64,000 nt of DNA from an uncultured Chloroflexia bacterium (GTDB taxonomy: Bacteria > Chloroflexota > Limnocylindria > Limnocylindrales > CSP1-4): positions 96,001 to 160,000 of the forward strand of contig CAVVJT010000010.1 of NCBI GenBank assembly GCA_963748625.1, given 5' to 3'. The notes beneath the pieces were generated by a model. It ran no database searches. It was given only the letters and a program-made list of their open reading frames with translations, and was not told the DNA's origin. This document shows, in pieces, positions 1-64,000 of this stretch (the first letter of the stretch is position 1; each line of letters starts with the position of its first letter). The position numbers were made by a program, and so were the translations under genes.

Positions 1-264
1 CTTGAGGCCCTTCATGGCCAGGTCGTTGAAGCCCTTGTCGCCAAGGCCGCCCGTGTCGAACGCCACGCACGCCTTGTAGTCGGCCATGGGCTCTTCGGTC
101 GCAACCGGAGCCTCGGTGACCGCGGGAGCCTCCGTGGCCATGGGGGCCTCGGTGGCAGCCGGCGCCTCAGTGGCCGGAGCCGGAGTGGCGGCGGACCCAC
201 CGCACGCCGCGAGGACAATGGCCGACGCCGCACCGAGGGCGAACAGCCGCTTGGAAACCTGCAA
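1..264 (-). CDS. BMP family ABC transporter substrate-binding lipoprotein, N-terminal part (runs off the window)
   Basis: Manual translation from TTG at 264 (AGGAGG upstream): lipobox ...IVLAAC, Pro/Ala/Thr linker, then DYKACVAFDTGGLGDKGFNDLAMKGLK; paralogous to 6099-7247. Confidence 0.85.
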   Translation of the reverse strand, partial: MQVSKRLFALGAASAIVLAACGGSAATPAPATEAPAATEAPMATEAPAVTEAPVATEEPMADYKACVAFDTGGLGDKGFNDLAMKGLK

Positions 265-453
265 GGTGTAACTCCTCCTATGATCCCGGACACCCTTCGG
301 CGTGGGACCGGGCCAGCCCGTACTGTAGCGCGACAAGGGCGGATGTCGCTTGCATGGTTGGACAAGGCCGGGGTGCGCTCCGGATGGGGTACCAGGAGGC
401 ATCGAGTGGCGCGAGATCGGGCCGAAGGGGATTGGATCGCGGCGCTGATCCAG

Positions 454-900
454 GTGCAGGAGGGCCGGTTCCCGCTGCCACTCCTCGACGACGACGGGAT
501 CCGCGGGCTCCTGGAGGGCCACCCCCGGATCGCCATCGTGGGGGCGTCCGCGAACCCGGGCCGTCCGTCCCACGGGGTGTTGCGCTCGCTGCGCCGCTAT
601 GGCTATGACGTGGTCCCGGTGTCGCCCACCACCAACGAGGTGGACGGCCTGCGCTGCTACCCGACGCTGGCCGATGCCGTCGGGGAGACGGGGCCCGTGG
701 GCATCGTGGACGTGTTCCGCCGGCCGGACCGGTGCGTCGAGCACGCGCGCGAGGCGGTGGCAGCCGGAGCCAGCTGCCTGTGGCTGCAGCAGGGCATCGC
801 GAATGCGGAGGCAGCCCGGATCGCCCACGAGGCCGGGCTCTCGGTGGTGATGGACCGGTGCACGGCCGTTGAGCATCACCGCCTGGTGACCAGGGGGTGA
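454..900 (+). CDS. CoA-binding protein (YccU/CoA_binding_2-like)
   Basis: RIAIVGASANPGRPSHGV, VDVFR, LWLQQGI, VVMDRC motifs; start uncertain. Confidence 0.85.
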   Translation: MQEGRFPLPLLDDDGIRGLLEGHPRIAIVGASANPGRPSHGVLRSLRRYGYDVVPVSPTTNEVDGLRCYPTLADAVGETGPVGIVDVFRRPDRCVEHAREAVAAGASCLWLQQGIANAEAARIAHEAGLSVVMDRCTAVEHHRLVTRG

Positions 901-1877
901 CCGGCGAGGGATCCCCGTTTGCCACAGACCCCGCGCGCGCAGCGCGCCGGCAGGCGCTCGTGGCAGCCGTGGGGCCGGCCTTTCGCGCCCATCTCTCCAC
1001 CGCGCTGGAGACGACCGGCCGCGACCCCGTCCACCCGGCCGCGATCGTGCCGGCGACAGCCGTGAGGCTCCTCGGCGAGACGTTGGGGCTCGATGGTCCG
1101 GACGAGGTCATGCTGCTGACCTTGGAGCTGGCACGCGACCTCGCGCGCCCGCCCATATCCGGGTACCGCGTCGGGGCCGTGGGGCTGGCGGCGGGCAGCG
1201 GTGACCTGGTACTGGGCGGCAACCTGGAGTTGATGGGCGCGTCCGCCTGGAGCACGGTCCACGCCGAGGGATCCGTGACGCTCCTCGCACGGGCTCGCGG
1301 CGAGCAGGTTGCGGCACTGGCGATCACCGAAGCCCGTCCGTGTGCCCACTGCCGCCAGGTCCTGGCGGAGATGGACGGTGCCTATGGCGCAGGCCCCGGA
1401 GGCGGCCTGCGGCTCCTCGACCCGCTCGGTCACGTGCTCCGGCTGGCCGACCTGTACCCGTGGCCGTTCGTGCCCGCAGACCTGGGCCGGGCGGGGGCGC
1501 GCCCGGCGGAGGCCGCCTGGCCCGACCTTGCGCTCCACGACGGCGAGGCTCCACCGCAGGTCGGGGCCGCGTTGCTGCTCGCGGGCCGACGATCCCACGC
1601 GCCCTACAGCGGAGCGCCGGCAGCCGTCGTGCTCGCCCTGCGGGACGGGACCCTCGTGACGGGGAGCGTGCTCGAGAGCGTCGCGTTCAACCCCACCATC
1701 GGGCCTCTGCAGGACGCTCTCGTGGGACTCATGGCAGCCGGCCGCGAACCAGACGCGATCGAAACGGCATGGCTCGCGGTCGCGCGCGAAGCGCACGTGG
1801 GCCACGAGGCGGCGACCCGCGAGGCGCTCGCTGCCGCGGCACCCGGAATCCCGCTGCGGCTCACAACCTGGGCCTGA
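897..1877 (+). CDS. cdd: Cytidine deaminase, long homodimeric type
   Basis: Zn motif HAEG...PCAHCRQ plus second pseudo-domain SHAPYSG...ESVAFNPTIGPLQ. Confidence 0.9.
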   Translation: MTGEGSPFATDPARAARRQALVAAVGPAFRAHLSTALETTGRDPVHPAAIVPATAVRLLGETLGLDGPDEVMLLTLELARDLARPPISGYRVGAVGLAAGSGDLVLGGNLELMGASAWSTVHAEGSVTLLARARGEQVAALAITEARPCAHCRQVLAEMDGAYGAGPGGGLRLLDPLGHVLRLADLYPWPFVPADLGRAGARPAEAAWPDLALHDGEAPPQVGAALLLAGRRSHAPYSGAPAAVVLALRDGTLVTGSVLESVAFNPTIGPLQDALVGLMAAGREPDAIETAWLAVAREAHVGHEAATREALAAAAPGIPLRLTTWA

Positions 1878-1907
1878 CCCCTTCGAGAGGCCTCGGCAGG
1901 ACCGGCG

Positions 1908-3176
1908 CTACTCCTTTGTGTACGGCGTCCCGTCGGCGGCTGGCATGCGCACCCTGCCCACGAGCCCCGCAACCACGACGATGGTCGTGATGTACGGGAT
2001 CATGCTCAGAAACTCCGACGGCACGGCTGAGCCCAGGATCGAGAGGCGGCTCTGCAGTGCGTCGGCAAAGCCGAACACGAGGCTGGCGAGGAACGCCCCG
2101 ATGGGCGTCCAGCCGCCGAAGATCATCGCCGCCAGGCCGATGAAGCCGCGACCGGCGGTCATGTCCCGCTCGAACGAGCCGGTCGAGCCCAGCGTGAAGT
2201 AGGCACCGCCGAGGCCGGCAATCATCCCGCCGAGGATCACGTTGCGGTAGCGCGTGAGCTGGACGTTGATCCCGACCGTGTCCGCCGCCCGGGGGTGCTC
2301 GCCCACGGAGCGCACACGGAGGCCGTATCGCGTGTAGAACAGCGCGAAGTGGATGAGGCCGACCAGCACGAACACCGCGTACACGAAGAAGTTGCCCGCG
2401 AAGAAGATCGGGCCGATGACCGGGATGTCCGACAGGATCGGGAGGACGAGCGGGTCGAACCGCGGCGGCGTGTTCAGCTCCTTGCTCGCCGACAGCACGC
2501 GCGTGGACAGGAAGGCCGTGATCCCCGCAGCGAAGATGTTGATGACGGTGCCCGCGATGATCTGGTTCACGCGGTACCGGATGGAGAGGACCGCGAGCAC
2601 CGCCGCGAGCAGGCCTCCGGTGATAACGGCGCCGATCAGCCCGCTCCAGGTGCTTCCCGTGACGCTGGCCACGACGGCCGCGACGAAGGCCCCGGACAGG
2701 AGCATGCCCTCGATCGCAATGTTCACCACGCCCGATCGCTCGCACATGACGCCGGACAGGGCAGCAAACGTGATCGGCACGGCCCGGTACAGCGTGGTCT
2801 GGAACACGCCGACGAGGCTCATCGACTTGCCCGCGGCCGTCCAGGTGAGGAACCCGAACACGAACGCGATCATGACGACCGACAGCAGGATCGCCCAGCG
2901 CGCTCCAGCGACCTTCGTCAGCTGCAGCGCGCCGCAGAACATCGCCACGCCGGCCATGAGGTAGATCACGGGCGCGGACGGGATGACGAGGTCGGGCAGC
3001 CTGATCGCCGGCGCCGCGCCGAGGTTGAGGGTGAACTTCGTCTGGGTCCCGCCGTCGATCCCCGTGCCGAACGCGAGGATCAGCACCGCGGCGAGACCGA
3101 AGTAGAAGATCGCCAGGGCGAGCGAACGCCGCGAGAGGCTCCCGGTCCCGGACTTGATGGCGACGCCGCTGCTCAT
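1908..3176 (-). CDS. Nucleoside ABC transporter permease (NupC/YufQ-like)
   Basis: ERSGVVNIAIEGMLL, GEHPRAADTVGINV, GRGFIGLAAMIFG; ATGA overlap with upstream permease. Confidence 0.9.
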   Translation of the reverse strand: MSSGVAIKSGTGSLSRRSLALAIFYFGLAAVLILAFGTGIDGGTQTKFTLNLGAAPAIRLPDLVIPSAPVIYLMAGVAMFCGALQLTKVAGARWAILLSVVMIAFVFGFLTWTAAGKSMSLVGVFQTTLYRAVPITFAALSGVMCERSGVVNIAIEGMLLSGAFVAAVVASVTGSTWSGLIGAVITGGLLAAVLAVLSIRYRVNQIIAGTVINIFAAGITAFLSTRVLSASKELNTPPRFDPLVLPILSDIPVIGPIFFAGNFFVYAVFVLVGLIHFALFYTRYGLRVRSVGEHPRAADTVGINVQLTRYRNVILGGMIAGLGGAYFTLGSTGSFERDMTAGRGFIGLAAMIFGGWTPIGAFLASLVFGFADALQSRLSILGSAVPSEFLSMIPYITTIVVVAGLVGRVRMPAADGTPYTKE

Positions 3177-4432
3177 GAGCGCCATCCCTGGGCCAGGTTC
3201 TCGGTGCCCGTCGCGCGCTTGGACTTGATCCGGTAGATCTCGCGGATCAGGGCGGGCGCCGCGACGAACATGATCACCAGCGCCTGGATGACGACCACCA
3301 GGTCGATCGGGATGCCGGTCGCTGCCTGCATCGGCGTGGCGCCCGCACGCAGGCCGCCGAACAGCAGCGCCGCCAGGACGACGCCGAGCGGCGAGGAGCC
3401 GCCGAGCAGCGCGATGGCGATGCCGTCGAAACCGTAGCCGGGGGAGAAGCCCGGCGTCATCGCCTTGTTGACACCCAGGATCTCCGTGGCGCCGGCAAGC
3501 CCGGCCAGTCCGCCGCAGATCGACATCGTCAGGATCAGCGTCCGCGAGATGCTCATGCCGGCATACCGCGCACCGGACGGGTTGAGCCCGACGGCGCGGA
3601 ACTCGTAGCCCAGCGTGGACCGGTACAGGAGCCACGAGACCAGCGCGGCGGCGAGCAGGGCGAGGACGAACGCCCAGTTCATGCGCAGCCCGTCAATGAG
3701 CTGCGGGATCATCGCCGCAGGGTCGACGATCGGCGACACCGGGTCGCTCCGCCCCGGCCGCTGGTAGAACGGCTGACGCAGCGTCCAGGTCACCAGCAGG
3801 TAGGCGACGTAGTTGAGCATGATCGTGACGATCACCTCGTGAGCGCCCGTCCTGGCCTTGAGGACGCCCGGGATGAAACCCCACAGGGCGCCCCCGAGGA
3901 AGCCGGCCGCGATCACCAGGGGGAGGTGCACGAACCAGGGCAGCCCGTGGATCGAGAAGCCCACGAAGGCTGCGATGAGGGCACCGATGTACAGCTGGCC
4001 CTCGGCCCCGATGTTGAACAGGCCGCTGCGGAACCCGAGCGCGACCGCGAGGCCGGTGAAGATCAGTGGCGTCGCGGCGAGGATGGTCTCGCTGATCGGC
4101 CGGAAGGCAAGCTTGACCTGGTCGATGTCTCCCGACGCCAGCGCCTCCAGGTAGGTGCTCGGGTTGCCGAGCGCACCGGTGATCAGTGCCCCGTAGCCCT
4201 CCAGCACCGCGCGCACGGACTCGGCGGCGGCCTTGAGCGGCTCGGTCGTCCAGAGCCGCAGGAGGACCGGGTCCGACAGCACGATGATGAACGCGCCGAT
4301 CAGCATGGCCGTGAACACCGCCAGCAACGGGACGACGACCTGGCCGAGCAGGCGCCGGAGCCTGGAGGACCCCGTAGGGTTCTCCTGCTCGGCGGGGGTC
4401 GTATCCGGGGCGGGCACGCTCGGATTGCTCAC
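3173..4432 (-). CDS. Nucleoside ABC transporter permease (NupB/YufP-like)
   Basis: GLFNIGAEGQ, HEVIVTIMLNY, GYGFDGIAIALLG. Confidence 0.9.
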   Translation of the reverse strand: MSNPSVPAPDTTPAEQENPTGSSRLRRLLGQVVVPLLAVFTAMLIGAFIIVLSDPVLLRLWTTEPLKAAAESVRAVLEGYGALITGALGNPSTYLEALASGDIDQVKLAFRPISETILAATPLIFTGLAVALGFRSGLFNIGAEGQLYIGALIAAFVGFSIHGLPWFVHLPLVIAAGFLGGALWGFIPGVLKARTGAHEVIVTIMLNYVAYLLVTWTLRQPFYQRPGRSDPVSPIVDPAAMIPQLIDGLRMNWAFVLALLAAALVSWLLYRSTLGYEFRAVGLNPSGARYAGMSISRTLILTMSICGGLAGLAGATEILGVNKAMTPGFSPGYGFDGIAIALLGGSSPLGVVLAALLFGGLRAGATPMQAATGIPIDLVVVIQALVIMFVAAPALIREIYRIKSKRATGTENLAQGWRS

Positions 4433-6021
4433 GGCTGGGGTCCCCGTGCGGAGATGCCGGTGTCGGCAGGCATGTGCTGGCGAGGTCCGGATGCGGGCGC
4501 CGTGGCGTCATCCGCCTGGACCGCCCCGCCACCCATGTACAAGCCGAGCAGCTCGGGCGTGGCCTCGGCGGGGTCGAGGATGGCCACGATCCGACCCTGG
4601 TACATGACCGCGATGCGGTCGGCCAGGGCCATCACCTCGTCCAGCTCGGTGGAGACGATCAGGACGGCGGTGCCCGCGTCGCGCTTCTCCACGACCCGAC
4701 GGTGGATGTACTCGATGGACCCGACGTCGAGCCCGCGGGTGGGCTGCGCTGCGACGAGGAGCTTGATCGGCCGGCTGAACTCGCGCGCGACGATGACCTT
4801 CTGCTGGTTGCCGCCCGAGAGGTTCGCGACCTCGTTGAACACGCTCGGTGTGCGCACGTCGTACTGCGCGGCGAGGTCCGTCGCCGTCGCCAGGATGGCG
4901 TCGCGCTTGAGGCGCAGGCCGTCTGCGAACGGCTTGAGGTAGTACGTGTTGAGGACCATGTTCTCCGCGATGGAGAACCCGGGGATCAAGCCCTCCTCGA
5001 GCCGATCCTCGGGAACGTGCGCCACGCCGGCCTCGAACACCCTCCGTGGCTCGGGCTTGACGTCGTGGCCCGCGATCCGGATCGACCCGCCCATCGTCCT
5101 CCTCAGCCCCGTGATGGCCTCCACCAGTTCCGTCTGCCCGTTGCCCTGCACGCCGGCGATCGCGACGATCTCACCGGCCCGCACGACGAGGTCCAGGTCC
5201 CGGACGGCCGGATGGCCGCGGTCGTCGGACAGCGACAGGCCGGCGATCTCGAGTACGGGCTCCCCGGGCGTGGCTGGGGTCTTGTCAACCTGGAGATCCA
5301 CGGGGCGGCCGACCATCATCTGGGCCAGTGACTGCTGCGTCGCCTCGGCCGGTGTCACCGACCCCACGACCCTGCCCCGGCGCAGGACCGTGATGCGATC
5401 CGCGATCTCCAGGACCTCGTTGAGCTTGTGGGTGATGAAGATGATCGAGGTCCCGGTCGCCTGGAGCGAGCGCATGATCTCGAAGAGCTCCTCGGTCTCC
5501 TGGGGGGTGAGAACGGCCGAGGGCTCGTCGAGGATCAGCAGGTTCGACTGGCGGTAGAGCGTCTTGATGATCTCGACGCGCTGCCGGACGCCGACGGGAA
5601 GGTCCTCGACCAGCGCGTCCGGGTCCACGTCCAGGTTGTGACGCGCGGAGATCTCGAGGATCCGGGCCTTCGCCGCCCGCTTGTCGATGATCCGCAGCGG
5701 GCCACGCGTCGACTCCACCCCCAGCATCACGTTCTCCGTCACGGTGAAGACGGGCACGAGCATGAAGTGCTGGTGGACCATGCCGATCCCGGCGCGGATC
5801 GCGTCGCCCGGGTCATGGAAGACGACCGGCGCGCCATCGAGCAGGATCTCACCCTCGTCCTGCTTGTACAGGCCGTACAGGACGTTCATCAGGGTGGTCT
5901 TGCCGGCGCCGTTCTCCCCTAGGAGCGCGTGGATCTGCCCCGGCTCGACCACCAGGTCGACCGCCTCGTTGGCGATGACGCCTGGGAACCGCTTGGTGAT
6001 GCCGCGGAGCTCGAGCTTCAC
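4429..6021 (-). CDS. Nucleoside ABC transporter ATP-binding protein (two NBDs, NupA/YufO-like)
   Basis: GENGAGKT, GMVHQHF, LSGGNQQK, QPTRGLDVG. Confidence 0.92.
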   Translation of the reverse strand: MKLELRGITKRFPGVIANEAVDLVVEPGQIHALLGENGAGKTTLMNVLYGLYKQDEGEILLDGAPVVFHDPGDAIRAGIGMVHQHFMLVPVFTVTENVMLGVESTRGPLRIIDKRAAKARILEISARHNLDVDPDALVEDLPVGVRQRVEIIKTLYRQSNLLILDEPSAVLTPQETEELFEIMRSLQATGTSIIFITHKLNEVLEIADRITVLRRGRVVGSVTPAEATQQSLAQMMVGRPVDLQVDKTPATPGEPVLEIAGLSLSDDRGHPAVRDLDLVVRAGEIVAIAGVQGNGQTELVEAITGLRRTMGGSIRIAGHDVKPEPRRVFEAGVAHVPEDRLEEGLIPGFSIAENMVLNTYYLKPFADGLRLKRDAILATATDLAAQYDVRTPSVFNEVANLSGGNQQKVIVAREFSRPIKLLVAAQPTRGLDVGSIEYIHRRVVEKRDAGTAVLIVSTELDEVMALADRIAVMYQGRIVAILDPAEATPELLGLYMGGGAVQADDATAPASGPRQHMPADTGISARGPQP

Positions 6022-6045
6022 GTGGGCCTCGGTCGAGGATGGTAT

Positions 6046-6081
6046 GGCCGGGCGACGTCCGCCGAAGAACGCCGCCCGGCC
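6046..6081 (-). terminator. Stem-loop after the BMP gene (stabiliser or weak terminator)
   Basis: GGCCGGGCG...CGCCCGGCC inverted repeat between substrate-binding and ATPase genes. Confidence 0.5.
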
Positions 6082-6098
6082 GGTGTGTTCGGGACAGG

Positions 6099-7247
6099 CT
6101 ACGGAGCGAAGTAGTCGGCGGGCTTCACTTCTCCGGAGATGATCTTGGCCTTGAGGGCGGCGGCGCCGTCCTTGAGCTCCTGGGGGACCTGGGAGTCGAA
6201 CTGGTTGAACGGGCCCATGTCAACGCCGCCGTTGGCGAGCGTGCTGACGAACACGGGCTGGGGCGCTTCACTGTTGACCGCCCGCTCGATGGCGGCCGAC
6301 ACGGACACGTCGATCTTCTTGAGCACGCTGGTGAGGATGACGTCGCAGTACTGCGGAGCCGAGACACACCAGTCGACGTCGACGCCGATGCCGTAGTCCT
6401 GGGCTGCCGACTCCTGGAGCGCCGTGTAGGCGCCGCCGCCGATCGGCCCGCCGACGGGCAGGATGACGTCCGCGCCCTCCTGGAGCATCGGGACCGTCAG
6501 GGCCTTCGCATTGTCGAGGGACTCGAAGTCACCGGTGAAGGAGCCTTCCTTCGTCACCGGGTTCCAGCCCAGCACGGAGACGTTCTTGCCCGCTTCCTTG
6601 TTGTAGTAGTTGGCGCCGGCCACGAACCCGTCCATGAAGTCGGTCACGCCGCCGCCGATGTTGATGCCGCCGAACGTGCCCATGACGCCGGACTTCGACA
6701 TCCCGGCTGACACGTACCCGACGAGCATTGCCGCCTCGTTCGTCGTGTAGACGAGGCCTTCCACGTTCGGGATGGCCGGATCGTAGGCGAAGTCCACGAT
6801 CGCGAAACGGATGTTCGGGTTGGCCTCAGCCGCGGCTTTCGTGGCGTCGCCGAGCAGGAACCCGACGGTCACGATCATGTCGCAGCCTTCGCTGACGAAC
6901 TGGCTGATGTTCTTCTCGTAGTCGCCCTGGGCTCGCGACTCCAGGAACTTGACCTCGATCCCGAGCTTGGACTGGGCGTCCTCCATGCCCTTCCAGGCAT
7001 TCTCGTTGAAGCTGTTGTCATCGATCCCACCGAGATCGCTGACCATGCACGCCTTGAAGTCGACTGCCGCCGCGCTCGGGGCCTCGGTGGGGGCCATCGT
7101 GGCGGGCGGTGCCTCGGTGGGGGCCGTCGTGGCGGGCGGGGCCTCGGTGGGGGCCGTCGTGGGGGACGGCGATGCCGCTCCCCCGCACGCGGCCAGGGCG
7201 ATCGACGCAGCGCCGATGAGGGCGGCGAGCCGGATGGTGGTCCGCAA
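6099..7247 (-). CDS. BMP family nucleoside-binding lipoprotein
   Basis: TTG start after GAGGAGG, lipobox ALAAC, PTEAP linker repeats, DLGGIDDNSFN, IGVDVD. Confidence 0.9.
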   Translation of the reverse strand: MRTTIRLAALIGAASIALAACGGAASPSPTTAPTEAPPATTAPTEAPPATMAPTEAPSAAAVDFKACMVSDLGGIDDNSFNENAWKGMEDAQSKLGIEVKFLESRAQGDYEKNISQFVSEGCDMIVTVGFLLGDATKAAAEANPNIRFAIVDFAYDPAIPNVEGLVYTTNEAAMLVGYVSAGMSKSGVMGTFGGINIGGGVTDFMDGFVAGANYYNKEAGKNVSVLGWNPVTKEGSFTGDFESLDNAKALTVPMLQEGADVILPVGGPIGGGAYTALQESAAQDYGIGVDVDWCVSAPQYCDVILTSVLKKIDVSVSAAIERAVNSEAPQPVFVSTLANGGVDMGPFNQFDSQVPQELKDGAAALKAKIISGEVKPADYFAP

Positions 7248-7567
7248 GTTCTGGTCCTCCTCGTTGCCCCGGCCGGCGCGCCCATTGGTGCTACGAAGAC
7301 CGAGGCGATACGGGCGCAACCGTGGCGCCAACGCTTGGGCCGCACCCGGTCGTGCGGTTTCCATAGTCGCGATCCGGGCGGCCGCACCCGCAGGATGGCG
7401 GCCTCGAGCCTGCACGGTCAGGGTCCGACATCCTGTCTGCTCGGGCGTGTCGGCCCGAAGGAGGCCCGCTAGGGCATCCGGCCCCACCGCGTGGACGCTG
7501 GTCACCACATACTTTGCTGCATGGCGGCGGCCTCCCCTGCCTGCCAGCCCCGTACCCGGAGGACTCG

Positions 7568-8347
7568 ATGCCCCAGATCCACCTCCACGCCGAGCCGGGC
7601 GACTACGCGCCCGTCTGCATCATCCCCGGCGATCCCAATCGCGCCACACGCATCGCGGACCGGTTCGATGGCGGCCCGGGCGCCGCAAAGCTCGTCACCG
7701 CGCACCGCGGCCTGCTCGGGTACACCGGCACTGTCAATGGCGTCCCCGTCTCCGTCCAGACGACGATGATGGGCACGCCCACCACCTCGATCGTTATGGA
7801 GGAGCTCCTCAACCTCGGGGTCACCACGTTCATCCGGGTGGGCACCACCGGCGGCTTCCGGCCGCTGGACATCGGCGACGTGGTCGTCGCCCTCGCGGCT
7901 GCCGGCGCCACCGGCATGAGCACGGTGCTGGGGGCCGGCGAGGCCACTGCGCCAACGGCCGACTTCGACGTGGTCAAGGCGCTCGTCGCTGCCTCGCAGG
8001 CCAACGGGCTCACCACGCACGTCGGCCCCATCGTCACCAGCGACGTCTTCTACGATCCGGCCCCCGGCGGCGCCGGCCGTTGGGCCGCGCGCGGCTACCT
8101 CTCGGTGGAGATGGAGTCGGCCGCCGTGTTCCTGCTCGCGATGCGGGAGCGTGCCAAGGGCCGCAGCGTCCGCGCCGGGACGATCCTGACAGTGTCGGAC
8201 GTGATCGTCACCGAGGGGGGCCTGGTGGGCGAGCTGCGTGACTTCGGCGACAACAAGTGGTTCCGCCCGCCCGAGGACGAGGTCACCCGTCGGGTGGACC
8301 TCACGATCGGCGCGGCGCTTGCCGCGGCGGCGGTCCTAGGGGCGTAG
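7568..8347 (+). CDS. deoD: Purine nucleoside phosphorylase, DeoD type
   Basis: GGAGG RBS; PGDPNRA, HRGLLGYTG, IRVGTTG, TSDVFY, VEMESA, TVSD. Confidence 0.85.
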   Translation: MPQIHLHAEPGDYAPVCIIPGDPNRATRIADRFDGGPGAAKLVTAHRGLLGYTGTVNGVPVSVQTTMMGTPTTSIVMEELLNLGVTTFIRVGTTGGFRPLDIGDVVVALAAAGATGMSTVLGAGEATAPTADFDVVKALVAASQANGLTTHVGPIVTSDVFYDPAPGGAGRWAARGYLSVEMESAAVFLLAMRERAKGRSVRAGTILTVSDVIVTEGGLVGELRDFGDNKWFRPPEDEVTRRVDLTIGAALAAAAVLGA

Positions 8348-8375
8348 CCCGCCGCTCCGTCCCCCATTCCCGGGC

Positions 8376-8459
8376 CGGTCAGCCGCCGGAGGGCACCGGC
8401 CCGGAGGGCAACAGCGGCGGTCAGCCGCCGGAGGGCGCCGGCCCGGAGAGCAGCAGCAG
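8376..8459. repeat. 42-bp imperfect tandem duplication of the 3' end of the 8421-8870 gene
   Basis: CGGTCAGCCGCCGGAGGGC(A/G)CCGGCCCGGAG at 8376 and 8418. Confidence 0.85.
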
Positions 8460-8870
8460 CCAGACGAGCGTCGGCAGGGCGACCACGAGCACCCGCGCCA
8501 CGACCTGCTGGCGAGGCGTTCCCATCCAGGCACGCTTCTCGGACTCGGCCGCGAGCGCGACGATGAGGAACGCGATCAGCCCGCCGATCGCGATCCCGAA
8601 CACCATCATGCCGAGGAACCCGATGGTGATCAGCGCGCCCACCGCGATGAGCGCAGCGCCGGTGGGTGGCGTGCCGTTGCGGCGCAGCAGCATCAGGCGG
8701 CCGACGACGAACCCCGTGAACAGGGCGAATGGCCAGGCGAGCGCGGTGAACGGCGTGACCGCCCCGCAGCCGAGGGCGACGAGGAGCTGCGGCAGCCAGC
8801 GGAACCGTGGCCGACCGTCGGGCTCCGGCTCTACCGCCGGCACGAGATCGCGCTCCGCTGCCCGCGTCAT
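8421..8870 (-). CDS. Small membrane protein of unknown function
   Basis: 149 aa, several hydrophobic helices, follows the PLP enzyme gene. Confidence 0.7.
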   Translation of the reverse strand: MTRAAERDLVPAVEPEPDGRPRFRWLPQLLVALGCGAVTPFTALAWPFALFTGFVVGRLMLLRRNGTPPTGAALIAVGALITIGFLGMMVFGIAIGGLIAFLIVALAAESEKRAWMGTPRQQVVARVLVVALPTLVWLLLLSGPAPSGG

Positions 8871-8882
8871 CAGGCCGGCCCC

Positions 8883-10046
8883 CTAGCCGACGACGTGCGC
8901 GAGGCCCAGCGCGAAGTCCTCGACGAGGTCCTCGGTGTCCTCGCAGCCAACGCTCACGCGGATGATCCCGCCGTCCTTGGGACGGGGGTAGACGAGGGTG
9001 AACACGTCGCCAAGGCTCACCCCGATGTCGCACAGGCGCAGGTGGTCGGTGAAGGCAGCCATGCCCACCACGCCGCCCTTCGGCTTGAAGGTCAGCATTG
9101 CGCCGTAGCGGCTGCCGAGGAGGCCGGTCGCCAGCTCGTGATCCGGATGGGACGCCAGGCCTGGGTAGCGGACCCACTCGACCTTGTCGCTCGCCTCGAG
9201 GAAGCGGGCCAGGGCGAGTGCATTCTCGGAACCCTTCGCGGAACGGAGGGGCAGCGTCCGGACGCCGCGCAGGACCAGGAAGCTGTTGAAGGGACTTGCG
9301 GCCTGGCCGAAGGTGTCGGTCTGCTTGCGGATGGGGTCGATCAGAGCCTTGGGGCCGGAGACGACGCCGCTGACCGCGTCGCCGTGGCCGGAGAGGTACT
9401 TGGTGGCGGCGTGGAGGACGAGGTCGGCGCCGTGCTCCAGCGGGCGCAGCAGGGCCGGTCCCAGGAACGTGTTGTCGGCCACCAGCAGGGCACCGTGCCG
9501 GTGCGCGATCTCCGCGATCACGGCGAGGTCGGGCATGCGCAGGCGCGGGTTCGTGGAGGTCTCGAGGAACAGGACCTTCGTGTTCGGACGGATCGCGGCC
9601 TCGACGGCGGCCGGGTCGCACATGTCGACCGTGGTCACCTCGATGTTGCGGCGCGGCAGATCCTCCTCCCAGAGGACCTTGGTGATCGCGAACACCTCGT
9701 CGCCGATGAGCAGGTGATCGCCTGCCCCGAGGTGCGCGAACAGCGTGGCGCTGACGGAGGCCATCCCCGACGCGGCGACGACGCAGTCCTCCGCCCCCTC
9801 GAGCGCCGCGATCTTCTCCTCGAGGGCCCGGTTGGTCGGGTTCGAGGTCCGCGAGTAGAAGTACTGGCCCGGCTCCCAGGCGAGCGCCCGGTCCACGGCC
9901 TCCTCCTTCTCGGCGGCCGAGTCGAAGGCGAAGGTGGCGGTGGCGTAGATCGGCGTGTTGTGCGCGTGGGTGGTGGGGTCGGGACGCTCGCCCGCGTGGA
10001 TCGCGCGCGTTGCGAAACCCTGTCCGTCCGTCCGTTCGCGCGTCAT
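8883..10046 (-). CDS. Cys/Met metabolism PLP-dependent enzyme (cystathionine gamma-synthase / methionine gamma-lyase family)
   Basis: FATRAIHAG, YSRTSNPT, ASGMA, DNTF, HAATKYLSGHGD, SLG, IRVSVGCED. Confidence 0.9.
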   Translation of the reverse strand: MTRERTDGQGFATRAIHAGERPDPTTHAHNTPIYATATFAFDSAAEKEEAVDRALAWEPGQYFYSRTSNPTNRALEEKIAALEGAEDCVVAASGMASVSATLFAHLGAGDHLLIGDEVFAITKVLWEEDLPRRNIEVTTVDMCDPAAVEAAIRPNTKVLFLETSTNPRLRMPDLAVIAEIAHRHGALLVADNTFLGPALLRPLEHGADLVLHAATKYLSGHGDAVSGVVSGPKALIDPIRKQTDTFGQAASPFNSFLVLRGVRTLPLRSAKGSENALALARFLEASDKVEWVRYPGLASHPDHELATGLLGSRYGAMLTFKPKGGVVGMAAFTDHLRLCDIGVSLGDVFTLVYPRPKDGGIIRVSVGCEDTEDLVEDFALGLAHVVG

Positions 10047-10361
10047 GCCGGGCCGTGCCTCCGTATCGCTTGTGGGTGTCGCCTGAGGGCCTGAGTCTAG
10101 GGCGCATCGGGGTCGCGCGGTGTCACGCAGGGTGCGCCCCGCGCTGGTCACGCCGGTCGCGTCCGCGTCGAGCCGGTCGACGCGTGCTGCACCGTGCTCT
10201 GCGGCTACCCGCAGTCGCTGGAATCCCTCGTTGCAAGCACTTGACCGCCCGCGACCGTCATCTTGCGCGGCGCTTGACGACGCCGAGTCACCACTCCAGC
10301 TCGGACGGGACCGGCGCGGCACTCACGGGGCTCAAACCAGCGACGGCCTGTCGCCAATGCA

Positions 10362-11126
10362 TCACCGGCCCAGCCGGACGCCACGAGGCGGGGCATCAAG
10401 GAGGATGCCGCTGCCCGCCTCGATCCGCATCCAGACAACCGCCGGCCCCGGCCAGACCGCCTCACCCCGCAAGGATGCGACGGCGTCGGCGGTCCGTGCC
10501 GGGTAGGCGGCCGAGAGGGTGAGCGCGTACGCGTTCGCGAGCGCTCGCAGGTCGACCGTCGAGCGCAACACAAGGAGGCGCGACGTGTGACAGATCCTTG
10601 ACCCGTGCTGGGACGCGAACCGCCAGAGCTCCGATGAAGGCAGTGACTGCTCCTTCTCGCGGTGCCAGCGGATCTGCTGCTCCAGGCGTTCGACGCGGCC
10701 CTGGATCTCGGTCGCCACCATCACGTCGCCGGACGTGTCGTCGAGGACAACGTCGATCACGCCTCGAGCCGGGTCGAAGACCACCACCTCCGGCGAGGGA
10801 ATCCATCGCCCGTCGAGCACGCGCAGCAGCCCCTCCTCCATCGGGGCCTGCGTCCGGTCATGGATGATCGGGCCCGTCGTAGGGTAGAGACGCAGGCTGA
10901 GGTCGGCGCCGAGGACCAGGCCGATGGCCGCGAGCACGTCCAGGCTGGCCTCACGGTCCCCGGACTCGATCAGGCGCTCATAGCCGGGCGACAGCCCCGC
11001 GGCGAGTGCGAGGCGACGGCGCGAAATGCCCGCGTCCTCGCGCAGTCGCCGCACCGCCCGGCCCGTCCCACGGCGGATGTCGACCGCCCTCCGTCGTGCA
11101 TCCTGTTGCAGCTTCGTCTCACCCAT
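10362..11126 (-). CDS. XRE-type HTH fused to a PD-(D/E)XK-like nuclease domain
   Basis: VRRLREDAGISRRRLALAAGLSPGYERLIESG (HTH), then PEV...RGVIDVVL...VATEIQ. Confidence 0.75.
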   Translation of the reverse strand: MGETKLQQDARRRAVDIRRGTGRAVRRLREDAGISRRRLALAAGLSPGYERLIESGDREASLDVLAAIGLVLGADLSLRLYPTTGPIIHDRTQAPMEEGLLRVLDGRWIPSPEVVVFDPARGVIDVVLDDTSGDVMVATEIQGRVERLEQQIRWHREKEQSLPSSELWRFASQHGSRICHTSRLLVLRSTVDLRALANAYALTLSAAYPARTADAVASLRGEAVWPGPAVVWMRIEAGSGILLDAPPRGVRLGR

Positions 11127-11217
11127 GGCTCCCTCCCGGCGGGTCGCGTGGCAGGACACCGGACTCCAGTGTGTGATCCGCTGCTTATGGGAGGCTTGTG
11201 CGCCGTACCCTTCCGGT

Positions 11218-11973
11218 ATGGATCGATCTCGACACTTGGTGGAACGATCTCCCGGCCGACGCAGCCGCAGGCCTCGCGGCGACCTGGATCCCGGTGGGCC
11301 TGCCCGGCTTCGCGGGCGACGCCAAACACCGCCGTACCGAAATCCTCGACGAGCGTTTCGGGCCGGACGGCTGGCGCCAGGCGCACGTGGTCCGCGGGAC
11401 GGGTCGTGGGCTTCGACGAGGCGATTGCGGAGTACGAGGAGGCCTACCGGGTGTTCCTGCGCGAGCGGCCGGAGCTCGTGCGCTTTCTCGTCGAGGCGTG
11501 CGGCAACGTGTACGACGACCGCGTCGAGAATGTCCACGACACCGCGTACGTCCAGCCGCACACGGTTCAGAACCACTACCAGGACATCAGCGTGCGGCGC
11601 GTGATCGCCGAGCTGGTGGGCGATCCCTCCTGGTCATGGGTGACCGACACGCCTGGCGGCGAGGCCGACCTGCTCGACGCGGGCACGGGAGCCATCCACC
11701 GCGTCCCGCGGGCCCGCGGCTTCCGCGGCGGGCTGCTCCTGCAGATCCGGGACCCGCGCTCGCCCGGGTACGTGCTCAATCCGGCCGTCGTGCCAGTCCA
11801 CGACCCGGCGCTGATCACCGACCATCCCCGATCGCACCGAGTGGTACCACCGGGAGGGCTGCGGGCACCTCTCGGTCGAGGCCTTCTGGCAGACCTCGAA
11901 GGTCATCGAGGTGCGCTACGACCGCTTCCTCGCGCTCGGCGACGACCGCCCGGAACCGCTCGCCGGCCTGTGA
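11218..11973 (+). CDS. Hypothetical protein with NADAR/DUF6939-like motifs; frameshifted near 11221, 11398 and 11826
   Basis: Three coding-like segments join if one base is removed at each site; ends LSVEAFWQTSKVIEVRYDRF...L* with GTGA overlap into the kinase. Confidence 0.6.
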
Positions 11974-12924
11974 CGGGCGCCGCCGCCGCACCGGACGCCG
12001 CCGCCCCGGATGCCGACGCCCCGGATGGCGACGACGCCACCCGCCGCCTGCTCCTGGGACCCGCCAGCCTCGACATCTACGTCGGGCGCGACCTGGTCCT
12101 CCCCGGCGGTGGCGCCCTGAACATGGCGTGGCACCTGGCCGGCGCCGGACGCCCCTGGCACCTCCTCACCCGCGTCGGCGACGACCGGCCAGCGGTGTTC
12201 CGCGCCTTCCTCGAGCGCCACCGGCTGCCGGTGACATCCGACCTCGTCGCGGAGGGCACGTCGGCCTCGATCGACATCGTCATCCAGCCCGATCTCCAGC
12301 CCTTCATGGACAACTTCGTCGAAGGCGTGTGGGCCGCCTACCGCTCGACAGCCGACGAGGAGCGGCGGATCGCGCAGGCCGACCGCCTGCACGTCGTCCT
12401 GGTCGAGGGCGCCGTCCGCGAGCTCGAGCGCCTCCATGCGGGCGGGCACCTGGAACGCCCCGAGGTGAGCGCCGACTTCCTCGGCTTCCGCCACTACAGC
12501 GTCGATCGATTCGCCAGCACCATGCGTGCCGTCGACATCGGCTTCGTCGGCTGGCCGGGCGACCCGAGCGACGCGACGGTCCGCGGGCTCGTCGAGGTCG
12601 CTCACGCGCTGGGCAGGCTCGTCGTCGATCACGTTCGGCTCGCAGGGTGTGCTCGTGGCCGACGCCCGCGACGGGGACACGGACACGTGGGTTCCCGTGG
12701 ACTCGGTGGAGGTCCAGGGCACCACGGTTGGCTGCGGCGACGCCTTCGTGGCGCACTTCCTCGATGCGTGGGGCCGGACGGCCGGCGACGTCCTGGCCGC
12801 AGTCGAAGCAGGCAAAGCCGCGGGAGCCGAGGCTACACGTTGGCGCCGGCCACTCCCGGACACTGCGTATGGATCTGGAGCCGCCGAGGCCCTACGGCGC
12901 GCCGACGAGGCGGCAGCCAGCTGA
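11970..12924 (+). CDS. PfkB/ribokinase family carbohydrate kinase; frameshift near 12628
   Basis: PGGGALNMA, VGDD, ITFGSQG, TVGCGDAF. Confidence 0.85.
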
Positions 12925-13559
12925 TCAGCCCTCGCCAGCGCATCGACCGCCACGCGCACGCCCAGCACCACGAGGACGGTTCCCGTCAATCCTTCGAGCA
13001 GCTGCCGGCCGCGGCCGCGCAGGATCCGGTCGCCGAAGCGGGCGAGCAGCCAGCCGTACACGATGAGCCAGACGATGTTCTCGGCCGCATGGATCCCGGC
13101 CAGGGCCACGGAGGTGACAAGCGGCGGCGCGCCCGGCGGGATGAACTGCGGCAGCAGGGTCGCGTAGAACACGCCGATCTTGGGGTTCAACAAGTTCGTG
13201 AGGAGACCGCTGCGGAAGGCCGCCCAGCGCGTCATCGGCTCGTGCTCGACTCCCTGCGCCTCGCGCGGGTCGCCCGCGAGGGCTGCCCGGAACGCCGTCA
13301 CGCCGAGGTAGACCAGGTACGCGGCGCCCGCCAGCCGCAGCACCAGGAACAGCTCCGCCGACGCCGCCATCAACGCCGCGATCCCCAGCGAGGATGCCGC
13401 ACCCCATGCGAGCAGCCCCGCGCAGGTGCCCAGCGCCGTCGGAACGACCACCGCCTGGCCGCCGCGCAGCACGTTGCGCAGCATGACGGCCATGTCCGGC
13501 CCGGGTGAGAGCGTGAGCAGCGCGGCGACGCCCGCGAACGCGAGGAAGGCCGGGTCCAC
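12925..13559 (-). CDS. LysE/RhtB family amino-acid exporter (stop position uncertain)
   Basis: LSPGPDM, GAAYLVYLG, GLLTNLLNPK. Confidence 0.88.
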
Positions 13560-13563
13560 CCGC

Positions 13564-13836
13564 CTAGCCGATCACGAAGCCCACGGCGACCGCGACGAAG
13601 CCCGCGATCACCACGAGGCCCGCCTTCTGGACCTGCCGGCGTAGGACCTCCATCGCCACGGACGCGCCGGTCTTGGAGTCAGGGCGGGAGCCGCCGCGCC
13701 ACGCCTCGTAGCGCGCGATGTTGGCGTCCTGCTCCTTGAGCGCCTGCAGCCGTCGATAGGGGCCCATCGCCCGCTGCACGCCCACCACGATCAGCACGAT
13801 GCCTGCCGCAATGAGCGCCAGGCCTGCGATACCCAC
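13564..13836 (-). CDS. Small two-TM hypothetical protein
   Basis: 90 aa, hydrophobic ends, packed between gatB and the LysE gene. Confidence 0.7.
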   Translation of the reverse strand: MGIAGLALIAAGIVLIVVGVQRAMGPYRRLQALKEQDANIARYEAWRGGSRPDSKTGASVAMEVLRRQVQKAGLVVIAGFVAVAVGFVIG

Positions 13837-13840
13837 GTCG

Positions 13841-15334
13841 TCAGCCCTCCCCGCCCAGGCGCAACCGGACGAGCGCGGTCACCTTCGCCGCGTCGGCCGC
13901 ACCACCCGTGCGTTTCATCACCTGGCCCACGAAGAACCCCCCGACGGGCTTGCCGACCCGGAAGTCCTCGACGGCCCTGGGATTTGCGGCGATCACCGCA
14001 TCGATGTGCCCCAGCAGGGCGGCATCGTCCGAGATCGGACCCGGACCTGCGCTGCCGAGCAGGTCGGCGGCGAGCGTCCCCTCCGCGAGGTGCCGCGCCA
14101 GCAGGTCCCGGCCCGTCGGCCGCGAGACCGTGCCATCCACGATGGCGGCCAGCAGGGTTGCGATGTCCGCAGGGCGCGAGGCGCCGGCCGTCCCGTCCAC
14201 GTTGTACCCGGACTCCTTGGCCAAGCGCGCCTGGGTCCCGGTGACGAAGTTCACGACCTCCTTGGCGGGCACCGGCCCGGCGCCCATGATCGCCTCGAAC
14301 GCCCGGGCCATGCCCGGATCGGCCACCAGGACGCCGGCGTCATAGGCGGACAGCCCGAGGTCCACGTACCGCGCCCGGCGCGCGCCCGGCAGCTCCGGCA
14401 GAGCCGAGCGCACGCGCGCGATCCACGCCTCGTCCACCGCCAGTGGCGGCAGGTCGGGCTCGGGGAAGTAGCGGTAGTCCTCGGACGTCTCCTTGGAGCG
14501 CATCCGGTACGTCACCTGGCGCCCGTCGTCCCAGCCGCGGGTCTCCATGTGCAGCGGAGCGCCGGCGTCGAGCGCGGTTCCCTGCCGCTCGATCTCGTAG
14601 GCGATCGCCCGCTCGACGGCCCGGAACGAGTTCATGTTCTTGACCTCGACCCGCGTTCCGAACGGCTCCGTGCCGCGCGGCCGCAGCGACACGTTCGCCT
14701 CGACGCGCATCTGGCCGCGCTCCATGTCCGCGTCCGAGGCGCCGATCGCCCGCAGCAGCAGCTGGAGCTCCTCCGCGTAGCGGCGGGCCTGCTCTGCCGT
14801 CCGGATGCAGGCCTCGGTCACGACCTCCATCAGTGGCGCGCCGGAGCGGTTGAAGTCGACCAGGGTGGTTCGCGGTGCGCCGGATCCGGTGGCCTCCCCG
14901 TGGATCAGCTTGGCCGTGTCCTCCTCGAGGTGGGCGCGGCGGATCTCGACCGTGAATGGCCCATCGGACGTCTCGACCGCCAGCCTCCCGTAGGCTGCGA
15001 GCGGGATGGCGTACTGGCTGATCTGGTAGCCCTTGGGCAGGTCCGGGTAGAAGTAGTTCTTCCGCTCCCACTGGGTGTGCGCTGGGACCTCGGCGTCGAT
15101 CGCGAGGCCTGTCGCGATCACGAACTCGACCGCCTGGCGGTTGATGACCGGCAGTGCGCCGGGCAGGCCGAGGCACACCGGGCAGCAGTGGGTGTTGGGC
15201 GCGGCGCCGTCGTATTCGGTGGAGCAGGCGCAGAACATCTTGCTGCGCGTCCGCAGTTGCGTGTGGATCTCGATCCCGATGACCGGCTCGTAGCGCTCGA
15301 GGATCGCGGCGACCTTGTCCGCCGTCGCCGTCAT
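13841..15334 (-). CDS. gatB: Asp-tRNA(Asn)/Glu-tRNA(Gln) amidotransferase subunit B
   Basis: VIGIEIH, RKNYFYPDLPKGYQISQ, HLEEDTAK, EVKNMNSF, YRYFPEPDLP. Confidence 0.97.
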   Translation of the reverse strand: MTATADKVAAILERYEPVIGIEIHTQLRTRSKMFCACSTEYDGAAPNTHCCPVCLGLPGALPVINRQAVEFVIATGLAIDAEVPAHTQWERKNYFYPDLPKGYQISQYAIPLAAYGRLAVETSDGPFTVEIRRAHLEEDTAKLIHGEATGSGAPRTTLVDFNRSGAPLMEVVTEACIRTAEQARRYAEELQLLLRAIGASDADMERGQMRVEANVSLRPRGTEPFGTRVEVKNMNSFRAVERAIAYEIERQGTALDAGAPLHMETRGWDDGRQVTYRMRSKETSEDYRYFPEPDLPPLAVDEAWIARVRSALPELPGARRARYVDLGLSAYDAGVLVADPGMARAFEAIMGAGPVPAKEVVNFVTGTQARLAKESGYNVDGTAGASRPADIATLLAAIVDGTVSRPTGRDLLARHLAEGTLAADLLGSAGPGPISDDAALLGHIDAVIAANPRAVEDFRVGKPVGGFFVGQVMKRTGGAADAAKVTALVRLRLGGEG

Positions 15335-15594
15335 CCGATCACCTCCAGGCCCACGGTCATCAGGTACATCCCATACAGCGAGATCGAGATCCAGACCACG
15401 GCCGCCAGCACGCTGCGCGCGACCGAGCGGACCCGCACCCGCTCATGCACCGGCTTGGCCGCCTCGACCATCGCGCGCGTCGGATCCCCTTCACGGACGA
15501 AGGGCACCAGCGCGGAGCGGGCCGCAGCGTAGCCGTACCACGTGCCGACCGCGATGGCGACCAGCCCGGTGCACACGAGGACGAGCGCGAGCAT
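15331..15594 (-). CDS. Small two-TM membrane protein
   Basis: MLALVLVCTGLVAIAVG..., ATGA overlap with gatB. Confidence 0.65.
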   Translation of the reverse strand: MLALVLVCTGLVAIAVGTWYGYAAARSALVPFVREGDPTRAMVEAAKPVHERVRVRSVARSVLAAVVWISISLYGMYLMTVGLEVIG

Positions 15595-15694
15595 CGCCGG
15601 TGAGTTTCGCACACGATGGCCGGCACCGGCACCGGCTGCGCGGGTCCGGGCGGGGTTCGGACACGAGGCGGCGGAGCCTCGCGCGGCCGGCGGC

Positions 15695-16095
15695 TCAGAC
15701 CTCTGCAGGCAGCAGCTGGAGCAGCGCCTGCTGGATCGCCTCGTGGAGACGGGCCCCGTCGGCTGGCCGTACAGCGGCACCACGCCGTGGGGCGGGTCGT
15801 CCTCCATGTTCGAGAGGCCGAGGCCCGGGAACGTGAGCACGATCGGGACGGTCGGATGGGCACGCCGGAGGCCGAGGATCAGGTCCTCCGATCCGTCGAG
15901 GTCGCCGCTGGCCCATGCGTCGTACACGAGGACGTCCGACTCGGCGGCGAGCCTGCACGTGCCTCCCGCGAGGATGGGGCACGAGTTGGCCGTCGGGCCG
16001 CTGCATTGCTCGACCTGGTAGCCGAGCCGCCGCAGCGACTCCACCTCCTGGTCGGCGAGATCGATGTCATGGTGGACGACGAGCGCTCTGGTCAT
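15695..16095 (-). CDS. Atypical receiver-like protein with a three-Cys insert; frameshift near 15755
   Basis: RALVVHHD...LGYQVEQCSGP...CPILAGGTC...DVLVYD...PIVL; C-terminus continues in another frame. Confidence 0.6.
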
Positions 16096-16243
16096 GGCGC
16101 GTACCTCGGGGACCCGGGCCGACGGACGCCGACTCCGCTGGATCGCAGGGTGCGCGCGGTCGGCCCGGCCGGGAAGGGCCGGGCGTCACCAATCGGCGTG
16201 GCGGATCGATCCGGCGGCGGACCCGCAGGCCCTCCAGGCCGGT

Positions 16244-17448
16244 CTAGTAGCGGTGGCGCTCCACGAACCGCCCGATGCGCTCCAGCGCTTCTTCGAGCTT
16301 CTCGTACGAGGTCGCGTAGCACATGCGGACGTGCCCTTCGCCGGACGGCCCGAAGGCGTTGCCCGGGCACGCAGGCGACGGCCTCCTCCTCGATCAGCCG
16401 CTCGACGAACTCGTCGGACGTCATGCCCGTGGAGCTGATGTCCGGGAAGGCGTAGAACGCGCCCCGCGGCTCGAACGTGGGCAGGCCCAGCGCGTTGAGG
16501 CCGTCCACAAGCAGACGCCGGCGGCGGTCGTACTCGGACCGCATCGCCTCCACGTCGGCCTCGCCGTCGGTGATCGCGACCAGCGCCGCGTCCTGGGCGA
16601 CCGACGGGGCCGACATGATCCCGTACTGGTGGACCTTGACGATGCCCTCGAGCAGATGGGCGGGAGCGCACAGCCACCCCACGCGCCAGCCGGTCATCGC
16701 GTAGGCCTTCGAGAAGCCGCCCATCAGGATCGGTGCGCTCGAACATGCCCGGCAGGGACGAGAACGCGCGGTGCCGGTAGCTGCCGTAGGCAAGGCGGTC
16801 GTAGATCTCGTCGCTGTAGACGAGCAGGTCGTGGCGCTCGGCGATGCGGGCGAGCTCGTCCTGCACGTCGTCGTCGAGGACGGCGCCGGTCGGGTTGGCG
16901 GGGTAGCCCAGGAACAGCGCCTTCGTCTTCGGCGTGATCGCGGCCTCGACAGCCGCGGGATCCAGCGCGAAGTCGTCATCGAAGCTCGTCGGCACGTGCA
17001 CGACGGTCCCGCCCGCGAACACGATCGCCGGCACGTATGCGACGTAGCTGGGCTCGTGGAGGATGACCTCGTCGCCGGGATCGCAGGTCGCGCGGAGGGC
17101 CAGGTCCACGGCCTCCGACGCGCCGACCGTGATCAGGATCTCGCTCGCCGGGTCGTAGCGGACGCCGTAGAGCCGTTGCAGGTGATCCGACAGGGCCCGC
17201 CGCAGCTCGATGGTCCCGTAGTTCGAGGTGTAGTGGGTGCGGCCCTCGCGCAGGCTCTCGACGCCGGCCTCGACGATGTGGCGGGGCGTGTCGAAGTCGG
17301 GCTCGCCGACACCGAGGCTGATGACGTTGTCCATCGTTGCCGCGATGTCGAAGAAGCGCCGGATACCGGACGGCGGGACGGCATGGACCCGCTGCGACAG
17401 GGCACGCTCGGCAAGCGGGGCGCGAGCGGAGGAGGCGTCGTTCGTCAT
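16244..17448 (-). CDS. Class I/II PLP-dependent aminotransferase; frameshifts near 16730 and 16365
   Basis: SLGVGEPDF, YPANPTG, SDEIY, GFSKAYAMTGWRVG, GAFYAFP. Confidence 0.9.
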
Positions 17449-17638
17449 GGATGAAGCGTACGCCACGGACGGCCGGACCGGACAGCGCGGTGGCCAAGGG
17501 TTGCCCGCATCCCAACGTCTGTGACGGCCCGACCGGGGTTGTGTCCCAGCTCCCGGCACCCGGTTCCCGGCACCCGGTTCGGCTGCGGCTCGGCTCCGGC
17601 TCGGCTCCCGGCCCGACTCGTCGTCGTCGCCCGGGGAT

Positions 17639-17787
17639 GCGCGGCCAGCGTGCGTACGGGCGGGTGCCCTGCGACTCCTGCGCGCCTGGCGCACGGGAAC
17701 GATGCTCCCCGGGCCCGGGAGGCGCGGAGATGCGCGCTGGGCGCGCAGGAGTGACGGGTCACGCTCCCGTAGGCTCGCCTGGCGCGC
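17639..17787. repeat. 149-bp four-box palindromic hairpin element (E1)
   Basis: Boxes at 17639, 17680, 17732, 17773; perfect ACTCCTGCGCGCC/GGCGCGCAGGAGT inverted repeat. Confidence 0.8.
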
Positions 17788-17813
17788 ACCGGCACGGGCG
17801 AGGGCCGGCGGCG

Positions 17814-17855
17814 GGGGCCAGGGGCGGGGCCAGGGGCGGGGCCAGGGGCGGGGCC
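17814..17855 (+). repeat. GGGGCCAGGGGC tandem repeat (3.5 copies)
   Basis: Read directly from the sequence. Confidence 0.9.
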
Positions 17856-18065
17856 GGTACCGGGGCAGGCACAGAAGGACGGGATGCTTCCCGCGTCGGC
17901 CGCGGCAGCCCAGAGTAGGCTGCGTGTGTGAGCAATGGCAATGGATCCGGTCCCGCGCGCCGACCGCTGCGCGCGGAGCCACCGCGAAGTCACGGTTCCG
18001 CTCGTGCCGGAAGCAGGGTTCCTGTCCGCGTTGACACTCCGGGCATCGCCGGGACGGACAGCGCG

Positions 18066-18428
18066 ATGCATGATGGCCGCGGCGGGGCGGACGGGGCGGG
18101 CTGGGACGGGCGGGGCGACACGAGCGCCTTCGACCGAGTGGTCCGCCTGCTGGTGGTCGCGACCGGGGTGGCCGCCTGGTGGGTGGCGGGCCTGCTGGTG
18201 CTGCTCGCCATGATGCTCGAGCCACGGGACGGGCTCGCGGGTGGAGCGTCGATGTTCAAGGCAGCCGATGCCATCGGGTGGGTCGTGATCGGCGCGTTCG
18301 TGCTCCGGGATGCCCGGGCACGCCGGCGGCGCACCCTCGCCCTGGGCCTCGCCGCCTGGGCGTGGGTGTTCGCACTCTCGTGGCTCGTCGGCCAGACGGC
18401 GTCGCTGTCGACGGGCGTTCCCGCGTAG
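18066..18428 (+). CDS. Hypothetical three-TM membrane protein
   Basis: Hydrophobic helices; start uncertain. Confidence 0.55.
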   Translation: MHDGRGGADGAGWDGRGDTSAFDRVVRLLVVATGVAAWWVAGLLVLLAMMLEPRDGLAGGASMFKAADAIGWVVIGAFVLRDARARRRRTLALGLAAWAWVFALSWLVGQTASLSTGVPA

Positions 18429-18458
18429 GCGCGCCACCGGGCGTGGGGGCTCCTCGCG

Positions 18459-20033
18459 TCAGCGCGACGCGGAGCGCTCCGACGGTGTGGGCGTGGACGG
18501 GTCATCCAGCGCGGCCAGGGCATGGGGCATCACGGATCGCCACGCCGCGTCGGCGGTGGCCCCCTCGTAGCCGCGCGCCAGCCGGACGAGCCCGCCCTCC
18601 GTCCAGGCGCCGCCGATCATCTGCAGGCCAACGGGCAGGCCGTCGGCGAGGCCGCACGGGATCGACATGCCGGGCAGGCCCGCCATGCTCACCGGCAGCG
18701 TGCAGGCGTCGGAGAGATACATCTGGACGGGATCGTCCACCTTGGCCCCGAGGGCCCAGGCGACCTGCGGCGAGGTCGGTGCGACGAGCGCGTCGAACCC
18801 GGCCTCCCAGAGGGCGTCGAAGTCCCGCTTGATCAGCGTCCGCGTCTTCTGCGCCTTCACGTAGAACGCGTCGTAGTAGCCGGTGGACAGCGCGTACGTG
18901 CCCAGCATGATCCGGCGCTTGACCTCGGGACCGAAGCCGCCGCCCCGGGTCGCGAGGTAGTTCGCGAGATAGTCGTCGGCGGCCCTGGAGCTGGCGCCGA
19001 ACCGCACGCCGTCGTAGCGGGCCAGGTTCGCGGAGGCCTCGGCCGGCGCGACGATGTAGTAGGTGGCCAGGCCGTAGTCCGTGTGGGGGAGGCTGACCTC
19101 CTCCACGGTCGCACCAGCAACCTCGAGGGTCGCAACCGCCTCACGGATCCGCGCCTCCGTCCCGGCGTCCATGCCGGCGACGAAGTACTCCTTCGGCAGC
19201 CCGAAGCGCTTGCCTGCGAGATACGCCGCGGCCTCGTCGTCCGAGGAGGGCAGCGCGACGAGATCGGTGGGGACGGGTACCGGCGCAGACGTGGAATCCC
19301 GCTCATCGCGGCCGGCCACCGCGTGCAGCAGCGCCGCCGCATCACGCACATCGCGACCGAACGACCCGACCTGGTCCAGCGAGGAGGCGAAGGCCACGAT
19401 CCCGTACCGGCTCACGCGCCCGTACGTGGGCTTGATGCCGACGATGCCCGTGAGCGAGGCCGGCTGGCGGACGGAGCCGCCCGTGTCGGTTCCGATCGAG
19501 ACCGGCGCCTGGAACGCGGCGACCGACGCTGCCGACCCGCCCGACGAGCCGCCCGGCACACGGTCGAGGTCCCACGGGTTGGACGTGGGGCCATACGCCG
19601 AGTGCTCCGTCGACGAGCCCATCGCAAACTCGTCCATGTTGGTCTTGCCCAGGATCACGGCGCCGGCGTCGCGCAGGCGCTCGGTGATGTGAGCGTCGTA
19701 CGGCGCGCGGTAGCCCTCCAGGATCCGGGAACCAGCGGTGCACTGGCCACCGGCGACCGACACGAGGTCCTTGAGCGCGACCGGGATGCCGAGCAGCGGG
19801 TGGAGGGCGTCCAAGGCGGCCTGCCCCTCGCGCCGGGCGACGGCGAGGCGGGCGTCGGCGGTGTCGGCCTCGGCAAGTGCGCGTTCGTCATCGATGGTGA
19901 GCCAGGCGTGGAGCCCGCGGTCTGTCCGATGGGCGCGGTCCAGGTGGGCGGCGGCCAGCACGCGCGCCGTCGTTGCACCGGCGCGCAGGCGCTCGGCCAT
20001 GCCGTGGGCCGTGAGCAGCGTGAGGTCGGTCAC
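18459..20033 (-). CDS. gatA: Amidotransferase subunit A
   Basis: Amidase signature GKTNMDEFAMGSSTE, PGGSSGGS, GTDTGGSVRQPA, EVKRRIMLGTY. Confidence 0.97.
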   Translation of the reverse strand: MTDLTLLTAHGMAERLRAGATTARVLAAAHLDRAHRTDRGLHAWLTIDDERALAEADTADARLAVARREGQAALDALHPLLGIPVALKDLVSVAGGQCTAGSRILEGYRAPYDAHITERLRDAGAVILGKTNMDEFAMGSSTEHSAYGPTSNPWDLDRVPGGSSGGSAASVAAFQAPVSIGTDTGGSVRQPASLTGIVGIKPTYGRVSRYGIVAFASSLDQVGSFGRDVRDAAALLHAVAGRDERDSTSAPVPVPTDLVALPSSDDEAAAYLAGKRFGLPKEYFVAGMDAGTEARIREAVATLEVAGATVEEVSLPHTDYGLATYYIVAPAEASANLARYDGVRFGASSRAADDYLANYLATRGGGFGPEVKRRIMLGTYALSTGYYDAFYVKAQKTRTLIKRDFDALWEAGFDALVAPTSPQVAWALGAKVDDPVQMYLSDACTLPVSMAGLPGMSIPCGLADGLPVGLQMIGGAWTEGGLVRLARGYEGATADAAWRSVMPHALAALDDPSTPTPSERSASR

Positions 20034-20042
20034 GACGATCCC

Positions 20043-20339
20043 CTACTCGCCGCCGAGGATCGCGGGCACGACAAAGAAGTCGCCGTCGCGCTCGGGCGCG
20101 TTGGCCAGGACCGCCGCAACCGGCAGCGACGGCCGCGCGACATCGTCGCGGAGGATGTTCTCGAGCTCGATCACCTGGGCCGTCGGCGGGATGGCGTCCG
20201 TGTCCAGCTCGGCGAGCTTCGCGTACTGCTCGAGGATGTGGTTGAGCTGACCCTCGAGGCGGGCGAGCTCCTCCCCGGTCAGCCCGAGGCGGGCGAGGTG
20301 GGCGACGTGCTCGACGTCGGCGCGGGTCAGTGAAGCCAT
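20043..20339 (-). CDS. gatC: Amidotransferase subunit C
   Basis: [31 protein letters not shown]. Confidence 0.95.
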
Positions 20340-20369
20340 GCCCGGATGATACGTGGGCAATGGCCAGGA

Positions 20370-21371
20370 CTAGAGGTGGTCGCGCCCCTCGATGTGGCCC
20401 ATCTCCGAGTGCCCTGCGAAGGGACGCTCGTCCTCGTCGTGGTCGTGTCCGTGGGCAGGGCCCTCGTCCGCGTGGAGGTGGATGCCCTCGTCGGGAACGT
20501 GGACCTGGCCGCCCTGGTGGACGTGCGCCTCGCCGAGGGTGCGGGCCAGGAAGTCGCGCGTGCGGGGATCCTGCGGGTTGTCGATCACCTGCTCGGGCAG
20601 GCCGACCTCCACGAACACGCCTTCCTCGATGAAGTAGACGCGGTCCGCGGCCTCCCGGGCGAAGGCCATCTCGTGGGTGACCACGATCATCGTGGCACCC
20701 TCGTGGGCCAGCTCCTCCATGACGTTGATGACCTCGCCCACGAGCGTCGGGTCCAGGGCAGAGGTCGGCTCGTCGAACAGGAGGACCTTGGGCTCCATCG
20801 TCAGCGCCCGGGCAATCGCCACGCGCTGCTTCTGGCCGCCGGACAGGCGCGCCGGGTACTCGTCGCGCTTCTCGGACAGGCCGACCTTCTCGAGGTACTT
20901 CTCCGCGGTCGCGATCGCCTCGTCCTTCTTCATCCCCTTCACCCGGATCGGGCCCTCGATCAGGTTGTCGATGACCTTGAGGTGCGGGAAGAGGTTGAAC
21001 TCCTGGAAGACCATCTGGGCGCGAAGCCGCATCTGCCGGATCTGCTCGCGGTGCTGGCGGTCGCGGGAGCTCAAGGGAGCCGCGTCCAGGCGGAAGCCGT
21101 CGACCTCGATCGAGCCCATCGTGGGCTCCTCGAGGAAGTTGATGCAGCGCAGGAGCGTGGACTTCCCGGAGCCGGACCGGCCGATGAGGCAGATCGTCTC
21201 GCGCGGGTAGACCTCGATGGTGGCGCCCCGGAGGACGTGGTTGTCGCCGAAGTACTTGTGGACGCCGAGGGCACGCACGATGGGCGTGGTGCCGGCGGGC
21301 GTGAGGGCTCCCGGCGATGCGAACGGGTCGTGCAGGTCGGTGGCTGCCTTGGTGTCGATGGGACTCGTCAT
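20370..21371 (-). CDS. Polar amino-acid ABC transporter ATP-binding protein with His/acid-rich tail
   Basis: GRSGSGKST, LSGGQKQRVAIARAL, FDEPTSALDP. Confidence 0.92.
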   Translation of the reverse strand: MTSPIDTKAATDLHDPFASPGALTPAGTTPIVRALGVHKYFGDNHVLRGATIEVYPRETICLIGRSGSGKSTLLRCINFLEEPTMGSIEVDGFRLDAAPLSSRDRQHREQIRQMRLRAQMVFQEFNLFPHLKVIDNLIEGPIRVKGMKKDEAIATAEKYLEKVGLSEKRDEYPARLSGGQKQRVAIARALTMEPKVLLFDEPTSALDPTLVGEVINVMEELAHEGATMIVVTHEMAFAREAADRVYFIEEGVFVEVGLPEQVIDNPQDPRTRDFLARTLGEAHVHQGGQVHVPDEGIHLHADEGPAHGHDHDEDERPFAGHSEMGHIEGRDHL

Positions 21372-21381
21372 CTCCGTCTCC

Positions 21382-22235
21382 TCAGATCCGCCGGTCGCTC
21401 TCGGCCATGCGCTTCTCCAGGCGGTCCTGGACGATGGACAGCACGATCGTGAGGCTCCAGTAGATGGCCGCCGCGATGATCAGCGTCTCGAGCGTCCGGA
21501 AGTTGGACTGGCCGACCCGCTGCGCCCGCCACAGGAGCTCGGGCACCGCGATCACGGAGACCAGCGACGAGTCCTTGATCATCGAGATGAACTCGTTGGC
21601 GATGGCAGGGGTGATGATCCGGATCGCCTGGGGGAGGATGATCCGCCGCATCCGCGTGCGCGCCGGCATGCCCAGCGCCTGGGCCGCCTCGGTCTGCCCG
21701 CGCGGCACGGCCTGGATGCCGGCCCGGAAGGTCTCGGTCATGTAGGCGCCATAGTTGAAGGCGAGCGCGAAGATGCCCAGCGCGATGGCCGGCACCTCGC
21801 TGACGCCCGGAATGATCTGGGGCAGCGCGAGGTAGATGAAGAAGATCTGGACCAGCAACGGCGTGCCGCGGACCATCGACACGTAGAGCGTCGCGATCGC
21901 GTAGACGACCGCGTTGCCGCTCAGCCGTGCCGAGCGCGCCCAGGACCGCGAACGAGATGGCGATCGCGATGGAGAACACCGCCACGAAGACCGTGGTGGT
22001 GACCCCGCCCAGGATGTAGAGGCCCCACTCGTTGATGAAGGCGAAGTCGATCTTGTCGGCGACGACGAGCGAGCCGATCAGGCCACCGACGAGCACCAGC
22101 CATGTCACCACGAAGATGACGCGGAACCTCGTCCGCTGTCGGCGCCGCTGGTCGGCGATCGCCTTGACGATGGGGTGCACTTCGTCCGGGGGCACGCCCT
22201 GCGGGGGTGCCCATCGGTTCGGTCGAGGCGGTCAC
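21382..22235 (-). CDS. Polar amino-acid ABC transporter permease; frameshifted
   Basis: RGTPLLVQ, AYMTETFRAGIQAVPRGQTEAA, IILPQA, KDSSL. Confidence 0.88.
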
Positions 22236-23159
22236 GCGTCTCCTCCCGTCGCCGGATATGCAGGACGGGAGCGTCCTGCGCGGACGCTCCCGTCACCGTT
22301 GATCAGGCCGTCGATCAGCCCGTCGGGGGCGACCGTCAGGTCGAGCCCGAACCACTTCTCGGACATGGCCTTGAGGGTCCCGTCGGCACGCATCTCGTCG
22401 AGGATCGTGTTGACCTTCTCGACCAGCTTCGTCGGATCGGGACCACTCTTGTCGAAGGCGACACCCAGCGGCTCGGCGTAGACCGGATCGCCGACTTTGA
22501 CGAGCGGCAGGCCCTCCGCGATCGCCTGCTCGACCGTCGTGGACGAGCTGAGCCAGCCCTGGAAGTCATCGCGACCGGCCGTCCACGCCTCGGCACACAG
22601 GCGGTCCGTGGACAGCGTGGTGGCCGTGGAGCCCTCAGGAGCCTTGTTCTTCGGGGTGTAGGTGCCGAGGTCCAGGGCGCCGGTGAGCCAGTCGTAGTAG
22701 GTGGTCGCCTCACCGGCGCAGATCACTTTGCCGGCGAGCCCGTCAAGCGAGGTGATGCCGGACTGCGGTCGAGGCCGCCATCTGGGCCGGCGTGTAGTAG
22801 TACGGCTTGCTGAAGGCGAGGACCTTCTCGCGCGGGGTGGTGATCGTCATCGACCCAACGCTGAAGTCCCAGCGACCGGCCCATGAGCCGGCGGTGATGA
22901 TGCTCCAGTCCGGCGTTTCGAACTTGATGTCCACGCCGAGCCGCTTGGCGATCTCGGAGCCGACGTCGATGTCGAAGCCCTCGAAGGTGCCTGCCGGCGT
23001 CAGCTCAGACTGGGGCGGGTACTGCGGGTCGGTGGACATGACGATGACCTTCGCCTTCTCGACCTTCGAGAGCAGGTCATCCGAACTGCTGCCACCGCAG
23101 GCCGCGACCGCGACCATCGCAGCGGCAGCCACCACAAGCATGCGTCCGCGAAGGGACAT
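22232..23159 (-). CDS. Polar amino-acid ABC substrate-binding lipoprotein; frameshift near 22750
   Basis: Lipobox AVAAC, YPPQ, GFDIDV, MTITTPREK, DGTLKAMSEKWFG. Confidence 0.88.
22264..22294 (-). terminator. 13-bp perfect stem-loop after the substrate-binding gene
   Basis: GACGGGAGCGTCC-N5-GGACGCTCCCGTC. Confidence 0.6.
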
Positions 23160-23337
23160 GCGCTCCTCCTTTGCCCGGCGCCCACGGCGTATCGACCGCA
23201 GGACTCGGCTCGCGGCATTATCGCCCGGTGCCGGACAGCCCGTGGGGAGTGTCGAACGGCCTACCCGGACAGGGGCCGTTTACGTGACATCTGTCGGACG
23301 AACCTCGCGGCGCCTGACGGCCTCCGCCCTTCGGACC

Positions 23338-23592
23338 CTACCCGATGATCTGCCAGAACACTCCGGCCAGCCGGAGCTCCGCGGCACGTCGGATGACGGC
23401 CGACATCGCGTCGCCGACGGTGTCGCCCTCGGCATCGATCTCCCGGGAGTGGCCTTCGACGAGGCAGGTGACGCTGATCGTCACCGGCCCATCGCCCTCG
23501 ATCTCGAGGTCCGCTATCAGGATGCCCGTCCCGAGGACCCGTTCCAGGTCCTCGGCAAGGCGTGCCGCGAGCTGGGCTTCCGCGTCGTTCAC
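23338..23592 (-). CDS. Hypothetical protein
   Basis: 84 aa with GAGGAG RBS directly after ligA. Confidence 0.65.
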   Translation of the reverse strand: MNDAEAQLAARLAEDLERVLGTGILIADLEIEGDGPVTISVTCLVEGHSREIDAEGDTVGDAMSAVIRRAAELRLAGVFWQIIG

Positions 23593-23601
23593 ATGCTCTC
23601 C

Positions 23602-27647
<4,046 letters not shown>

Positions 27648-27685
27648 CCCTCCCCTCCGGACGCGGCCGCGCTAGGCTGCGCGCC

Positions 27686-28144
27686 ATGGACAAGACGACG
27701 CTGCTCCGCTCGATGGACGAGGCCCACGCGACGCTGGCCGGCCTGGTCGCCAGCCTGTCGGACGAGGCGCTCGATGCCCCGGCCCCCGGCATGGACGGCT
27801 GGACCCGCAAGGACGTCCTCCATCACATCGCGTGGTGGCACGACCACGCAGCGGGCGTCGTCGAGGCCCTGTGCGCGGGCCGTGAGCCGTACGACGCGGA
27901 CACCTGGGACGTGGACGCCTGGAACGCCCGGACCCTGGCCGAAGGCCGCTCGTCGACCGCGCTCGCCACCCGCACCGAGGAAGCCCAGTCGTTCGTGCGC
28001 CTCGTCGCCGCCGTGGAGTCAGCCTCACCGGCACAGCTGTTCGAGGCCGGCCACTTCGCCTGGATGGAGGACCGTGCGCTCGCCGACACTGTCGAGGGGG
28101 ACTCCTTCGGCCACTACCCCGAGCACCTCCCCCACCTCTCGTGA
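27686..28144 (+). CDS. DinB-superfamily four-helix bundle protein (ClbS/DfsB/MDMPI-like)
   Basis: WTRKDVLHHIAWW...HYPEH. Confidence 0.8.
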   Translation: MDKTTLLRSMDEAHATLAGLVASLSDEALDAPAPGMDGWTRKDVLHHIAWWHDHAAGVVEALCAGREPYDADTWDVDAWNARTLAEGRSSTALATRTEEAQSFVRLVAAVESASPAQLFEAGHFAWMEDRALADTVEGDSFGHYPEHLPHLS

Positions 28145-28737
28145 GCGACGTGCGCCTGCACGAGGCCGCGAGCCTGGGCGACCTCGACGCCATCGACGCC
28201 CTGCTCGCCTCAGGGCTGCCCATCGACGCCTGCGACAGCGATGGCCGCACGCCGCTGATGCGCGCAGTCCGCGCCCGCCACACCGAGGCCGTCCGGACCC
28301 TCGTCTCGGCTGGTGCCGACCTCGACCAGCGCGACAACCGCCTCGACAATCCCTTCCTGTACGCCGGTGCCGAAGGCCTGCTCGACATCCTGCGCATCGT
28401 CAACGAGGCGGGTGCTGACCCGACAATCACCAACCGCTACGGCGGTGTCGCGCTGATCCCGGCCTGCGAGCGCGGCCACGTCGAGGTCGTCCGGTACCTG
28501 CTGGAGCAGAGCGACGTGGACGTCGATCACGTCAACAACCTCGGCTGGACGGGCCTGCTTGAGGCCGTGATCCTGGCTGACGGCGGCCCCGCCCACCTGG
28601 AGATCATCCGGCTGCTGCTGGCCCATGGGGCAGACCCGTCCCTGGCGGACCGCGACGGTGTCACCGCTCTCGAACACGCCCGAGCGAAGGGTCAGGCCGA
28701 GGTCGTGGCGATTCTGGAGGCCGCGGCCGCGGATTGA
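28141..28737 (+). CDS. Ankyrin repeat protein (YahD-like)
   Basis: GRTPLM, NPFLYAGAEG, NRYGGVALIPACERGH, NNLGWTGLLEAVIL. Confidence 0.88.
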   Translation: MSDVRLHEAASLGDLDAIDALLASGLPIDACDSDGRTPLMRAVRARHTEAVRTLVSAGADLDQRDNRLDNPFLYAGAEGLLDILRIVNEAGADPTITNRYGGVALIPACERGHVEVVRYLLEQSDVDVDHVNNLGWTGLLEAVILADGGPAHLEIIRLLLAHGADPSLADRDGVTALEHARAKGQAEVVAILEAAAAD

Positions 28738-28740
28738 CTG

Positions 28741-31356
28741 CTACCCGATCAGCTCGAGGTTCGCGAGCGAGGCCAGCATCGTCTTGCGGCCCACGGTCGG
28801 GTCCTTGAACACGACCTGGACCTCCTCGTCGTCGCGGGTGAGCTTCGAGGTGATCACGAGGCCATCGCCCCAGCGGGCGTGACGGATGCGATCGCCGTCG
28901 CGATAGCGGCGCTCGCCGGGGACGATGGGGCGGGGCGGGATCACGCCGCGCGCACCCGCGCCGCCGCCCGCCGGTGACGGCATCCGGCCCAGGGAGCCCG
29001 ACGGCGCGCCCGCCGCGAAGGCGTCCCGCTTGGCCTCGAGATCGCGCGTCGGGCGGAACGACTCGCCGGCACGAGGTGCCCCCGGAACGCCGCTCCCCTG
29101 CCGGTAGGCGCCGCCGCCCGCGCGGATGCCGGCCCCGAACCTCGAGCCGCGCTCGCGGAACACGAGGTCCGGGTCCAGGTCCATGCCCGCGTCGTGCGAT
29201 CCAGGCCGCAGCTGCGGGCCGGACATGAGCTCCGGTGGAATCTCGAGGAGGAACCGGGACGGGATCCCCTGCCCCCCGCCGCCCCACGTGTTCCGGCGCC
29301 AGGCATGCGAGAGGAACAGGCGGCGCTTCGCACGGGTGATGCCCACGTAGGCCAGCCTGCGCTCCTCCTCCATCTCGCGCTCGTCGTCCATCGCCCGGTT
29401 GTGCGGGAACAGGCCCTCCTCGAGGCCCGCGATGAACACCACCGGGAACTCCAGCCCCTTCGCCGCGTGGAGCGTGATCAGCGTGACCGCGTCCTTCTCG
29501 CCCTCGTACGCGTCCTGGTCCGCGACCAGCGCGGTCTCCTCGAGCAGGCGGTCCAGGCCGTCCTCCGGCGAGAGGTCGTCGTAGCGCGTGGTCACAACGC
29601 GCAGCTCGAGCAGGTTCGCCCAGCGGTCCTCCCCGTCCTCTGACCCGTCGGCCAGCATCGCCCGGTAGCCGGACTGCTCCAGGATCTCGTCGAGCAGCTC
29701 GGGCAGGGGCAGCACGCCGATCCGCCGCCGCAGCCGCGCGACCAGCACCCCGAACTCCCCGATGGCCGTCCTCGCCCGCCCCGTCAACCCCTCGACCTCG
29801 CCCTTGCCAGCCGCCTCGAGCGCCGCGAACACCGAGCCGTCGTGCGCGTCGGCCCAGCGCCGCAGCGCCTGGATCGACTTGTCCCCGATGGACCGCGCCG
29901 GGACGTTGATGATCCGCTCGTAGCTCACGGCGTCCGTGTCCGAGCGCAGGACGCGCAGGTAGGCCAGGGCGTCCTTGACCTCGCGCCGCTGGTAGAACCG
30001 GGTCCCGCCCACCAGCTGGTACCGGATGCCGTAGTGGAGGAACTTCTCCTCGATCGCGCGGGACTGGGCGTTCATCCGGTACATGACCGCGACGTCCTTC
30101 GCCCGGAAGGCGGTCCCCTCGTCGTCGTCGGCCCGCCGCGTGAGCAGGCCGCTCCGCCCGGTGTGGCCCACCAGCCCCTCGATCTGGCGGGCGATCCACT
30201 CGGCCTCCTCCTCCTCGTTGAAGGCCTCGAAGCGCTGGATCGGGACGCCGCCCTGGTTCTCGGTCCAGAGCTTCTTGTCGGTCCGGCGCTCGTTGCGCGA
30301 CACCACGGCATGCGCGGCGTCGAGGATGACCTTGGTGGAGCGGTAGTTCTGCTCGAGCTTGACCACGGTGGCGTCCGGGTAGTCCTGCTCGAAGTCGAGG
30401 ATGTTCTGGACGTTGGCGCCGCGCCAGCCGTAGATCGACTGGTCGTCATCCCCGACGACGCACAGGTTGCGGTGGGCGGCGGCCAGGGCGCGGACCCACA
30501 GGTACTGCGGCCGGTTCGTGTCCTGGTACTCGTCCACGTGGAGGTAGCGCCAGCGGCTCTGGTACTTCGCCAGCACCTGGGGCGCCTGCTCGAACAGCTC
30601 GACGGCCTTGAGCAGGAGGTCGTCGAAGTCGAGCGCGCGGGCCTCCGCCAGGCGCTCGCGGTAGCGGACGGCGAGACGGGCGATGACGCGCTCGCGATGG
30701 TTGACCGCGTGCTCGGCGAGGAAGGTCTCGTCGAGCATGTCGTTCTTGGCCCGGCTGATGGCGCCCAGGATGGCGGCGGGCCGGAACTCGCCCGTGGCCG
30801 GGAGGTCCTGCTCGGCCAGGATCCGCTTCATGAGCTGCTGCTGGTCGTCCGTGTCGTAGATCACGAAGTTGCGCGGGAGGCCGATCGCCTCGCCGTCCTG
30901 GCGCAGCACCCGCGCGCAGAGCGCGTGGAAGGTCCCCGCCTGGACGTCCGTGCCCTGGTCACCCACGAGCGCCGTGATCCGCTCGCGCAGCTCGCCGGCC
31001 GCGCGGTTGGTGAACGTGACCGCGAGGATCCGCCGCGGCTCCACGCCCTTCGCGCCGATCAGGTACGCGATCCGGTGGGCAACCACGCGCGTCTTGCCCG
31101 AGCCCGCGCCGGCGAGGATCAGGAGCGGGCCGTCGGTGGTGGACACCGCGACCCGCTGGGGCTCGTTCATGCGGGCCAGGATCTCCAGGCCCCGGGCCTC
31201 GCGCCGCTCCGCGAGCGCGGCGGCCACCGCGTCCGGCGAGAGCGCGGGCCCGACTGCCTCCTCGACCACCGAGGGAGCGTCGCGCATCCAGTCGGGCTCC
31301 TCGGGCGAGGCGGACTCCTGGCCGGACGCGTACGGTGCTCCGGGCACACCGGGCAC
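28741..31356 (-). CDS. pcrA: ATP-dependent DNA helicase PcrA/UvrD
   Basis: AGAGSGKT, VDEYQDTN, GDDDQSIY, LEQNYRST, HAAKGLEF, EERRLAYVGITRA; start uncertain. Confidence 0.96.
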   Translation of the reverse strand: MPGVPGAPYASGQESASPEEPDWMRDAPSVVEEAVGPALSPDAVAAALAERREARGLEILARMNEPQRVAVSTTDGPLLILAGAGSGKTRVVAHRIAYLIGAKGVEPRRILAVTFTNRAAGELRERITALVGDQGTDVQAGTFHALCARVLRQDGEAIGLPRNFVIYDTDDQQQLMKRILAEQDLPATGEFRPAAILGAISRAKNDMLDETFLAEHAVNHRERVIARLAVRYRERLAEARALDFDDLLLKAVELFEQAPQVLAKYQSRWRYLHVDEYQDTNRPQYLWVRALAAAHRNLCVVGDDDQSIYGWRGANVQNILDFEQDYPDATVVKLEQNYRSTKVILDAAHAVVSRNERRTDKKLWTENQGGVPIQRFEAFNEEEEAEWIARQIEGLVGHTGRSGLLTRRADDDEGTAFRAKDVAVMYRMNAQSRAIEEKFLHYGIRYQLVGGTRFYQRREVKDALAYLRVLRSDTDAVSYERIINVPARSIGDKSIQALRRWADAHDGSVFAALEAAGKGEVEGLTGRARTAIGEFGVLVARLRRRIGVLPLPELLDEILEQSGYRAMLADGSEDGEDRWANLLELRVVTTRYDDLSPEDGLDRLLEETALVADQDAYEGEKDAVTLITLHAAKGLEFPVVFIAGLEEGLFPHNRAMDDEREMEEERRLAYVGITRAKRRLFLSHAWRRNTWGGGGQGIPSRFLLEIPPELMSGPQLRPGSHDAGMDLDPDLVFRERGSRFGAGIRAGGGAYRQGSGVPGAPRAGESFRPTRDLEAKRDAFAAGAPSGSLGRMPSPAGGGAGARGVIPPRPIVPGERRYRDGDRIRHARWGDGLVITSKLTRDDEEVQVVFKDPTVGRKTMLASLANLELIG

Positions 31357-31540
31357 GCCGGTGTCGCCGGGATCCTCGTCGTCCGCCCGACGTCAAGCCA
31401 GGTGCCCTGGCCGTCGGGCGCTTCGCGGCGGGTCCGGCGACGCTTTCCGGGCTCGCCTGCGGGGGTGGGACTCACCCGCCCATTCTAGGGCGGGTGCCGG
31501 GCCACCACCCTGTCACGGGCCACCGCAATGTCACGGGCGA

Positions 31541-32332
31541 TCAGCCGGCCACCGGCTCCTTGATCGGCACGGCCTCGTTCCAGCCGGAGAACTCCACCAC
31601 GATCCGCAGGTCCACAGAGCCGTCCTCCGAGAGCACGTCGAGGTCGAGCTGCTGCGGGCGCAGGGTCTCCACGTCCGCCAGCAGCGTGACGACGGTGTAG
31701 AGCGGGGGCAGCTCCACGCCACTTGCCGACGCGACCGCCTGGCGCACGACCTCGCCCACCGTGAAGCCGGTGTCGACGGTGACCTGGCGACACGAGCCCG
31801 TCGCCGAGCCGCACGACACCTCCTCGACAGAGGGCATCGGCAGCCGGGCCAGCGACGCCCGAAGGCTGTCCACCAGCGTGATCGGATTGGCATCGAGGCC
31901 CGCGGCCGAGGCCACCTCGCCGATCGAGCCCCGCGTCCACGTCCCGTCGGGCTCCGTCCGATACCAGAGGGCGTCCCAGGAGTTGACCGTGTCGAGATCG
32001 ATGCCAGCCCCCGGCACCTCGAGGTGCAGCCGGGTCTTGGCCTCCTTGGGCCGGATGTCGGCGTCAGCAACGGTCCCCTCGAGGTCGACCGTGGCGTCCT
32101 CGAGGCCGACCACCATGCCGGGCAGGGACCCGGCGACCTGGAGGTCGAGGTGGACGGCGTCGGCGTCGATGATCGCCTGCAGCGAGCGCGCGGCCATCTC
32201 GCGCGGGTCCGTGACGGAGCTGGCCGGGGTCACGCCCGCCAGCGGGCCCGCACCCGCGAACGCACCGATCCCGATGGCGAGCAGGAGCACGACGACCAGC
32301 CCCACGGCGCCCTTGAGCGCAGCGCTCGCCAT
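31541..32332 (-). CDS. Membrane-anchored hypothetical protein (possible LolA/LppX-like fold)
   Basis: N-terminal TM; C-terminal VEFSGWNEAVPIKEP. Confidence 0.6.
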   Translation of the reverse strand: MASAALKGAVGLVVVLLLAIGIGAFAGAGPLAGVTPASSVTDPREMAARSLQAIIDADAVHLDLQVAGSLPGMVVGLEDATVDLEGTVADADIRPKEAKTRLHLEVPGAGIDLDTVNSWDALWYRTEPDGTWTRGSIGEVASAAGLDANPITLVDSLRASLARLPMPSVEEVSCGSATGSCRQVTVDTGFTVGEVVRQAVASASGVELPPLYTVVTLLADVETLRPQQLDLDVLSEDGSVDLRIVVEFSGWNEAVPIKEPVAG

Positions 32333-32347
32333 GCGGTCAGGCCGCGA

Positions 32348-32851
32348 TCAGGAGCCGACGCCAGCGGGCGGCGTCGGACCCGTGCCGTGCCCGGGGGCGC
32401 CCGGTGAACCGGGAGCAGGCCAAGCCGGCGTGGCCGACGGCGGGTAGGCCGGATAGACACCGGGGGCCGCCTGGGGGTAGGCCGCCGGGTAGCCCGGATA
32501 CCCTCCGGGAGCGCCCGGCCAGGGGCCTTCGACCTGGACGTCGATCTGGAGCCCGCCGATCCTGCCGGCGATCCAGTTGTAGATCACGACCATGATCGCC
32601 GTCATCACCCAGCCGATCACCGCGTAGAACGCGGCCCCGAGGACCAGGAACACGAGTGAGCCGATGAGGCCCGCCCCGAGGAACGCAATCCCGGAACCCG
32701 AGTCGCCGCCCGCCATGCCGGCCAGGCCGCCGATCAGCATGAACGGCACGAAGAACACCAGCAGCATCACGACGATGATCACGGCGTAGAGCGCCGCGAC
32801 GATGTTCGCCGTGCGCACCACGTCGAACCTGCGGACGGTGACCCGGTTCAT
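32348..32851 (-). CDS. DUF3566-like membrane protein with Pro-rich tail
   Basis: VRRFDVV..., two TMs, IYNWIAGRIGGLQIDV. Confidence 0.7.
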   Translation of the reverse strand: MNRVTVRRFDVVRTANIVAALYAVIIVVMLLVFFVPFMLIGGLAGMAGGDSGSGIAFLGAGLIGSLVFLVLGAAFYAVIGWVMTAIMVVIYNWIAGRIGGLQIDVQVEGPWPGAPGGYPGYPAAYPQAAPGVYPAYPPSATPAWPAPGSPGAPGHGTGPTPPAGVGS

Positions 32852-32986
32852 CCTGTTCTCCCTCACCAGCGGACCCCAGCAGGGCGAGTCTATCGTTGAG
32901 CGACCGTCTGCAGGCGGAAGACGCCGCCCCAACCTGGGGGCGTTTCCAGGTCCCCGGACCGGCCAGGCTGCCCGGATCCGACTCGT

Positions 32987-33118
32987 AGGCAACGAAATCC
33001 CGCAAGCGGCCGCTCCAGCGCCCGGGATGTGCGCTTCTGCTGCCTCCACCGCAACAGCATCCCGCAAACAGCCCCGAACCGGCCCTGCGAGGCCTCTCGA
33101 TGCGGGGTTTCGTTGCCT
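32987..33118. repeat. 132-bp element bounded by 18-bp inverted repeats
   Basis: AGGCAACGAAATCCCGCA / TGCGGGGTTTCGTTGCCT (17 of 18 match). Confidence 0.8.
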
Positions 33119-33225
33119 TCCACGCACATGCCGACGGCTGCGCGCGAGCCGACTTCCGGCAGACGACGGCCCGGCAGCCGACGAGCCGGGACAGATGACG
33201 TCCCCCGGGGGCGATGCGTCCGGGG

Positions 33226-33301
33226 GACGTCGGTGTCATGCGCCGGATCATCGACTGGTCCGGGAGACGTCGGTGTCATGCGCCGGATCATCGACTGGTC
33301 C
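33226..33301. repeat. Exact 36-bp direct repeat, two copies, period 40
   Basis: GACGTCGGTGTCATGCGCCGGATCATCGACTGGTCC at 33226 and 33266. Confidence 0.92.
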
Positions 33302-33506
33302 ACGAGGCGTCAGCGACCCGCTGCGTGGACGTCCGCGAACATGCCCGCGACGAGGTGCCCGCGACTCCACAGAGCCATATGCCTCTGGGATCCCGCGCCC
33401 CGCATGGCGACACTCGGGGTGACTCCGGGCGAGCCCCGCGAGGCCCTCGTGGCTAAGGCCGCCCGAGCCCAGCGTGGGTTCGTGTACGTCCAGGAGGGAG
33501 CGGACA

Positions 33507-36053
33507 ATGTACAGACGGTTGCCTGCCTGCCTCGTCGCCGTGACGCTGCTCGCGGCCATCGTGACGCCCATGGTTGCTGCGACCGAGGGGCAGCGGCCAT
33601 TCATCGATCGGTCGGCGCCGGCGCCCGGTGGAACACAGCTGCTGCCCGGGGACGCGCCCCTCGCCGACCAGGCCTCCACCTCCACCGTCCTGGCCGTGGG
33701 CGCAGGCAGCGGACACACGTGCGTCGTCCTGAATGATGGAACCGTCGCCTGCTGGGGTGACAACTGGGGCGGCGAAGCGTCGCCACCGGCTGGCACGTTC
33801 ACCACAGTGGACCCGGGCGCTGACCACACGTGCGCGATCCGGGCCGACCGGACGCTCGCCTGTTGGGGCTGGGACGGCGATGGCCGAGCCACGCCGCCGG
33901 GCGGCACCTTCGCGGCGCTCAGCACCGGCGGCAACTACGCATGCGGCCTGCGGACCGACGGGACGCTCGCCTGCTGGGGCGCCAACCCTTGGGGTCAGAC
34001 GACCGCTCCCGCGGGGACATTCACGGCAGTCGGCGCGGGAAACGCCCACGCGTGTGCCGTCAAGAACGACGGATCCGTCACATGCTGGGGATTCAACAGC
34101 TACGGCGACACCGAGCCACCGGCCGGCTCCTTCACCTCGGTCGAGGCGGGTGCCGAGCACACGTGTGCGATCCGATTGGATGGCACGATCGCATGCTGGG
34201 GCCGCGACTTCGAAGGTCAGGCCACGCCCCCCGGCGGAACCTTCACGTCGCTGAGCGTGCAGGAGAGCCACAGCTGCGCCATCCGGACCGACGGGACGCT
34301 CGCCTGCTGGGGTTCCGACTACTTCGGCCAGGCAACGCCGCCATCTGGGACGTACACCGCTTTGAGCGCAGGAACCTCCTACGTGTGCGCGGTCAGGACC
34401 GACGGGGCCCTGGCGTGCTGGGGTTCGACCTGGAGCGGCCAGCAGGACACAGTCGTGACCCCGGCCACCGTCGACTTCGGCACCGTGCGCAGGCGCGTGG
34501 CCGACTCCCCCGAGGATGTCTCGCTCACCAACCTCTCGACGGCGGCAGCGACGGTGTCGGCCGTGGCGCTGACCGGTGCCGCGGCCGCCGACTTCTCGAT
34601 CGCCAATGACGGTTGCACAGGGGTGACCCTGCAGGCCCTCGAATCGTGTGCCGTGACGGTCGGGTTCAGGCCGTCGGCCAACGGCCTCCGCAGCGCTGCA
34701 CTGACGCTGAGCGGCGCCTCGCCGGTCGGGACACGCACGGTCAGCCTGACCGGCACCGGGTACGAGGATCCGTCCGGGATCTCCTGGAGCGCCACCTACA
34801 AGGCTGGGCCCGCCTACACCGGGACCGGTGGCAATGCGCTGGGCCGTACCGTCCAGTCGGGCACCCAGCGCCTCCATCTCGCCTACGCGACAAGCCGGAT
34901 CGGGTCGCGCTGGGCGAAGGACACCGGGCCATACGCCGGTGTCTACTACGTCCGGAGCACCTCAGGCTCGGCCTGGTCGAGCCCCAAACGGCTCAACCCG
35001 TCCACCCAGCACGCCACACGTCTCGGCCTGGCGGCCGCTGGCTCGCGTGTGTACGTCGCGTGGGTCCGACAGACGAAGATCATCCGGTACTCGCCCACGG
35101 CGCCACGGGTGCTCTACGTCCGGGTGAACACCCGCCATGGGGCATCGACCGCATGGAAGCGCGCGGTCCGCCTCACGTCCACCAGCGGACGGGTGGACTA
35201 TCCGACGGTCGCCGCATCCGGCAGCGACGTGTACGTCGCATACACCGATGCCGTGACTGGGTCCGTCAAGGTTGCGGTCAGCCGCGATCGCGGGGCAACC
35301 TGGACGAAGAAGACCGTGGGCTCCACGACCCACTCGGCGAAGGACGGCAAGGCCGCCTGGCCATCGGTCGCCGTGTATGGCTCCACCGTCGCCGTGGCCT
35401 GGATCGGCGATGGGACCGGCCTGGTGAGGACGGCCGTTTCGGTGAACCGCGGGGCGACCTGGACCTCCCAGGACAATGTGGGCACGCAGTCGAACGGCGG
35501 GCTCAGCACGGCCGTCCGCGGTGCCCGGATCGCGGTGGCCTGGACGACAGACGATAACGTCGTCCTCCGCCAGCGAACCGACGGCGTCTGGGGAGATCCT
35601 GTGATCGCTGGAAGCTACGCACCTTCGGAGAACGGCCGGGGAAGCGCGTACGTCTACGCACCTGCGGTGTCCCTCCAGGACCCCAACCGGATCGCCGTCG
35701 CCTGGTCGGAGTACCTTGACGGCTACGACGGGCGGGCAGACCTCCGCTGGTCCGAGTCGGCCGACGGCGGCATGACCTGGTTCATTGCGGACACTCTGGG
35801 AGTCGCGGCGGCCACGTCGACACGACGCCTCAACGACTGGGCCTCGGTGCTGTGGCCATCCACTGGGACCCGACTTGTCGTCTGGAATGGGTGGACCCCG
35901 GAGAGCAGCAGCTTCCGCCAGTACCTGCGGAGTGGCCGTGGCACACCCGTCGGGCCAGGGGTCGTCGCCAGCGTGTGGCAGCCGGCCGCGGACGGACCGG
36001 GCGTGGACGTGCGTAAGGCGCTCACCACATCGCCGCGGACCACCACCCCATAA
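33507..36053 (+). CDS. Secreted protein: seven RCC1/BLIP-II-like repeats, Ig-like (choice-of-anchor D) domain, Asp-box domain
   Basis: Signal peptide; repeats of the form HTCAIRxDGTLACWG; VDFGTV...CAVTVGFRP; SRDRGATW, SVNRGATW, SADGGMTW. Confidence 0.82.
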   Translation: MYRRLPACLVAVTLLAAIVTPMVAATEGQRPFIDRSAPAPGGTQLLPGDAPLADQASTSTVLAVGAGSGHTCVVLNDGTVACWGDNWGGEASPPAGTFTTVDPGADHTCAIRADRTLACWGWDGDGRATPPGGTFAALSTGGNYACGLRTDGTLACWGANPWGQTTAPAGTFTAVGAGNAHACAVKNDGSVTCWGFNSYGDTEPPAGSFTSVEAGAEHTCAIRLDGTIACWGRDFEGQATPPGGTFTSLSVQESHSCAIRTDGTLACWGSDYFGQATPPSGTYTALSAGTSYVCAVRTDGALACWGSTWSGQQDTVVTPATVDFGTVRRRVADSPEDVSLTNLSTAAATVSAVALTGAAAADFSIANDGCTGVTLQALESCAVTVGFRPSANGLRSAALTLSGASPVGTRTVSLTGTGYEDPSGISWSATYKAGPAYTGTGGNALGRTVQSGTQRLHLAYATSRIGSRWAKDTGPYAGVYYVRSTSGSAWSSPKRLNPSTQHATRLGLAAAGSRVYVAWVRQTKIIRYSPTAPRVLYVRVNTRHGASTAWKRAVRLTSTSGRVDYPTVAASGSDVYVAYTDAVTGSVKVAVSRDRGATWTKKTVGSTTHSAKDGKAAWPSVAVYGSTVAVAWIGDGTGLVRTAVSVNRGATWTSQDNVGTQSNGGLSTAVRGARIAVAWTTDDNVVLRQRTDGVWGDPVIAGSYAPSENGRGSAYVYAPAVSLQDPNRIAVAWSEYLDGYDGRADLRWSESADGGMTWFIADTLGVAAATSTRRLNDWASVLWPSTGTRLVVWNGWTPESSSFRQYLRSGRGTPVGPGVVASVWQPAADGPGVDVRKALTTSPRTTTP

Positions 36054-36067
36054 CCCCCGGGACAACG

Positions 36068-36107
36068 AACGGCCCCCGGAGGCGAACCTCCGGGGGCCGT
36101 TGCGTTT
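36068..36107. terminator. Probable bidirectional intrinsic terminator between the RCC1 gene and groEL
   Basis: 15-bp stem AACGGCCCCCGGAGG/CCTCCGGGGGCCGTT between convergent genes. Confidence 0.85.
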
Positions 36108-36123
36108 GGTGCGAGGTGAGGGA

Positions 36124-37800
<1,677 letters not shown>

Positions 37801-38109
37801 CTAGTCCTCGACGATCGCGAGGATGTCCTTCTCACTGATGATCAGGAGCTCGTCGCCCTCGACCTTGAACTCGGTTCCGGCGTACTTCGCGTAGAGCACG
37901 CGCTGGCCGACGGCGACATCCATGGCGCCGCGGGTGCCATCGTCGAGCACCTTGCCCGGGCCGACCGCGAGGACCTCGCCCTCCTGGGGCTTCTCCTTCG
38001 CGGTGTCCGGCAGGACGATGCCCGACTTGGTCATCTCCTCGCGCGGGGTGGGCTTGATGACGAGGCGGTCGCCCAGCGGGCGGAGCTTCGCCGAAGAGGC
38101 GCTGGCCAA
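37801..38109 (-). CDS. groS: Co-chaperonin GroES
   Basis: [31 protein letters not shown]; TTG start after AGGAGG. Confidence 0.97.
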
Positions 38110-38310
38110 GGTTCGTTCCTCCTGTGGCGGCCGGGCACGGCCGCCGATGCCCTGGTGACACGGGAGCGGTCGGACAGGACGCCCGGGCCGATCCCAGTTC
38201 TTCATGTGAGCACCGAGCCGGGGGGTTGACCCGGGGTCCTCCTCGTCCGGTGCGCGACCTACACTGCGGCCGGTCCCGGGCGGACCCTGCGGCGTTGATC
38301 CACCGCCGGT

Positions 38311-38337
38311 TTGGCACTCTCGCGTTGAGAGTGCCAG
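38311..38337 (-). promoter_or_regulatory. CIRCE (HrcA operator)
   Basis: TTGGCACTC-N9-GAGTGCCAG versus consensus TTAGCACTC-N9-GAGTGCTAA. Confidence 0.92.
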
Positions 38338-38338
38338 A

Positions 38339-38367
38339 AATGTAGCGAGGTCGGCGCCACGTGTCAA
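38339..38367 (-). promoter_or_regulatory. Sigma-70 promoter of groESL
   Basis: TTGACA-N17-TACATT on the minus strand abutting CIRCE. Confidence 0.85.
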
Positions 38368-38380
38368 ACGCCGGGTCCCG

Positions 38381-38439
38381 CCCGCGGCCCCGCCCTGCCC
38401 TCCGTCCCCGCGGCCCCGCCATGCCCTCCGTCCCCGCGG
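38381..38439. repeat. 26-bp tandem repeat (2.3 copies)
   Basis: CCCGCGGCCCCGCC(C/A)TGCCCTCCGTC. Confidence 0.85.
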
Positions 38440-38444
38440 ATCCT

Positions 38445-38706
38445 CATACGCCCGCCTGGTGGGAGCTATTGGGGCGCCACCCGCCATACGTCCGCCATGC
38501 GGGAGCTATCGGCCACGAACCGGGTCGGACACCCCGTAAGGCCCACCCAGCGGGAGCAAGCGCAGGTCCAAGGGCCAGGACATCGGATAGCGCCCGCCTA
38601 GTGGGAGCAAGTGCACCTCGTGGTGGACCGCCACGCTCGGCTCCGCGGCGTGGGGCCAGTGCCTGTGACCAAGTCTCGGGATAGCGCCCACGTGGTGGGA
38701 ATATGA
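38445..38706. repeat. Array of six YCCRC-N3-GYGGG palindromic boxes with unique spacers
   Basis: Boxes at 38451, 38491, 38542, 38593, 38642, 38687. Confidence 0.78.
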
Positions 38707-38872
38707 CAAGGATGGCGCCGGAGCCGGGAGAGGGCGCCGGAGCCGGGCTTCCCACGGGTGCCCTGTCCGAGCCCGGAAGTGCTCCCGTGGACGATGTCCT
38801 ACCGAGCGATCCGCCGGTCGCCGTGCCGGGGCGCGCGCTGGAGCGCGCCTTCGTGATCTCCTGGGCTGAGCG

Positions 38873-39723
38873 TCAGCGCGGACCCGTCCGTTGGGCTGCT
38901 CGAGGGAATGCGGCGTCGTAGGCGGCGACGAGCCCGTTCCCGAACGCCTCGAGGCCGTCCTCCCCCACCCCGCGTCGCTCTGCCACCCAGCGTGCCGTGA
39001 TCGCCACGAACTCGGGCGTGTTCCGGCCGCGGTTGCCGCCCGGCGGCGACAGAAACGGCGAGTCGGTCTCGACCAGGAGCCTGTCCGCCGGCACGAGCGG
39101 CGCCACGTCCGCCGACGCCTCCTCGCCCTTGCGGAACACGAGGCCCGAGAACGAGATCACGCCGCCCAACGCCAGCATCTCGCGGGCGTAGTCCACCGGG
39201 CCGCTGAAGCTGTGCACGATCACCCGCGGCCGGTCGCCGAAGGCAGCATCGCCGGCGGCACCATCGAAGCCCGCCGCCCGCAGCTCGGCCACCAGTGCGT
39301 CCTGCGCATCACGCTCGCCCATGCGTGAGCGACAGTGGAGGATCGGCGGCTTGCCCGTGGCCAGCGCCAGGGCAAGGTTCCGGCGCAGGTTGTCGAGCTG
39401 GTCCGGCCAGGGCGAGAACATGCGGTCCGAGTCCAGACCGGTCTCACCGATCGCCACCACCCGGTCGTCCTGGGCCCAGGCCTCCACCGTCGCCCAGTCG
39501 GCCGCATCGACCTTCGCGGCATCGTGGGGGTGCACGCCAACCGAGGCGTCCATCCAGGCCCAGCGGCTCACGACCTCGAGGGCGCGCTCCGACGAGCGGA
39601 TGTTCCAGCCGGGCACGAGGAGCCGCTCGAGGCCCGCGGCAGGCGGCGCTCGCCGACGACCTGCTCGAGGTCGTCGTCGAAGCGGTCCGCGTTGAGGTGC
39701 CCGTGCGCGTCGACCAGACGCAT
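38873..39723 (-). CDS. tatD: TatD family DNase; frameshift near 39645
   Basis: VDAHGHL, GVHPH, AIGETGLD, ILHCR, VHSFSG, LVETDSP. Confidence 0.9.
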
Positions 39724-39726
39724 GGG

Positions 39727-40178
39727 CTAGGCCGGGTCGAGCGCGCTGCGGATCTGCTCGACGTGCTGCAGCCGGTGCGGTGCCCGCTCCACCCAGTTGG
39801 GGCTGTCGGCGGCCCGAGCGCCGGCGACCTGCTCGTCGGTGAGCGAGGCGGCGACGATGTCCATCGCCGCGGCGGCCTCGAGGCACAGGGCGGCGGCGGC
39901 CTCGCCGGGAACGGCACGCCAGGTGGGCTCGAGCGCGTCGTTGTTGCGGTTCGTGACGTCGCTGGAGGCTGCGGCGGGCAGGACCATCCCTCCTCGGCCG
40001 CGTGGCGCCAGCGGGCTGCATGCCACGTGTCCCAGAACGCGAGGTGGGCCAGCGCCATCGACACCGTCCACCCGCCGCCGAGGTCCTCGCCGAGGTCGTC
40101 CACGGACAGCCCGGACACGAGATCCGCGAGGGCTGCGGTCGCCTCGGCGTTGGCGAGCTCGAATGCGCGGTCGCTCAT
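39727..40178 (-). CDS. DinB-superfamily protein; frameshift near 39988
   Basis: WTVSMALAHLAFWD...HRLQH. Confidence 0.75.
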
Positions 40179-41836
40179 GCGCGGCTTCCTGCGGCGGGGT
40201 CAGCGTCGGCGGCTTCGGCCTCCAGGCGCGGGAACAGCGGCTGCGGGGTCTCGATGACCTTGCCGGCCTCCCACGTGGCACCCCACTCGAGCTGGCCGAG
40301 GATCGCGGGTCCGCCGTTGCCGTCCGGCCCGTACGCCCAGCCGTAGCCCAGCTGCTCGAGGATCCGCGGGGCCGCGGCCGGCATGAACGGCGCCACCGCA
40401 AGGCCGATGAGCCGGCAGGCCTCGATGAGGTCGGCGAGGACCAGCCGGAGTCGCGCCCCGGCAGCCTCGTCGCCCGCCTTCGCAGCCTTGGCGAGGTTCC
40501 ACGGCTGCTCCGCATCCACGGTCTTGTTGGCGCCGCCCACGAACTCCCAGAGCTCCGCGAGCGCATCGTGCAGGCGGTAGGTGGCGAGCTCGTCCTGGTA
40601 CAGCCGCAGCGTGTCCGCCCAGCCCTCGGCCAGCGGGGACTCACCGGAGGGACGTGGGGCCGGCCGCTCGCCCCCGAGGTAGCGGTTCACCATCGACACG
40701 GTCCGGTTGACCAGGTTGCCGAAGTCGTTGGCGAGGTCCGCGTTGTAGCGGCGGACGAAGCTGTCCCAGTTGACGTCGGTGTCCTTGTCGAAGGCGACCT
40801 CGCGCAGCGTCACGTAGCGCGCGCCGTCGGCCCCGAATGCGGCGACCACCGCGTGCGGGTCGAGGAAGTTGCCGCGGCTCTTGGACATGCGCTCGCCCGA
40901 CACCAGCAGCCAGCCGTGGACCCAGACGTGCTTGGGCGCGTCGAGCCCGGCGGACCACAGCATCGCCGGCCAGTAGATGGTGTGGAAGCGCGCGATGTCC
41001 TTGCCGATGACGTGCAGGTCGGCCGGCCACCAGTGCTGGAACATCTCGATGTCGCCCGGGAAGCCGGCGCCGGTGATGTAGTTGATCAGCGCGTCGTACC
41101 AGACGTAGATCGTGCCGGCCTCCGGATCCCAGGAGCCGTCCTCACGCTGGGCGGTCTGACCGTCCTCGCCGATGGGGAACGGGATGCCCCAGGTGGCCCC
41201 TGCGCGGCTGATCGAGAAGTCCTCGAGGCCCTGGCGGATGAAGCCGAGCATCTCGTTGCGCCGGTAGTCCGGCTGCACGAAGTCCGGGTTGGCCTCGTAG
41301 TAGTCGAGCAGGCGCTGCTGGTAGGCCGAGAGGCGGAAGAACCAGTTCTTCTCTGTCAGGTACTGGAGCGGCATGCCCTGGTGGTTGGGACACTGCATGC
41401 CCTGCGCGGTCTCGAGCAGGTCCGACGGGGCCTTGAAGCCCTCGCTCGGGCAGTACCAGCCCTCGTATGTGCCCTGGTAGATGTCGCCGGTCTCGAACGC
41501 CCGGCGAACCATCTCCTGGGCGGAGAGGTAGTGGTCCGGGTCGGTGGTGCGGATGAAGCGGTCCGGGCTGATGAGCAGCGCATCCTCGGCAGAGGTGAAC
41601 AGCTGCACCTTCTCGTCCACGAACTCGCGCGGTGTGCGGCCCTGGGCCTCGGCGGCCTGGGCGATGTTGACGCTGTGCTCGTCGGTGCCGGTCAGGAACC
41701 GGGTGTCGTCGCCCTGCATCCGGTGCCAGCGCGCGATGACATCGGCGCCGATGACCTCGTACACGGTGTGGAGGCCGGGCGCGTTGTTCGCGTAGGCGAT
41801 GGCGGTCGTGAGGTAGAAGCGACGACGATCGGACAT
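40175..41836 (-). CDS. metG: Methionine--tRNA ligase (short form, non-canonical HIGH motif)
   Basis: FYLTTAIAY, TGTDEH, YVWYDALINY, GKDIARFH, RMSKSRGN, LANDFGNL. Confidence 0.95.
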   Translation of the reverse strand: MSDRRRFYLTTAIAYANNAPGLHTVYEVIGADVIARWHRMQGDDTRFLTGTDEHSVNIAQAAEAQGRTPREFVDEKVQLFTSAEDALLISPDRFIRTTDPDHYLSAQEMVRRAFETGDIYQGTYEGWYCPSEGFKAPSDLLETAQGMQCPNHQGMPLQYLTEKNWFFRLSAYQQRLLDYYEANPDFVQPDYRRNEMLGFIRQGLEDFSISRAGATWGIPFPIGEDGQTAQREDGSWDPEAGTIYVWYDALINYITGAGFPGDIEMFQHWWPADLHVIGKDIARFHTIYWPAMLWSAGLDAPKHVWVHGWLLVSGERMSKSRGNFLDPHAVVAAFGADGARYVTLREVAFDKDTDVNWDSFVRRYNADLANDFGNLVNRTVSMVNRYLGGERPAPRPSGESPLAEGWADTLRLYQDELATYRLHDALAELWEFVGGANKTVDAEQPWNLAKAAKAGDEAAGARLRLVLADLIEACRLIGLAVAPFMPAAAPRILEQLGYGWAYGPDGNGGPAILGQLEWGATWEAGKVIETPQPLFPRLEAEAADADPAAGSRA

Positions 41837-41906
41837 GGTCAGCCGATGGTAGCAGCGTGCCGGAGCGCGGCGGCATGTGGCCGCGACTGGGGATGCCCGC
41901 CGAGGA

Positions 41907-44306
41907 TCAGGGCACCCCGAGCAGCAGGTGGCGGATGGACCATGCCTCGGCCTCGCTCCCCTTGCACCGGACTCGCACCGGTCCTGGGCGACCGGGGTCG
42001 AACGGGGCAGTGATCCGGGTGACGCGCCCGCCGGTCACAGCCAGGTAGAGGAGCCCGATCAGCGGCGACAGCAGGATCGCGAGCACGCAGCCGAGCCCGA
42101 GGTCGCGCCCGACCTGCACGGCTGCCACCTCCCGGACCGGGAATACCGCCGTGTGGACGACCCGATAGCGCTCCAGCCAGACGCGCCCGGCGACCACCAC
42201 CAGCCCCCAGGCGCCGAACATGGCCAGCAGCCCGACCGCGAGGCCGTCCGGCACCGAGCCGCCCGGCGCGAGCGCAGCGCCGGCGATCGCCGGGACCAGG
42301 ATCCCGGCTCCGCTGAGAAGCACGAGGGCCCAATACTGGTGACGCGCCGCCGGATCGAGCAGCTCCGTCCGGGCGGTGACCACGCCATCGGCGACGGCGA
42401 GCCAGACACGTCCGCGGGCCGCGCCGTCGGCGGTCCTGATCGACACCCAGGGCACGGCCGCGGGGAGCTGGCCCGGAAACGCCATCGCGACGGATGCCTG
42501 GTGGACCAGGCCCGGTGCGAACGGTGGGGCCACCGGGCCCGAGGGAGCCGGCGGTGTGAGCATGGCCTGCTGCGTGATCGTGGCCTGCGGCGTGATCGGG
42601 GTTGGCGGAGAGGACGGGTGCTGCCGCTCGGCCTCCCGAGTCCCCGGCGCCGACGCCACCCTGTCGAACAGCCATGCCACTCCGGTGACCATCGAGAACG
42701 CCAGCACCAGGCCCATCGTGACCTGCACGTTCCGGTTGGCCAGAGCCGCTGCGGGATCGCCCTGCGGGTTGAGCAGCGTGTGGAAGAACAGGAAAGTCGC
42801 CCCGCTCGTCGCAAGGAGCCAGGCCACGCGGCTTCGCTGGCGCAGCATGTCGCCGGCCGAGCCACGGAACCCCACCAGTGCGACGAACAGGTTCTGAAGC
42901 GCCGACGCGAACACCAGCAGGAGCATTGCCTCGATCCCTGCGAGGCCGTTGGCCAGCCCGCCGTCCCGGGCGAGCGCCGTTGTCACCATCGTGATCGCCC
43001 ATGCCACGCCGCCCACGGCCGCGAGCGCGGCCACCCCGATCACCGCGAGCCGCCGCGCCCGGGCAGCACCGAGCTCGGTGTCGTCGAGCCGCAGCGCTTC
43101 CGGCGTCCCGAACATGAGCCCCGGCACGACGGCGGCAACCCTGGACACCCCGACCGACCCGGCGGCCAGCAGCAGCGTCGTCGGCCGGACCGACAGCGAC
43201 GCCGCGACACCCCACCGCCGCGCGACAGCCCACGCGACGACATCGTCGCCCACGCCCACGAGGCCATTGGCGACGGTGAACGAGACGAGGAGCCAGAGCC
43301 CGGTGATCGTGAGCGGCTCCCAGCCCGGCTCGAGGAGCGAGAACACCACGCCGTAGAACATGGTGACGCCGATGAGCGCGGCGATGTCGCGCAGGCGGCG
43401 CCGGCGGATCCGCCCGGTGGTCACCCTCCCGATCCGTGCCTCGAGACGTCCCAGCATACCGACGCCGGGGACCCGCGCGGCGATCGCCGCCTCGTGCTGC
43501 GCCAGGAGGCTCGACGCCACCTTCGACGAGATCGTGAGCAACAGCAGGGCGAGCGCCGCGAGCAGAAGGTTCGTGCCCACGACAGCCGGATCGGTGCTGA
43601 CATCGAGCGGGGTCGGGATGTGGGTGGTGATCACCGGCACCAGCGGGCCGGACGGCCGATAGACAGGAGCCTCGGAGCCCACCGCTGCGGCCAGCCGGGC
43701 GTCGAGGATGCCGGCGACCTCGGCGAGGGACGTGACCGGCTCGACGCCCTCGGTCCACGCGTGGCCCACGACTGCGAGGACCGGGCCGCGCCGGGCCGCC
43801 ACCGCCCGGTACTCCACGCCGACGTCGGGCATGTGGATGGCGACCGCGAAGCGGCTGACACCGGTCCGCATCCCCGTGATCATCTCGACTTCGGCGTCAC
43901 CCATCGTTGCGGCCACCGCCTCGTCGACGAGGCGGTCCGCCTGCTGCACGGTGGCGTCGAAGGCTGCCTGGTCGTCGGCCGCCAGCGGCCCGATGAGCAC
44001 CGCAGTCACGAACTCGGCCCCTGACTCCGTCCGGCGCTCGAGGACTAGGGCGTTGTGGTCGCCCGCTCCGGGCGAGTCGCGAATGCCGCCTGCGAGCGCA
44101 TGCGCCAGCGACGTGAAGGAGTCCACGTTGGCGTCGCTCGGGGCGAAGCCGTCGGGCAGGTCTCCGGCAACGATGACGACCGGGCCGAGATCCGGAAGCG
44201 CGGCCGGCGTGGGCGTCGGCGAGGGCGTCAGCGAGGGGTCGGCGCCGACGACCGGGGACACGGTGGCAAGGGCCGTCACACCTGCCAGCAGCACCGCCCG
44301 AAGCAT
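41907..44306 (-). CDS. Large multi-pass membrane protein (FGLLP-motif family-like)
   Basis: Signal peptide, IPTPLDVSTDP...TN, PGLMFG, FHTLLNP; start could be 44409. Confidence 0.65.
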   Translation of the reverse strand: MLRAVLLAGVTALATVSPVVGADPSLTPSPTPTPAALPDLGPVVIVAGDLPDGFAPSDANVDSFTSLAHALAGGIRDSPGAGDHNALVLERRTESGAEFVTAVLIGPLAADDQAAFDATVQQADRLVDEAVAATMGDAEVEMITGMRTGVSRFAVAIHMPDVGVEYRAVAARRGPVLAVVGHAWTEGVEPVTSLAEVAGILDARLAAAVGSEAPVYRPSGPLVPVITTHIPTPLDVSTDPAVVGTNLLLAALALLLLTISSKVASSLLAQHEAAIAARVPGVGMLGRLEARIGRVTTGRIRRRRLRDIAALIGVTMFYGVVFSLLEPGWEPLTITGLWLLVSFTVANGLVGVGDDVVAWAVARRWGVAASLSVRPTTLLLAAGSVGVSRVAAVVPGLMFGTPEALRLDDTELGAARARRLAVIGVAALAAVGGVAWAITMVTTALARDGGLANGLAGIEAMLLLVFASALQNLFVALVGFRGSAGDMLRQRSRVAWLLATSGATFLFFHTLLNPQGDPAAALANRNVQVTMGLVLAFSMVTGVAWLFDRVASAPGTREAERQHPSSPPTPITPQATITQQAMLTPPAPSGPVAPPFAPGLVHQASVAMAFPGQLPAAVPWVSIRTADGAARGRVWLAVADGVVTARTELLDPAARHQYWALVLLSGAGILVPAIAGAALAPGGSVPDGLAVGLLAMFGAWGLVVVAGRVWLERYRVVHTAVFPVREVAAVQVGRDLGLGCVLAILLSPLIGLLYLAVTGGRVTRITAPFDPGRPGPVRVRCKGSEAEAWSIRHLLLGVP

Positions 44307-44565
44307 GGCGACCCGCGGGACGGACAGCGCGTCGCCGCCCACGAGACCCTGGCGCAGGAGTTGGCGGATGTCCACCGACGTCTCCGGGCCACGCGCGACC
44401 GGACCCATGCCGGCCAGCGTGCGGATCGTGCGCCGCCAGCACCAGATGGGACAGGGCCGTCTGCCCCACAACGAGGGCCGCTCGCACCTTGGCGCTGCCG
44501 CGGTTCAGCGCGATGCTGCCTTGGCTGCAGCCTGTCGCGCGCCCACAGCCGCCAGGGAGAGGCCG

Positions 44566-45387
44566 ATGCCGCCGGTCATCGCCGCCACCGCGCCCGCGTG
44601 TGGCGATTGCGGCCGCCCCGCGGGCCCTGGCGACCGGTTCTGTGCGGGCTGCGGAGGCAGGCTCGAGCCTGCCGCGCCCCCGTCTGCACCGCCAGGACCA
44701 CCCGCGCCCACGACGGCAGCGCCGTCCGCGCCTCCACCTCTGCCGGTGCCGGCCTCCCCTAGCCTGCCAGGCCCGCACGCGTCCGTCGGCGCCGGGTCCT
44801 CCTCGGTGGGGCGGCGCGCGTCGCGGACGGGCTGGGTCGGCGTCATGGCCGTCGCGCTGGTGTTCGCGGTCGGGAGCTCGGCCGTGGTGGTCGCGGGTCT
44901 CGGGGCGATCCGGCCTGGGCGGATCGCGGTCGCCCCGGGAACGGCTCCGGCCGACCCCGACGGCGTCCCCGCCGCCGTCTTCGACGACCGCCTGTACGAC
45001 GGCAGCGCCGTTGTCACGGACAAGCCCTTCACGATCCGCGTCGCAGCCGCCAACCCAGCGTCGAGAGCCACCGACCCGGTGTGGCTCATCCTCGAGTGGC
45101 GGCCCGCCGACGCGGACGCAGGGCAGGCTGCCGACGGCACCGTCATCGCGTGCGATCCGACCGACTGCCGGTCGAGTGACGACCCCGACCTGCACCGGAC
45201 CGTCGTCCGCTGGCCGGGTCTCCAGCCCGGGACGGAGACGACCTACGAGGTGACCGTCCAGGTGACCGGCATCGAGCCCGGCGACTCCTTCCGCTACCAC
45301 GCGACCGCCGGATCCGGATCACGACCGGACGCCATCGATTCAGGGAGCGCCTGGACCCTCGAGCTTGCCGTTGAGGCGCAGGAGTAG
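44566..45387 (+). CDS. Zinc-ribbon, Pro-linker, TM, Ig-like domain protein
   Basis: CGDCG...FCAGCG, one TM, beta-rich C-terminus; GGGAGAGG RBS. Confidence 0.75.
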   Translation: MPPVIAATAPACGDCGRPAGPGDRFCAGCGGRLEPAAPPSAPPGPPAPTTAAPSAPPPLPVPASPSLPGPHASVGAGSSSVGRRASRTGWVGVMAVALVFAVGSSAVVVAGLGAIRPGRIAVAPGTAPADPDGVPAAVFDDRLYDGSAVVTDKPFTIRVAAANPASRATDPVWLILEWRPADADAGQAADGTVIACDPTDCRSSDDPDLHRTVVRWPGLQPGTETTYEVTVQVTGIEPGDSFRYHATAGSGSRPDAIDSGSAWTLELAVEAQE

Positions 45388-45417
45388 GCCGCACCGCCGC
45401 GGCACAGGGAGGTTCGC

Positions 45418-46654
45418 ATGCACGACCACGCGACCAGGGGGACTGGAGGCCGGGGCGACCCCGTGCTGCGGATCGCCTGCGCGGTGCTCCTGTTGCTGAT
45501 GCCGGTCGCGTGCGACGACTCGGCCGACGGCGCGACCGGTGACCCTGGCAACGTCGGCCAGACGATCGGCCCGGGCGCGTCGACGACGGCTGGGGGTGGA
45601 GGTACAGGCCAGGCCGGCGGAGCGTCATTCGACGAGCTGCTCACCGTGCTCGCGACGGGCGACACATGGGATCGGGTGGCGGCGATCGGGGCTCTCGCGG
45701 ACCTCGGCAATGCGGCGGCCGTCCCCGCCGTGACCGCGGCGCTGGCCGATGCGTCATGGGACGTGCGCCTGGCCGCGGCGACCGCGCTGGGGACCCTGGG
45801 CGACGATCGCGCCGTGGGCGGACTGGCGGCGCTGCTTGGCGAGGCGCTCGATGTGTCCAGTGTCGATCCGGCCGACCAGCCGACCGCCCAGGAGGCAGCA
45901 GCAGCCGCGGTCGATGCCCTCGGAGCGATCGGCGATCCCGGTCCAGCCGGATCCCTGGCGGCGATCCTGGCCGACGGGACGCCTGGGGTGGGCGTGGAGC
46001 GGGTGAGCGCGGCCCTCGTGGCGATCGGCCCGGGCGGGATTCCGGGCATCAGGCGCGCGATCAGGGAAGCCTCTGCACCAGGCGCCGCCCGGATCGTGGC
46101 GGTCCTCGGGCGGATTCGGGCGACCCGCGCTCGACGCCCTCGCGGATCTCGTGCGCGACAAGCGGACAGCCGTGCGGGTCGCCGCCGCTGAGGCGCTCGG
46201 GAACCTCGATGCTGATGCCGTCCCGGTCCTGCTCAAGGCGCTCAAGGACGGATCGGACGATGTGCGCGTCGCCGCGGCACGCTCGCTCGGGAGCATCGGG
46301 AGCACGAAGGCGACCGGGGGCCTGGTCCGCCTGCTGTCCGACAGCAACACGCGGCGAGCTGCGGTCGGCGCGCTGGTGAAGATCCACCGGGACAACGCGA
46401 CGCCGCTGGTGAAGTACCTCGCCAACAAGGACAGCGTCCAGGTCTATCGCCCGCTCATCAAGATCGGGCAGGACAACACGGTTGGAGCCCTCGCAAAGGC
46501 GCTCAAGCGCTACGGAACCAAGACGATGGGCGAGACATTCCTCAATTGCGGCCAGCCGCGCCTGGAGAAGGCAGCGAAGGAGTGGGCAAGGGCCCACGGG
46601 TACATCGTCGTCCCGAGCGGCTTCGCCGGCGAGGAGGCCTGGGGCGTGCCCTGA
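45418..46654 (+). CDS. HEAT-repeat lipoprotein; frameshift near 46120-46150
   Basis: Lipobox MPVAC, VRxAAAxALG repeats, C-terminal FLNCGQPRLEKAAKEWA. Confidence 0.8.
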
Positions 46655-46750
46655 TCGGCGCCTGCTCAATGGCGGAGACGCCGGCCTCGAGGAGAACGCG
46701 CGGGCCGTCGGGGAGCGGGAAGAAGTCGTCCGAGGCAGCCGCGTCGCGCC

Positions 46751-48745
46751 CTACGGCATCGGGAAGACGAGCGTCACGTTGCGCGGCCCGCCGGTGATCG
46801 TCACGGTTCCACCATCGAGCGTGCCGGAGTAGTCGTACTCCGGGTTGCCGTTGCTGAAGGCGAACGTCCGCCCGTCAAAGGTGCCGGTGGCGTCGGCGGC
46901 CATGAACTCCTGGTCGGTGCAGTTGGCCCACAGGCCGGCCTTGCCCTGGAACGAGTCGGGATCGCCGCCGGTCGCGAAGAACGAGAGGGTGACCTCGGCA
47001 GGGCAGGTGACGGCACTTTCGGCCCCGCCGATCGGCATGTCGACGTTGACGGTGATCGACACCGGCTCGCCCGACAGGTCCGGTGTCGGCGTCGGCACGA
47101 CCTCGCCTCGGATGACCGTGAAGCGCTCATAGCCGGCCCACAGGCCGGCGTCGCCCGGGGTGTTGCGAACCAGCCAGATGCCGAACTGGTTCTCGCCCAT
47201 GGCCAGGTCGGCGTTGTTGGAGCCGATCAGCGCCGAGCTGTCGACCACCATGGAGTACGTCCGGTCGGCCGGCTGGGCGACGTCGTACTGGAGGGAGATC
47301 CACTCGGTCTCGGCCGGGACGGTCACCACCGGGGCGAAGGGGCCGAGGTCAGCATACGAGCCGTCGTCCTTCTGGTGGGCGAACCCCGGGACGGTATCGG
47401 TGAAGGTGTCGTCGCCGATGGTCCCGGCGTCGAACTCGTTCCAGCGGGCGGCCATCGCGTCGTTGGAGACGAGCAGCTCACGGGCCATGAAGGCGAAGCC
47501 GGTGTATGAGCTCTGGGTCCCATTCGCCCTCGTTCCGGCCAGGTAGGGGGCGAGGGTCCCCGAGGCTGGGTCGAAGGAGATCGAGCGCATCCGGGCGGGC
47601 TTGTTGGGGTCGGCCACGTTGAGGCGGGTGGCGCTGGCACGGTAGACGATCATGGCGTGGGCACCGCCGTCGGGATCGTCGGCGTACACGAGCTGCGGGG
47701 CGCCGGTCAGGGCAATCCAGCTGCGGAAGGCGGCGAAGGTGGTGGCCGGGTCCGCCTTGGCCGATGCGATCATCACGCGGACCGCCCCGGCCTGGTTGTT
47801 GGTCTGGTAGTCGCGTTGGACCATCGAGGCCAGCTTGATGCCGTCGGCGTCGTCCTGCCAGAACCCCGGGGTCCGTCCGCCCCCGTCGTTGTCGTAGAGG
47901 CCGAACAGCGGAGCTGCGCCACTGCCGGCCCGCCGCTCGGTGTAGTACCAGTACGCCGAGGCGGTTGCCCCGAAGCAGAAACCGCCCGGCGTCAGGGCCG
48001 ACCCGTAGTTGGGGAACTGCCAGTCGTCGGTGCCGGGGCGGAATCCGGAGTCGATGACCTCGGGCAGCGGTCCGATGGGCACCACGAAGGTCAGCACCGC
48101 CGGGAACATCGTCACGGCCACGGTGATGCTGGTCGCATTGGCGGCGAGGATGGTCAGGGGCGTCAGGACCCCGGTGCCCGGGTCGAGATGACCGGCGAGG
48201 GCGACCTCGTCCGGTCCGGTTGCGATCGGGATGGTCATCGTGACCGGGACGGCAGGCTCCAGTCCGCCGAGCCCGACTTCGGTCAACGAGACCGGCCTGA
48301 CCGTGATCGCCAGCGGTGATCCGTCCGGGCGACCGATGGAGGTAACGGGCGATTCGGTCACCGTGACTGCCGTGTCGTCGGGCAGCGCAGACGCCGGGAA
48401 GACGAGGCTCGTACCGCCGGGGGTGGCGACCGTGCCACCGGACGATCCAATCGTCGTGGTGGTGCCGGTCGGGCTGCCCGTCTGGGTGATGACGGTGAAG
48501 GGCGGGGCGGGCATCGATCCCGGCCCAAGCTCATCCTGGGCCAGCGGGTCGGTCTCATCCAGCGACGGGACGTGGATCGTTGGCGCGGGCTGCGTCGGAG
48601 CCAGCGATGCACCGGCCGGCGGGCTTGGCGGCGGCCCGGGTGGGATCGTCGACGCGCTGCTCCCACCGCAGGCGACCACGAGAACAACCACCAAGAGGAT
48701 GGCCAGGAGCGCTGGCTGACTCCGGCGGGCTGATCGCTGGTCCAT
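46751..48745 (-). CDS. Lipoprotein with putative papain/transglutaminase-like Cys-His-Asp domain
   Basis: Lipobox VVAC; WQFPNYG...GFCFG, HAMIVY, VADPN. Confidence 0.7.
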   Translation of the reverse strand: MDQRSARRSQPALLAILLVVVLVVACGGSSASTIPPGPPPSPPAGASLAPTQPAPTIHVPSLDETDPLAQDELGPGSMPAPPFTVITQTGSPTGTTTTIGSSGGTVATPGGTSLVFPASALPDDTAVTVTESPVTSIGRPDGSPLAITVRPVSLTEVGLGGLEPAVPVTMTIPIATGPDEVALAGHLDPGTGVLTPLTILAANATSITVAVTMFPAVLTFVVPIGPLPEVIDSGFRPGTDDWQFPNYGSALTPGGFCFGATASAYWYYTERRAGSGAAPLFGLYDNDGGGRTPGFWQDDADGIKLASMVQRDYQTNNQAGAVRVMIASAKADPATTFAAFRSWIALTGAPQLVYADDPDGGAHAMIVYRASATRLNVADPNKPARMRSISFDPASGTLAPYLAGTRANGTQSSYTGFAFMARELLVSNDAMAARWNEFDAGTIGDDTFTDTVPGFAHQKDDGSYADLGPFAPVVTVPAETEWISLQYDVAQPADRTYSMVVDSSALIGSNNADLAMGENQFGIWLVRNTPGDAGLWAGYERFTVIRGEVVPTPTPDLSGEPVSITVNVDMPIGGAESAVTCPAEVTLSFFATGGDPDSFQGKAGLWANCTDQEFMAADATGTFDGRTFAFSNGNPEYDYSGTLDGGTVTITGGPRNVTLVFPMP

Positions 48746-48876
48746 GAACGCGATGATCCTGCATCGGCCGTCCGCGTCAAGGGAACGAAGCCCCATATTC
48801 GCGGTCGACTGTCGCCCGTCGCGCGGTCGCGGCGCGCCACCTGCCGTCGGGCGTGCCAGTCCCGCGAGGAGACCGC

Positions 48877-51154
48877 TCAGTGGCGGAAGTGGCGCCGCCC
48901 GGTCACCAGCATCGTCGCGCCCGCGCGCTCGACGTCCACCAGGACCTCCGCGTCACGCACGGAGCCGCCGGGCTGGACGATCGCGGTGACGCCGGCCTCT
49001 AGGAGCACGCGCGGGCCGTCCGGGAACGGGAAGAAGGCATCCGACGCGGCCACCGCTCCCGTCGCGCCAGCCTCGCCCTGGAACTGGCGTGCCTTCTCCA
49101 CCGCGCCACGACAGGCGTCGACGCGGCTCACCTGGCCTGACCCGAGGCCCACCAGCATCCCGTCGCGAACGAGGAGGATCGCGTTGGACACCACGCCGCG
49201 GCAAAGGCGCCAGGCGAGGTCGAGGTCGGCCAGCTCGCGTGCTGTCGGCTGGCGCGAGGTCGTGCACACCCACTCGGCGGGGTCGTCCGGCAGGGTGTCG
49301 GGCGCCGTCACGAGCACGCCGCCGCCCGCGGTCCGGAACGAGCCCAGCCAGTCGACGGCCGTCGCCGAGGGGCGCGGGGCGTCCGCGTCCGCGTCCGCGT
49401 CCGTGCCCGCGTCCAGCGACGCGTCCAGGACCAGCCGCAGGTTCGGCTTGGTCGCGAGCACCTCGAGAGCCGCCTCGTCGAACCACGGGGCCACCACCAC
49501 CTCGAGGAAGATCGACACCAGCCGCTCGGCCAGCGCCCGGTCCACCGTGGCGGTGATCGCCACCACGCCCCCGAACGCCGACACGGGATCGCCGGCCAGC
49601 GCCGCCTCCCAGGCCTCGAGCAGGGTCGGGCGCTCGGCCGCGCCGCACGGGTTGGTGTGCTTGACGATGACGACGGCCGGACCGCGCATCAGACGCCCGA
49701 GCGCAGCGGCGGCCGAGGCGTCGAGGACGTTGTTGTACGAGAGAGCCTTGCCCTGGAGCGGTGGCTCACCACTCGTGAACGGACCCTCGCCGAAGCGGGG
49801 CTCCCGGTCGGTGCGCCGGTAGCGGGCGGCCGGCTGGTGGGGGTTCTCCCCGTACCGGCAGCGTCTCCACCTTCTCCATCGAGATGGTGAGGACCGGCGG
49901 GTACGGGTCTTCGGATCCGGGCAGGCCCGGGTCCGGCGGGAGGGGCACGCCGGCCTCGAACATCCGGCACGGCAGCTCAGCCGCGATCCGGGCGTCGTAG
50001 GCGGCGGTGTGGCGGAAGGCCTCGATGGCCAAGACGGACCTGAGGCCGAGCGGGACGGCACCATGCTCGTCGAGGGCCGCGAGGATGGCGTCGTAGCGGG
50101 ACGGTGACGTGACGATCGCCACGGACGCGTGGTTCTTGGCGGCGGCGCGGACCATGGACGGCCCGCCGATGTCGATCTCCTCCACCAGCTTGTCGAACGT
50201 GATCCCGGGCTTCCGGGCAGCCGCCGCGAACGGATAGAGGTTGACGACGACGAGATCGAATGGCGCGATCCCCGCGCCAAGCAGGGCTTCGCGGTGGTCC
50301 GCGCGCCGGCGGTCGGCGAGGAGGCCGGCATGGACGCGGGGGTGGAGCGTCTTCACGCGGCCGTCGAGCATCTCCGGGAAGCCGGTGACGGCCGCGACGT
50401 CGGTGACCGGCAGGCCGGCCTCTCGCAGGGCACGTGCGGTACCACCCGTGGACACGAGCTCCCAGCCGCGAGCGACGAGACCACGACCCAAGCCCGCCAG
50501 ACCGGTCTTGTCGGAGACCGACAGGAGAGCGCGACGCGCGACGGGGATGGCAGCATCGGCGGCTGCCGGCGAGAACGAGGCTCGCCGGGCGCCCGGTTGG
50601 ACCGTGATGGCGCCCGCCAGCAGGCCCGCGACGGCAGCGGGCAGCAGCCGGTGCTCGACGGGGTGGATCCGGGCAGCCAGCGTCGCCTCCGTGTCACCCG
50701 CCAACACCGGCACGGCCTCCTGGGCCACGATCGGCCCGCCGTCGAGCGTGGCATCGACCAGGTGCACGGTCACGCCGGTGACGGCGACCCCGGCCGCCAG
50801 GGCGTCGGCGATGCCGTGCAGGCCCGGGAACGACGGGAGCAGCGAGGGGTGGACGTTGAGGATGCGGCCGCCGAACCTGGCGAGGACGTCCGGTCCGACG
50901 AGTCGCAGGTAGCCGGCGAGGACCACGACATCCGGGGCGACAGCCGCCAGGGTCTCCGCGAGGACCGTGTCGTCGCCACCCGGGACCAGGATCGTCTCGA
51001 TCCCCTGCTCCGCCGCCCAGTCGAGGCCCGCACACGGGCGGTCGGCGAAGACGAGAACCACGTCGCCGCCCAGGTCACCGCGCCGCGCGGCGGCGACGAG
51101 CGCCCGCAGGTTGGACCCGGTGCCGCTGACCCCGACCGCGATCGTCCCGCTCAC
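48877..51154 (-). CDS. purH: PurN-PurH fusion (GAR transformylase, IMP cyclohydrolase, AICAR transformylase); frameshift near 49860
   Basis: SGTGSNL, NVHPSLLP, DGGPI in frame with RRALLSVSDK, GRVKTLHP, IDIGGP; then YGENPHQ, KHTNPCG, SDAFFPF, RHFRH. Confidence 0.9.
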
Positions 51155-52290
51155 CGTTCCACCTCCAGGTATCGCCCGCCGATCGCCGCCGCTCCGGTCA
51201 CGTCACCGATGACCCAGGCCTCGATGCCGAGGGCCCGCGACACCTCCACCGCGGCCGCTGCACCCGCCGCGGGCACGACCGCGATCATCCCGATCCCGGC
51301 ATTGAACGTGGCACGCAGCTCCGTGTCGCCGAGCCGCCCCAGCACGCCCAGCACCCGGAATACCGTGGGCATCGTCCACGACGAGATGTTCACGCGGGCG
51401 CCAAGGTGCTCCGGCAGCGCCCGCGGCACGTTGCCGGGCAGCCCGCCACCCGTGATGTGGGCGAAGCCGCGGACCTCGTGTCCGGCGGCCTCGAGGGTCG
51501 TGCGCATCGTGAGCAGCTGCTTCGCGTACACGCGGGTCGGCGTGAGCAGGACGTCACCCAGCGAAGCGTCGATCAGGTCCGGGGCCTCCAGGAGCTGCAG
51601 CGCCGACATCGAGCAGCCCAACGCCCGGCACGCGAGCCCGCCCCACGGCTGGTCGTAGGCGAGACGCTGGTCCGCGACGATCCGGCGCACCAGCGAGTAG
51701 CCATTGGCGTGCAGGCCGGATGACGCGAGGCCCACGATGCAATCGCCCGCCTGTGCCGCCGACCCGTCCAGCAGCCGCGACCGTTCGCCCACCCCGGTGC
51801 AGAAGCCCGCGAGGTCGAACTCGTCGGGCTCCATGAGGCCTGGGTGCTCCGCGGTCTCCCCGCCCACGAGGGCGGCCCCGGCCTGGCGGCAGCCCTCGGC
51901 GATCCCCGACACCAGCGACGCGACGCGCTCCGGGTCCAGCCTCCCGATCGCGATGTAGTCCAGGAACGCGACCGGCTCCGCGCCCGTGCACGCGACGTCA
52001 TCCGCGCACATCGCCACGAGGTCGATGCCGATCGTGTCGTAGCGCCCGACGGCAGCGGCGATCGCGGTCTTCGTGCCCACGCCGTCGGTCGACGAGATGA
52101 TGACCGGCTCCCGGTACCCGGCCGGGATCGTGAACCCCGAGCCGAAGCCGCCCAGGCCGCCGACGATCTCCGGACGCATCGTGGAGGCGACCGACGACCG
52201 CATGAGCTCCACGGCGCGCTCCCCCGCCTCCACGTCTACGCCCGACGCGGCGTAGGCGGACCGCTCGGCCGCCCCCTTCACCCCGCTCAT
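51151..52290 (-). CDS. purM: AIR synthetase
   Basis: YAASGVD, TDGVGTK, GGETAEHPG, SSGLHANGYSL, HITGGG. Confidence 0.96.
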   Translation of the reverse strand: MSGVKGAAERSAYAASGVDVEAGERAVELMRSSVASTMRPEIVGGLGGFGSGFTIPAGYREPVIISSTDGVGTKTAIAAAVGRYDTIGIDLVAMCADDVACTGAEPVAFLDYIAIGRLDPERVASLVSGIAEGCRQAGAALVGGETAEHPGLMEPDEFDLAGFCTGVGERSRLLDGSAAQAGDCIVGLASSGLHANGYSLVRRIVADQRLAYDQPWGGLACRALGCSMSALQLLEAPDLIDASLGDVLLTPTRVYAKQLLTMRTTLEAAGHEVRGFAHITGGGLPGNVPRALPEHLGARVNISSWTMPTVFRVLGVLGRLGDTELRATFNAGIGMIAVVPAAGAAAAVEVSRALGIEAWVIGDVTGAAAIGGRYLEVER

Positions 52291-53728
52291 GCCGGCCCTA
52301 CCGTCTTCTCGAGCACGAACTTGCGCTCGGCGACGTCGTAGGGCACGGGTTCCGGGTAGCGCCCGTCGAAGCAGGCGAAGCAGAACCGGTCGTACGGGAG
52401 GTCGAGGGCGGCGAGCACGCCCTGCACCGACAGGTAGCCCAGCGAGTCCGCGCCCACGTACTCCCGGATCTCCTCGACCGAGTGGGTGGACGCGATGAGC
52501 TCGGTCTCGATGGCCGTGTCGATGCCGTAGAAGCAGGGGTGGAAGATCGGCGGGGCGCTGATCCGGAGGTGGACCTCGGCGGCGCCGGCCCGGCGCAGGA
52601 GCGCCACGATCTGCTTGGTGGTGGTGCCACGCACGATGGAGTCGTCCACGACCACGAGGCGCTTGTCGCGGATGATCTCCCGCAGCGGCGAGAGCTTGAC
52701 GTTCACGCCGCGCTGGCGCATCGCCTGGGACGGCTGGATGAACGTCCGCCCGCTGTACCGGTTGCGGACGAGGCCCTCGCGGTACGGGATTCCCGACGCC
52801 TCCGCGAATCCCACCGCCGCAGGGGCGCCCGTGTCGGGCACCGGCATCACGAGATCCGCAACCGCCGGGTGCTCCGCGGCGAGCTGCATCCCCATCCGGC
52901 GGCGCGCCTCGTAGAGGTTCACGCCCTCCATGTACGAGTCCGGGCGGGCGAAGTAGATCAGCTCGAACACGCACAGGGCGGGCGTCGCCTCGGCGTAGCG
53001 GAACGACACCGGGTCCTTGCCCACCTCGAGCACCACGATCTCGCCGGGCTCCACGTCGCGCACGTAGTCCGCGCCGGTGATGTCGAGCGCCGCCGTCTCG
53101 GACGCGAGGATCCAGCCGCCGGACGCCTCGCCCCAGAGGCCCGGGGTATCCCCCACCGGCGAGTTCAGGCGACCCAGGACGAGGGGCCGGAAGCCGTGCG
53201 GATCGCGCACGCCGATGACGTGCGAGCCATCCATGACCACCAGGCTGAAGGCGCCGCGGACCCGGGGCAGGACCTTGCGGAGAGCGTCCACGGTGTCGTC
53301 CGCGACCTCGTCCGCAAGGAGCGCGGTCAGGAGCTCCGTGTCCGTGGTCGCCGGGAGGCGTCCGCGCCCTCCCTGCAACTGCTCGAGGAGCTCGCGCGTG
53401 TTGACGAGGTTGCCATTGTGGCTGACGGCGATGGACCGTCGCGGCCCGAGGCGCAGCGTGGGCTGGGCGTTCTCCCAGACCGTGCTGCCGGTGGTGGAGT
53501 AGCGGCAGTGCGCCACGGCCAGCTCGCCCGCGAGCGACGGGATCCGCCGCTCGTCGAGCACGTTGCCGACCATGCCCAGGTCCTTGTAGATCATCAGGTG
53601 GCCGCCGTCGGACACCCCGACCCCTGCCGACTCCTGGCCGCGGTGCTGGAGCGCGAACAGGGCGGTCGCCGCCGTCGCCGCGGCCTCGTGGCCGCGGTTG
53701 GGCAGGACCACCCCGACGACGCCGCACA

Positions 53729-53729
<1 letters not shown>
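52287..53729 (-). CDS. purF: Amidophosphoribosyltransferase
   Basis: MCG, LQHRGQESAG, RYSTTG, VVVDDSIVRGTT, CFYGID. Confidence 0.97.
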
Positions 53730-56109
<2,380 letters not shown>

Positions 56110-56113
<4 letters not shown>

Positions 56114-56886
56114 GCCGCACCTCCCGCGACAGGCGCCGGCCCGGGCGCCACGTTCGTGAAGCTGATCCGACCGGTCTGCGCCCACTCCTCGGCGGACACC
56201 ACCAGCGAGCGGATGATCCCGAGGCCGTCGTCCGAGCCGATGATCGCCTCCACCGCCGTCTCCGGGTGCGGCATCAGGCCCGCCACGTTGCCCGCGGCGT
56301 TGCGCACGCCGGCGATCCCGCGCAGCGACCCGTTGGGGTTGCCTGCGTCATCGGGCCCGGCGACCGAACCGTCCGGGTTCGCGTACCGCCACATCACCTG
56401 GCCGTCGGCCTCGAGGGCATCCAGCGTGGCCTCGTCCGCGTAGTAGCAGCCCTCGCCGTGGGCGACGGGCATGCGCAGCGGGCGCCTGCCCTGGAGCTCG
56501 CGGGTGAACGGCGTGTCGAGGTGCACGGGCAGGAGCGTGACCTCCTTGCAGACGAACCGGAGGCCACGGTTCCGCAGGAGGGCGCCCGGCACGAGGCGCG
56601 CCTCGGCGAGCACCTGGAAGCCGTTGCAGATGCCCAGGACCGGGCCGCCTCGCCCGGCGAAGTCCGCCACCGCCCGCATGACCGGGCTGAACCTCGCAAT
56701 CACACCGGCCCGCAGGTAGTCGCCGTAGGCGAAGCCGCCCGGCAGCAGGATCCCGGCCACGCCGGAGAGGTCCGCGTCCTCGTGCCACAGGACCACGGGC
56801 TCGGCGCCCGCGACCGTCAGGGCATTGACCGCGTCGATGTCACGGTTGGAGCCCGGGAACAGGACGATGCCGACCCGGACCGTCAT
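56110..56886 (-). CDS. purQ: FGAM synthase subunit PurQ
   Basis: [28 protein letters not shown]. Confidence 0.97.
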
Positions 56887-57182
56887 CCGCCCATCCCCGC
56901 GACCGCCCGGGCCTCTGTCTCGCCCAGCGGCTCGACCGTGAACTGTTCCATCAGGGGGTTGGACAAGAGCTCGCCCGCGAGGTGGTCGACGACGGCACGT
57001 GCGGCCGCCTCGTCGACGGCGGTCACGGTGAGCTCCACGCGCCGGCCGACCCGGACGCCGGTCACGCCGGTCACGCCGAGGTGCGGGAGGCTGCGCTCGA
57101 CCGCCTTGCCCTGGGGGTCGAGGATGCCGGGCTTGGGGGTGACGTTGACCGCGAAGCGGAAGGCCGGGCTGGTGTCGCTCAT
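56883..57182 (-). CDS. purS: FGAM synthase subunit PurS
   Basis: KPGILDPQGKAV, VRVGR, LLSNP. Confidence 0.95.
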   Translation of the reverse strand: MSDTSPAFRFAVNVTPKPGILDPQGKAVERSLPHLGVTGVTGVRVGRRVELTVTAVDEAAARAVVDHLAGELLSNPLMEQFTVEPLGETEARAVAGMGG

Positions 57183-58096
57183 CGGGCGAAGACGTCCTCC
57201 GAAAGGTAGCGGGCGAAGCTCGCCCCGGTGATGCGCTCGAATGCCTCGACGTAGCGCCCACGGGTGCCGGCGACCACGTTGTCCGGGAGCTCGGGCCCCG
57301 GTGCCGTCTTGTCCCACGGCTGCTGCTCCAGCCAGTCGCGGACGAACTGCTTGTCGTAACTGGCCTGGGCGCGGCCCGGCTCGTATGCCGCGGCCTCCCA
57401 GAACCGTGACGAGTCGGGGGTCATCACCTCGTCGATGAGGATGAGCTCCCCGTCAGGGGTGACGCCGAACTCGTACTTGGTGTCGGCGAGGATGATCCCC
57501 GCCCGCTCGCAGATGATCGACCCGCGCGCGTAGAGCGCGAGGGACGCGATCATGACCATGTTGGCGAGCCGGTGTCCGATGAGCTCGGCGACGCGACCCA
57601 TCGGGATGTTCTCGTCGTGCTGCCCGGCAGGTGCTTTCCAGGCGGGCGTGAAGACGGGCTCCGGCAGGCGGTCGGACTCGCGCAGGCCAGGCGGCAGCTC
57701 GATGCCGCACACGGTGCCCGAGGCCTGGTACTCCTTCCAGCCCGAGCCGCTGAGGTAGCCTCGAACGACGCACTCCACCGGGAGGACCTCGGCGCGGCGG
57801 CCCAGCATCATCCGCCCACGCAGGTCGGCAAGCACGCGTTCGTCGCCACCGGTGATGTCCTCGGGGAGATCGGCAGGATCCGTGGAGAGCAGGTGGCTCG
57901 CGATGATGTCCGCGGTCTGCGCGAACCAGAACCGCGAGAGGCCGGTCAGGACGCGGCCCTTGTCCGCGATCGGCGTGGGCAGGACCACGTCGAAGGCGGA
58001 CAGGCGGTCGCTCGCCACCAGCAGCAGCCGGTCTTCCCCCACTGCGTACAGGTCGCGGACCTTGCCGGACCGGACGAAGGCGTCAGCGAGCGCCAT
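57179..58096 (-). CDS. purC: SAICAR synthetase
   Basis: GKVRDLY, SDRLSAFD, ECVVRGYLSGS, DTKYEFG, TPDSSRFW. Confidence 0.97.
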   Translation of the reverse strand: MALADAFVRSGKVRDLYAVGEDRLLLVASDRLSAFDVVLPTPIADKGRVLTGLSRFWFAQTADIIASHLLSTDPADLPEDITGGDERVLADLRGRMMLGRRAEVLPVECVVRGYLSGSGWKEYQASGTVCGIELPPGLRESDRLPEPVFTPAWKAPAGQHDENIPMGRVAELIGHRLANMVMIASLALYARGSIICERAGIILADTKYEFGVTPDGELILIDEVMTPDSSRFWEAAAYEPGRAQASYDKQFVRDWLEQQPWDKTAPGPELPDNVVAGTRGRYVEAFERITGASFARYLSEDVFAR

Positions 58097-59447
58097 CGGA
58101 GCCTTCCCGTGCGTGTCCGAGCGGGGTTGACCGCTCGCGGACCTGGGCTTCGAGCGGCTCGAGACGCCCGATGATGGTCGGGACGTGGCGCATGACAACG
58201 TCGTCGTCGAAGCAGGCGTCGAGATCGGCCAGCGGCAGCTTCTGGGCGACCTCGGGATCGGTGGCCAGGAGGCCGTGCAGCGCGACCCGCTCGTCCGCGG
58301 CCCGCAACGCGCTGCGCTGGACGATGGCGTAGGCCTGCTCGCGGCTCATGCCGCCCTTCTCGACGAGGGCCAGGAGCACCCGCGAGGAGGCGTGCAGGCC
58401 ATGCCCGCGGTCGATGTTCTCGCGCATCCGCTCCGGCCGCACGACCAGCCCCTCGACCAGGCCCGTGGTCTTCGTGAGCATGTAGTCGAGCAGGATGGTC
58501 GCGTCGGGGAGGATCACGCGCTCGGCGCTGCTGTGGCTGATGTCGCGCTCGTGCCACAGGGGCTGGTTCTCGAAGGCGGTCGTCGCGTACCCGCGCAGGA
58601 GGCGCGCGAGCCCCGCGATCCGCTCGGACAGGATCGGATTGCGCTTGTGGGGCATCGCCGAGCTGCCCTTCTGGCCGCGCTTGAAGGGCTCCATGACCTC
58701 GGCGATCTCGGTGTGCTGGAGGTTGCGGACCTCGGTCGCGAGGCGCTCCAGGCTGCCGCCGATAATGGCGATGGCGGCGAGGAACGCGGCATGACGGTCG
58801 CGCTGCACGATCTGGGTGCTGACAGGATCGACCCGCAAGCCCAGGTCCGCCAGCACCTCGGCCTCGAGGTCCAGGCCCAGGTGCGAGTACGTCCCCACCG
58901 GGCCGCTGATCTTGCCCGTGCCGATCTCGGCGGTGGCTGCGGCCAGGCGGTCGCGGCCCCGGGCGACCTCGAATGCCCAGCCCGCGCACTTGAGGCCGAA
59001 GGTCGTGGGCTCAGCGTGGACGCTGTGGGTGCGGCCCATCATCACCGTGCCGGCCTCCTGGCGGGCCCGGGCGATGAGCGCGAGGATCAGGCGGTCCGCG
59101 CCGGCCAGGAGCTGCTCCCCCGCCGCCTTGAGCTGGAGCGCGAGGGCGGTGTCGACCACGTCCGAGCTGGTGAGGCCGAGATGCAGGAAGCGTCCCTCGG
59201 GACCCACAGTCTCGGCCACCTGCGACACGAACGCGATCACGTCGTGGTCGGTGGTCTGCTCGATCTCGTTGATCCGCTCGACGTTGACGACGGCGCGTCC
59301 CTCGATCGACGCGAGGGCAGCGGCGGGGACGAGGCCGCGCCTGACCTGCGCCCGGCATACAGCGATCTCCACGTCCAGCATCCGCCCGAAGCGGGCCTCC
59401 TCGGACCACAGGGCACCCATCGCGGGCAGCGTGTAGCGGCGGATCAT
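58083..59447 (-). CDS. purB: Adenylosuccinate lyase
   Basis: HLGLTSSD, GRTH, GSSAMPHKRNP, HERDISHS. Confidence 0.97.
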   Translation of the reverse strand: MIRRYTLPAMGALWSEEARFGRMLDVEIAVCRAQVRRGLVPAAALASIEGRAVVNVERINEIEQTTDHDVIAFVSQVAETVGPEGRFLHLGLTSSDVVDTALALQLKAAGEQLLAGADRLILALIARARQEAGTVMMGRTHSVHAEPTTFGLKCAGWAFEVARGRDRLAAATAEIGTGKISGPVGTYSHLGLDLEAEVLADLGLRVDPVSTQIVQRDRHAAFLAAIAIIGGSLERLATEVRNLQHTEIAEVMEPFKRGQKGSSAMPHKRNPILSERIAGLARLLRGYATTAFENQPLWHERDISHSSAERVILPDATILLDYMLTKTTGLVEGLVVRPERMRENIDRGHGLHASSRVLLALVEKGGMSREQAYAIVQRSALRAADERVALHGLLATDPEVAQKLPLADLDACFDDDVVMRHVPTIIGRLEPLEAQVRERSTPLGHAREGSDGAR

Positions 59448-60769
59448 CGGGCGGCCTCCGGCAGCGTGGCGGCGATGTCGTGGCGGCGGATCATCCCGTC
59501 CCAGGTGATGGCGTCGGCGGCGCGCTCGGCGATGAGCCGGGCCGCGGTCACGTCCGGGCCGCGGCCGGTCACCGCAAGCACGCGGCCGCCATTGGTGCCG
59601 AACCCGCCCTCGGAGCGCTGGCGGGCAACGGTGCCGGCGTGGAAGACGAGGGCGCCGCGGGCGACGGCCTCGTCGAGGCCCTCGATGGGGTCGCCCTTGC
59701 GCGGGTCGTTCGGGTAGCCAGCGGCGGCGAGCACGATGGTGACGGCGGCCTCGTCGCGCGCCGCCAGGCGGGCGGGCAGGTCGGCAGGGAGGCCGCCTGT
59801 TGCGGCAGCCAGCAGGACCGGCGCGAGATCCGCGTCGAGACGCGGCAGGATCGCCTGCGTCTCGGGGTCGCCCAGCCGGACGTTGGTCTCGAGCAGCGCG
59901 GGGCCGGTTGCCGTGAGCATCAGGCCCGCGTACAGGAACCCCTTGAAGGGGATGCCGCGGCTGGCCATCTCGGCCAGGATCGGCTGGTGGACGGTCGCCA
60001 GGATGCGTGCAACATCGGCGTCAGTGAGGTCCGGCAGCGGCGAGTAGGCACCCATGCCACCGGTGTTCGGGCCCTCGTCGTCATCGCACAGGCGCTTGTG
60101 GTCCCGGGCCGCCGGGAGGGCGATGGCTCGGCGGCCGTCGCAGATGGCGATGACGCTGGCCTCGGGGCCCTGGAGCCGCTCCTCGACGACGAGCGCGATC
60201 TCGCCCGGGGTCCGCCCCGCGAGGAAGGACGGCGCAAGCTCGAGCGCCTGCTCGAGCGAGTCCGTGACGATGACGCCCTTGCCCGCGGCGAGACCATCGG
60301 CCTTGAGCACCGCCCCCGCACCTGCCGCGGCGAGATCGTGGATGAAGCCGAGCGCCGCCTGCTCCTCGCCCCCGCTGAAGGCCATCGCCCGGGCCATGCG
60401 GACGCCAGCCGCCTCCGCCACCTCGTGGCAGAACGCCTTCGACGTCTCCAGCCGTGCGGCGGCCGCCACGGGGCCGAACACCGGGATCCCGGCCTCCCGG
60501 AGGGCATCGGCCACCCCGGCGCCCAGCGGCGCCTCCGGGCCGACCACCACCAGGTCGGCCGCCTCGGCCTGCGCAAGCGCCACCACGGCCACGGGAACGA
60601 GCGGGTTCACGGGTGCGCACCTGGTCCCGGGTGTCAGCCCGATGCCGGCGCTCCCGGGGGCCACCACCACCTCGCTGACGCCCTGCTCGCCCGCGAGCTT
60701 CCAAGCGAGCGCATGCTCGCGCCCGCCACTCCCGATGACGAGGATCCGCGACGGCACGTCGAGGGTCAC
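59444..60769 (-). CDS. purD: GAR synthetase
   Basis: GSGGREHAL, VGPEAPL, KADGLAAGKGV, GPNTGGMG, RLGDPE. Confidence 0.96.
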   Translation of the reverse strand: MTLDVPSRILVIGSGGREHALAWKLAGEQGVSEVVVAPGSAGIGLTPGTRCAPVNPLVPVAVVALAQAEAADLVVVGPEAPLGAGVADALREAGIPVFGPVAAAARLETSKAFCHEVAEAAGVRMARAMAFSGGEEQAALGFIHDLAAAGAGAVLKADGLAAGKGVIVTDSLEQALELAPSFLAGRTPGEIALVVEERLQGPEASVIAICDGRRAIALPAARDHKRLCDDDEGPNTGGMGAYSPLPDLTDADVARILATVHQPILAEMASRGIPFKGFLYAGLMLTATGPALLETNVRLGDPETQAILPRLDADLAPVLLAAATGGLPADLPARLAARDEAAVTIVLAAAGYPNDPRKGDPIEGLDEAVARGALVFHAGTVARQRSEGGFGTNGGRVLAVTGRGPDVTAARLIAERAADAITWDGMIRRHDIAATLPEAAR

Positions 60770-60807
60770 TGCTGGTCTCCCGATCGCGCGCTCAGGGGGC
60801 GTGCCGC

Positions 60808-62115
60808 TCAGGCCGGCTGCTGGGGCCGACGGCGCAGCGGCCGCCAGGCCCGCTCGATGGTCTGCGTCCGCTCCGGGCCGACGCTCACGAAGACGATCGG
60901 CACGCCTGCGTGGTCCTCGAGCGCCTGCACGTAGCGGCGCGCGGCCTCGGGCAGGTCGGCCAGGCTGCGGACGTCGTGGATCGGCTGTTCCCAGCCCTCG
61001 AAGTCCTCGTAGATCGGCACGGCGCGCTCCAGCGCGGAGCCGGACGACGGCCAGGTCTCCACCCGCTTGCCGTCCAGCTCGTAGGCCACGCCGAGCTTGA
61101 TGGTCTCGATGCCCGAGAGGATGTCCAGCTTGTTGAGGACGATGGCGCTCGTGGAGTTGACCGCGACCGCGTAGCGGAGCGGGACGGTGTCGAACCAGCC
61201 GACACGCCGGGCTCGCCCGGTGACGGTGCCGAACTCGTGGCCGCGCTGCGCGATGCCCTTGCCGATCTCGTCGAACAGCTCGGTCGGGAAGGGCCCGGAG
61301 CCGACGCGGGTCGAGTAGGCCTTCATCACGCCGATGACCTCGTCGACCTGGAGCGGCCCGATGCCGCCGCCGGTGCAGGCCCCACCCGCCACCGGGTTGG
61401 ACGAGGTCACGAACGGGTAGGAGCCGTGGTCCAGGTCCAGCAGCGCGCCCTGGGCGCCCTCGAGCAGGACATGGTCGCCGCGGCGCAGGGCGTCCTGGAC
61501 CAGCCACGTGGAGTCGTCCATGTGCGGCTCGATGCGAGCACCCCACTCGAGGCACTGGGCGACGAGGGCGTCCACATCGAAGGTGTCCGCGCCCATCGAC
61601 GCGAGCAGGAGGTTCTTGTCCGGCAGGGCGCGGCCGATCCGCTCGCGCAGGACTGCCTCGTCGACGAGGTCCTCGATCCGGATGCCCAGGCGCCAGGCGC
61701 GGTCGCCGTACGTGGGGCCGATGCCGCGCCCTGTGGTGCCCACCTTGGCACCCGCGAGCCGGGTCTCGTTGGCCTTATCGAGGGCGACGTGGTACGGCAT
61801 GATCACGTGCGCGCTGCGGCTGACGCGGATCTTGCTGGTGTCCACGCCCTTGCCCGCGAGCATGTCCATCTCGCGCAGCAGCGTGGCCGGGTTCACCACG
61901 ACGCCGTTGCCGATGACCGACGTGATGTGCGGATACATGACGCCCGACGGGCACAGCTGCAGCTTGATCGTCTCGTTGCCCACGACGACGGTGTGGCCGG
62001 CGTTGTCGCCGCCCTGGTAGCGCACCACCATGGCGACCTGCTCGGCCAGGAAGTCGGTGGTCTTCCCCTTCCCCTCATCGCCCCACTGGAGGCCGGTGAT
62101 CACGGTCGCAGGCAT
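60808..62115 (-). CDS. purA: Adenylosuccinate synthetase
   Basis: QWGDEGKGK, GGDNAGHT, GTTGRGIGP, EGAQG, EFGTVTGR. Confidence 0.97.
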   Translation of the reverse strand: MPATVITGLQWGDEGKGKTTDFLAEQVAMVVRYQGGDNAGHTVVVGNETIKLQLCPSGVMYPHITSVIGNGVVVNPATLLREMDMLAGKGVDTSKIRVSRSAHVIMPYHVALDKANETRLAGAKVGTTGRGIGPTYGDRAWRLGIRIEDLVDEAVLRERIGRALPDKNLLLASMGADTFDVDALVAQCLEWGARIEPHMDDSTWLVQDALRRGDHVLLEGAQGALLDLDHGSYPFVTSSNPVAGGACTGGGIGPLQVDEVIGVMKAYSTRVGSGPFPTELFDEIGKGIAQRGHEFGTVTGRARRVGWFDTVPLRYAVAVNSTSAIVLNKLDILSGIETIKLGVAYELDGKRVETWPSSGSALERAVPIYEDFEGWEQPIHDVRSLADLPEAARRYVQALEDHAGVPIVFVSVGPERTQTIERAWRPLRRRPQQPA

Positions 62116-62131
62116 CAGGGCAGCCTCCCGG

Positions 62132-62328
62132 AAATGAAACGACCCCGGCGCATCGTGCCGGGGTGCTGGATACACGTCTCCCGCGTCTGCCCGCCGGTGA
62201 CCTGGCGGACCGGGTGACCGAAGGTGCGAACCCGTCTCACGGGGCGGATCCCGCGCCTTCCTCGAGCAACGGTTGTCCCTCCATCGCGGGGCCGGTCGAG
62301 GGCCGGCTTCCGAGGAAGGGCGAGTATA
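62132..62328 (-). promoter_or_regulatory. pur operon promoter and structured leader with a premature intrinsic terminator
   Basis: TATACT at 62323-62328; several stems; ACCCCGGC/GCCGGGGT hairpin plus CGTTTCATTT tail just before the GGGAGG RBS. Confidence 0.7.
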
Positions 62329-62518
62329 CGCGACGGGGGTCCCGTCCGACACGCTGGCGGGGGTTGCGGATCGGGGTCGAGGAGCAGGCCGACGGCGGCC
62401 GCCGCCAGGACTCCCCGCGTAAGCGCGCGGTGAGTGCGGCGTAAGGGCGCGTGCAGTGGCGGCGCCTACCGTGTGCATCCCGTCGCACCGCCCGCCGCAG
62501 CCGAAAGGAGACCCCCGG

Positions 62519-63004
62519 ATGAACCGGGTCATGCTGACCGGTCGCCTCACCCGCGACCCCGAGCTCCGCACCACCGCCGGCGGCAAGGCGGTCGTCCAGT
62601 TCTCGATCGCGTCGCACGAGTTCGTCGGCGGCAAGGAGAAGTCGGAGTTCCACTCGATCGTCGCGTGGAACCGCCTCGCGGAGACGTGCGGCCGCTACCT
62701 GGGCAAGGGCCAGCAGGTGGCCGTCGAGGGGCGGATCCAGACGCGAACCTGGGACGACAGCGATGGCAAGCGCCACTGGCGCACCGAGATCATCGCCTCG
62801 TCCGTCGAGATGCTGGCCGGGCGCCGGCGCCGCGACTACAGCGGTGACCAGGCCGCCGACGCGCTGGAGGCACAGGCCCAGGTGGCGGGTATTCCGCCGG
62901 ACGCGTCGGAGCCGGTGGCCGACGAGAGCGGCTTCGCCGTGCTGCCCGGCACGGACGAGGACGAGGAGGAGGACGAGTTGCTCGAGGAGGCCGTCGCGGC
63001 CTAG
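62519..63004 (+). CDS. ssb: Single-stranded DNA-binding protein
   Basis: MNRVMLTGRLTRDPELR, KGQQVAVEGRIQTR; AAGGAG RBS. Confidence 0.93.
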   Translation: MNRVMLTGRLTRDPELRTTAGGKAVVQFSIASHEFVGGKEKSEFHSIVAWNRLAETCGRYLGKGQQVAVEGRIQTRTWDDSDGKRHWRTEIIASSVEMLAGRRRRDYSGDQAADALEAQAQVAGIPPDASEPVADESGFAVLPGTDEDEEEDELLEEAVAA

Positions 63005-63088
63005 ACGCCCTTCTCCCCGGCGGCGGCACGGCTCCCCCCTCCCGTGCCGTCGCCCGCCCATGCCTGCATCGGGGGCCCGCCCGACCTG

Positions 63089-64000
63089 CTACACCGGCAC
63101 CTGGAACTCGAAGAAGCTGATCGCGAGGATCGCGAAGACCAGCATGAGCAGCGCGCCCTCGAGCCAGTTGGACTCGCCGTCGAGCGCAACGAGCGCGCTG
63201 ATGCCGACCGCCGCGGCGACGGCCGCCACCTCGAGCGGATGGAACACGAGGTCCATCGGCTGGCCGACCACCAGGCCCAGCAGCACCAGCACCGGTGCCA
63301 CGAAGAGCGCCACCTGGAGCGACGACCCGAATGACACCGCCATCGAGAACTCGATCTTGTTCTTGAACGCGAGCTGGACCGCGACCAGGTGCTCGGCGAG
63401 GTTGCCGATGGTGGGGATCAGGATCACGCCGACGAAGAGCTGGGAGAGGCCGAACTGCTCGATGAACGGCTCAATCGAGCTGACCAGGATCTCGGACAGG
63501 ACCGCGAGCAGGGCCGCCGTGATGAGCAGCACGAGGATCGCGGTCCTGCCGGTCCAGGCGGGACCGGCGTGGCCCTCCGGCTCCCCGTGGCCGCCCAGCG
63601 TCCGTTCGGGGTTGGTGAACTGCCAGACCAGGGACAGCCCGTAGCCGGTCATCAGCACCAGTGCGACCAGCACGGACTCCTGGACCTTCATGCCCGTGGA
63701 CGAGCCGCCTGAGAACGCGAAGATCGCCGGAATGAACAGGCCGACGGCGGCCAGCACCAGCAGGGCCGCGTTGGAGCCCGCGATCCGCGCACTGAACGTC
63801 TGCAGCCCGTTCTTGAGGCCACCCGCGAGCATCGCCGCGCCGAGGACCAGCAGCAGGTTGCCGATGATGGAGCCCGTGATCGACGCCTTGACCACGGTCA
63901 GGAGCCCAGCCTGGAGCGCGAAGAACGCGATGATCAGCTCGGCGATGTTGCCGAACGTGGCGTTGAGGATGCCGCCGACCTGCGGGCCGGTGAGCGCGCC
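63089..64000 (-). CDS. Ca2+/H+ antiporter (CAX family), 5' end outside the window
   Basis: GILNATFGNIAE, GSIIGNLLLVLG, GNLAEH, GSSLQVAL, DGESNWLEG. Confidence 0.93.
   Translation of the reverse strand, partial: GALTGPQVGGILNATFGNIAELIIAFFALQAGLLTVVKASITGSIIGNLLLVLGAAMLAGGLKNGLQTFSARIAGSNAALLVLAAVGLFIPAIFAFSGGSSTGMKVQESVLVALVLMTGYGLSLVWQFTNPERTLGGHGEPEGHAGPAWTGRTAILVLLITAALLAVLSEILVSSIEPFIEQFGLSQLFVGVILIPTIGNLAEHLVAVQLAFKNKIEFSMAVSFGSSLQVALFVAPVLVLLGLVVGQPMDLVFHPLEVAAVAAAVGISALVALDGESNWLEGALLMLVFAILAISFFEFQVPV

Follow-up and report, generated by a model that had tools for sequence, protein, structure and literature searches.

The closest described system is a group of type 2 isoleucyl-tRNA synthetases (IleRS2) in which the class I signature motif HxGH reads G/AXHH. 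According to Brkic et al., Nat Commun 2023 (PMC10485003), crystal structures of these enzymes put the Nε2 atom of the third-position histidine at the site of the first histidine, and activity is kept. In the same paper, the swap gives IleRS2 a 200- to 800-fold higher Ki for mupirocin at a modest catalytic cost and deprives IleRS1 of its activity, and Schmitt et al. 1995 is cited for a replacement of glycine by proline at position 3 of the E. coli methionyl-tRNA synthetase (MetRS), which severely lowers kcat. The loss in IleRS1 and the effect in E. coli MetRS indicate that tolerance is scaffold-dependent and not to be assumed. The exchange is described there as apparently exclusive to IleRS2. 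Our literature searches found no report of the swap in a MetRS, in agreement with the original prediction, which had named no precedent in this family.

The gene described here is located in a window of 64,000 nucleotides from a bacterium of the class Limnocylindria (Chloroflexota), which is the whole stretch of DNA that was analysed. The features are:

40175..41836, minus strand: metG, coding for a 553-amino-acid MetRS1-type methionyl-tRNA synthetase (P0001), from the open reading frame and its translation
41765..41776, minus strand: class I signature Gly21-Leu22-His23-Thr24 instead of H-x-G-H/T, from the translation and the gap-free alignment to PHIGHAYE of 2x1l
40877..40891, minus strand: KMSKS-equivalent loop Arg316-Met-Ser-Lys319-Ser (residues 316-320), in which the second lysine, Lys319, is kept
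38873..40021, minus strand: gene for a tatD-family hydrolase, immediately downstream of metG (Pfam PF01026 TatD_DNase, E = 6.3e-46)

The protein P0001 scored 423.9 bits against NCBIfam TIGR00398 metG (cut-off 336.35), 300.7 bits against Pfam PF09334 and 543.7 bits against NF008900, the last of which is under the cut-off of 598. Its score against TIGR00392 ileS was 65.5 bits only, and it is not a member of the IleRS2 family. The top sequence matches in the PDB were mycobacterial MetRS (E = 1e-122; 2x1l from M. smegmatis and 5xet from M. tuberculosis). An AF2 model of the protein (pLDDT 94, pTM 0.92) was searched with Foldseek, and the leading matches were all MetRS, with a target-normalised TM of 0.93 to 6ax8 over 539 alignment columns; the model and the Foldseek matches both indicate that the helical anticodon-binding domain is present. 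The fold and domain order are the same as in the canonical MetRS1 of M. tuberculosis (6ax8, 5xet), M. smegmatis (2x1l) and S. aureus (7wpl), to which the model aligned with target-normalised TM values of 0.91-0.94 and 35-41% identity. The TTAIAYxN..P....YE flanks, the MSKS core with its second lysine and the anticodon-binding domain are common to all of them. However, the canonical enzymes read HIGH or HVGH and KMSKS, whereas P0001 reads GLHT and RMSKS.

Translation of bases 41753-41818 in the minus-strand direction gives FYLTTAIAYANNAPGLHTVYEV, in which the segment PGLHTVYE aligns without a gap to PHIGHAYE and PHVGHAYE in 2x1l and 5xet. The register is therefore fixed on both sides of the motif, and positions 1 and 3 have genuinely changed places without an indel, which bears out the claims that GLHT at 41765-41776 takes the place of HIGH and that the flanks are canonical and in frame. 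The original prediction had not named the strand of the gene. The canonical HxGH at the start of helix α1, which begins at residue 22 in the AF2 model, is absent; there is a glycine at position 1 and a histidine at position 3. The GLHT motif was found in 121/121 homologues, namely P0001 and 120 matches of at least 76% identity (120 counted by a regular expression and one, P0078, by eye), and in 28 of the 29 orthologous loci from related genomes, the remaining one being without the N-terminus. The fourth position is a different matter. Among 116 MetRS1 with the canonical motif, comprising 115 relatives outside the swapped clade and an HLGH revertant (L159), it is occupied by His in 73, Thr in 21, Ser in 10, Asn in 6, Phe in 5 and Trp in one, and all 116 have His and Gly at positions 1 and 3, respectively. 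Threonine is thus an ordinary state at position 4 in canonical MetRS1, and the departure from the norm is limited to positions 1 and 3; the rearrangement proposed in the original prediction holds for these two positions but does not extend to the threonine. The nearest non-swapped relatives, at most 47% identical, are MetRS1 that read HxGT, HxGS or HxGN, which resemble P0001 in having a residue other than histidine at position 4 but differ from it in the His at position 1 and the Gly at position 3. We know of no published name for these variants.

The genome contains one type of MetRS. A search with PF09334 gave two full-length matches, both with GLHT, and weaker matches that were judged by eye to be LeuRS, ValRS, CysRS and two class I LysRS. 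The contig that carries the second metG measures 28 kb, is collinear with that of the window at 86-89% nucleotide identity and probably represents a co-binned strain; the bin is 98.3% complete with 7.74% contamination. The check for a second metG thus recovered only the copy on this look-alike contig and no canonical gene. For metG, dN/dS was 0.07 in the comparison with the co-binned copy and 0.15-0.24 in those with relatives in the genus, and the gene is under strong purifying selection. The tatD open frame spans 382 amino acids with the domain at residues 128-358, and the true start lies inside the frame. In all 27 related loci that span 4 kb or more, metG is adjoined by a TatD homologue, and the further genes checked beside metG were groES and an 854-amino-acid open reading frame without a Pfam family; none of these three neighbours (tatD, groES and the 854-amino-acid frame) indicated a biosynthetic or mobile context. 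That this is the housekeeping copy, as had been suggested from the proximity to tatD, agrees with the single MetRS type and the conserved gene order. The sole-copy status and the purifying selection suggest that P0001 is an active housekeeping enzyme that charges tRNA-Met.

The survey of homologues recovered both GxHT and GxHH forms, and the swap proved to be class-wide and not peculiar to this gene. A pattern search identified a histidine at motif position 3 in 244 of 301 Limnocylindria genomes, including 143 of the 154 of high quality, and a control with the pattern written backwards gave 0 in every row. The counts for the subsets f1 to f5 were 90/91, 11/12, 53/92, 87/103 and 2/2, respectively. 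Some of the 57 class genomes without a pattern match are explained by revertants, by replacement with a MetRS2-type enzyme or by incomplete bins. In a sample of the phylum, the swapped pattern was present in 33/33 genomes of Limnocylindria versus 0/268 of other Chloroflexota, and the canonical pattern in 0/33 versus 86/268. A wide scan of genome contigs returned at least 120 matches to the swapped motif, a search that cannot speak to its absence outside Chloroflexota. The variants include G[LVI]HT, GLHH (12 of 149 loci) and GLHY/F, as well as PLHS and ALHS in one family; the latter two were read in five genomes of f4, each with one MetRS, that a search with the Pfam model and not the pattern had brought up. 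Position 3 is always His in the swapped MetRS, and position 1 is Gly, Ala or Pro. The swap is old, extends through almost the whole class and takes several motif forms. These enzymes would be flagged in error by any motif-based annotation or quality filter for which HxGH is a requirement. The swapped motif behind a TTPIYY-type flank gave no matches in two scans of metagenome contigs, a result of little weight as the scans had no positive control; in several of the other Chloroflexota genomes, a flank of this type stands beside the canonical motif.

In the trees, all 48 swapped rows were placed on one side of a branch with 99% support, and a clade with 96% support contained the 28 swapped rows together with the HLGH protein of genome G100. 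With the motif columns removed, a tree joining all 29 was better than the free quick tree by 48.2 log-likelihood units (p-AU 0.956). The free quick tree without these columns contained two swapped clades, which were parted by weak branches (19-52%); a double origin is the less probable case, and a single origin in an ancestor of the class is most likely on the sequences compared. The HLGH protein was sister to a GLHH protein with 99% support and 71% identity, and SH-aLRT values of 99, 96-97 and 98-99% were obtained on three nested branches bearing on the reversion. The trees show a natural reversion to HLGH inside the GLHH clade, at least once. The GLHH enzyme and the 71% identical HLGH revertant represent a natural matched pair for the effect of the motif on catalysis or inhibitor binding and for the scaffold features that allow the swap. 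Outside the motif, the only residue marking all swapped MetRS that passed the filter was a weak V110, which is also kept by the revertant and thus provides no clear structural determinant of the swap.

The swapped MetRS share several features with IleRS2. Both are class Ia synthetases in which positions 1 and 3 of HxGH are exchanged, with Gly or Ala at position 1, and both are widely inherited housekeeping enzymes with a natural reversion to HxGH in one clade (PMC10485003 for IleRS2). The parallel with G/AXHH drawn in the original prediction is upheld by the alignment and by the published motif, and the GLHH relatives carry exactly the G/AXHH motif. The IleRS2 mechanism is further marked by a displaced tip of helix α1 that gives space to the position-3 His. 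The swapped MetRS differ from IleRS2 in belonging to the MetRS1 family, which is without an editing domain, in also having Thr, Ser, Tyr or Phe at position 4 (Thr and not His in P0001) and in also having Pro at position 1. Unlike IleRS2, they are confined to one bacterial class within the searches made and are not linked to a known inhibitor or resistance phenotype. The swap is already known in IleRS2, and its occurrence in MetRS appears to be newly seen here. A second, unrelated class I family with the same exchange, as the sole essential enzyme across a class and with the looser variants PLHS, GLHY and GLHF and a natural revertant, would alter the view of the exchange as exclusive to IleRS2 and would show that the arrangement is a more general catalytic alternative.

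We consider it probable that P0001 is a functional housekeeping MetRS with a permuted signature, in which the position-3 His replaces the first His, and that the arrangement had one origin and was inherited vertically. The catalytic histidine would have moved from position 1 to position 3 and the small residue from position 3 to position 1, to give GLHT. By analogy with IleRS2, His23 at the N-terminal end of helix α1 most likely brings its imidazole to the site that the first histidine occupies in canonical enzymes, and there it would stabilise the transition state for the formation of methionyl-adenylate, as in the GXHH enzymes. In MetRS1, position 4 tolerates several residues, of which P0001 has Thr. 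A single event in an ancestor of the class is the most likely source of the permutation; the permuted enzyme would then have been passed on as the sole MetRS, and later diversification would have given Gly, Ala or Pro at position 1 and Thr, His, Ser, Tyr or Phe at position 4, with at least one reversion to HLGH. We infer that the GLHT enzyme is catalytically competent and that His23 has this role.

A different cause for the fixation of the swap would be a natural compound that inhibits MetRS at its adenylate site, in parallel with the case proposed for IleRS2 and mupirocin, and to which the swapped enzymes would be intrinsically resistant. This is unlikely, although the purifying selection that holds the arrangement across the whole class agrees with it, as does the increase in the mupirocin Ki that PMC10485003 reports for the IleRS2 swap. 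The IleRS of the same genome is likewise a GVHH IleRS2, encoded by a separate gene on contig C3. However, we know of no natural MetRS inhibitor. The conserved metG-tatD housekeeping context, with neither a second, sensitive copy nor an adjoining biosynthetic cluster, argues against such selection, and a J Antibiot review contains no mention of MetRS. The ten genomes examined with the Pfam model each had a single MetRS type, so that none contained a sensitive and resistant pair like IleRS1 and IleRS2. Moreover, the motif has reverted to HLGH and varies freely at positions 1 and 4, a sign that the arrangement itself is under no strong directional pressure. In a broader form, the exchange of positions 1 and 3 would be a general catalytic alternative that class I synthetases can reach repeatedly, with the MetRS version fixed in the ancestor of Limnocylindria by pressure from a natural inhibitor of the methionyl-adenylate site, which we regard as unlikely. 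If true, the whole class would be intrinsically insensitive to MetRS-directed compounds, and the GVHH IleRS2 and the GLHT MetRS would record the same kind of ancient chemical warfare. Over a specific antibiotic, we favour a permissive scaffold that tolerates both arrangements, with drift or weak selection, as the cause of fixation.

The KMSKS loop bears on whether His23 takes over the role of the first histidine, as the permuted-signature reading requires, or whether the lost residue is compensated elsewhere, for example by Arg316 of this loop. The reading RMSKS, part of the original prediction, was recovered at residues 316-320. Arginine is the first residue of the loop in 88 of 100 swapped MetRS versus 5 of the 116 rows with the canonical motif, one of which is the revertant, and the second lysine is replaced by arginine in 5 of 8 members of the GLHH group versus 0 of 116. 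Both associations are in line with compensation in the loop, as is the fact that even proline is allowed at position 1 (PLHS). However, the first position is still Lys in three of the five f4 proteins with PLHS or ALHS, and the HLGH revertant still has Arg, which indicates that Arg316 is not tightly coupled to the swap; taken alone, the arginine of RMSKS lies outside it. With one origin, the association may also be mere shared ancestry, and the swapped MetRS found by homology all keep the histidine at position 3 (121/121 and 5/5), a constancy not readily explained for a residue without a role. Compensation elsewhere is an unlikely reading, and replacement of the first histidine by His23 is retained.

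It is very improbable that P0001 is an inactive or re-purposed MetRS-like paralogue and that Met-tRNA is made by another enzyme, as no other MetRS was found in the 98.3% complete genome, the gene is under strong purifying selection, and the picture is the same in the 143 of 154 high-quality genomes of the class. The protein also retains the MSKS core with Lys319, the anticodon-binding domain and the core residues that are invariant columns in an alignment of 50 MetRS, among them Asp52, Glu53, His285 and Lys319.

In the public sequencing runs, at most 36% of the sampled words were present in any run. Contigs from two DNA and two RNA-library runs were compared at 85% likeness, and all came from relatives; one of 273 bases, from a metatranscriptome run, spans 41540-41812 including the motif with four differing letters, and it is no proof of transcription. 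Although the source is a metagenome bin with contamination, a sequencing, assembly or frame artefact is refuted for practical purposes by this contig, by the in-frame flanks and gap-free alignment, and by the same arrangement in more than 240 independently assembled genomes with synonymous codon differences, the 149 loci using GGC, GGG, GGT or GGA for Gly, CTG, CTC, TTG or CTT for Leu, CAC or CAT for His, and ACC, ACG or ACT for Thr.

The methionyl-tRNA synthetase (MetRS) of the window, P0001, is of the MetRS1 type and carries a class I signature in which positions 1 and 3 of HxGH are exchanged. The features concerned are the following:

40175..41836, minus strand: metG, an open reading frame of 553 amino acids (P0001), from the reading frame and its translation
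40877-40891, minus strand: KMSKS loop reading RMSKS, residues 316-320, from the translation
41907-44471, minus strand: open reading frame of 854 amino acids directly upstream of metG, with no Pfam match

The minus-strand translation of 41753-41818 is FYLTTAIAYANNAPGLHTVYEV, close to the start of P0001, and the signature G21-L22-H23-T24, at 41776..41765, fills the four HxGH columns. In the PDB sequence alignment, the MetRS of M. smegmatis (2x1l) and P0001 (TTAIAYANNAPGLHTVYEVIGADVIAR) align without gaps across the signature, which fixes the register of the motif on both sides. The swapped signature described in the original prediction is thus borne out by the translation and the alignment. Among 116 canonical-motif MetRS1 rows, 115 from outside the swapped clade and one revertant (an HLGH protein nested among swapped relatives), position 4 is H in 73, T in 21, S in 10, N in 6, F in 5, and W in 1. 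Position 4 is therefore variable by nature in MetRS1, and the Thr of P0001 is ordinary. At the sequence level, the unusual element is the shift of the His to position 3, with Gly, Ala or Pro at position 1; the position-3 His is invariant among all swapped MetRS identified by homology.

P0001 is predicted to be the working MetRS of the cell and neither artefactual nor redundant. It scores 423.9 bits against the NCBIfam model TIGR00398 (metG; cut-off 336.35), and its top PDB sequence matches are the MetRS of M. smegmatis (2x1l, E 1.3e-122) and M. tuberculosis (5xet, 6ax8). All columns that are invariant in an alignment of 50 MetRS sequences are kept, among them D52, E53, H285, and K319. The AlphaFold2 model (mean pLDDT 94, pTM 0.92), in which helix alpha-1 begins at residue 22, has MetRS structures throughout as its Foldseek matches, with a target-normalised TM score of 0.93 to 6ax8. 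Nei-Gojobori dN/dS values are 0.07 against the copy on contig C1 described below and 0.15-0.24 against four relatives from the genus.

The assembly consists of 10 contigs, with 98.3% completeness and 7.74% contamination. Across all of it, Pfam PF09334 gave nine matches, of which only two are full-length MetRS (302.7 and 300.7 bits). The second of these, on C1 (28,285 bases), also reads GLHT and has the same flanking genes, and C1 is collinear with C10:134895-158380, on the contig of the window, for some 21 kb, with 86-89% nucleotide identity. C1 probably belongs to a closely related strain in the same bin and would not represent a genuine second MetRS locus; such co-binning would explain part of the contamination. 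The weaker PF09334 matches, named by eye, are LeuRS (HIGH, RMSKS), ValRS (HLGH), CysRS (HIGN), and two class I LysRS; the two LysRS-like reading frames (C6:88996-90840 and C10:754464-756194) are near-duplicates. The search for a second metG thus returned only the C1 look-alike besides P0001.

Directly following metG is tatD (Pfam PF01026, E 6.3e-46), and a TatD homolog adjoins metG in each of the 27 related loci that genome search recovered with a length of 4 kb or more. It was seen beside metG in 33 of 61 pattern-derived loci, where the flanks are too short to be informative. The suggestion that this is the housekeeping copy is upheld, as metG is the sole copy and lies in a housekeeping operon with tatD. 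The 854-residue upstream protein resembles, by eye, a multi-pass membrane protein, and the C1 copy of metG has it as a neighbor too.

The swapped motif is a lineage trait. GLHT is present in all 121 close homologs (P0001 and 120 matches at 76-98% identity; 120 counted by regular expression, P0078 by eye) and in 28 of 29 orthologous loci fetched from 41 related genomes, the 29th being without its N-terminus; some of these loci come from a second family, with small genomes, at 62-65% identity. Among the best 150 representatives of 50%-identity clusters, seven of the 132 readable motifs are swapped (GLHT 6, GVHT 1), each in a protein at least 52% identical to P0001, and the remaining 125 read H-x-G-[H/T/S/N/F/W]. 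When 185,579 species genomes were scanned with the back-translated pattern T-T-x-I-x-Y-x-N-x-x-P-G-x-H, at least 120 loci matched. Among the matches listed, the bins are of the Chloroflexota lineage, with one titled just "bacterium", and many are named Candidatus Limnocylindria, Limnocylindrales or Limnocylindrus. Both GxHT and GxHH, the forms named in the original prediction, occur among MetRS homologs: 149 loci divide into GLHT (126), GLHH (12), GVHT (7), GLHY (2), GIHT (1), and GLHF (1), with synonymous variation at all four codons.

Within the class, a strict pattern with G at position 1 matched 156 of 301 genomes (89/91, 11/12, 53/92, 0/103, and 2/2 in families f1 to f5). The Pfam model found a single MetRS in each of five f4 genomes, 46-51% identical to P0001, which reads TTAIFYPS..P-PLHS- or -ALHS-LFE; one f1 genome, G267, has this f4-type motif. 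A relaxed pattern, which required His at position 3 and left position 1 free, was present in 244 of the 301 genomes (90/91, 11/12, 53/92, 87/103, and 2/2 in f1 to f5), and 143 of the 154 with at least 90% completeness and at most 5% contamination. A backwards-pattern control on the 301 genomes gave zero in every row. Ten relaxed-pattern matches are flagged as unpublished (G183, G145, G139, G126, G277, G319, G156, G190, G131, and G122); without unpublished genomes, the counts are 234/291 (relaxed) and 152/297 (strict). In a sample of 301 genomes from the phylum, the swapped pattern was found in 33/33 Limnocylindria and 0/268 genomes of other families, and its canonical counterpart, with identical flanks, in 0/33 and 86/268, respectively (83/265 of the others without the unpublished G357, G453, and G526). 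Neither pattern matched 182 of the other-family genomes.

There are exceptions within Limnocylindria. Genome G100 (f3) encodes a canonical MetRS, TTAIDYVNATP-HLGH-AYEK, and three genomes of the same genus (G151, G154, and G157) have the same kind. G055 and G067 (loci L160 and L161) encode a distant MetRS, 27-28% identical and reading HLGH, which we take to be MetRS2-like. Five genomes checked from their genus contain one MetRS type each, never both: the distant one in G055, and the swapped one in G120, G123, G134, and G160. No MetRS matching P0001 at E 1e-30 was found in G044 (97% complete) and G070, and the canonical pattern had no match in G044 and G142.

A comparable exchange is known from type 2 isoleucyl-tRNA synthetases (IleRS2). 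In the account of Brkic et al. (Nat Commun 2023, PMC10485003), G/AXHH replaces HXGH in many IleRS2, raising the mupirocin Ki about 1000-fold at most at a small catalytic cost, and the third-position His puts its N-epsilon-2 where the first His of the canonical motif has it. The same account describes the swap as not accepted by IleRS1 and a natural reversion in Deinococcus-Thermus IleRS2. No swapped signature in MetRS was reported in the largely open-access literature searched. The IleRS of the same genome, outside the window (locus L175, C3:244551-246701, minus strand; placed by TIGR00392), has PITANNPM-GVHH-AWG, which is the non-canonical GXHH signature published for IleRS2. Hence, two class I synthetases in one organism have positions 1 and 3 exchanged. 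The proposed convergence between MetRS and IleRS2 holds. An Asn-Asn pair shortly precedes the motif in both proteins. By analogy with the IleRS2 structures, P0001 would act as an ordinary MetRS, with His23 in the role of the canonical first His. Resistance to a hypothetical MetRS inhibitor is a conceivable though less likely reason for the swap; the GVHH IleRS2 of the genome would be compatible with it.

In a FastTree phylogeny of 146 rows, a branch supported at 99% separates all 48 swapped proteins from 98 canonical ones. An IQ-TREE analysis of 65 rows (LG+C20 PMSF, quick search) recovered a clade with 96% SH-aLRT support of 28 swapped rows and the HLGH protein of G100 (locus L159). The latter groups as sister with a GLHH protein to which it is 71% identical (99% support) and is nested within three supported branches, so that on the sequence evidence GLHH has reverted naturally to HLGH in this lineage. 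The trees are unrooted, and the swap is called derived because the canonical H and G are universal outside the clade (115/115 rows). When the four motif columns were removed, the free quick tree separated two swapped clades, GxHT with [A/P]LHS and GLHH/Y/F with the revertant, on branches with 19-52% support. A tree holding all 29 together was better by 48.2 log-likelihood units (p-AU 0.956), and a single origin in the class is therefore better supported than a double one, which is the less probable reading. Several facts fit a MetRS scaffold that accepts both arrangements: there is free variation at positions 1 and 4, HLGH has been regained in one lineage, and metG is the sole copy in a housekeeping operon.

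The first KMSKS position is Arg in 88 of 100 swapped rows versus 5 of 116 rows with the canonical motif, the revertant being among the five. Given one origin of the swap, this association may reflect shared ancestry only. In the GLHH group, from other Limnocylindria bins (loci L047, L071, L074, L088, L095, and L111 among them), the loop reads RLSRS in five of eight proteins. The normally invariant second Lys is thus replaced by Arg, versus 0/116 canonical rows, so that both class I signatures are altered. According to an alignment filter, V110 is the only residue that marks all swapped groups. In the zinc-knuckle region of P0001 (residues 129-152, WYCPSEGF...QCPNH), the second Cys of the first pair seems absent relative to the alignment consensus C-x-x-C-E, and the knuckle may have lost zinc binding.

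What the first reader, a model, noticed from the sequence alone, without database searches (positions are those of the whole stretch)
62116..62328. Candidate unrecognised riboswitch or attenuator controlling the pur operon
Seen on the minus strand: TATACT -10, then ~200 nt with a long first stem (CCUUCCUCG/CGAGGAAGG enclosing CCCUC/GAGGG). A second multi-stem domain may be closed by GGAUCCGC/GUGUAUCC and contains CCCG/CGGG, ACCUUCGGU and GUCCGCC/GGCGGGC hairpins. A loop CCCGCG could pair with either of two downstream CGCGGG. A terminator lies just before the purA RBS. Known: pur operons are run by guanine, PRPP (ykkC 2b) and ZTP riboswitches, but I cannot find their hallmark sequences here.
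Basis: partly seen in the sequence, partly recalled or inferred. Interest (0 to 1): 0.7.

Follow-up and report, generated by a model that had tools for sequence, protein, structure and literature searches.

The report
New structured RNA leader before purine operon
A roughly 200-base folded RNA sits between the promoter and the first gene of a purine-synthesis operon in a group of uncultured soil bacteria, matches no catalogued RNA family, and looks like a new metabolite-sensing switch whose ligand is still unknown.

Summary
The finding is real. On the minus strand, 62116-62328 is the 5' leader of purA, the first gene of a purA-purD-purB-purC-purQ operon. It runs from a -10 box (TATACT) to an intrinsic terminator just before the ribosome site.

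The single sequence does not fold better than shuffles (z -0.67). Comparison with relatives decides the case:
- A covariance model finds one copy in 107 of 151 genomes of the same family. A broader model finds it in 42 of 44.
- Every scorable copy lies directly upstream of purA: 60/60, 84/84 and 74/78, where the other 4 contigs end too soon.
- Four helices covary in three alignments: 82-86% of cells paired against 73-78% in shuffles and 30-48% in slid controls, with 0 of 500 shuffles as high.
- Rfam 15 gives no match for the window or for 20 diverse copies. Five literature searches found nothing.

Record titles place it in uncultured Chloroflexota, class Limnocylindria. It was not found in the sister family or outside the class.

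Best reading: a new riboswitch-type transcription attenuator for purine synthesis. Ligand and polarity are not shown.

The parts
62323..62328 (-). -10 promoter box TATACT. The inferred transcription start is about 7 nt downstream, near 62316.
   Evidence: Sequence. T, A, C and T of the hexamer are invariant in 30 same-genus leaders. In the 78 of the 84 family copies that had enough upstream sequence, TATACT positions are 87-97% conserved and preceded by G (86%), giving TGnTATACT. Positions further upstream are only 33-60% conserved. The window itself has GCG, not TGn, before the hexamer. The start site is inferred, not measured.
62311..62319 (-). P1 5' strand (CCUUCCUCG here; family core CCUCGA).
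   Evidence: RNAalifold on 30 genus sequences. In some searches, 4 of 6 P1 pairs show changes on both sides and 79% and 74% of cells are paired. This is the weakest of the four helices, because two sequence subtypes lack the 3' partner.
62291..62307 (-). P1a, a variable hairpin inside P1 (GCCGG ... CCGGC here).
   Evidence: MFE of the window. Relatives carry hairpins of different sequence at this place (alignments). It was not put through pair counting because the region aligns poorly.
62277..62287 (-). Conserved purine-rich element (GCGAUGGAGGG; family core GAGGA); partner unknown.
   Evidence: Conserved in the alignments. Pairing with the 5' UCCUC was tested and has no covariation support.
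62256..62264 (-). P1 3' strand (CGAGGAAGG). In this genome its last five bases overlap the P2 5' strand.
   Evidence: The overlap means the 9-bp P1 of this genome and P2 cannot both form fully. In most relatives P1 is shorter and the two helices abut.
62253..62259 (-). P2 5' strand (AAGGCGC).
   Evidence: Pairs with 62221-62227 around a conserved C-A or G-A mismatch. Other genera carry GAGU/ACUC, GGGCGC/GCGACC or GGGGCU/GGCUCC at this place (read by eye). The combined P2+P3 helix has 11 of 12 pairs with changes on both sides and 10 of 12.
62245..62250 (-). P3 5' strand (GAUCCG).
   Evidence: Pairs with 62229-62234. This is the strongest covariation in the motif; for example, one pair occurs as CG 38, UA 27, UG 13 and GC 3.
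62235..62244 (-). Conserved 10-nt P3 loop, CCCCGUGAGA (family YCCCGUGAGR).
   Evidence: Each of the 8 central positions is at least 90% identical in 84 sequences. The loop is unpaired in the covarying model. A pseudoknot with the downstream GGG is compatible with the sequences (82 of 84, 83 of 84 and 69 of 83 cells paired) but is invariant, so it cannot be tested.
62229..62234 (-). P3 3' strand (CGGGUU).
62221..62227 (-). P2 3' strand (GCACCUU). Together with the next bases (CCUUCG) it can also pair with the ribosome site in this genus.
   Evidence: Searches support P2. RNAalifold on genus sequences paired CCUUCG with CCGGAGG. In other genera the motif ends up to about 340 nt before purA, and one sequence subtype lacks CCUUC, so this pairing is not a family feature.
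62189..62210 (-).
   Evidence: 8 of 8 pairs show changes on both sides. Mean fold z is -2.2 against shuffles in 82 sequences.
62165..62188 (-). J, a conserved single-stranded junction (GGGAG..GUSUAUCCAGG) running into the terminator.
   Evidence: GGG, GU, UAUCC and GG are each at least 90% (some 75%) identical in 84 sequences. The distance from the P3 loop to this element is nearly fixed at 55-64 nt.
62132..62164 (-). Intrinsic terminator: stem-loop 62164-62142 plus U-rich tail 62141-62132.
   Evidence: Pattern scan (8 pairs, 7 of them GC, 7-nt loop). Inner pairs covary: 6 of 8 pairs and 5 of 8. The three outer C-G pairs are invariant or change on one side only. Mean fold z is -3.4, and 99% of 81 sequences are below -1.
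62124..62129 (-). Ribosome-binding site GGGAGG of purA.
   Evidence: Sequence; CCGGAGG is conserved in the genus.
60808..62115 (-). purA (adenylosuccinate synthetase, 435 aa), the first gene controlled.
   Evidence: Pfam PF00709, E 2.7e-170.
56110..60700 (-). Downstream operon genes: purD (59444-60700), purB (58083-59447), purC (57179-58198) and a purQ-like amidotransferase (56110-57261).
   Evidence: Pfam GARS_N/A/C, Lyase_1 + ADSL_C, SAICAR_synt and GATase_5. The same order and strand follow purA in relatives wherever the contig extends far enough.

Best explanation
This is a previously uncatalogued cis-regulatory RNA, most likely a metabolite-binding riboswitch. It controls transcription of a purine-biosynthesis operon (purA-purD-purB-purC-purQ...) by premature termination.

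Transcription starts just after a conserved -10 box. The first ~150 nt fold into a multi-stem sensor:
- P1 with an internal variable hairpin;
- a long irregular hairpin P2-P3 capped by a conserved 10-nt loop (YCCCGUGAGR);
- a GC-rich hairpin P4;
- a conserved unpaired junction (GGGAG..GUCUAUCCAGG).

The junction runs directly into a strong intrinsic terminator that sits before the purA ribosome site. Binding of a purine-pathway metabolite would decide whether the terminator forms.

Shown: the promoter element, the four covarying helices, the conserved unpaired blocks, the terminator, the exclusive position before purA, and the lack of any Rfam match.

Inferred: that RNA polymerase stops there, that a small molecule is the signal, and which one. 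My guess is an OFF switch answering to a purine end product (adenine or guanine base or nucleotide, or ppGpp), about 60:40 over an ON switch answering to a precursor or shortage signal such as PRPP. The guess rests on two points. Biosynthetic operons are usually end-product repressed. The invariant GGG of the junction could pair either with the invariant CCC of the P3 loop or with the invariant CCC at the base of the terminator.
For: 1. Conservation starts at the -10 box and runs to purA. Upstream positions are 33-60% conserved, the -10 positions 87-97%.
2. One copy per genome is found in 107 of 151 genomes and 40 of 49 genera of the family with model R1 (the tally includes the unpublished G141). 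Model R2 finds it in 42 of 44.
3. Every copy with enough flanking DNA is directly upstream of purA on the same strand: 60/60 (includes L057 from the unpublished G141), 84/84 and 74/78, where the other 4 contigs end within 150 nt.
4. Covariation appears in three alignments. A5: 85.8% of cells paired against 78.1% in shuffles and 38-46% in slid controls, with 27 of 37 pairs changing on both sides. A6: 84.4% against 73.2% and 35-43%, with 29 of 34 pairs. A7 (metagenome contigs): 82.5% against 73.9% and 30-48%, with 27 of 34 pairs. In all three, 0 of 500 shuffles reached the observed values.
5. RNAalifold on A6, run without my structure, recovers the P3, P4 and terminator cores, with 12 of 14 pairs carrying compensatory changes.
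6. There are long invariant unpaired stretches (P3 loop, junction) and a near-constant 55-64 nt spacing between them. This is typical of a tertiary fold or binding pocket.
7. The terminator hairpin is far more stable than shuffles (z -3.4), is followed by a U-run, and has covarying inner pairs.
8. No Rfam 15 family matches. ZTP and purine riboswitches were not found in this genome, so purine control here is not explained by those two known RNA classes.
Against: - No ligand binding, transcript ends or expression data exist. The only RNA-library data were short contigs that show nothing about starts or stops.
- No antiterminator could be identified. Junction plus terminator 5' strand folds no better than shuffles (z 0.02). 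P4 3' strand through terminator 5' strand does not either (z +0.64). None of the alternative pairings tested covaries. The switching mechanism and its polarity are therefore guesses.
- The P1 domain as a whole is not more stable than shuffles (z -0.08), and P1 is missing in two sequence subtypes.
- The shuffle control ignores relatedness of the sequences. Alignments A6 and A7 were fitted to the model's structure, which favours it. A5 was fitted to an earlier model that already contained P1, P4 and the terminator.
- The motif is tied to a single gene context, so the context cannot narrow the ligand. It is equally what a dedicated RNA-binding regulator protein would give.
Confidence: 0.6

Rival explanations
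1. It is an attenuator operated by a trans-acting factor. An RNA-binding regulatory protein (in the manner of PyrR on pyr leaders or TRAP on trp leaders), or another RNA, binds the conserved loop and junction and sets termination. The metabolite is sensed by the protein, not the RNA.
For: The motif occurs once per genome and only before purA, as expected for a dedicated regulator-operator pair. No antiterminator or ligand-dependent alternative fold could be derived from sequence. The conserved purine-rich blocks (GAGGA, GGAAGG, GGGAG) could be protein contact sites.
Against: The conserved, covarying region is about 150 nt with four helices and several invariant unpaired blocks at fixed spacing. 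From my own knowledge, this is much larger and more intricate than known protein-binding attenuator sites and is typical of riboswitch aptamers. No candidate regulator gene is linked to the motif. The upstream neighbour is ssb in the window, and at least one relative carries something else there: a SAM-riboswitch-like element on the opposite strand in L161. No search for such a protein was made.
Confidence: 0.2
2. It is a structured leader that senses nothing. For example, it could be a constitutive pause or termination site that sets a fixed low read-through, an mRNA-stabilising 5' structure, or a processing site.
For: Only structure and position are shown; nothing here demonstrates switching. 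The terminator is very stable (z -3.4), and no competing structure was found.
Against: A stabiliser or fixed terminator needs only helices. It does not explain about 30 near-invariant unpaired nucleotides kept across genera whose purA proteins are only 59-75% identical, nor the fixed loop-to-junction spacing. A strong unconditional terminator before an essential biosynthetic operon would be wasteful.
Confidence: 0.08
3. It is a highly diverged member of a known riboswitch class, such as a ykkC-type PRPP/ppGpp aptamer, a ZTP aptamer or a purine aptamer, that the Rfam models miss.
For: A few short strings recall ykkC-type aptamers (GGUCCG, CGGGAGA); this resemblance is recalled, not tested.
Against: cmscan with permissive filters up to E = 10 on the leader gave only two chance matches, to a microRNA and an archaeal S15 leader. 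With E up to 1 on 20 diverse leaders, no riboswitch family fell on the motif. The helix layout (P1 domain, long P2-P3 hairpin with a 10-nt loop, P4, junction) and the length of about 150 nt do not fit the architectures I recall for those classes.
Confidence: 0.07

Closest known systems
Guanine/adenine (purine) riboswitch, Rfam RF00167, as in the Bacillus subtilis pur operon and xpt leaders
   Same: Both are 5' leader RNAs in front of purine genes, followed by an intrinsic terminator. The presumed logic is feedback control of purine supply.
   Different: There is no sequence or structure match. The purine aptamer is, as I recall, a ~70-nt three-way junction closed by P1. This RNA is ~150 nt, made of consecutive stem-loops with a conserved 10-nt loop and a conserved 3' junction. 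The ligand is unknown.
PRPP and ppGpp riboswitches (ykkC subtype 2) and the ZTP riboswitch (RF01750)
   Same: All are RNA switches that sit before de novo purine genes and sense pathway signals. PRPP and ZTP act as ON switches.
   Different: ZTP gave no match in this genome. No ykkC-clan or ZTP match falls on the leader. The architecture differs, and taxonomic range is confined to one class of Chloroflexota.
Orphan riboswitch candidates found by comparative genomics (Rfam 'Cis-reg' motifs named after the downstream gene; recalled examples are purD and raiA)
   Same: The evidence is of the same kind: conserved intergenic RNA, covarying helices, invariant unpaired nucleotides, a fixed gene context, an expression platform and no known ligand.
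   Different: It is not among the 4227 families of Rfam 15. Five full-text searches found no description. It is restricted to uncultured Limnocylindria.
PyrR- and TRAP-type protein-mediated transcription attenuators
   Same: A leader with a terminator precedes a nucleotide or amino-acid biosynthesis operon, with one site per regulon.
   Different: As I recall, those sites are short hairpins or triplet repeats with an obvious terminator/antiterminator pair. Here the conserved RNA is large and complex, and no antiterminator was found. No protein partner is known.

Membership tests
Any Rfam 15 family (including Purine RF00167, ZMP-ZTP RF01750, the ykkC clan, T-box, SAM) | Score against the family covariance model at or above its gathering threshold | tested here: not met
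   There are 0 matches at gathering thresholds in the 64-kb window. The best matches in 61900-62700 at E up to 10 are mir-59 (16 bits against 80) and S15-Halobacteria (15.6 bits against 49). In 20 diverse relatives nothing falls on the motif. RF01750 and RF00167 were not found in the whole genome, while the control genomes did give matches.
Riboswitch (generic kind) | Conserved, structured RNA with compensatory base changes | tested here: met
   82-86% of cells paired against 73-78% in shuffles (0 of 500 as high) and 30-48% in slid controls. Between 27 and 29 pairs show changes on both sides. RNAalifold gives independent support.
Riboswitch (generic kind) | Fixed position in the 5' UTR of functionally related genes | tested here: met
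   The motif is upstream of purA in 60/60, 84/84 and 74/78 copies, with the remaining 4 contigs too short to score. purD-purB-purC-purQ follow.
Riboswitch (generic kind) | Expression platform adjoining the aptamer | tested here: met
   There is an intrinsic terminator with a U tail, covarying pairs and z -3.4. The alternative (antiterminator) structure was not found.
Riboswitch (generic kind) | Direct, selective binding of a small molecule that changes gene expression | not testable with these tools
   This needs in-line probing or ITC and transcription assays.
Leader-peptide (ribosome-mediated) attenuator | Conserved short ORF in the leader with a start codon and codon-like conservation | tested here: not met
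   This rests on reading the alignments by eye; no separate statistic was computed. The ATG in GCGAUGG of the window is AAG in many relatives. The possible UUG frame ending at the loop UGA is out of frame in the subtype with one extra base. Variation is not at synonymous positions.
Protein-dependent attenuator (PyrR/TRAP type) | Known protein-binding consensus or triplet repeats, and a linked regulator gene | not tested
   No repeat pattern was seen by eye in the alignments. No search for a regulator protein was made.

The most novel reading that the evidence does not exclude
The RNA is the aptamer of a riboswitch class for a purine-pathway metabolite that has no validated natural riboswitch, such as AMP/ADP/ATP (adenylate charge), IMP or adenylosuccinate. 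purA, the committed step to AMP, is always the first gene controlled, and the whole de novo operon follows it. If so, it would be RNA-based sensing of the adenylate branch point, found only in an uncultured class of soil Chloroflexota.
Probability: 0.25. Interest if true: 0.8.

Novelty: new member of a known kind. Interest (0 to 1): 0.62.

Why it matters
Purine synthesis is controlled by RNA switches in many bacteria, but the known classes (guanine/adenine, PRPP, ZTP) were not found here. If this leader binds a metabolite, it adds a new aptamer fold and possibly a new ligand to the short list of purine sensors.

It would also give a first look at gene regulation in Limnocylindria, a soil and freshwater lineage known to me only from metagenome-assembled genomes.

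The candidate is unusually ready for testing:
- Boundaries are defined by a conserved promoter and a terminator.
- About 200 natural variants are in hand.
- The downstream operon gives a short list of plausible ligands.

Tried and rejected
- Single-sequence folding: not informative (z -0.67).
- Promoter scan: the consensus scan needing a -35 box found nothing. The promoter was recognised only from conservation of the -10 box.
- Leader peptide: rejected, by eye from the alignments. The start codon is not conserved, the frame breaks in one subtype, and the variation is not codon-like.
- Anti-Shine-Dalgarno model (CCUUCG pairing with CCGGAGG): holds only in the window's genus. Elsewhere the motif ends up to ~340 nt before purA, and one subtype lacks CCUUC.
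- Alternative pairings tested without covariation support:
  - 5' UCCUC with GAGGA;
  - pseudoknot of loop CCCGU with RCGGG;
  - Y-R pair closing the loop (all three);
  - 5' GUCCU with AGGWC before the terminator;
  - junction GGG..GAC with terminator GUCCCC.
- Thermodynamic tests for an antiterminator: z 0.02 and +0.64.
- Averaged base-pair probabilities of truncated transcripts gave no consistent partner for the terminator 5' strand.
- A naive covariation ranking was dominated by one-sided changes and lineage effects. The strongest off-model pair (first loop base with a junction purine, CG 34 / UA 33 / UG 5) is probably lineage-linked.
- Weak partial model hits elsewhere in genomes (model positions ~100-198, E 1e-5 to 0.01) were not reproduced. 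The best of them (L193) is not matched by model R2.
- Sequencing runs: no run held half of the stretch's sampled words (best DNA run 0.38); RNA-library runs held 0.05-0.13, all as contigs. One 196-nt contig of a run that is probably DNA spans 62105-62299. Nothing about expression, starts or ends can be concluded.
- Earlier findings of this scan: two look-ups returned nothing.
- Script problems: one script stopped with an error after printing its main table.

Full report
**What is at the coordinates.** Read on the minus strand, the stretch 62328-62116 contains, in order:
- TATACT at 62328-62323;
- about 200 nt of GC-rich sequence;
- a hairpin followed by a U-rich tail at 62164-62132, which the pattern scan calls terminator-like (2 such sites in the 900 bases scanned, this one and one on the same strand at 62528-62514, against 0.3 expected from shuffles);
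- GGGAGG at 62129-62124;
- the ATG of a 435-aa ORF at 62115.

Pfam identifies that ORF as adenylosuccinate synthetase (PF00709, E 2.7e-170). The next ORFs on the same strand are purD, purB, purC and a purQ-like amidotransferase. An ssb gene diverges on the plus strand.

**Is it more than chance?** Not from this sequence alone. The minimum-energy fold (-110.7 kcal/mol) is matched by 50 of 200 dinucleotide shuffles (z -0.67). The case rests on relatives.
- BLASTN with the 441-nt intergenic region finds the leader in 35 of 36 other genomes of the same genus at 70-81% identity, and in 0 of 24 genomes of a sister family.
- In an alignment of 30 genus sequences, conservation begins at the -10 box and continues to the ATG. 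Further upstream it collapses.

**Distribution.**
- Model R1 (built from the genus) finds the motif in 107 of 151 genomes and 40 of 49 genera of the family (this tally includes one genome, G141, flagged as unpublished).
- In the order, R1 finds it in 88 of 108 genomes of the family and 0 of 42 of the sister family, whose genomes are only ~1.1 Mb.
- Model R2 (49 diverse sequences, my structure) finds it in 42 of 44 family genomes and 2 of 50 genomes of one other family of the class (one genus, 2 of 9). It finds none in three further families of the class (0/6, 0/49, 0/1).
- In an even draw of the phylum, the only matches were in the window's own family: G000 itself and all 3 other family genomes, with none in the other 147 genomes.
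- With filters off, R2 finds nothing better than 6.9 bits around purA in four representatives of the sister and other families. The sister family has only a short purA leader.
- A pattern search of species-representative genomes returned 93 stretches, 80 of them listed. Their record titles are almost all Chloroflexota, Candidatus Limnocylindria or Limnocylindrales MAGs. R2 matched 84 of the 88 sources given to it, which were those 80 loci plus 8 other loci. The unmatched loci were the three titled Hymenobacter, Bryobacterales and Holophagaceae, and one weak earlier hit.
- I infer that the host is an uncultured member of class Limnocylindria. The family name CSP1-4 is recalled from GTDB, not given by any tool.

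**Gene context.**
- purA lies directly downstream on the same strand in 60 of 60 loci (includes L057 from the unpublished genome).
- The same holds in 84 of 84.
- Among 78 R2 matches on 80 metagenome contigs, it holds in 74. The other 4 contigs end within 150 nt.
- No copy precedes another gene.
- purD, purB, purC and purQ follow in the same order wherever the contig is long enough.
- The gap from the model's 3' end to the purA start ranges from overlap to ~340 nt, and is mostly under 60 nt.

**Promoter.** In the 78 of the 84 family copies that had enough upstream sequence, the bases just before the RNA read TGnTATACT. G is at 86% and the hexamer positions at 87-97%, while positions -45 to -6 are only 33-60% conserved. 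A few lineages carry TGCTATCAT or TGGTATAGT a few bases further upstream. This is an extended -10 promoter without a conserved -35. The window has GCG rather than TGn before TATACT. A start near 62316 is inferred from the usual spacing, not measured.

**Structure.** Reading the diverse alignments suggested these elements:
- P1 (CCUCGA/UCGAGG) enclosing a variable hairpin and a conserved GAGGA block;
- P2 (AAGG-C-GC/GC-A-CCUU, with a kept C-A or G-A mismatch), directly abutting P1;
- P3 (5-8 bp of very variable sequence);
- a 10-nt loop YCCCGUGAGR;
- P4 (GC-rich hairpin);
- a conserved junction GGGAG..GUSUAUCCAGG;
- the terminator.

Pair counts for this structure:

| Alignment | Sequences | Cells paired | Shuffled | Slid controls | Pairs changing on both sides | Shuffles reaching any measure |
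|---|---|---|---|---|---|---|
| A5 | 49 | 85.8% | 78.1% | 38-46% | 27 of 37 | 0 of 500 |
| A6 | 84 | 84.4% | 73.2% | 35-43% | 29 of 34 | 0 of 500 |
| A7 (metagenome contigs) | 71 distinct | 82.5% | 73.9% | 30-48% | 27 of 34 | 0 of 500 |

The A5 row counts the 34 structural pairs plus the 3 pseudoknot pairs tested in the same call. A7 shares 4 sequences with A6.

Per helix in A6, pairs with changes on both sides are P1 4 of 6, P2+P3 11 of 12, P4 8 of 8 and terminator 6 of 8. RNAalifold, run on A6 without my structure, returns the P3, P4 and terminator cores (14 pairs, 12 with compensatory changes).

Caveats: the shuffle control ignores relatedness, and A6 and A7 were aligned to the model that carries this structure. 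The slid controls and the RNAalifold run speak against an artefact.

Unpaired conservation is striking:
- The eight central loop bases are each at least 90% identical in 84 sequences.
- So are most of GGG..G..GU.UAUCC.GG and the first CCC of the terminator.
- The loop-to-junction distance is 55-64 nt in all sequences matched by the looser patterns.

- Upheld: the first stem, the GUCCGCC/GGCGGGC hairpin (P4) and the terminator.
- Not upheld: CCCUC/GAGGG, GGAUCCGC/GUGUAUCC, the ACCUUCGGU mini-hairpin, and the CCCGCG-CGCGGG alternatives.
- Wrong register: for CCCG/CGGG it is the flanks that covary, and the C-rich run is loop.
- In this genome P1 is unusually long (9 bp) and overlaps P2 by five bases, so the two compete here. 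In most relatives they merely abut.

**Mechanism.**
- Shown: a conserved promoter, a conserved multi-helix RNA with invariant unpaired blocks, and a very stable, covarying intrinsic terminator (z -3.4 in 81 sequences) placed before the first gene of the operon.
- Inferred: that transcription stops there conditionally.

I could not find the competing structure:
- Junction plus terminator 5' strand has z 0.02.
- P4 3' strand through terminator 5' strand has z +0.64.
- The explicit alternative pairings do not covary.
- Averaged pair probabilities of truncated transcripts give no consistent partner.

Two hints remain. First, the outer three C-G pairs of the terminator are invariant or change on one side only while the inner pairs covary, which suggests a second constraint on them. 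Second, the terminator's 3' strand is most complementary to the P3 loop region, because loop and terminator 5' strand share a CCCC(G) run.

A strand-exchange model fits these hints. The junction GGG would pair with the loop CCC in the folded sensor, or with the terminator CCC otherwise. This cannot be tested by covariation because every partner is invariant. I therefore commit only to a riboswitch-type transcription attenuator, with OFF polarity (end-product repression) somewhat more likely than ON.

The anti-Shine-Dalgarno pairing that RNAalifold drew in the genus is not general. A leader peptide is excluded by reading the alignments.

**Comparison with what is known.**
- Rfam 15 (4227 families) has no match at gathering score in the window.
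- Only two chance matches appear at E up to 10 in the leader.
- None falls on the motif in 20 diverse relatives at E up to 1. The only real hit there is a partial SAM riboswitch on the opposite strand of one locus.
- ZTP and purine riboswitches were not found in this genome, although both models found their controls.
- Full-text searches found no description. The search for purA + riboswitch candidate + Actinobacteria listed one paper, a review on Clostridioides difficile riboswitches. The search for adenylosuccinate synthetase + riboswitch + orphan listed three unrelated papers. Three further searches (purA + RNA motif + Chloroflexi; 'upstream of purA' + riboswitch; Limnocylindria + riboswitch) returned none. 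I saw listings and abstracts only and read none of these papers. Subscription-only papers and supplements are outside what could be searched.

It works like the terminator-coupled purine, PRPP or ZTP switches of other bacteria, but it fails the membership test for each. It is best filed as a new candidate riboswitch family.

**Verdict.** This is a real, conserved, structured 5' leader of the purine operon, new to the catalogues and confined to one uncultured lineage. Riboswitch is the best-supported reading (about 0.6). A protein-operated attenuator is the main rival (about 0.2). Ligand and polarity are open.

Noticed in passing
G000 contig C1:26348-26984 (locus L036): The same assembly holds a second copy of the leader (about 90% identical) with a purA 95% identical over 353 residues. 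With 7.7% estimated contamination, this may be a second strain binned into the MAG rather than a true duplication.
   Followed up: partly
window 62340-62400 (- strand) and alignment A1 columns ~50-68: A motif CCGATCCGCAACCC is conserved in many genus members about 30-45 nt upstream of the -10 box, in otherwise unconserved sequence. It could be a transcription-factor site, or belong to the divergent ssb promoter. It is not conserved across the family.
   Followed up: no
L161 576-651 (+): A partial SAM riboswitch match (40.9 bits, gathering score 44.4, cut by the end of the locus) lies on the opposite strand just upstream of the purA leader in one relative. In that genus the divergent neighbour is therefore probably a SAM-regulated gene, not ssb.
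   Followed up: no
L201 (record titled Verrucomicrobiia), L221 and L268 (Anaerolineaceae), L247 (Dormibacterota): These contigs carry a full motif plus purA; where the contig is long enough (L201, L221) the rest of the pur operon follows, and L247 has purD. The titles probably reflect loose labelling or mis-binning rather than true occurrence outside Limnocylindria.
   Followed up: partly
window 62256-62264 versus 62253-62259: In this genome and its second copy, the 5' strand reads CCUUCCUCG instead of the genus consensus GGUCCUCGA. This lengthens P1 to 9 bp at the expense of P2, a species-specific shift in the balance between two helices that share the GGAAGG run.
   Followed up: no
alignments A5/A6, P2 region: The motif comes in at least three sequence subtypes at P1/P2: UCGAGGAAGGCGC with GCACCUUCG; a variable linker plus GGGCGC with GCGACC; and GAGUCGGCG with CGCACUC. 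The last two lack the P1 3' strand, so P1 may be replaced there by pairing of the 5' end with the GAGGA block.
   Followed up: partly
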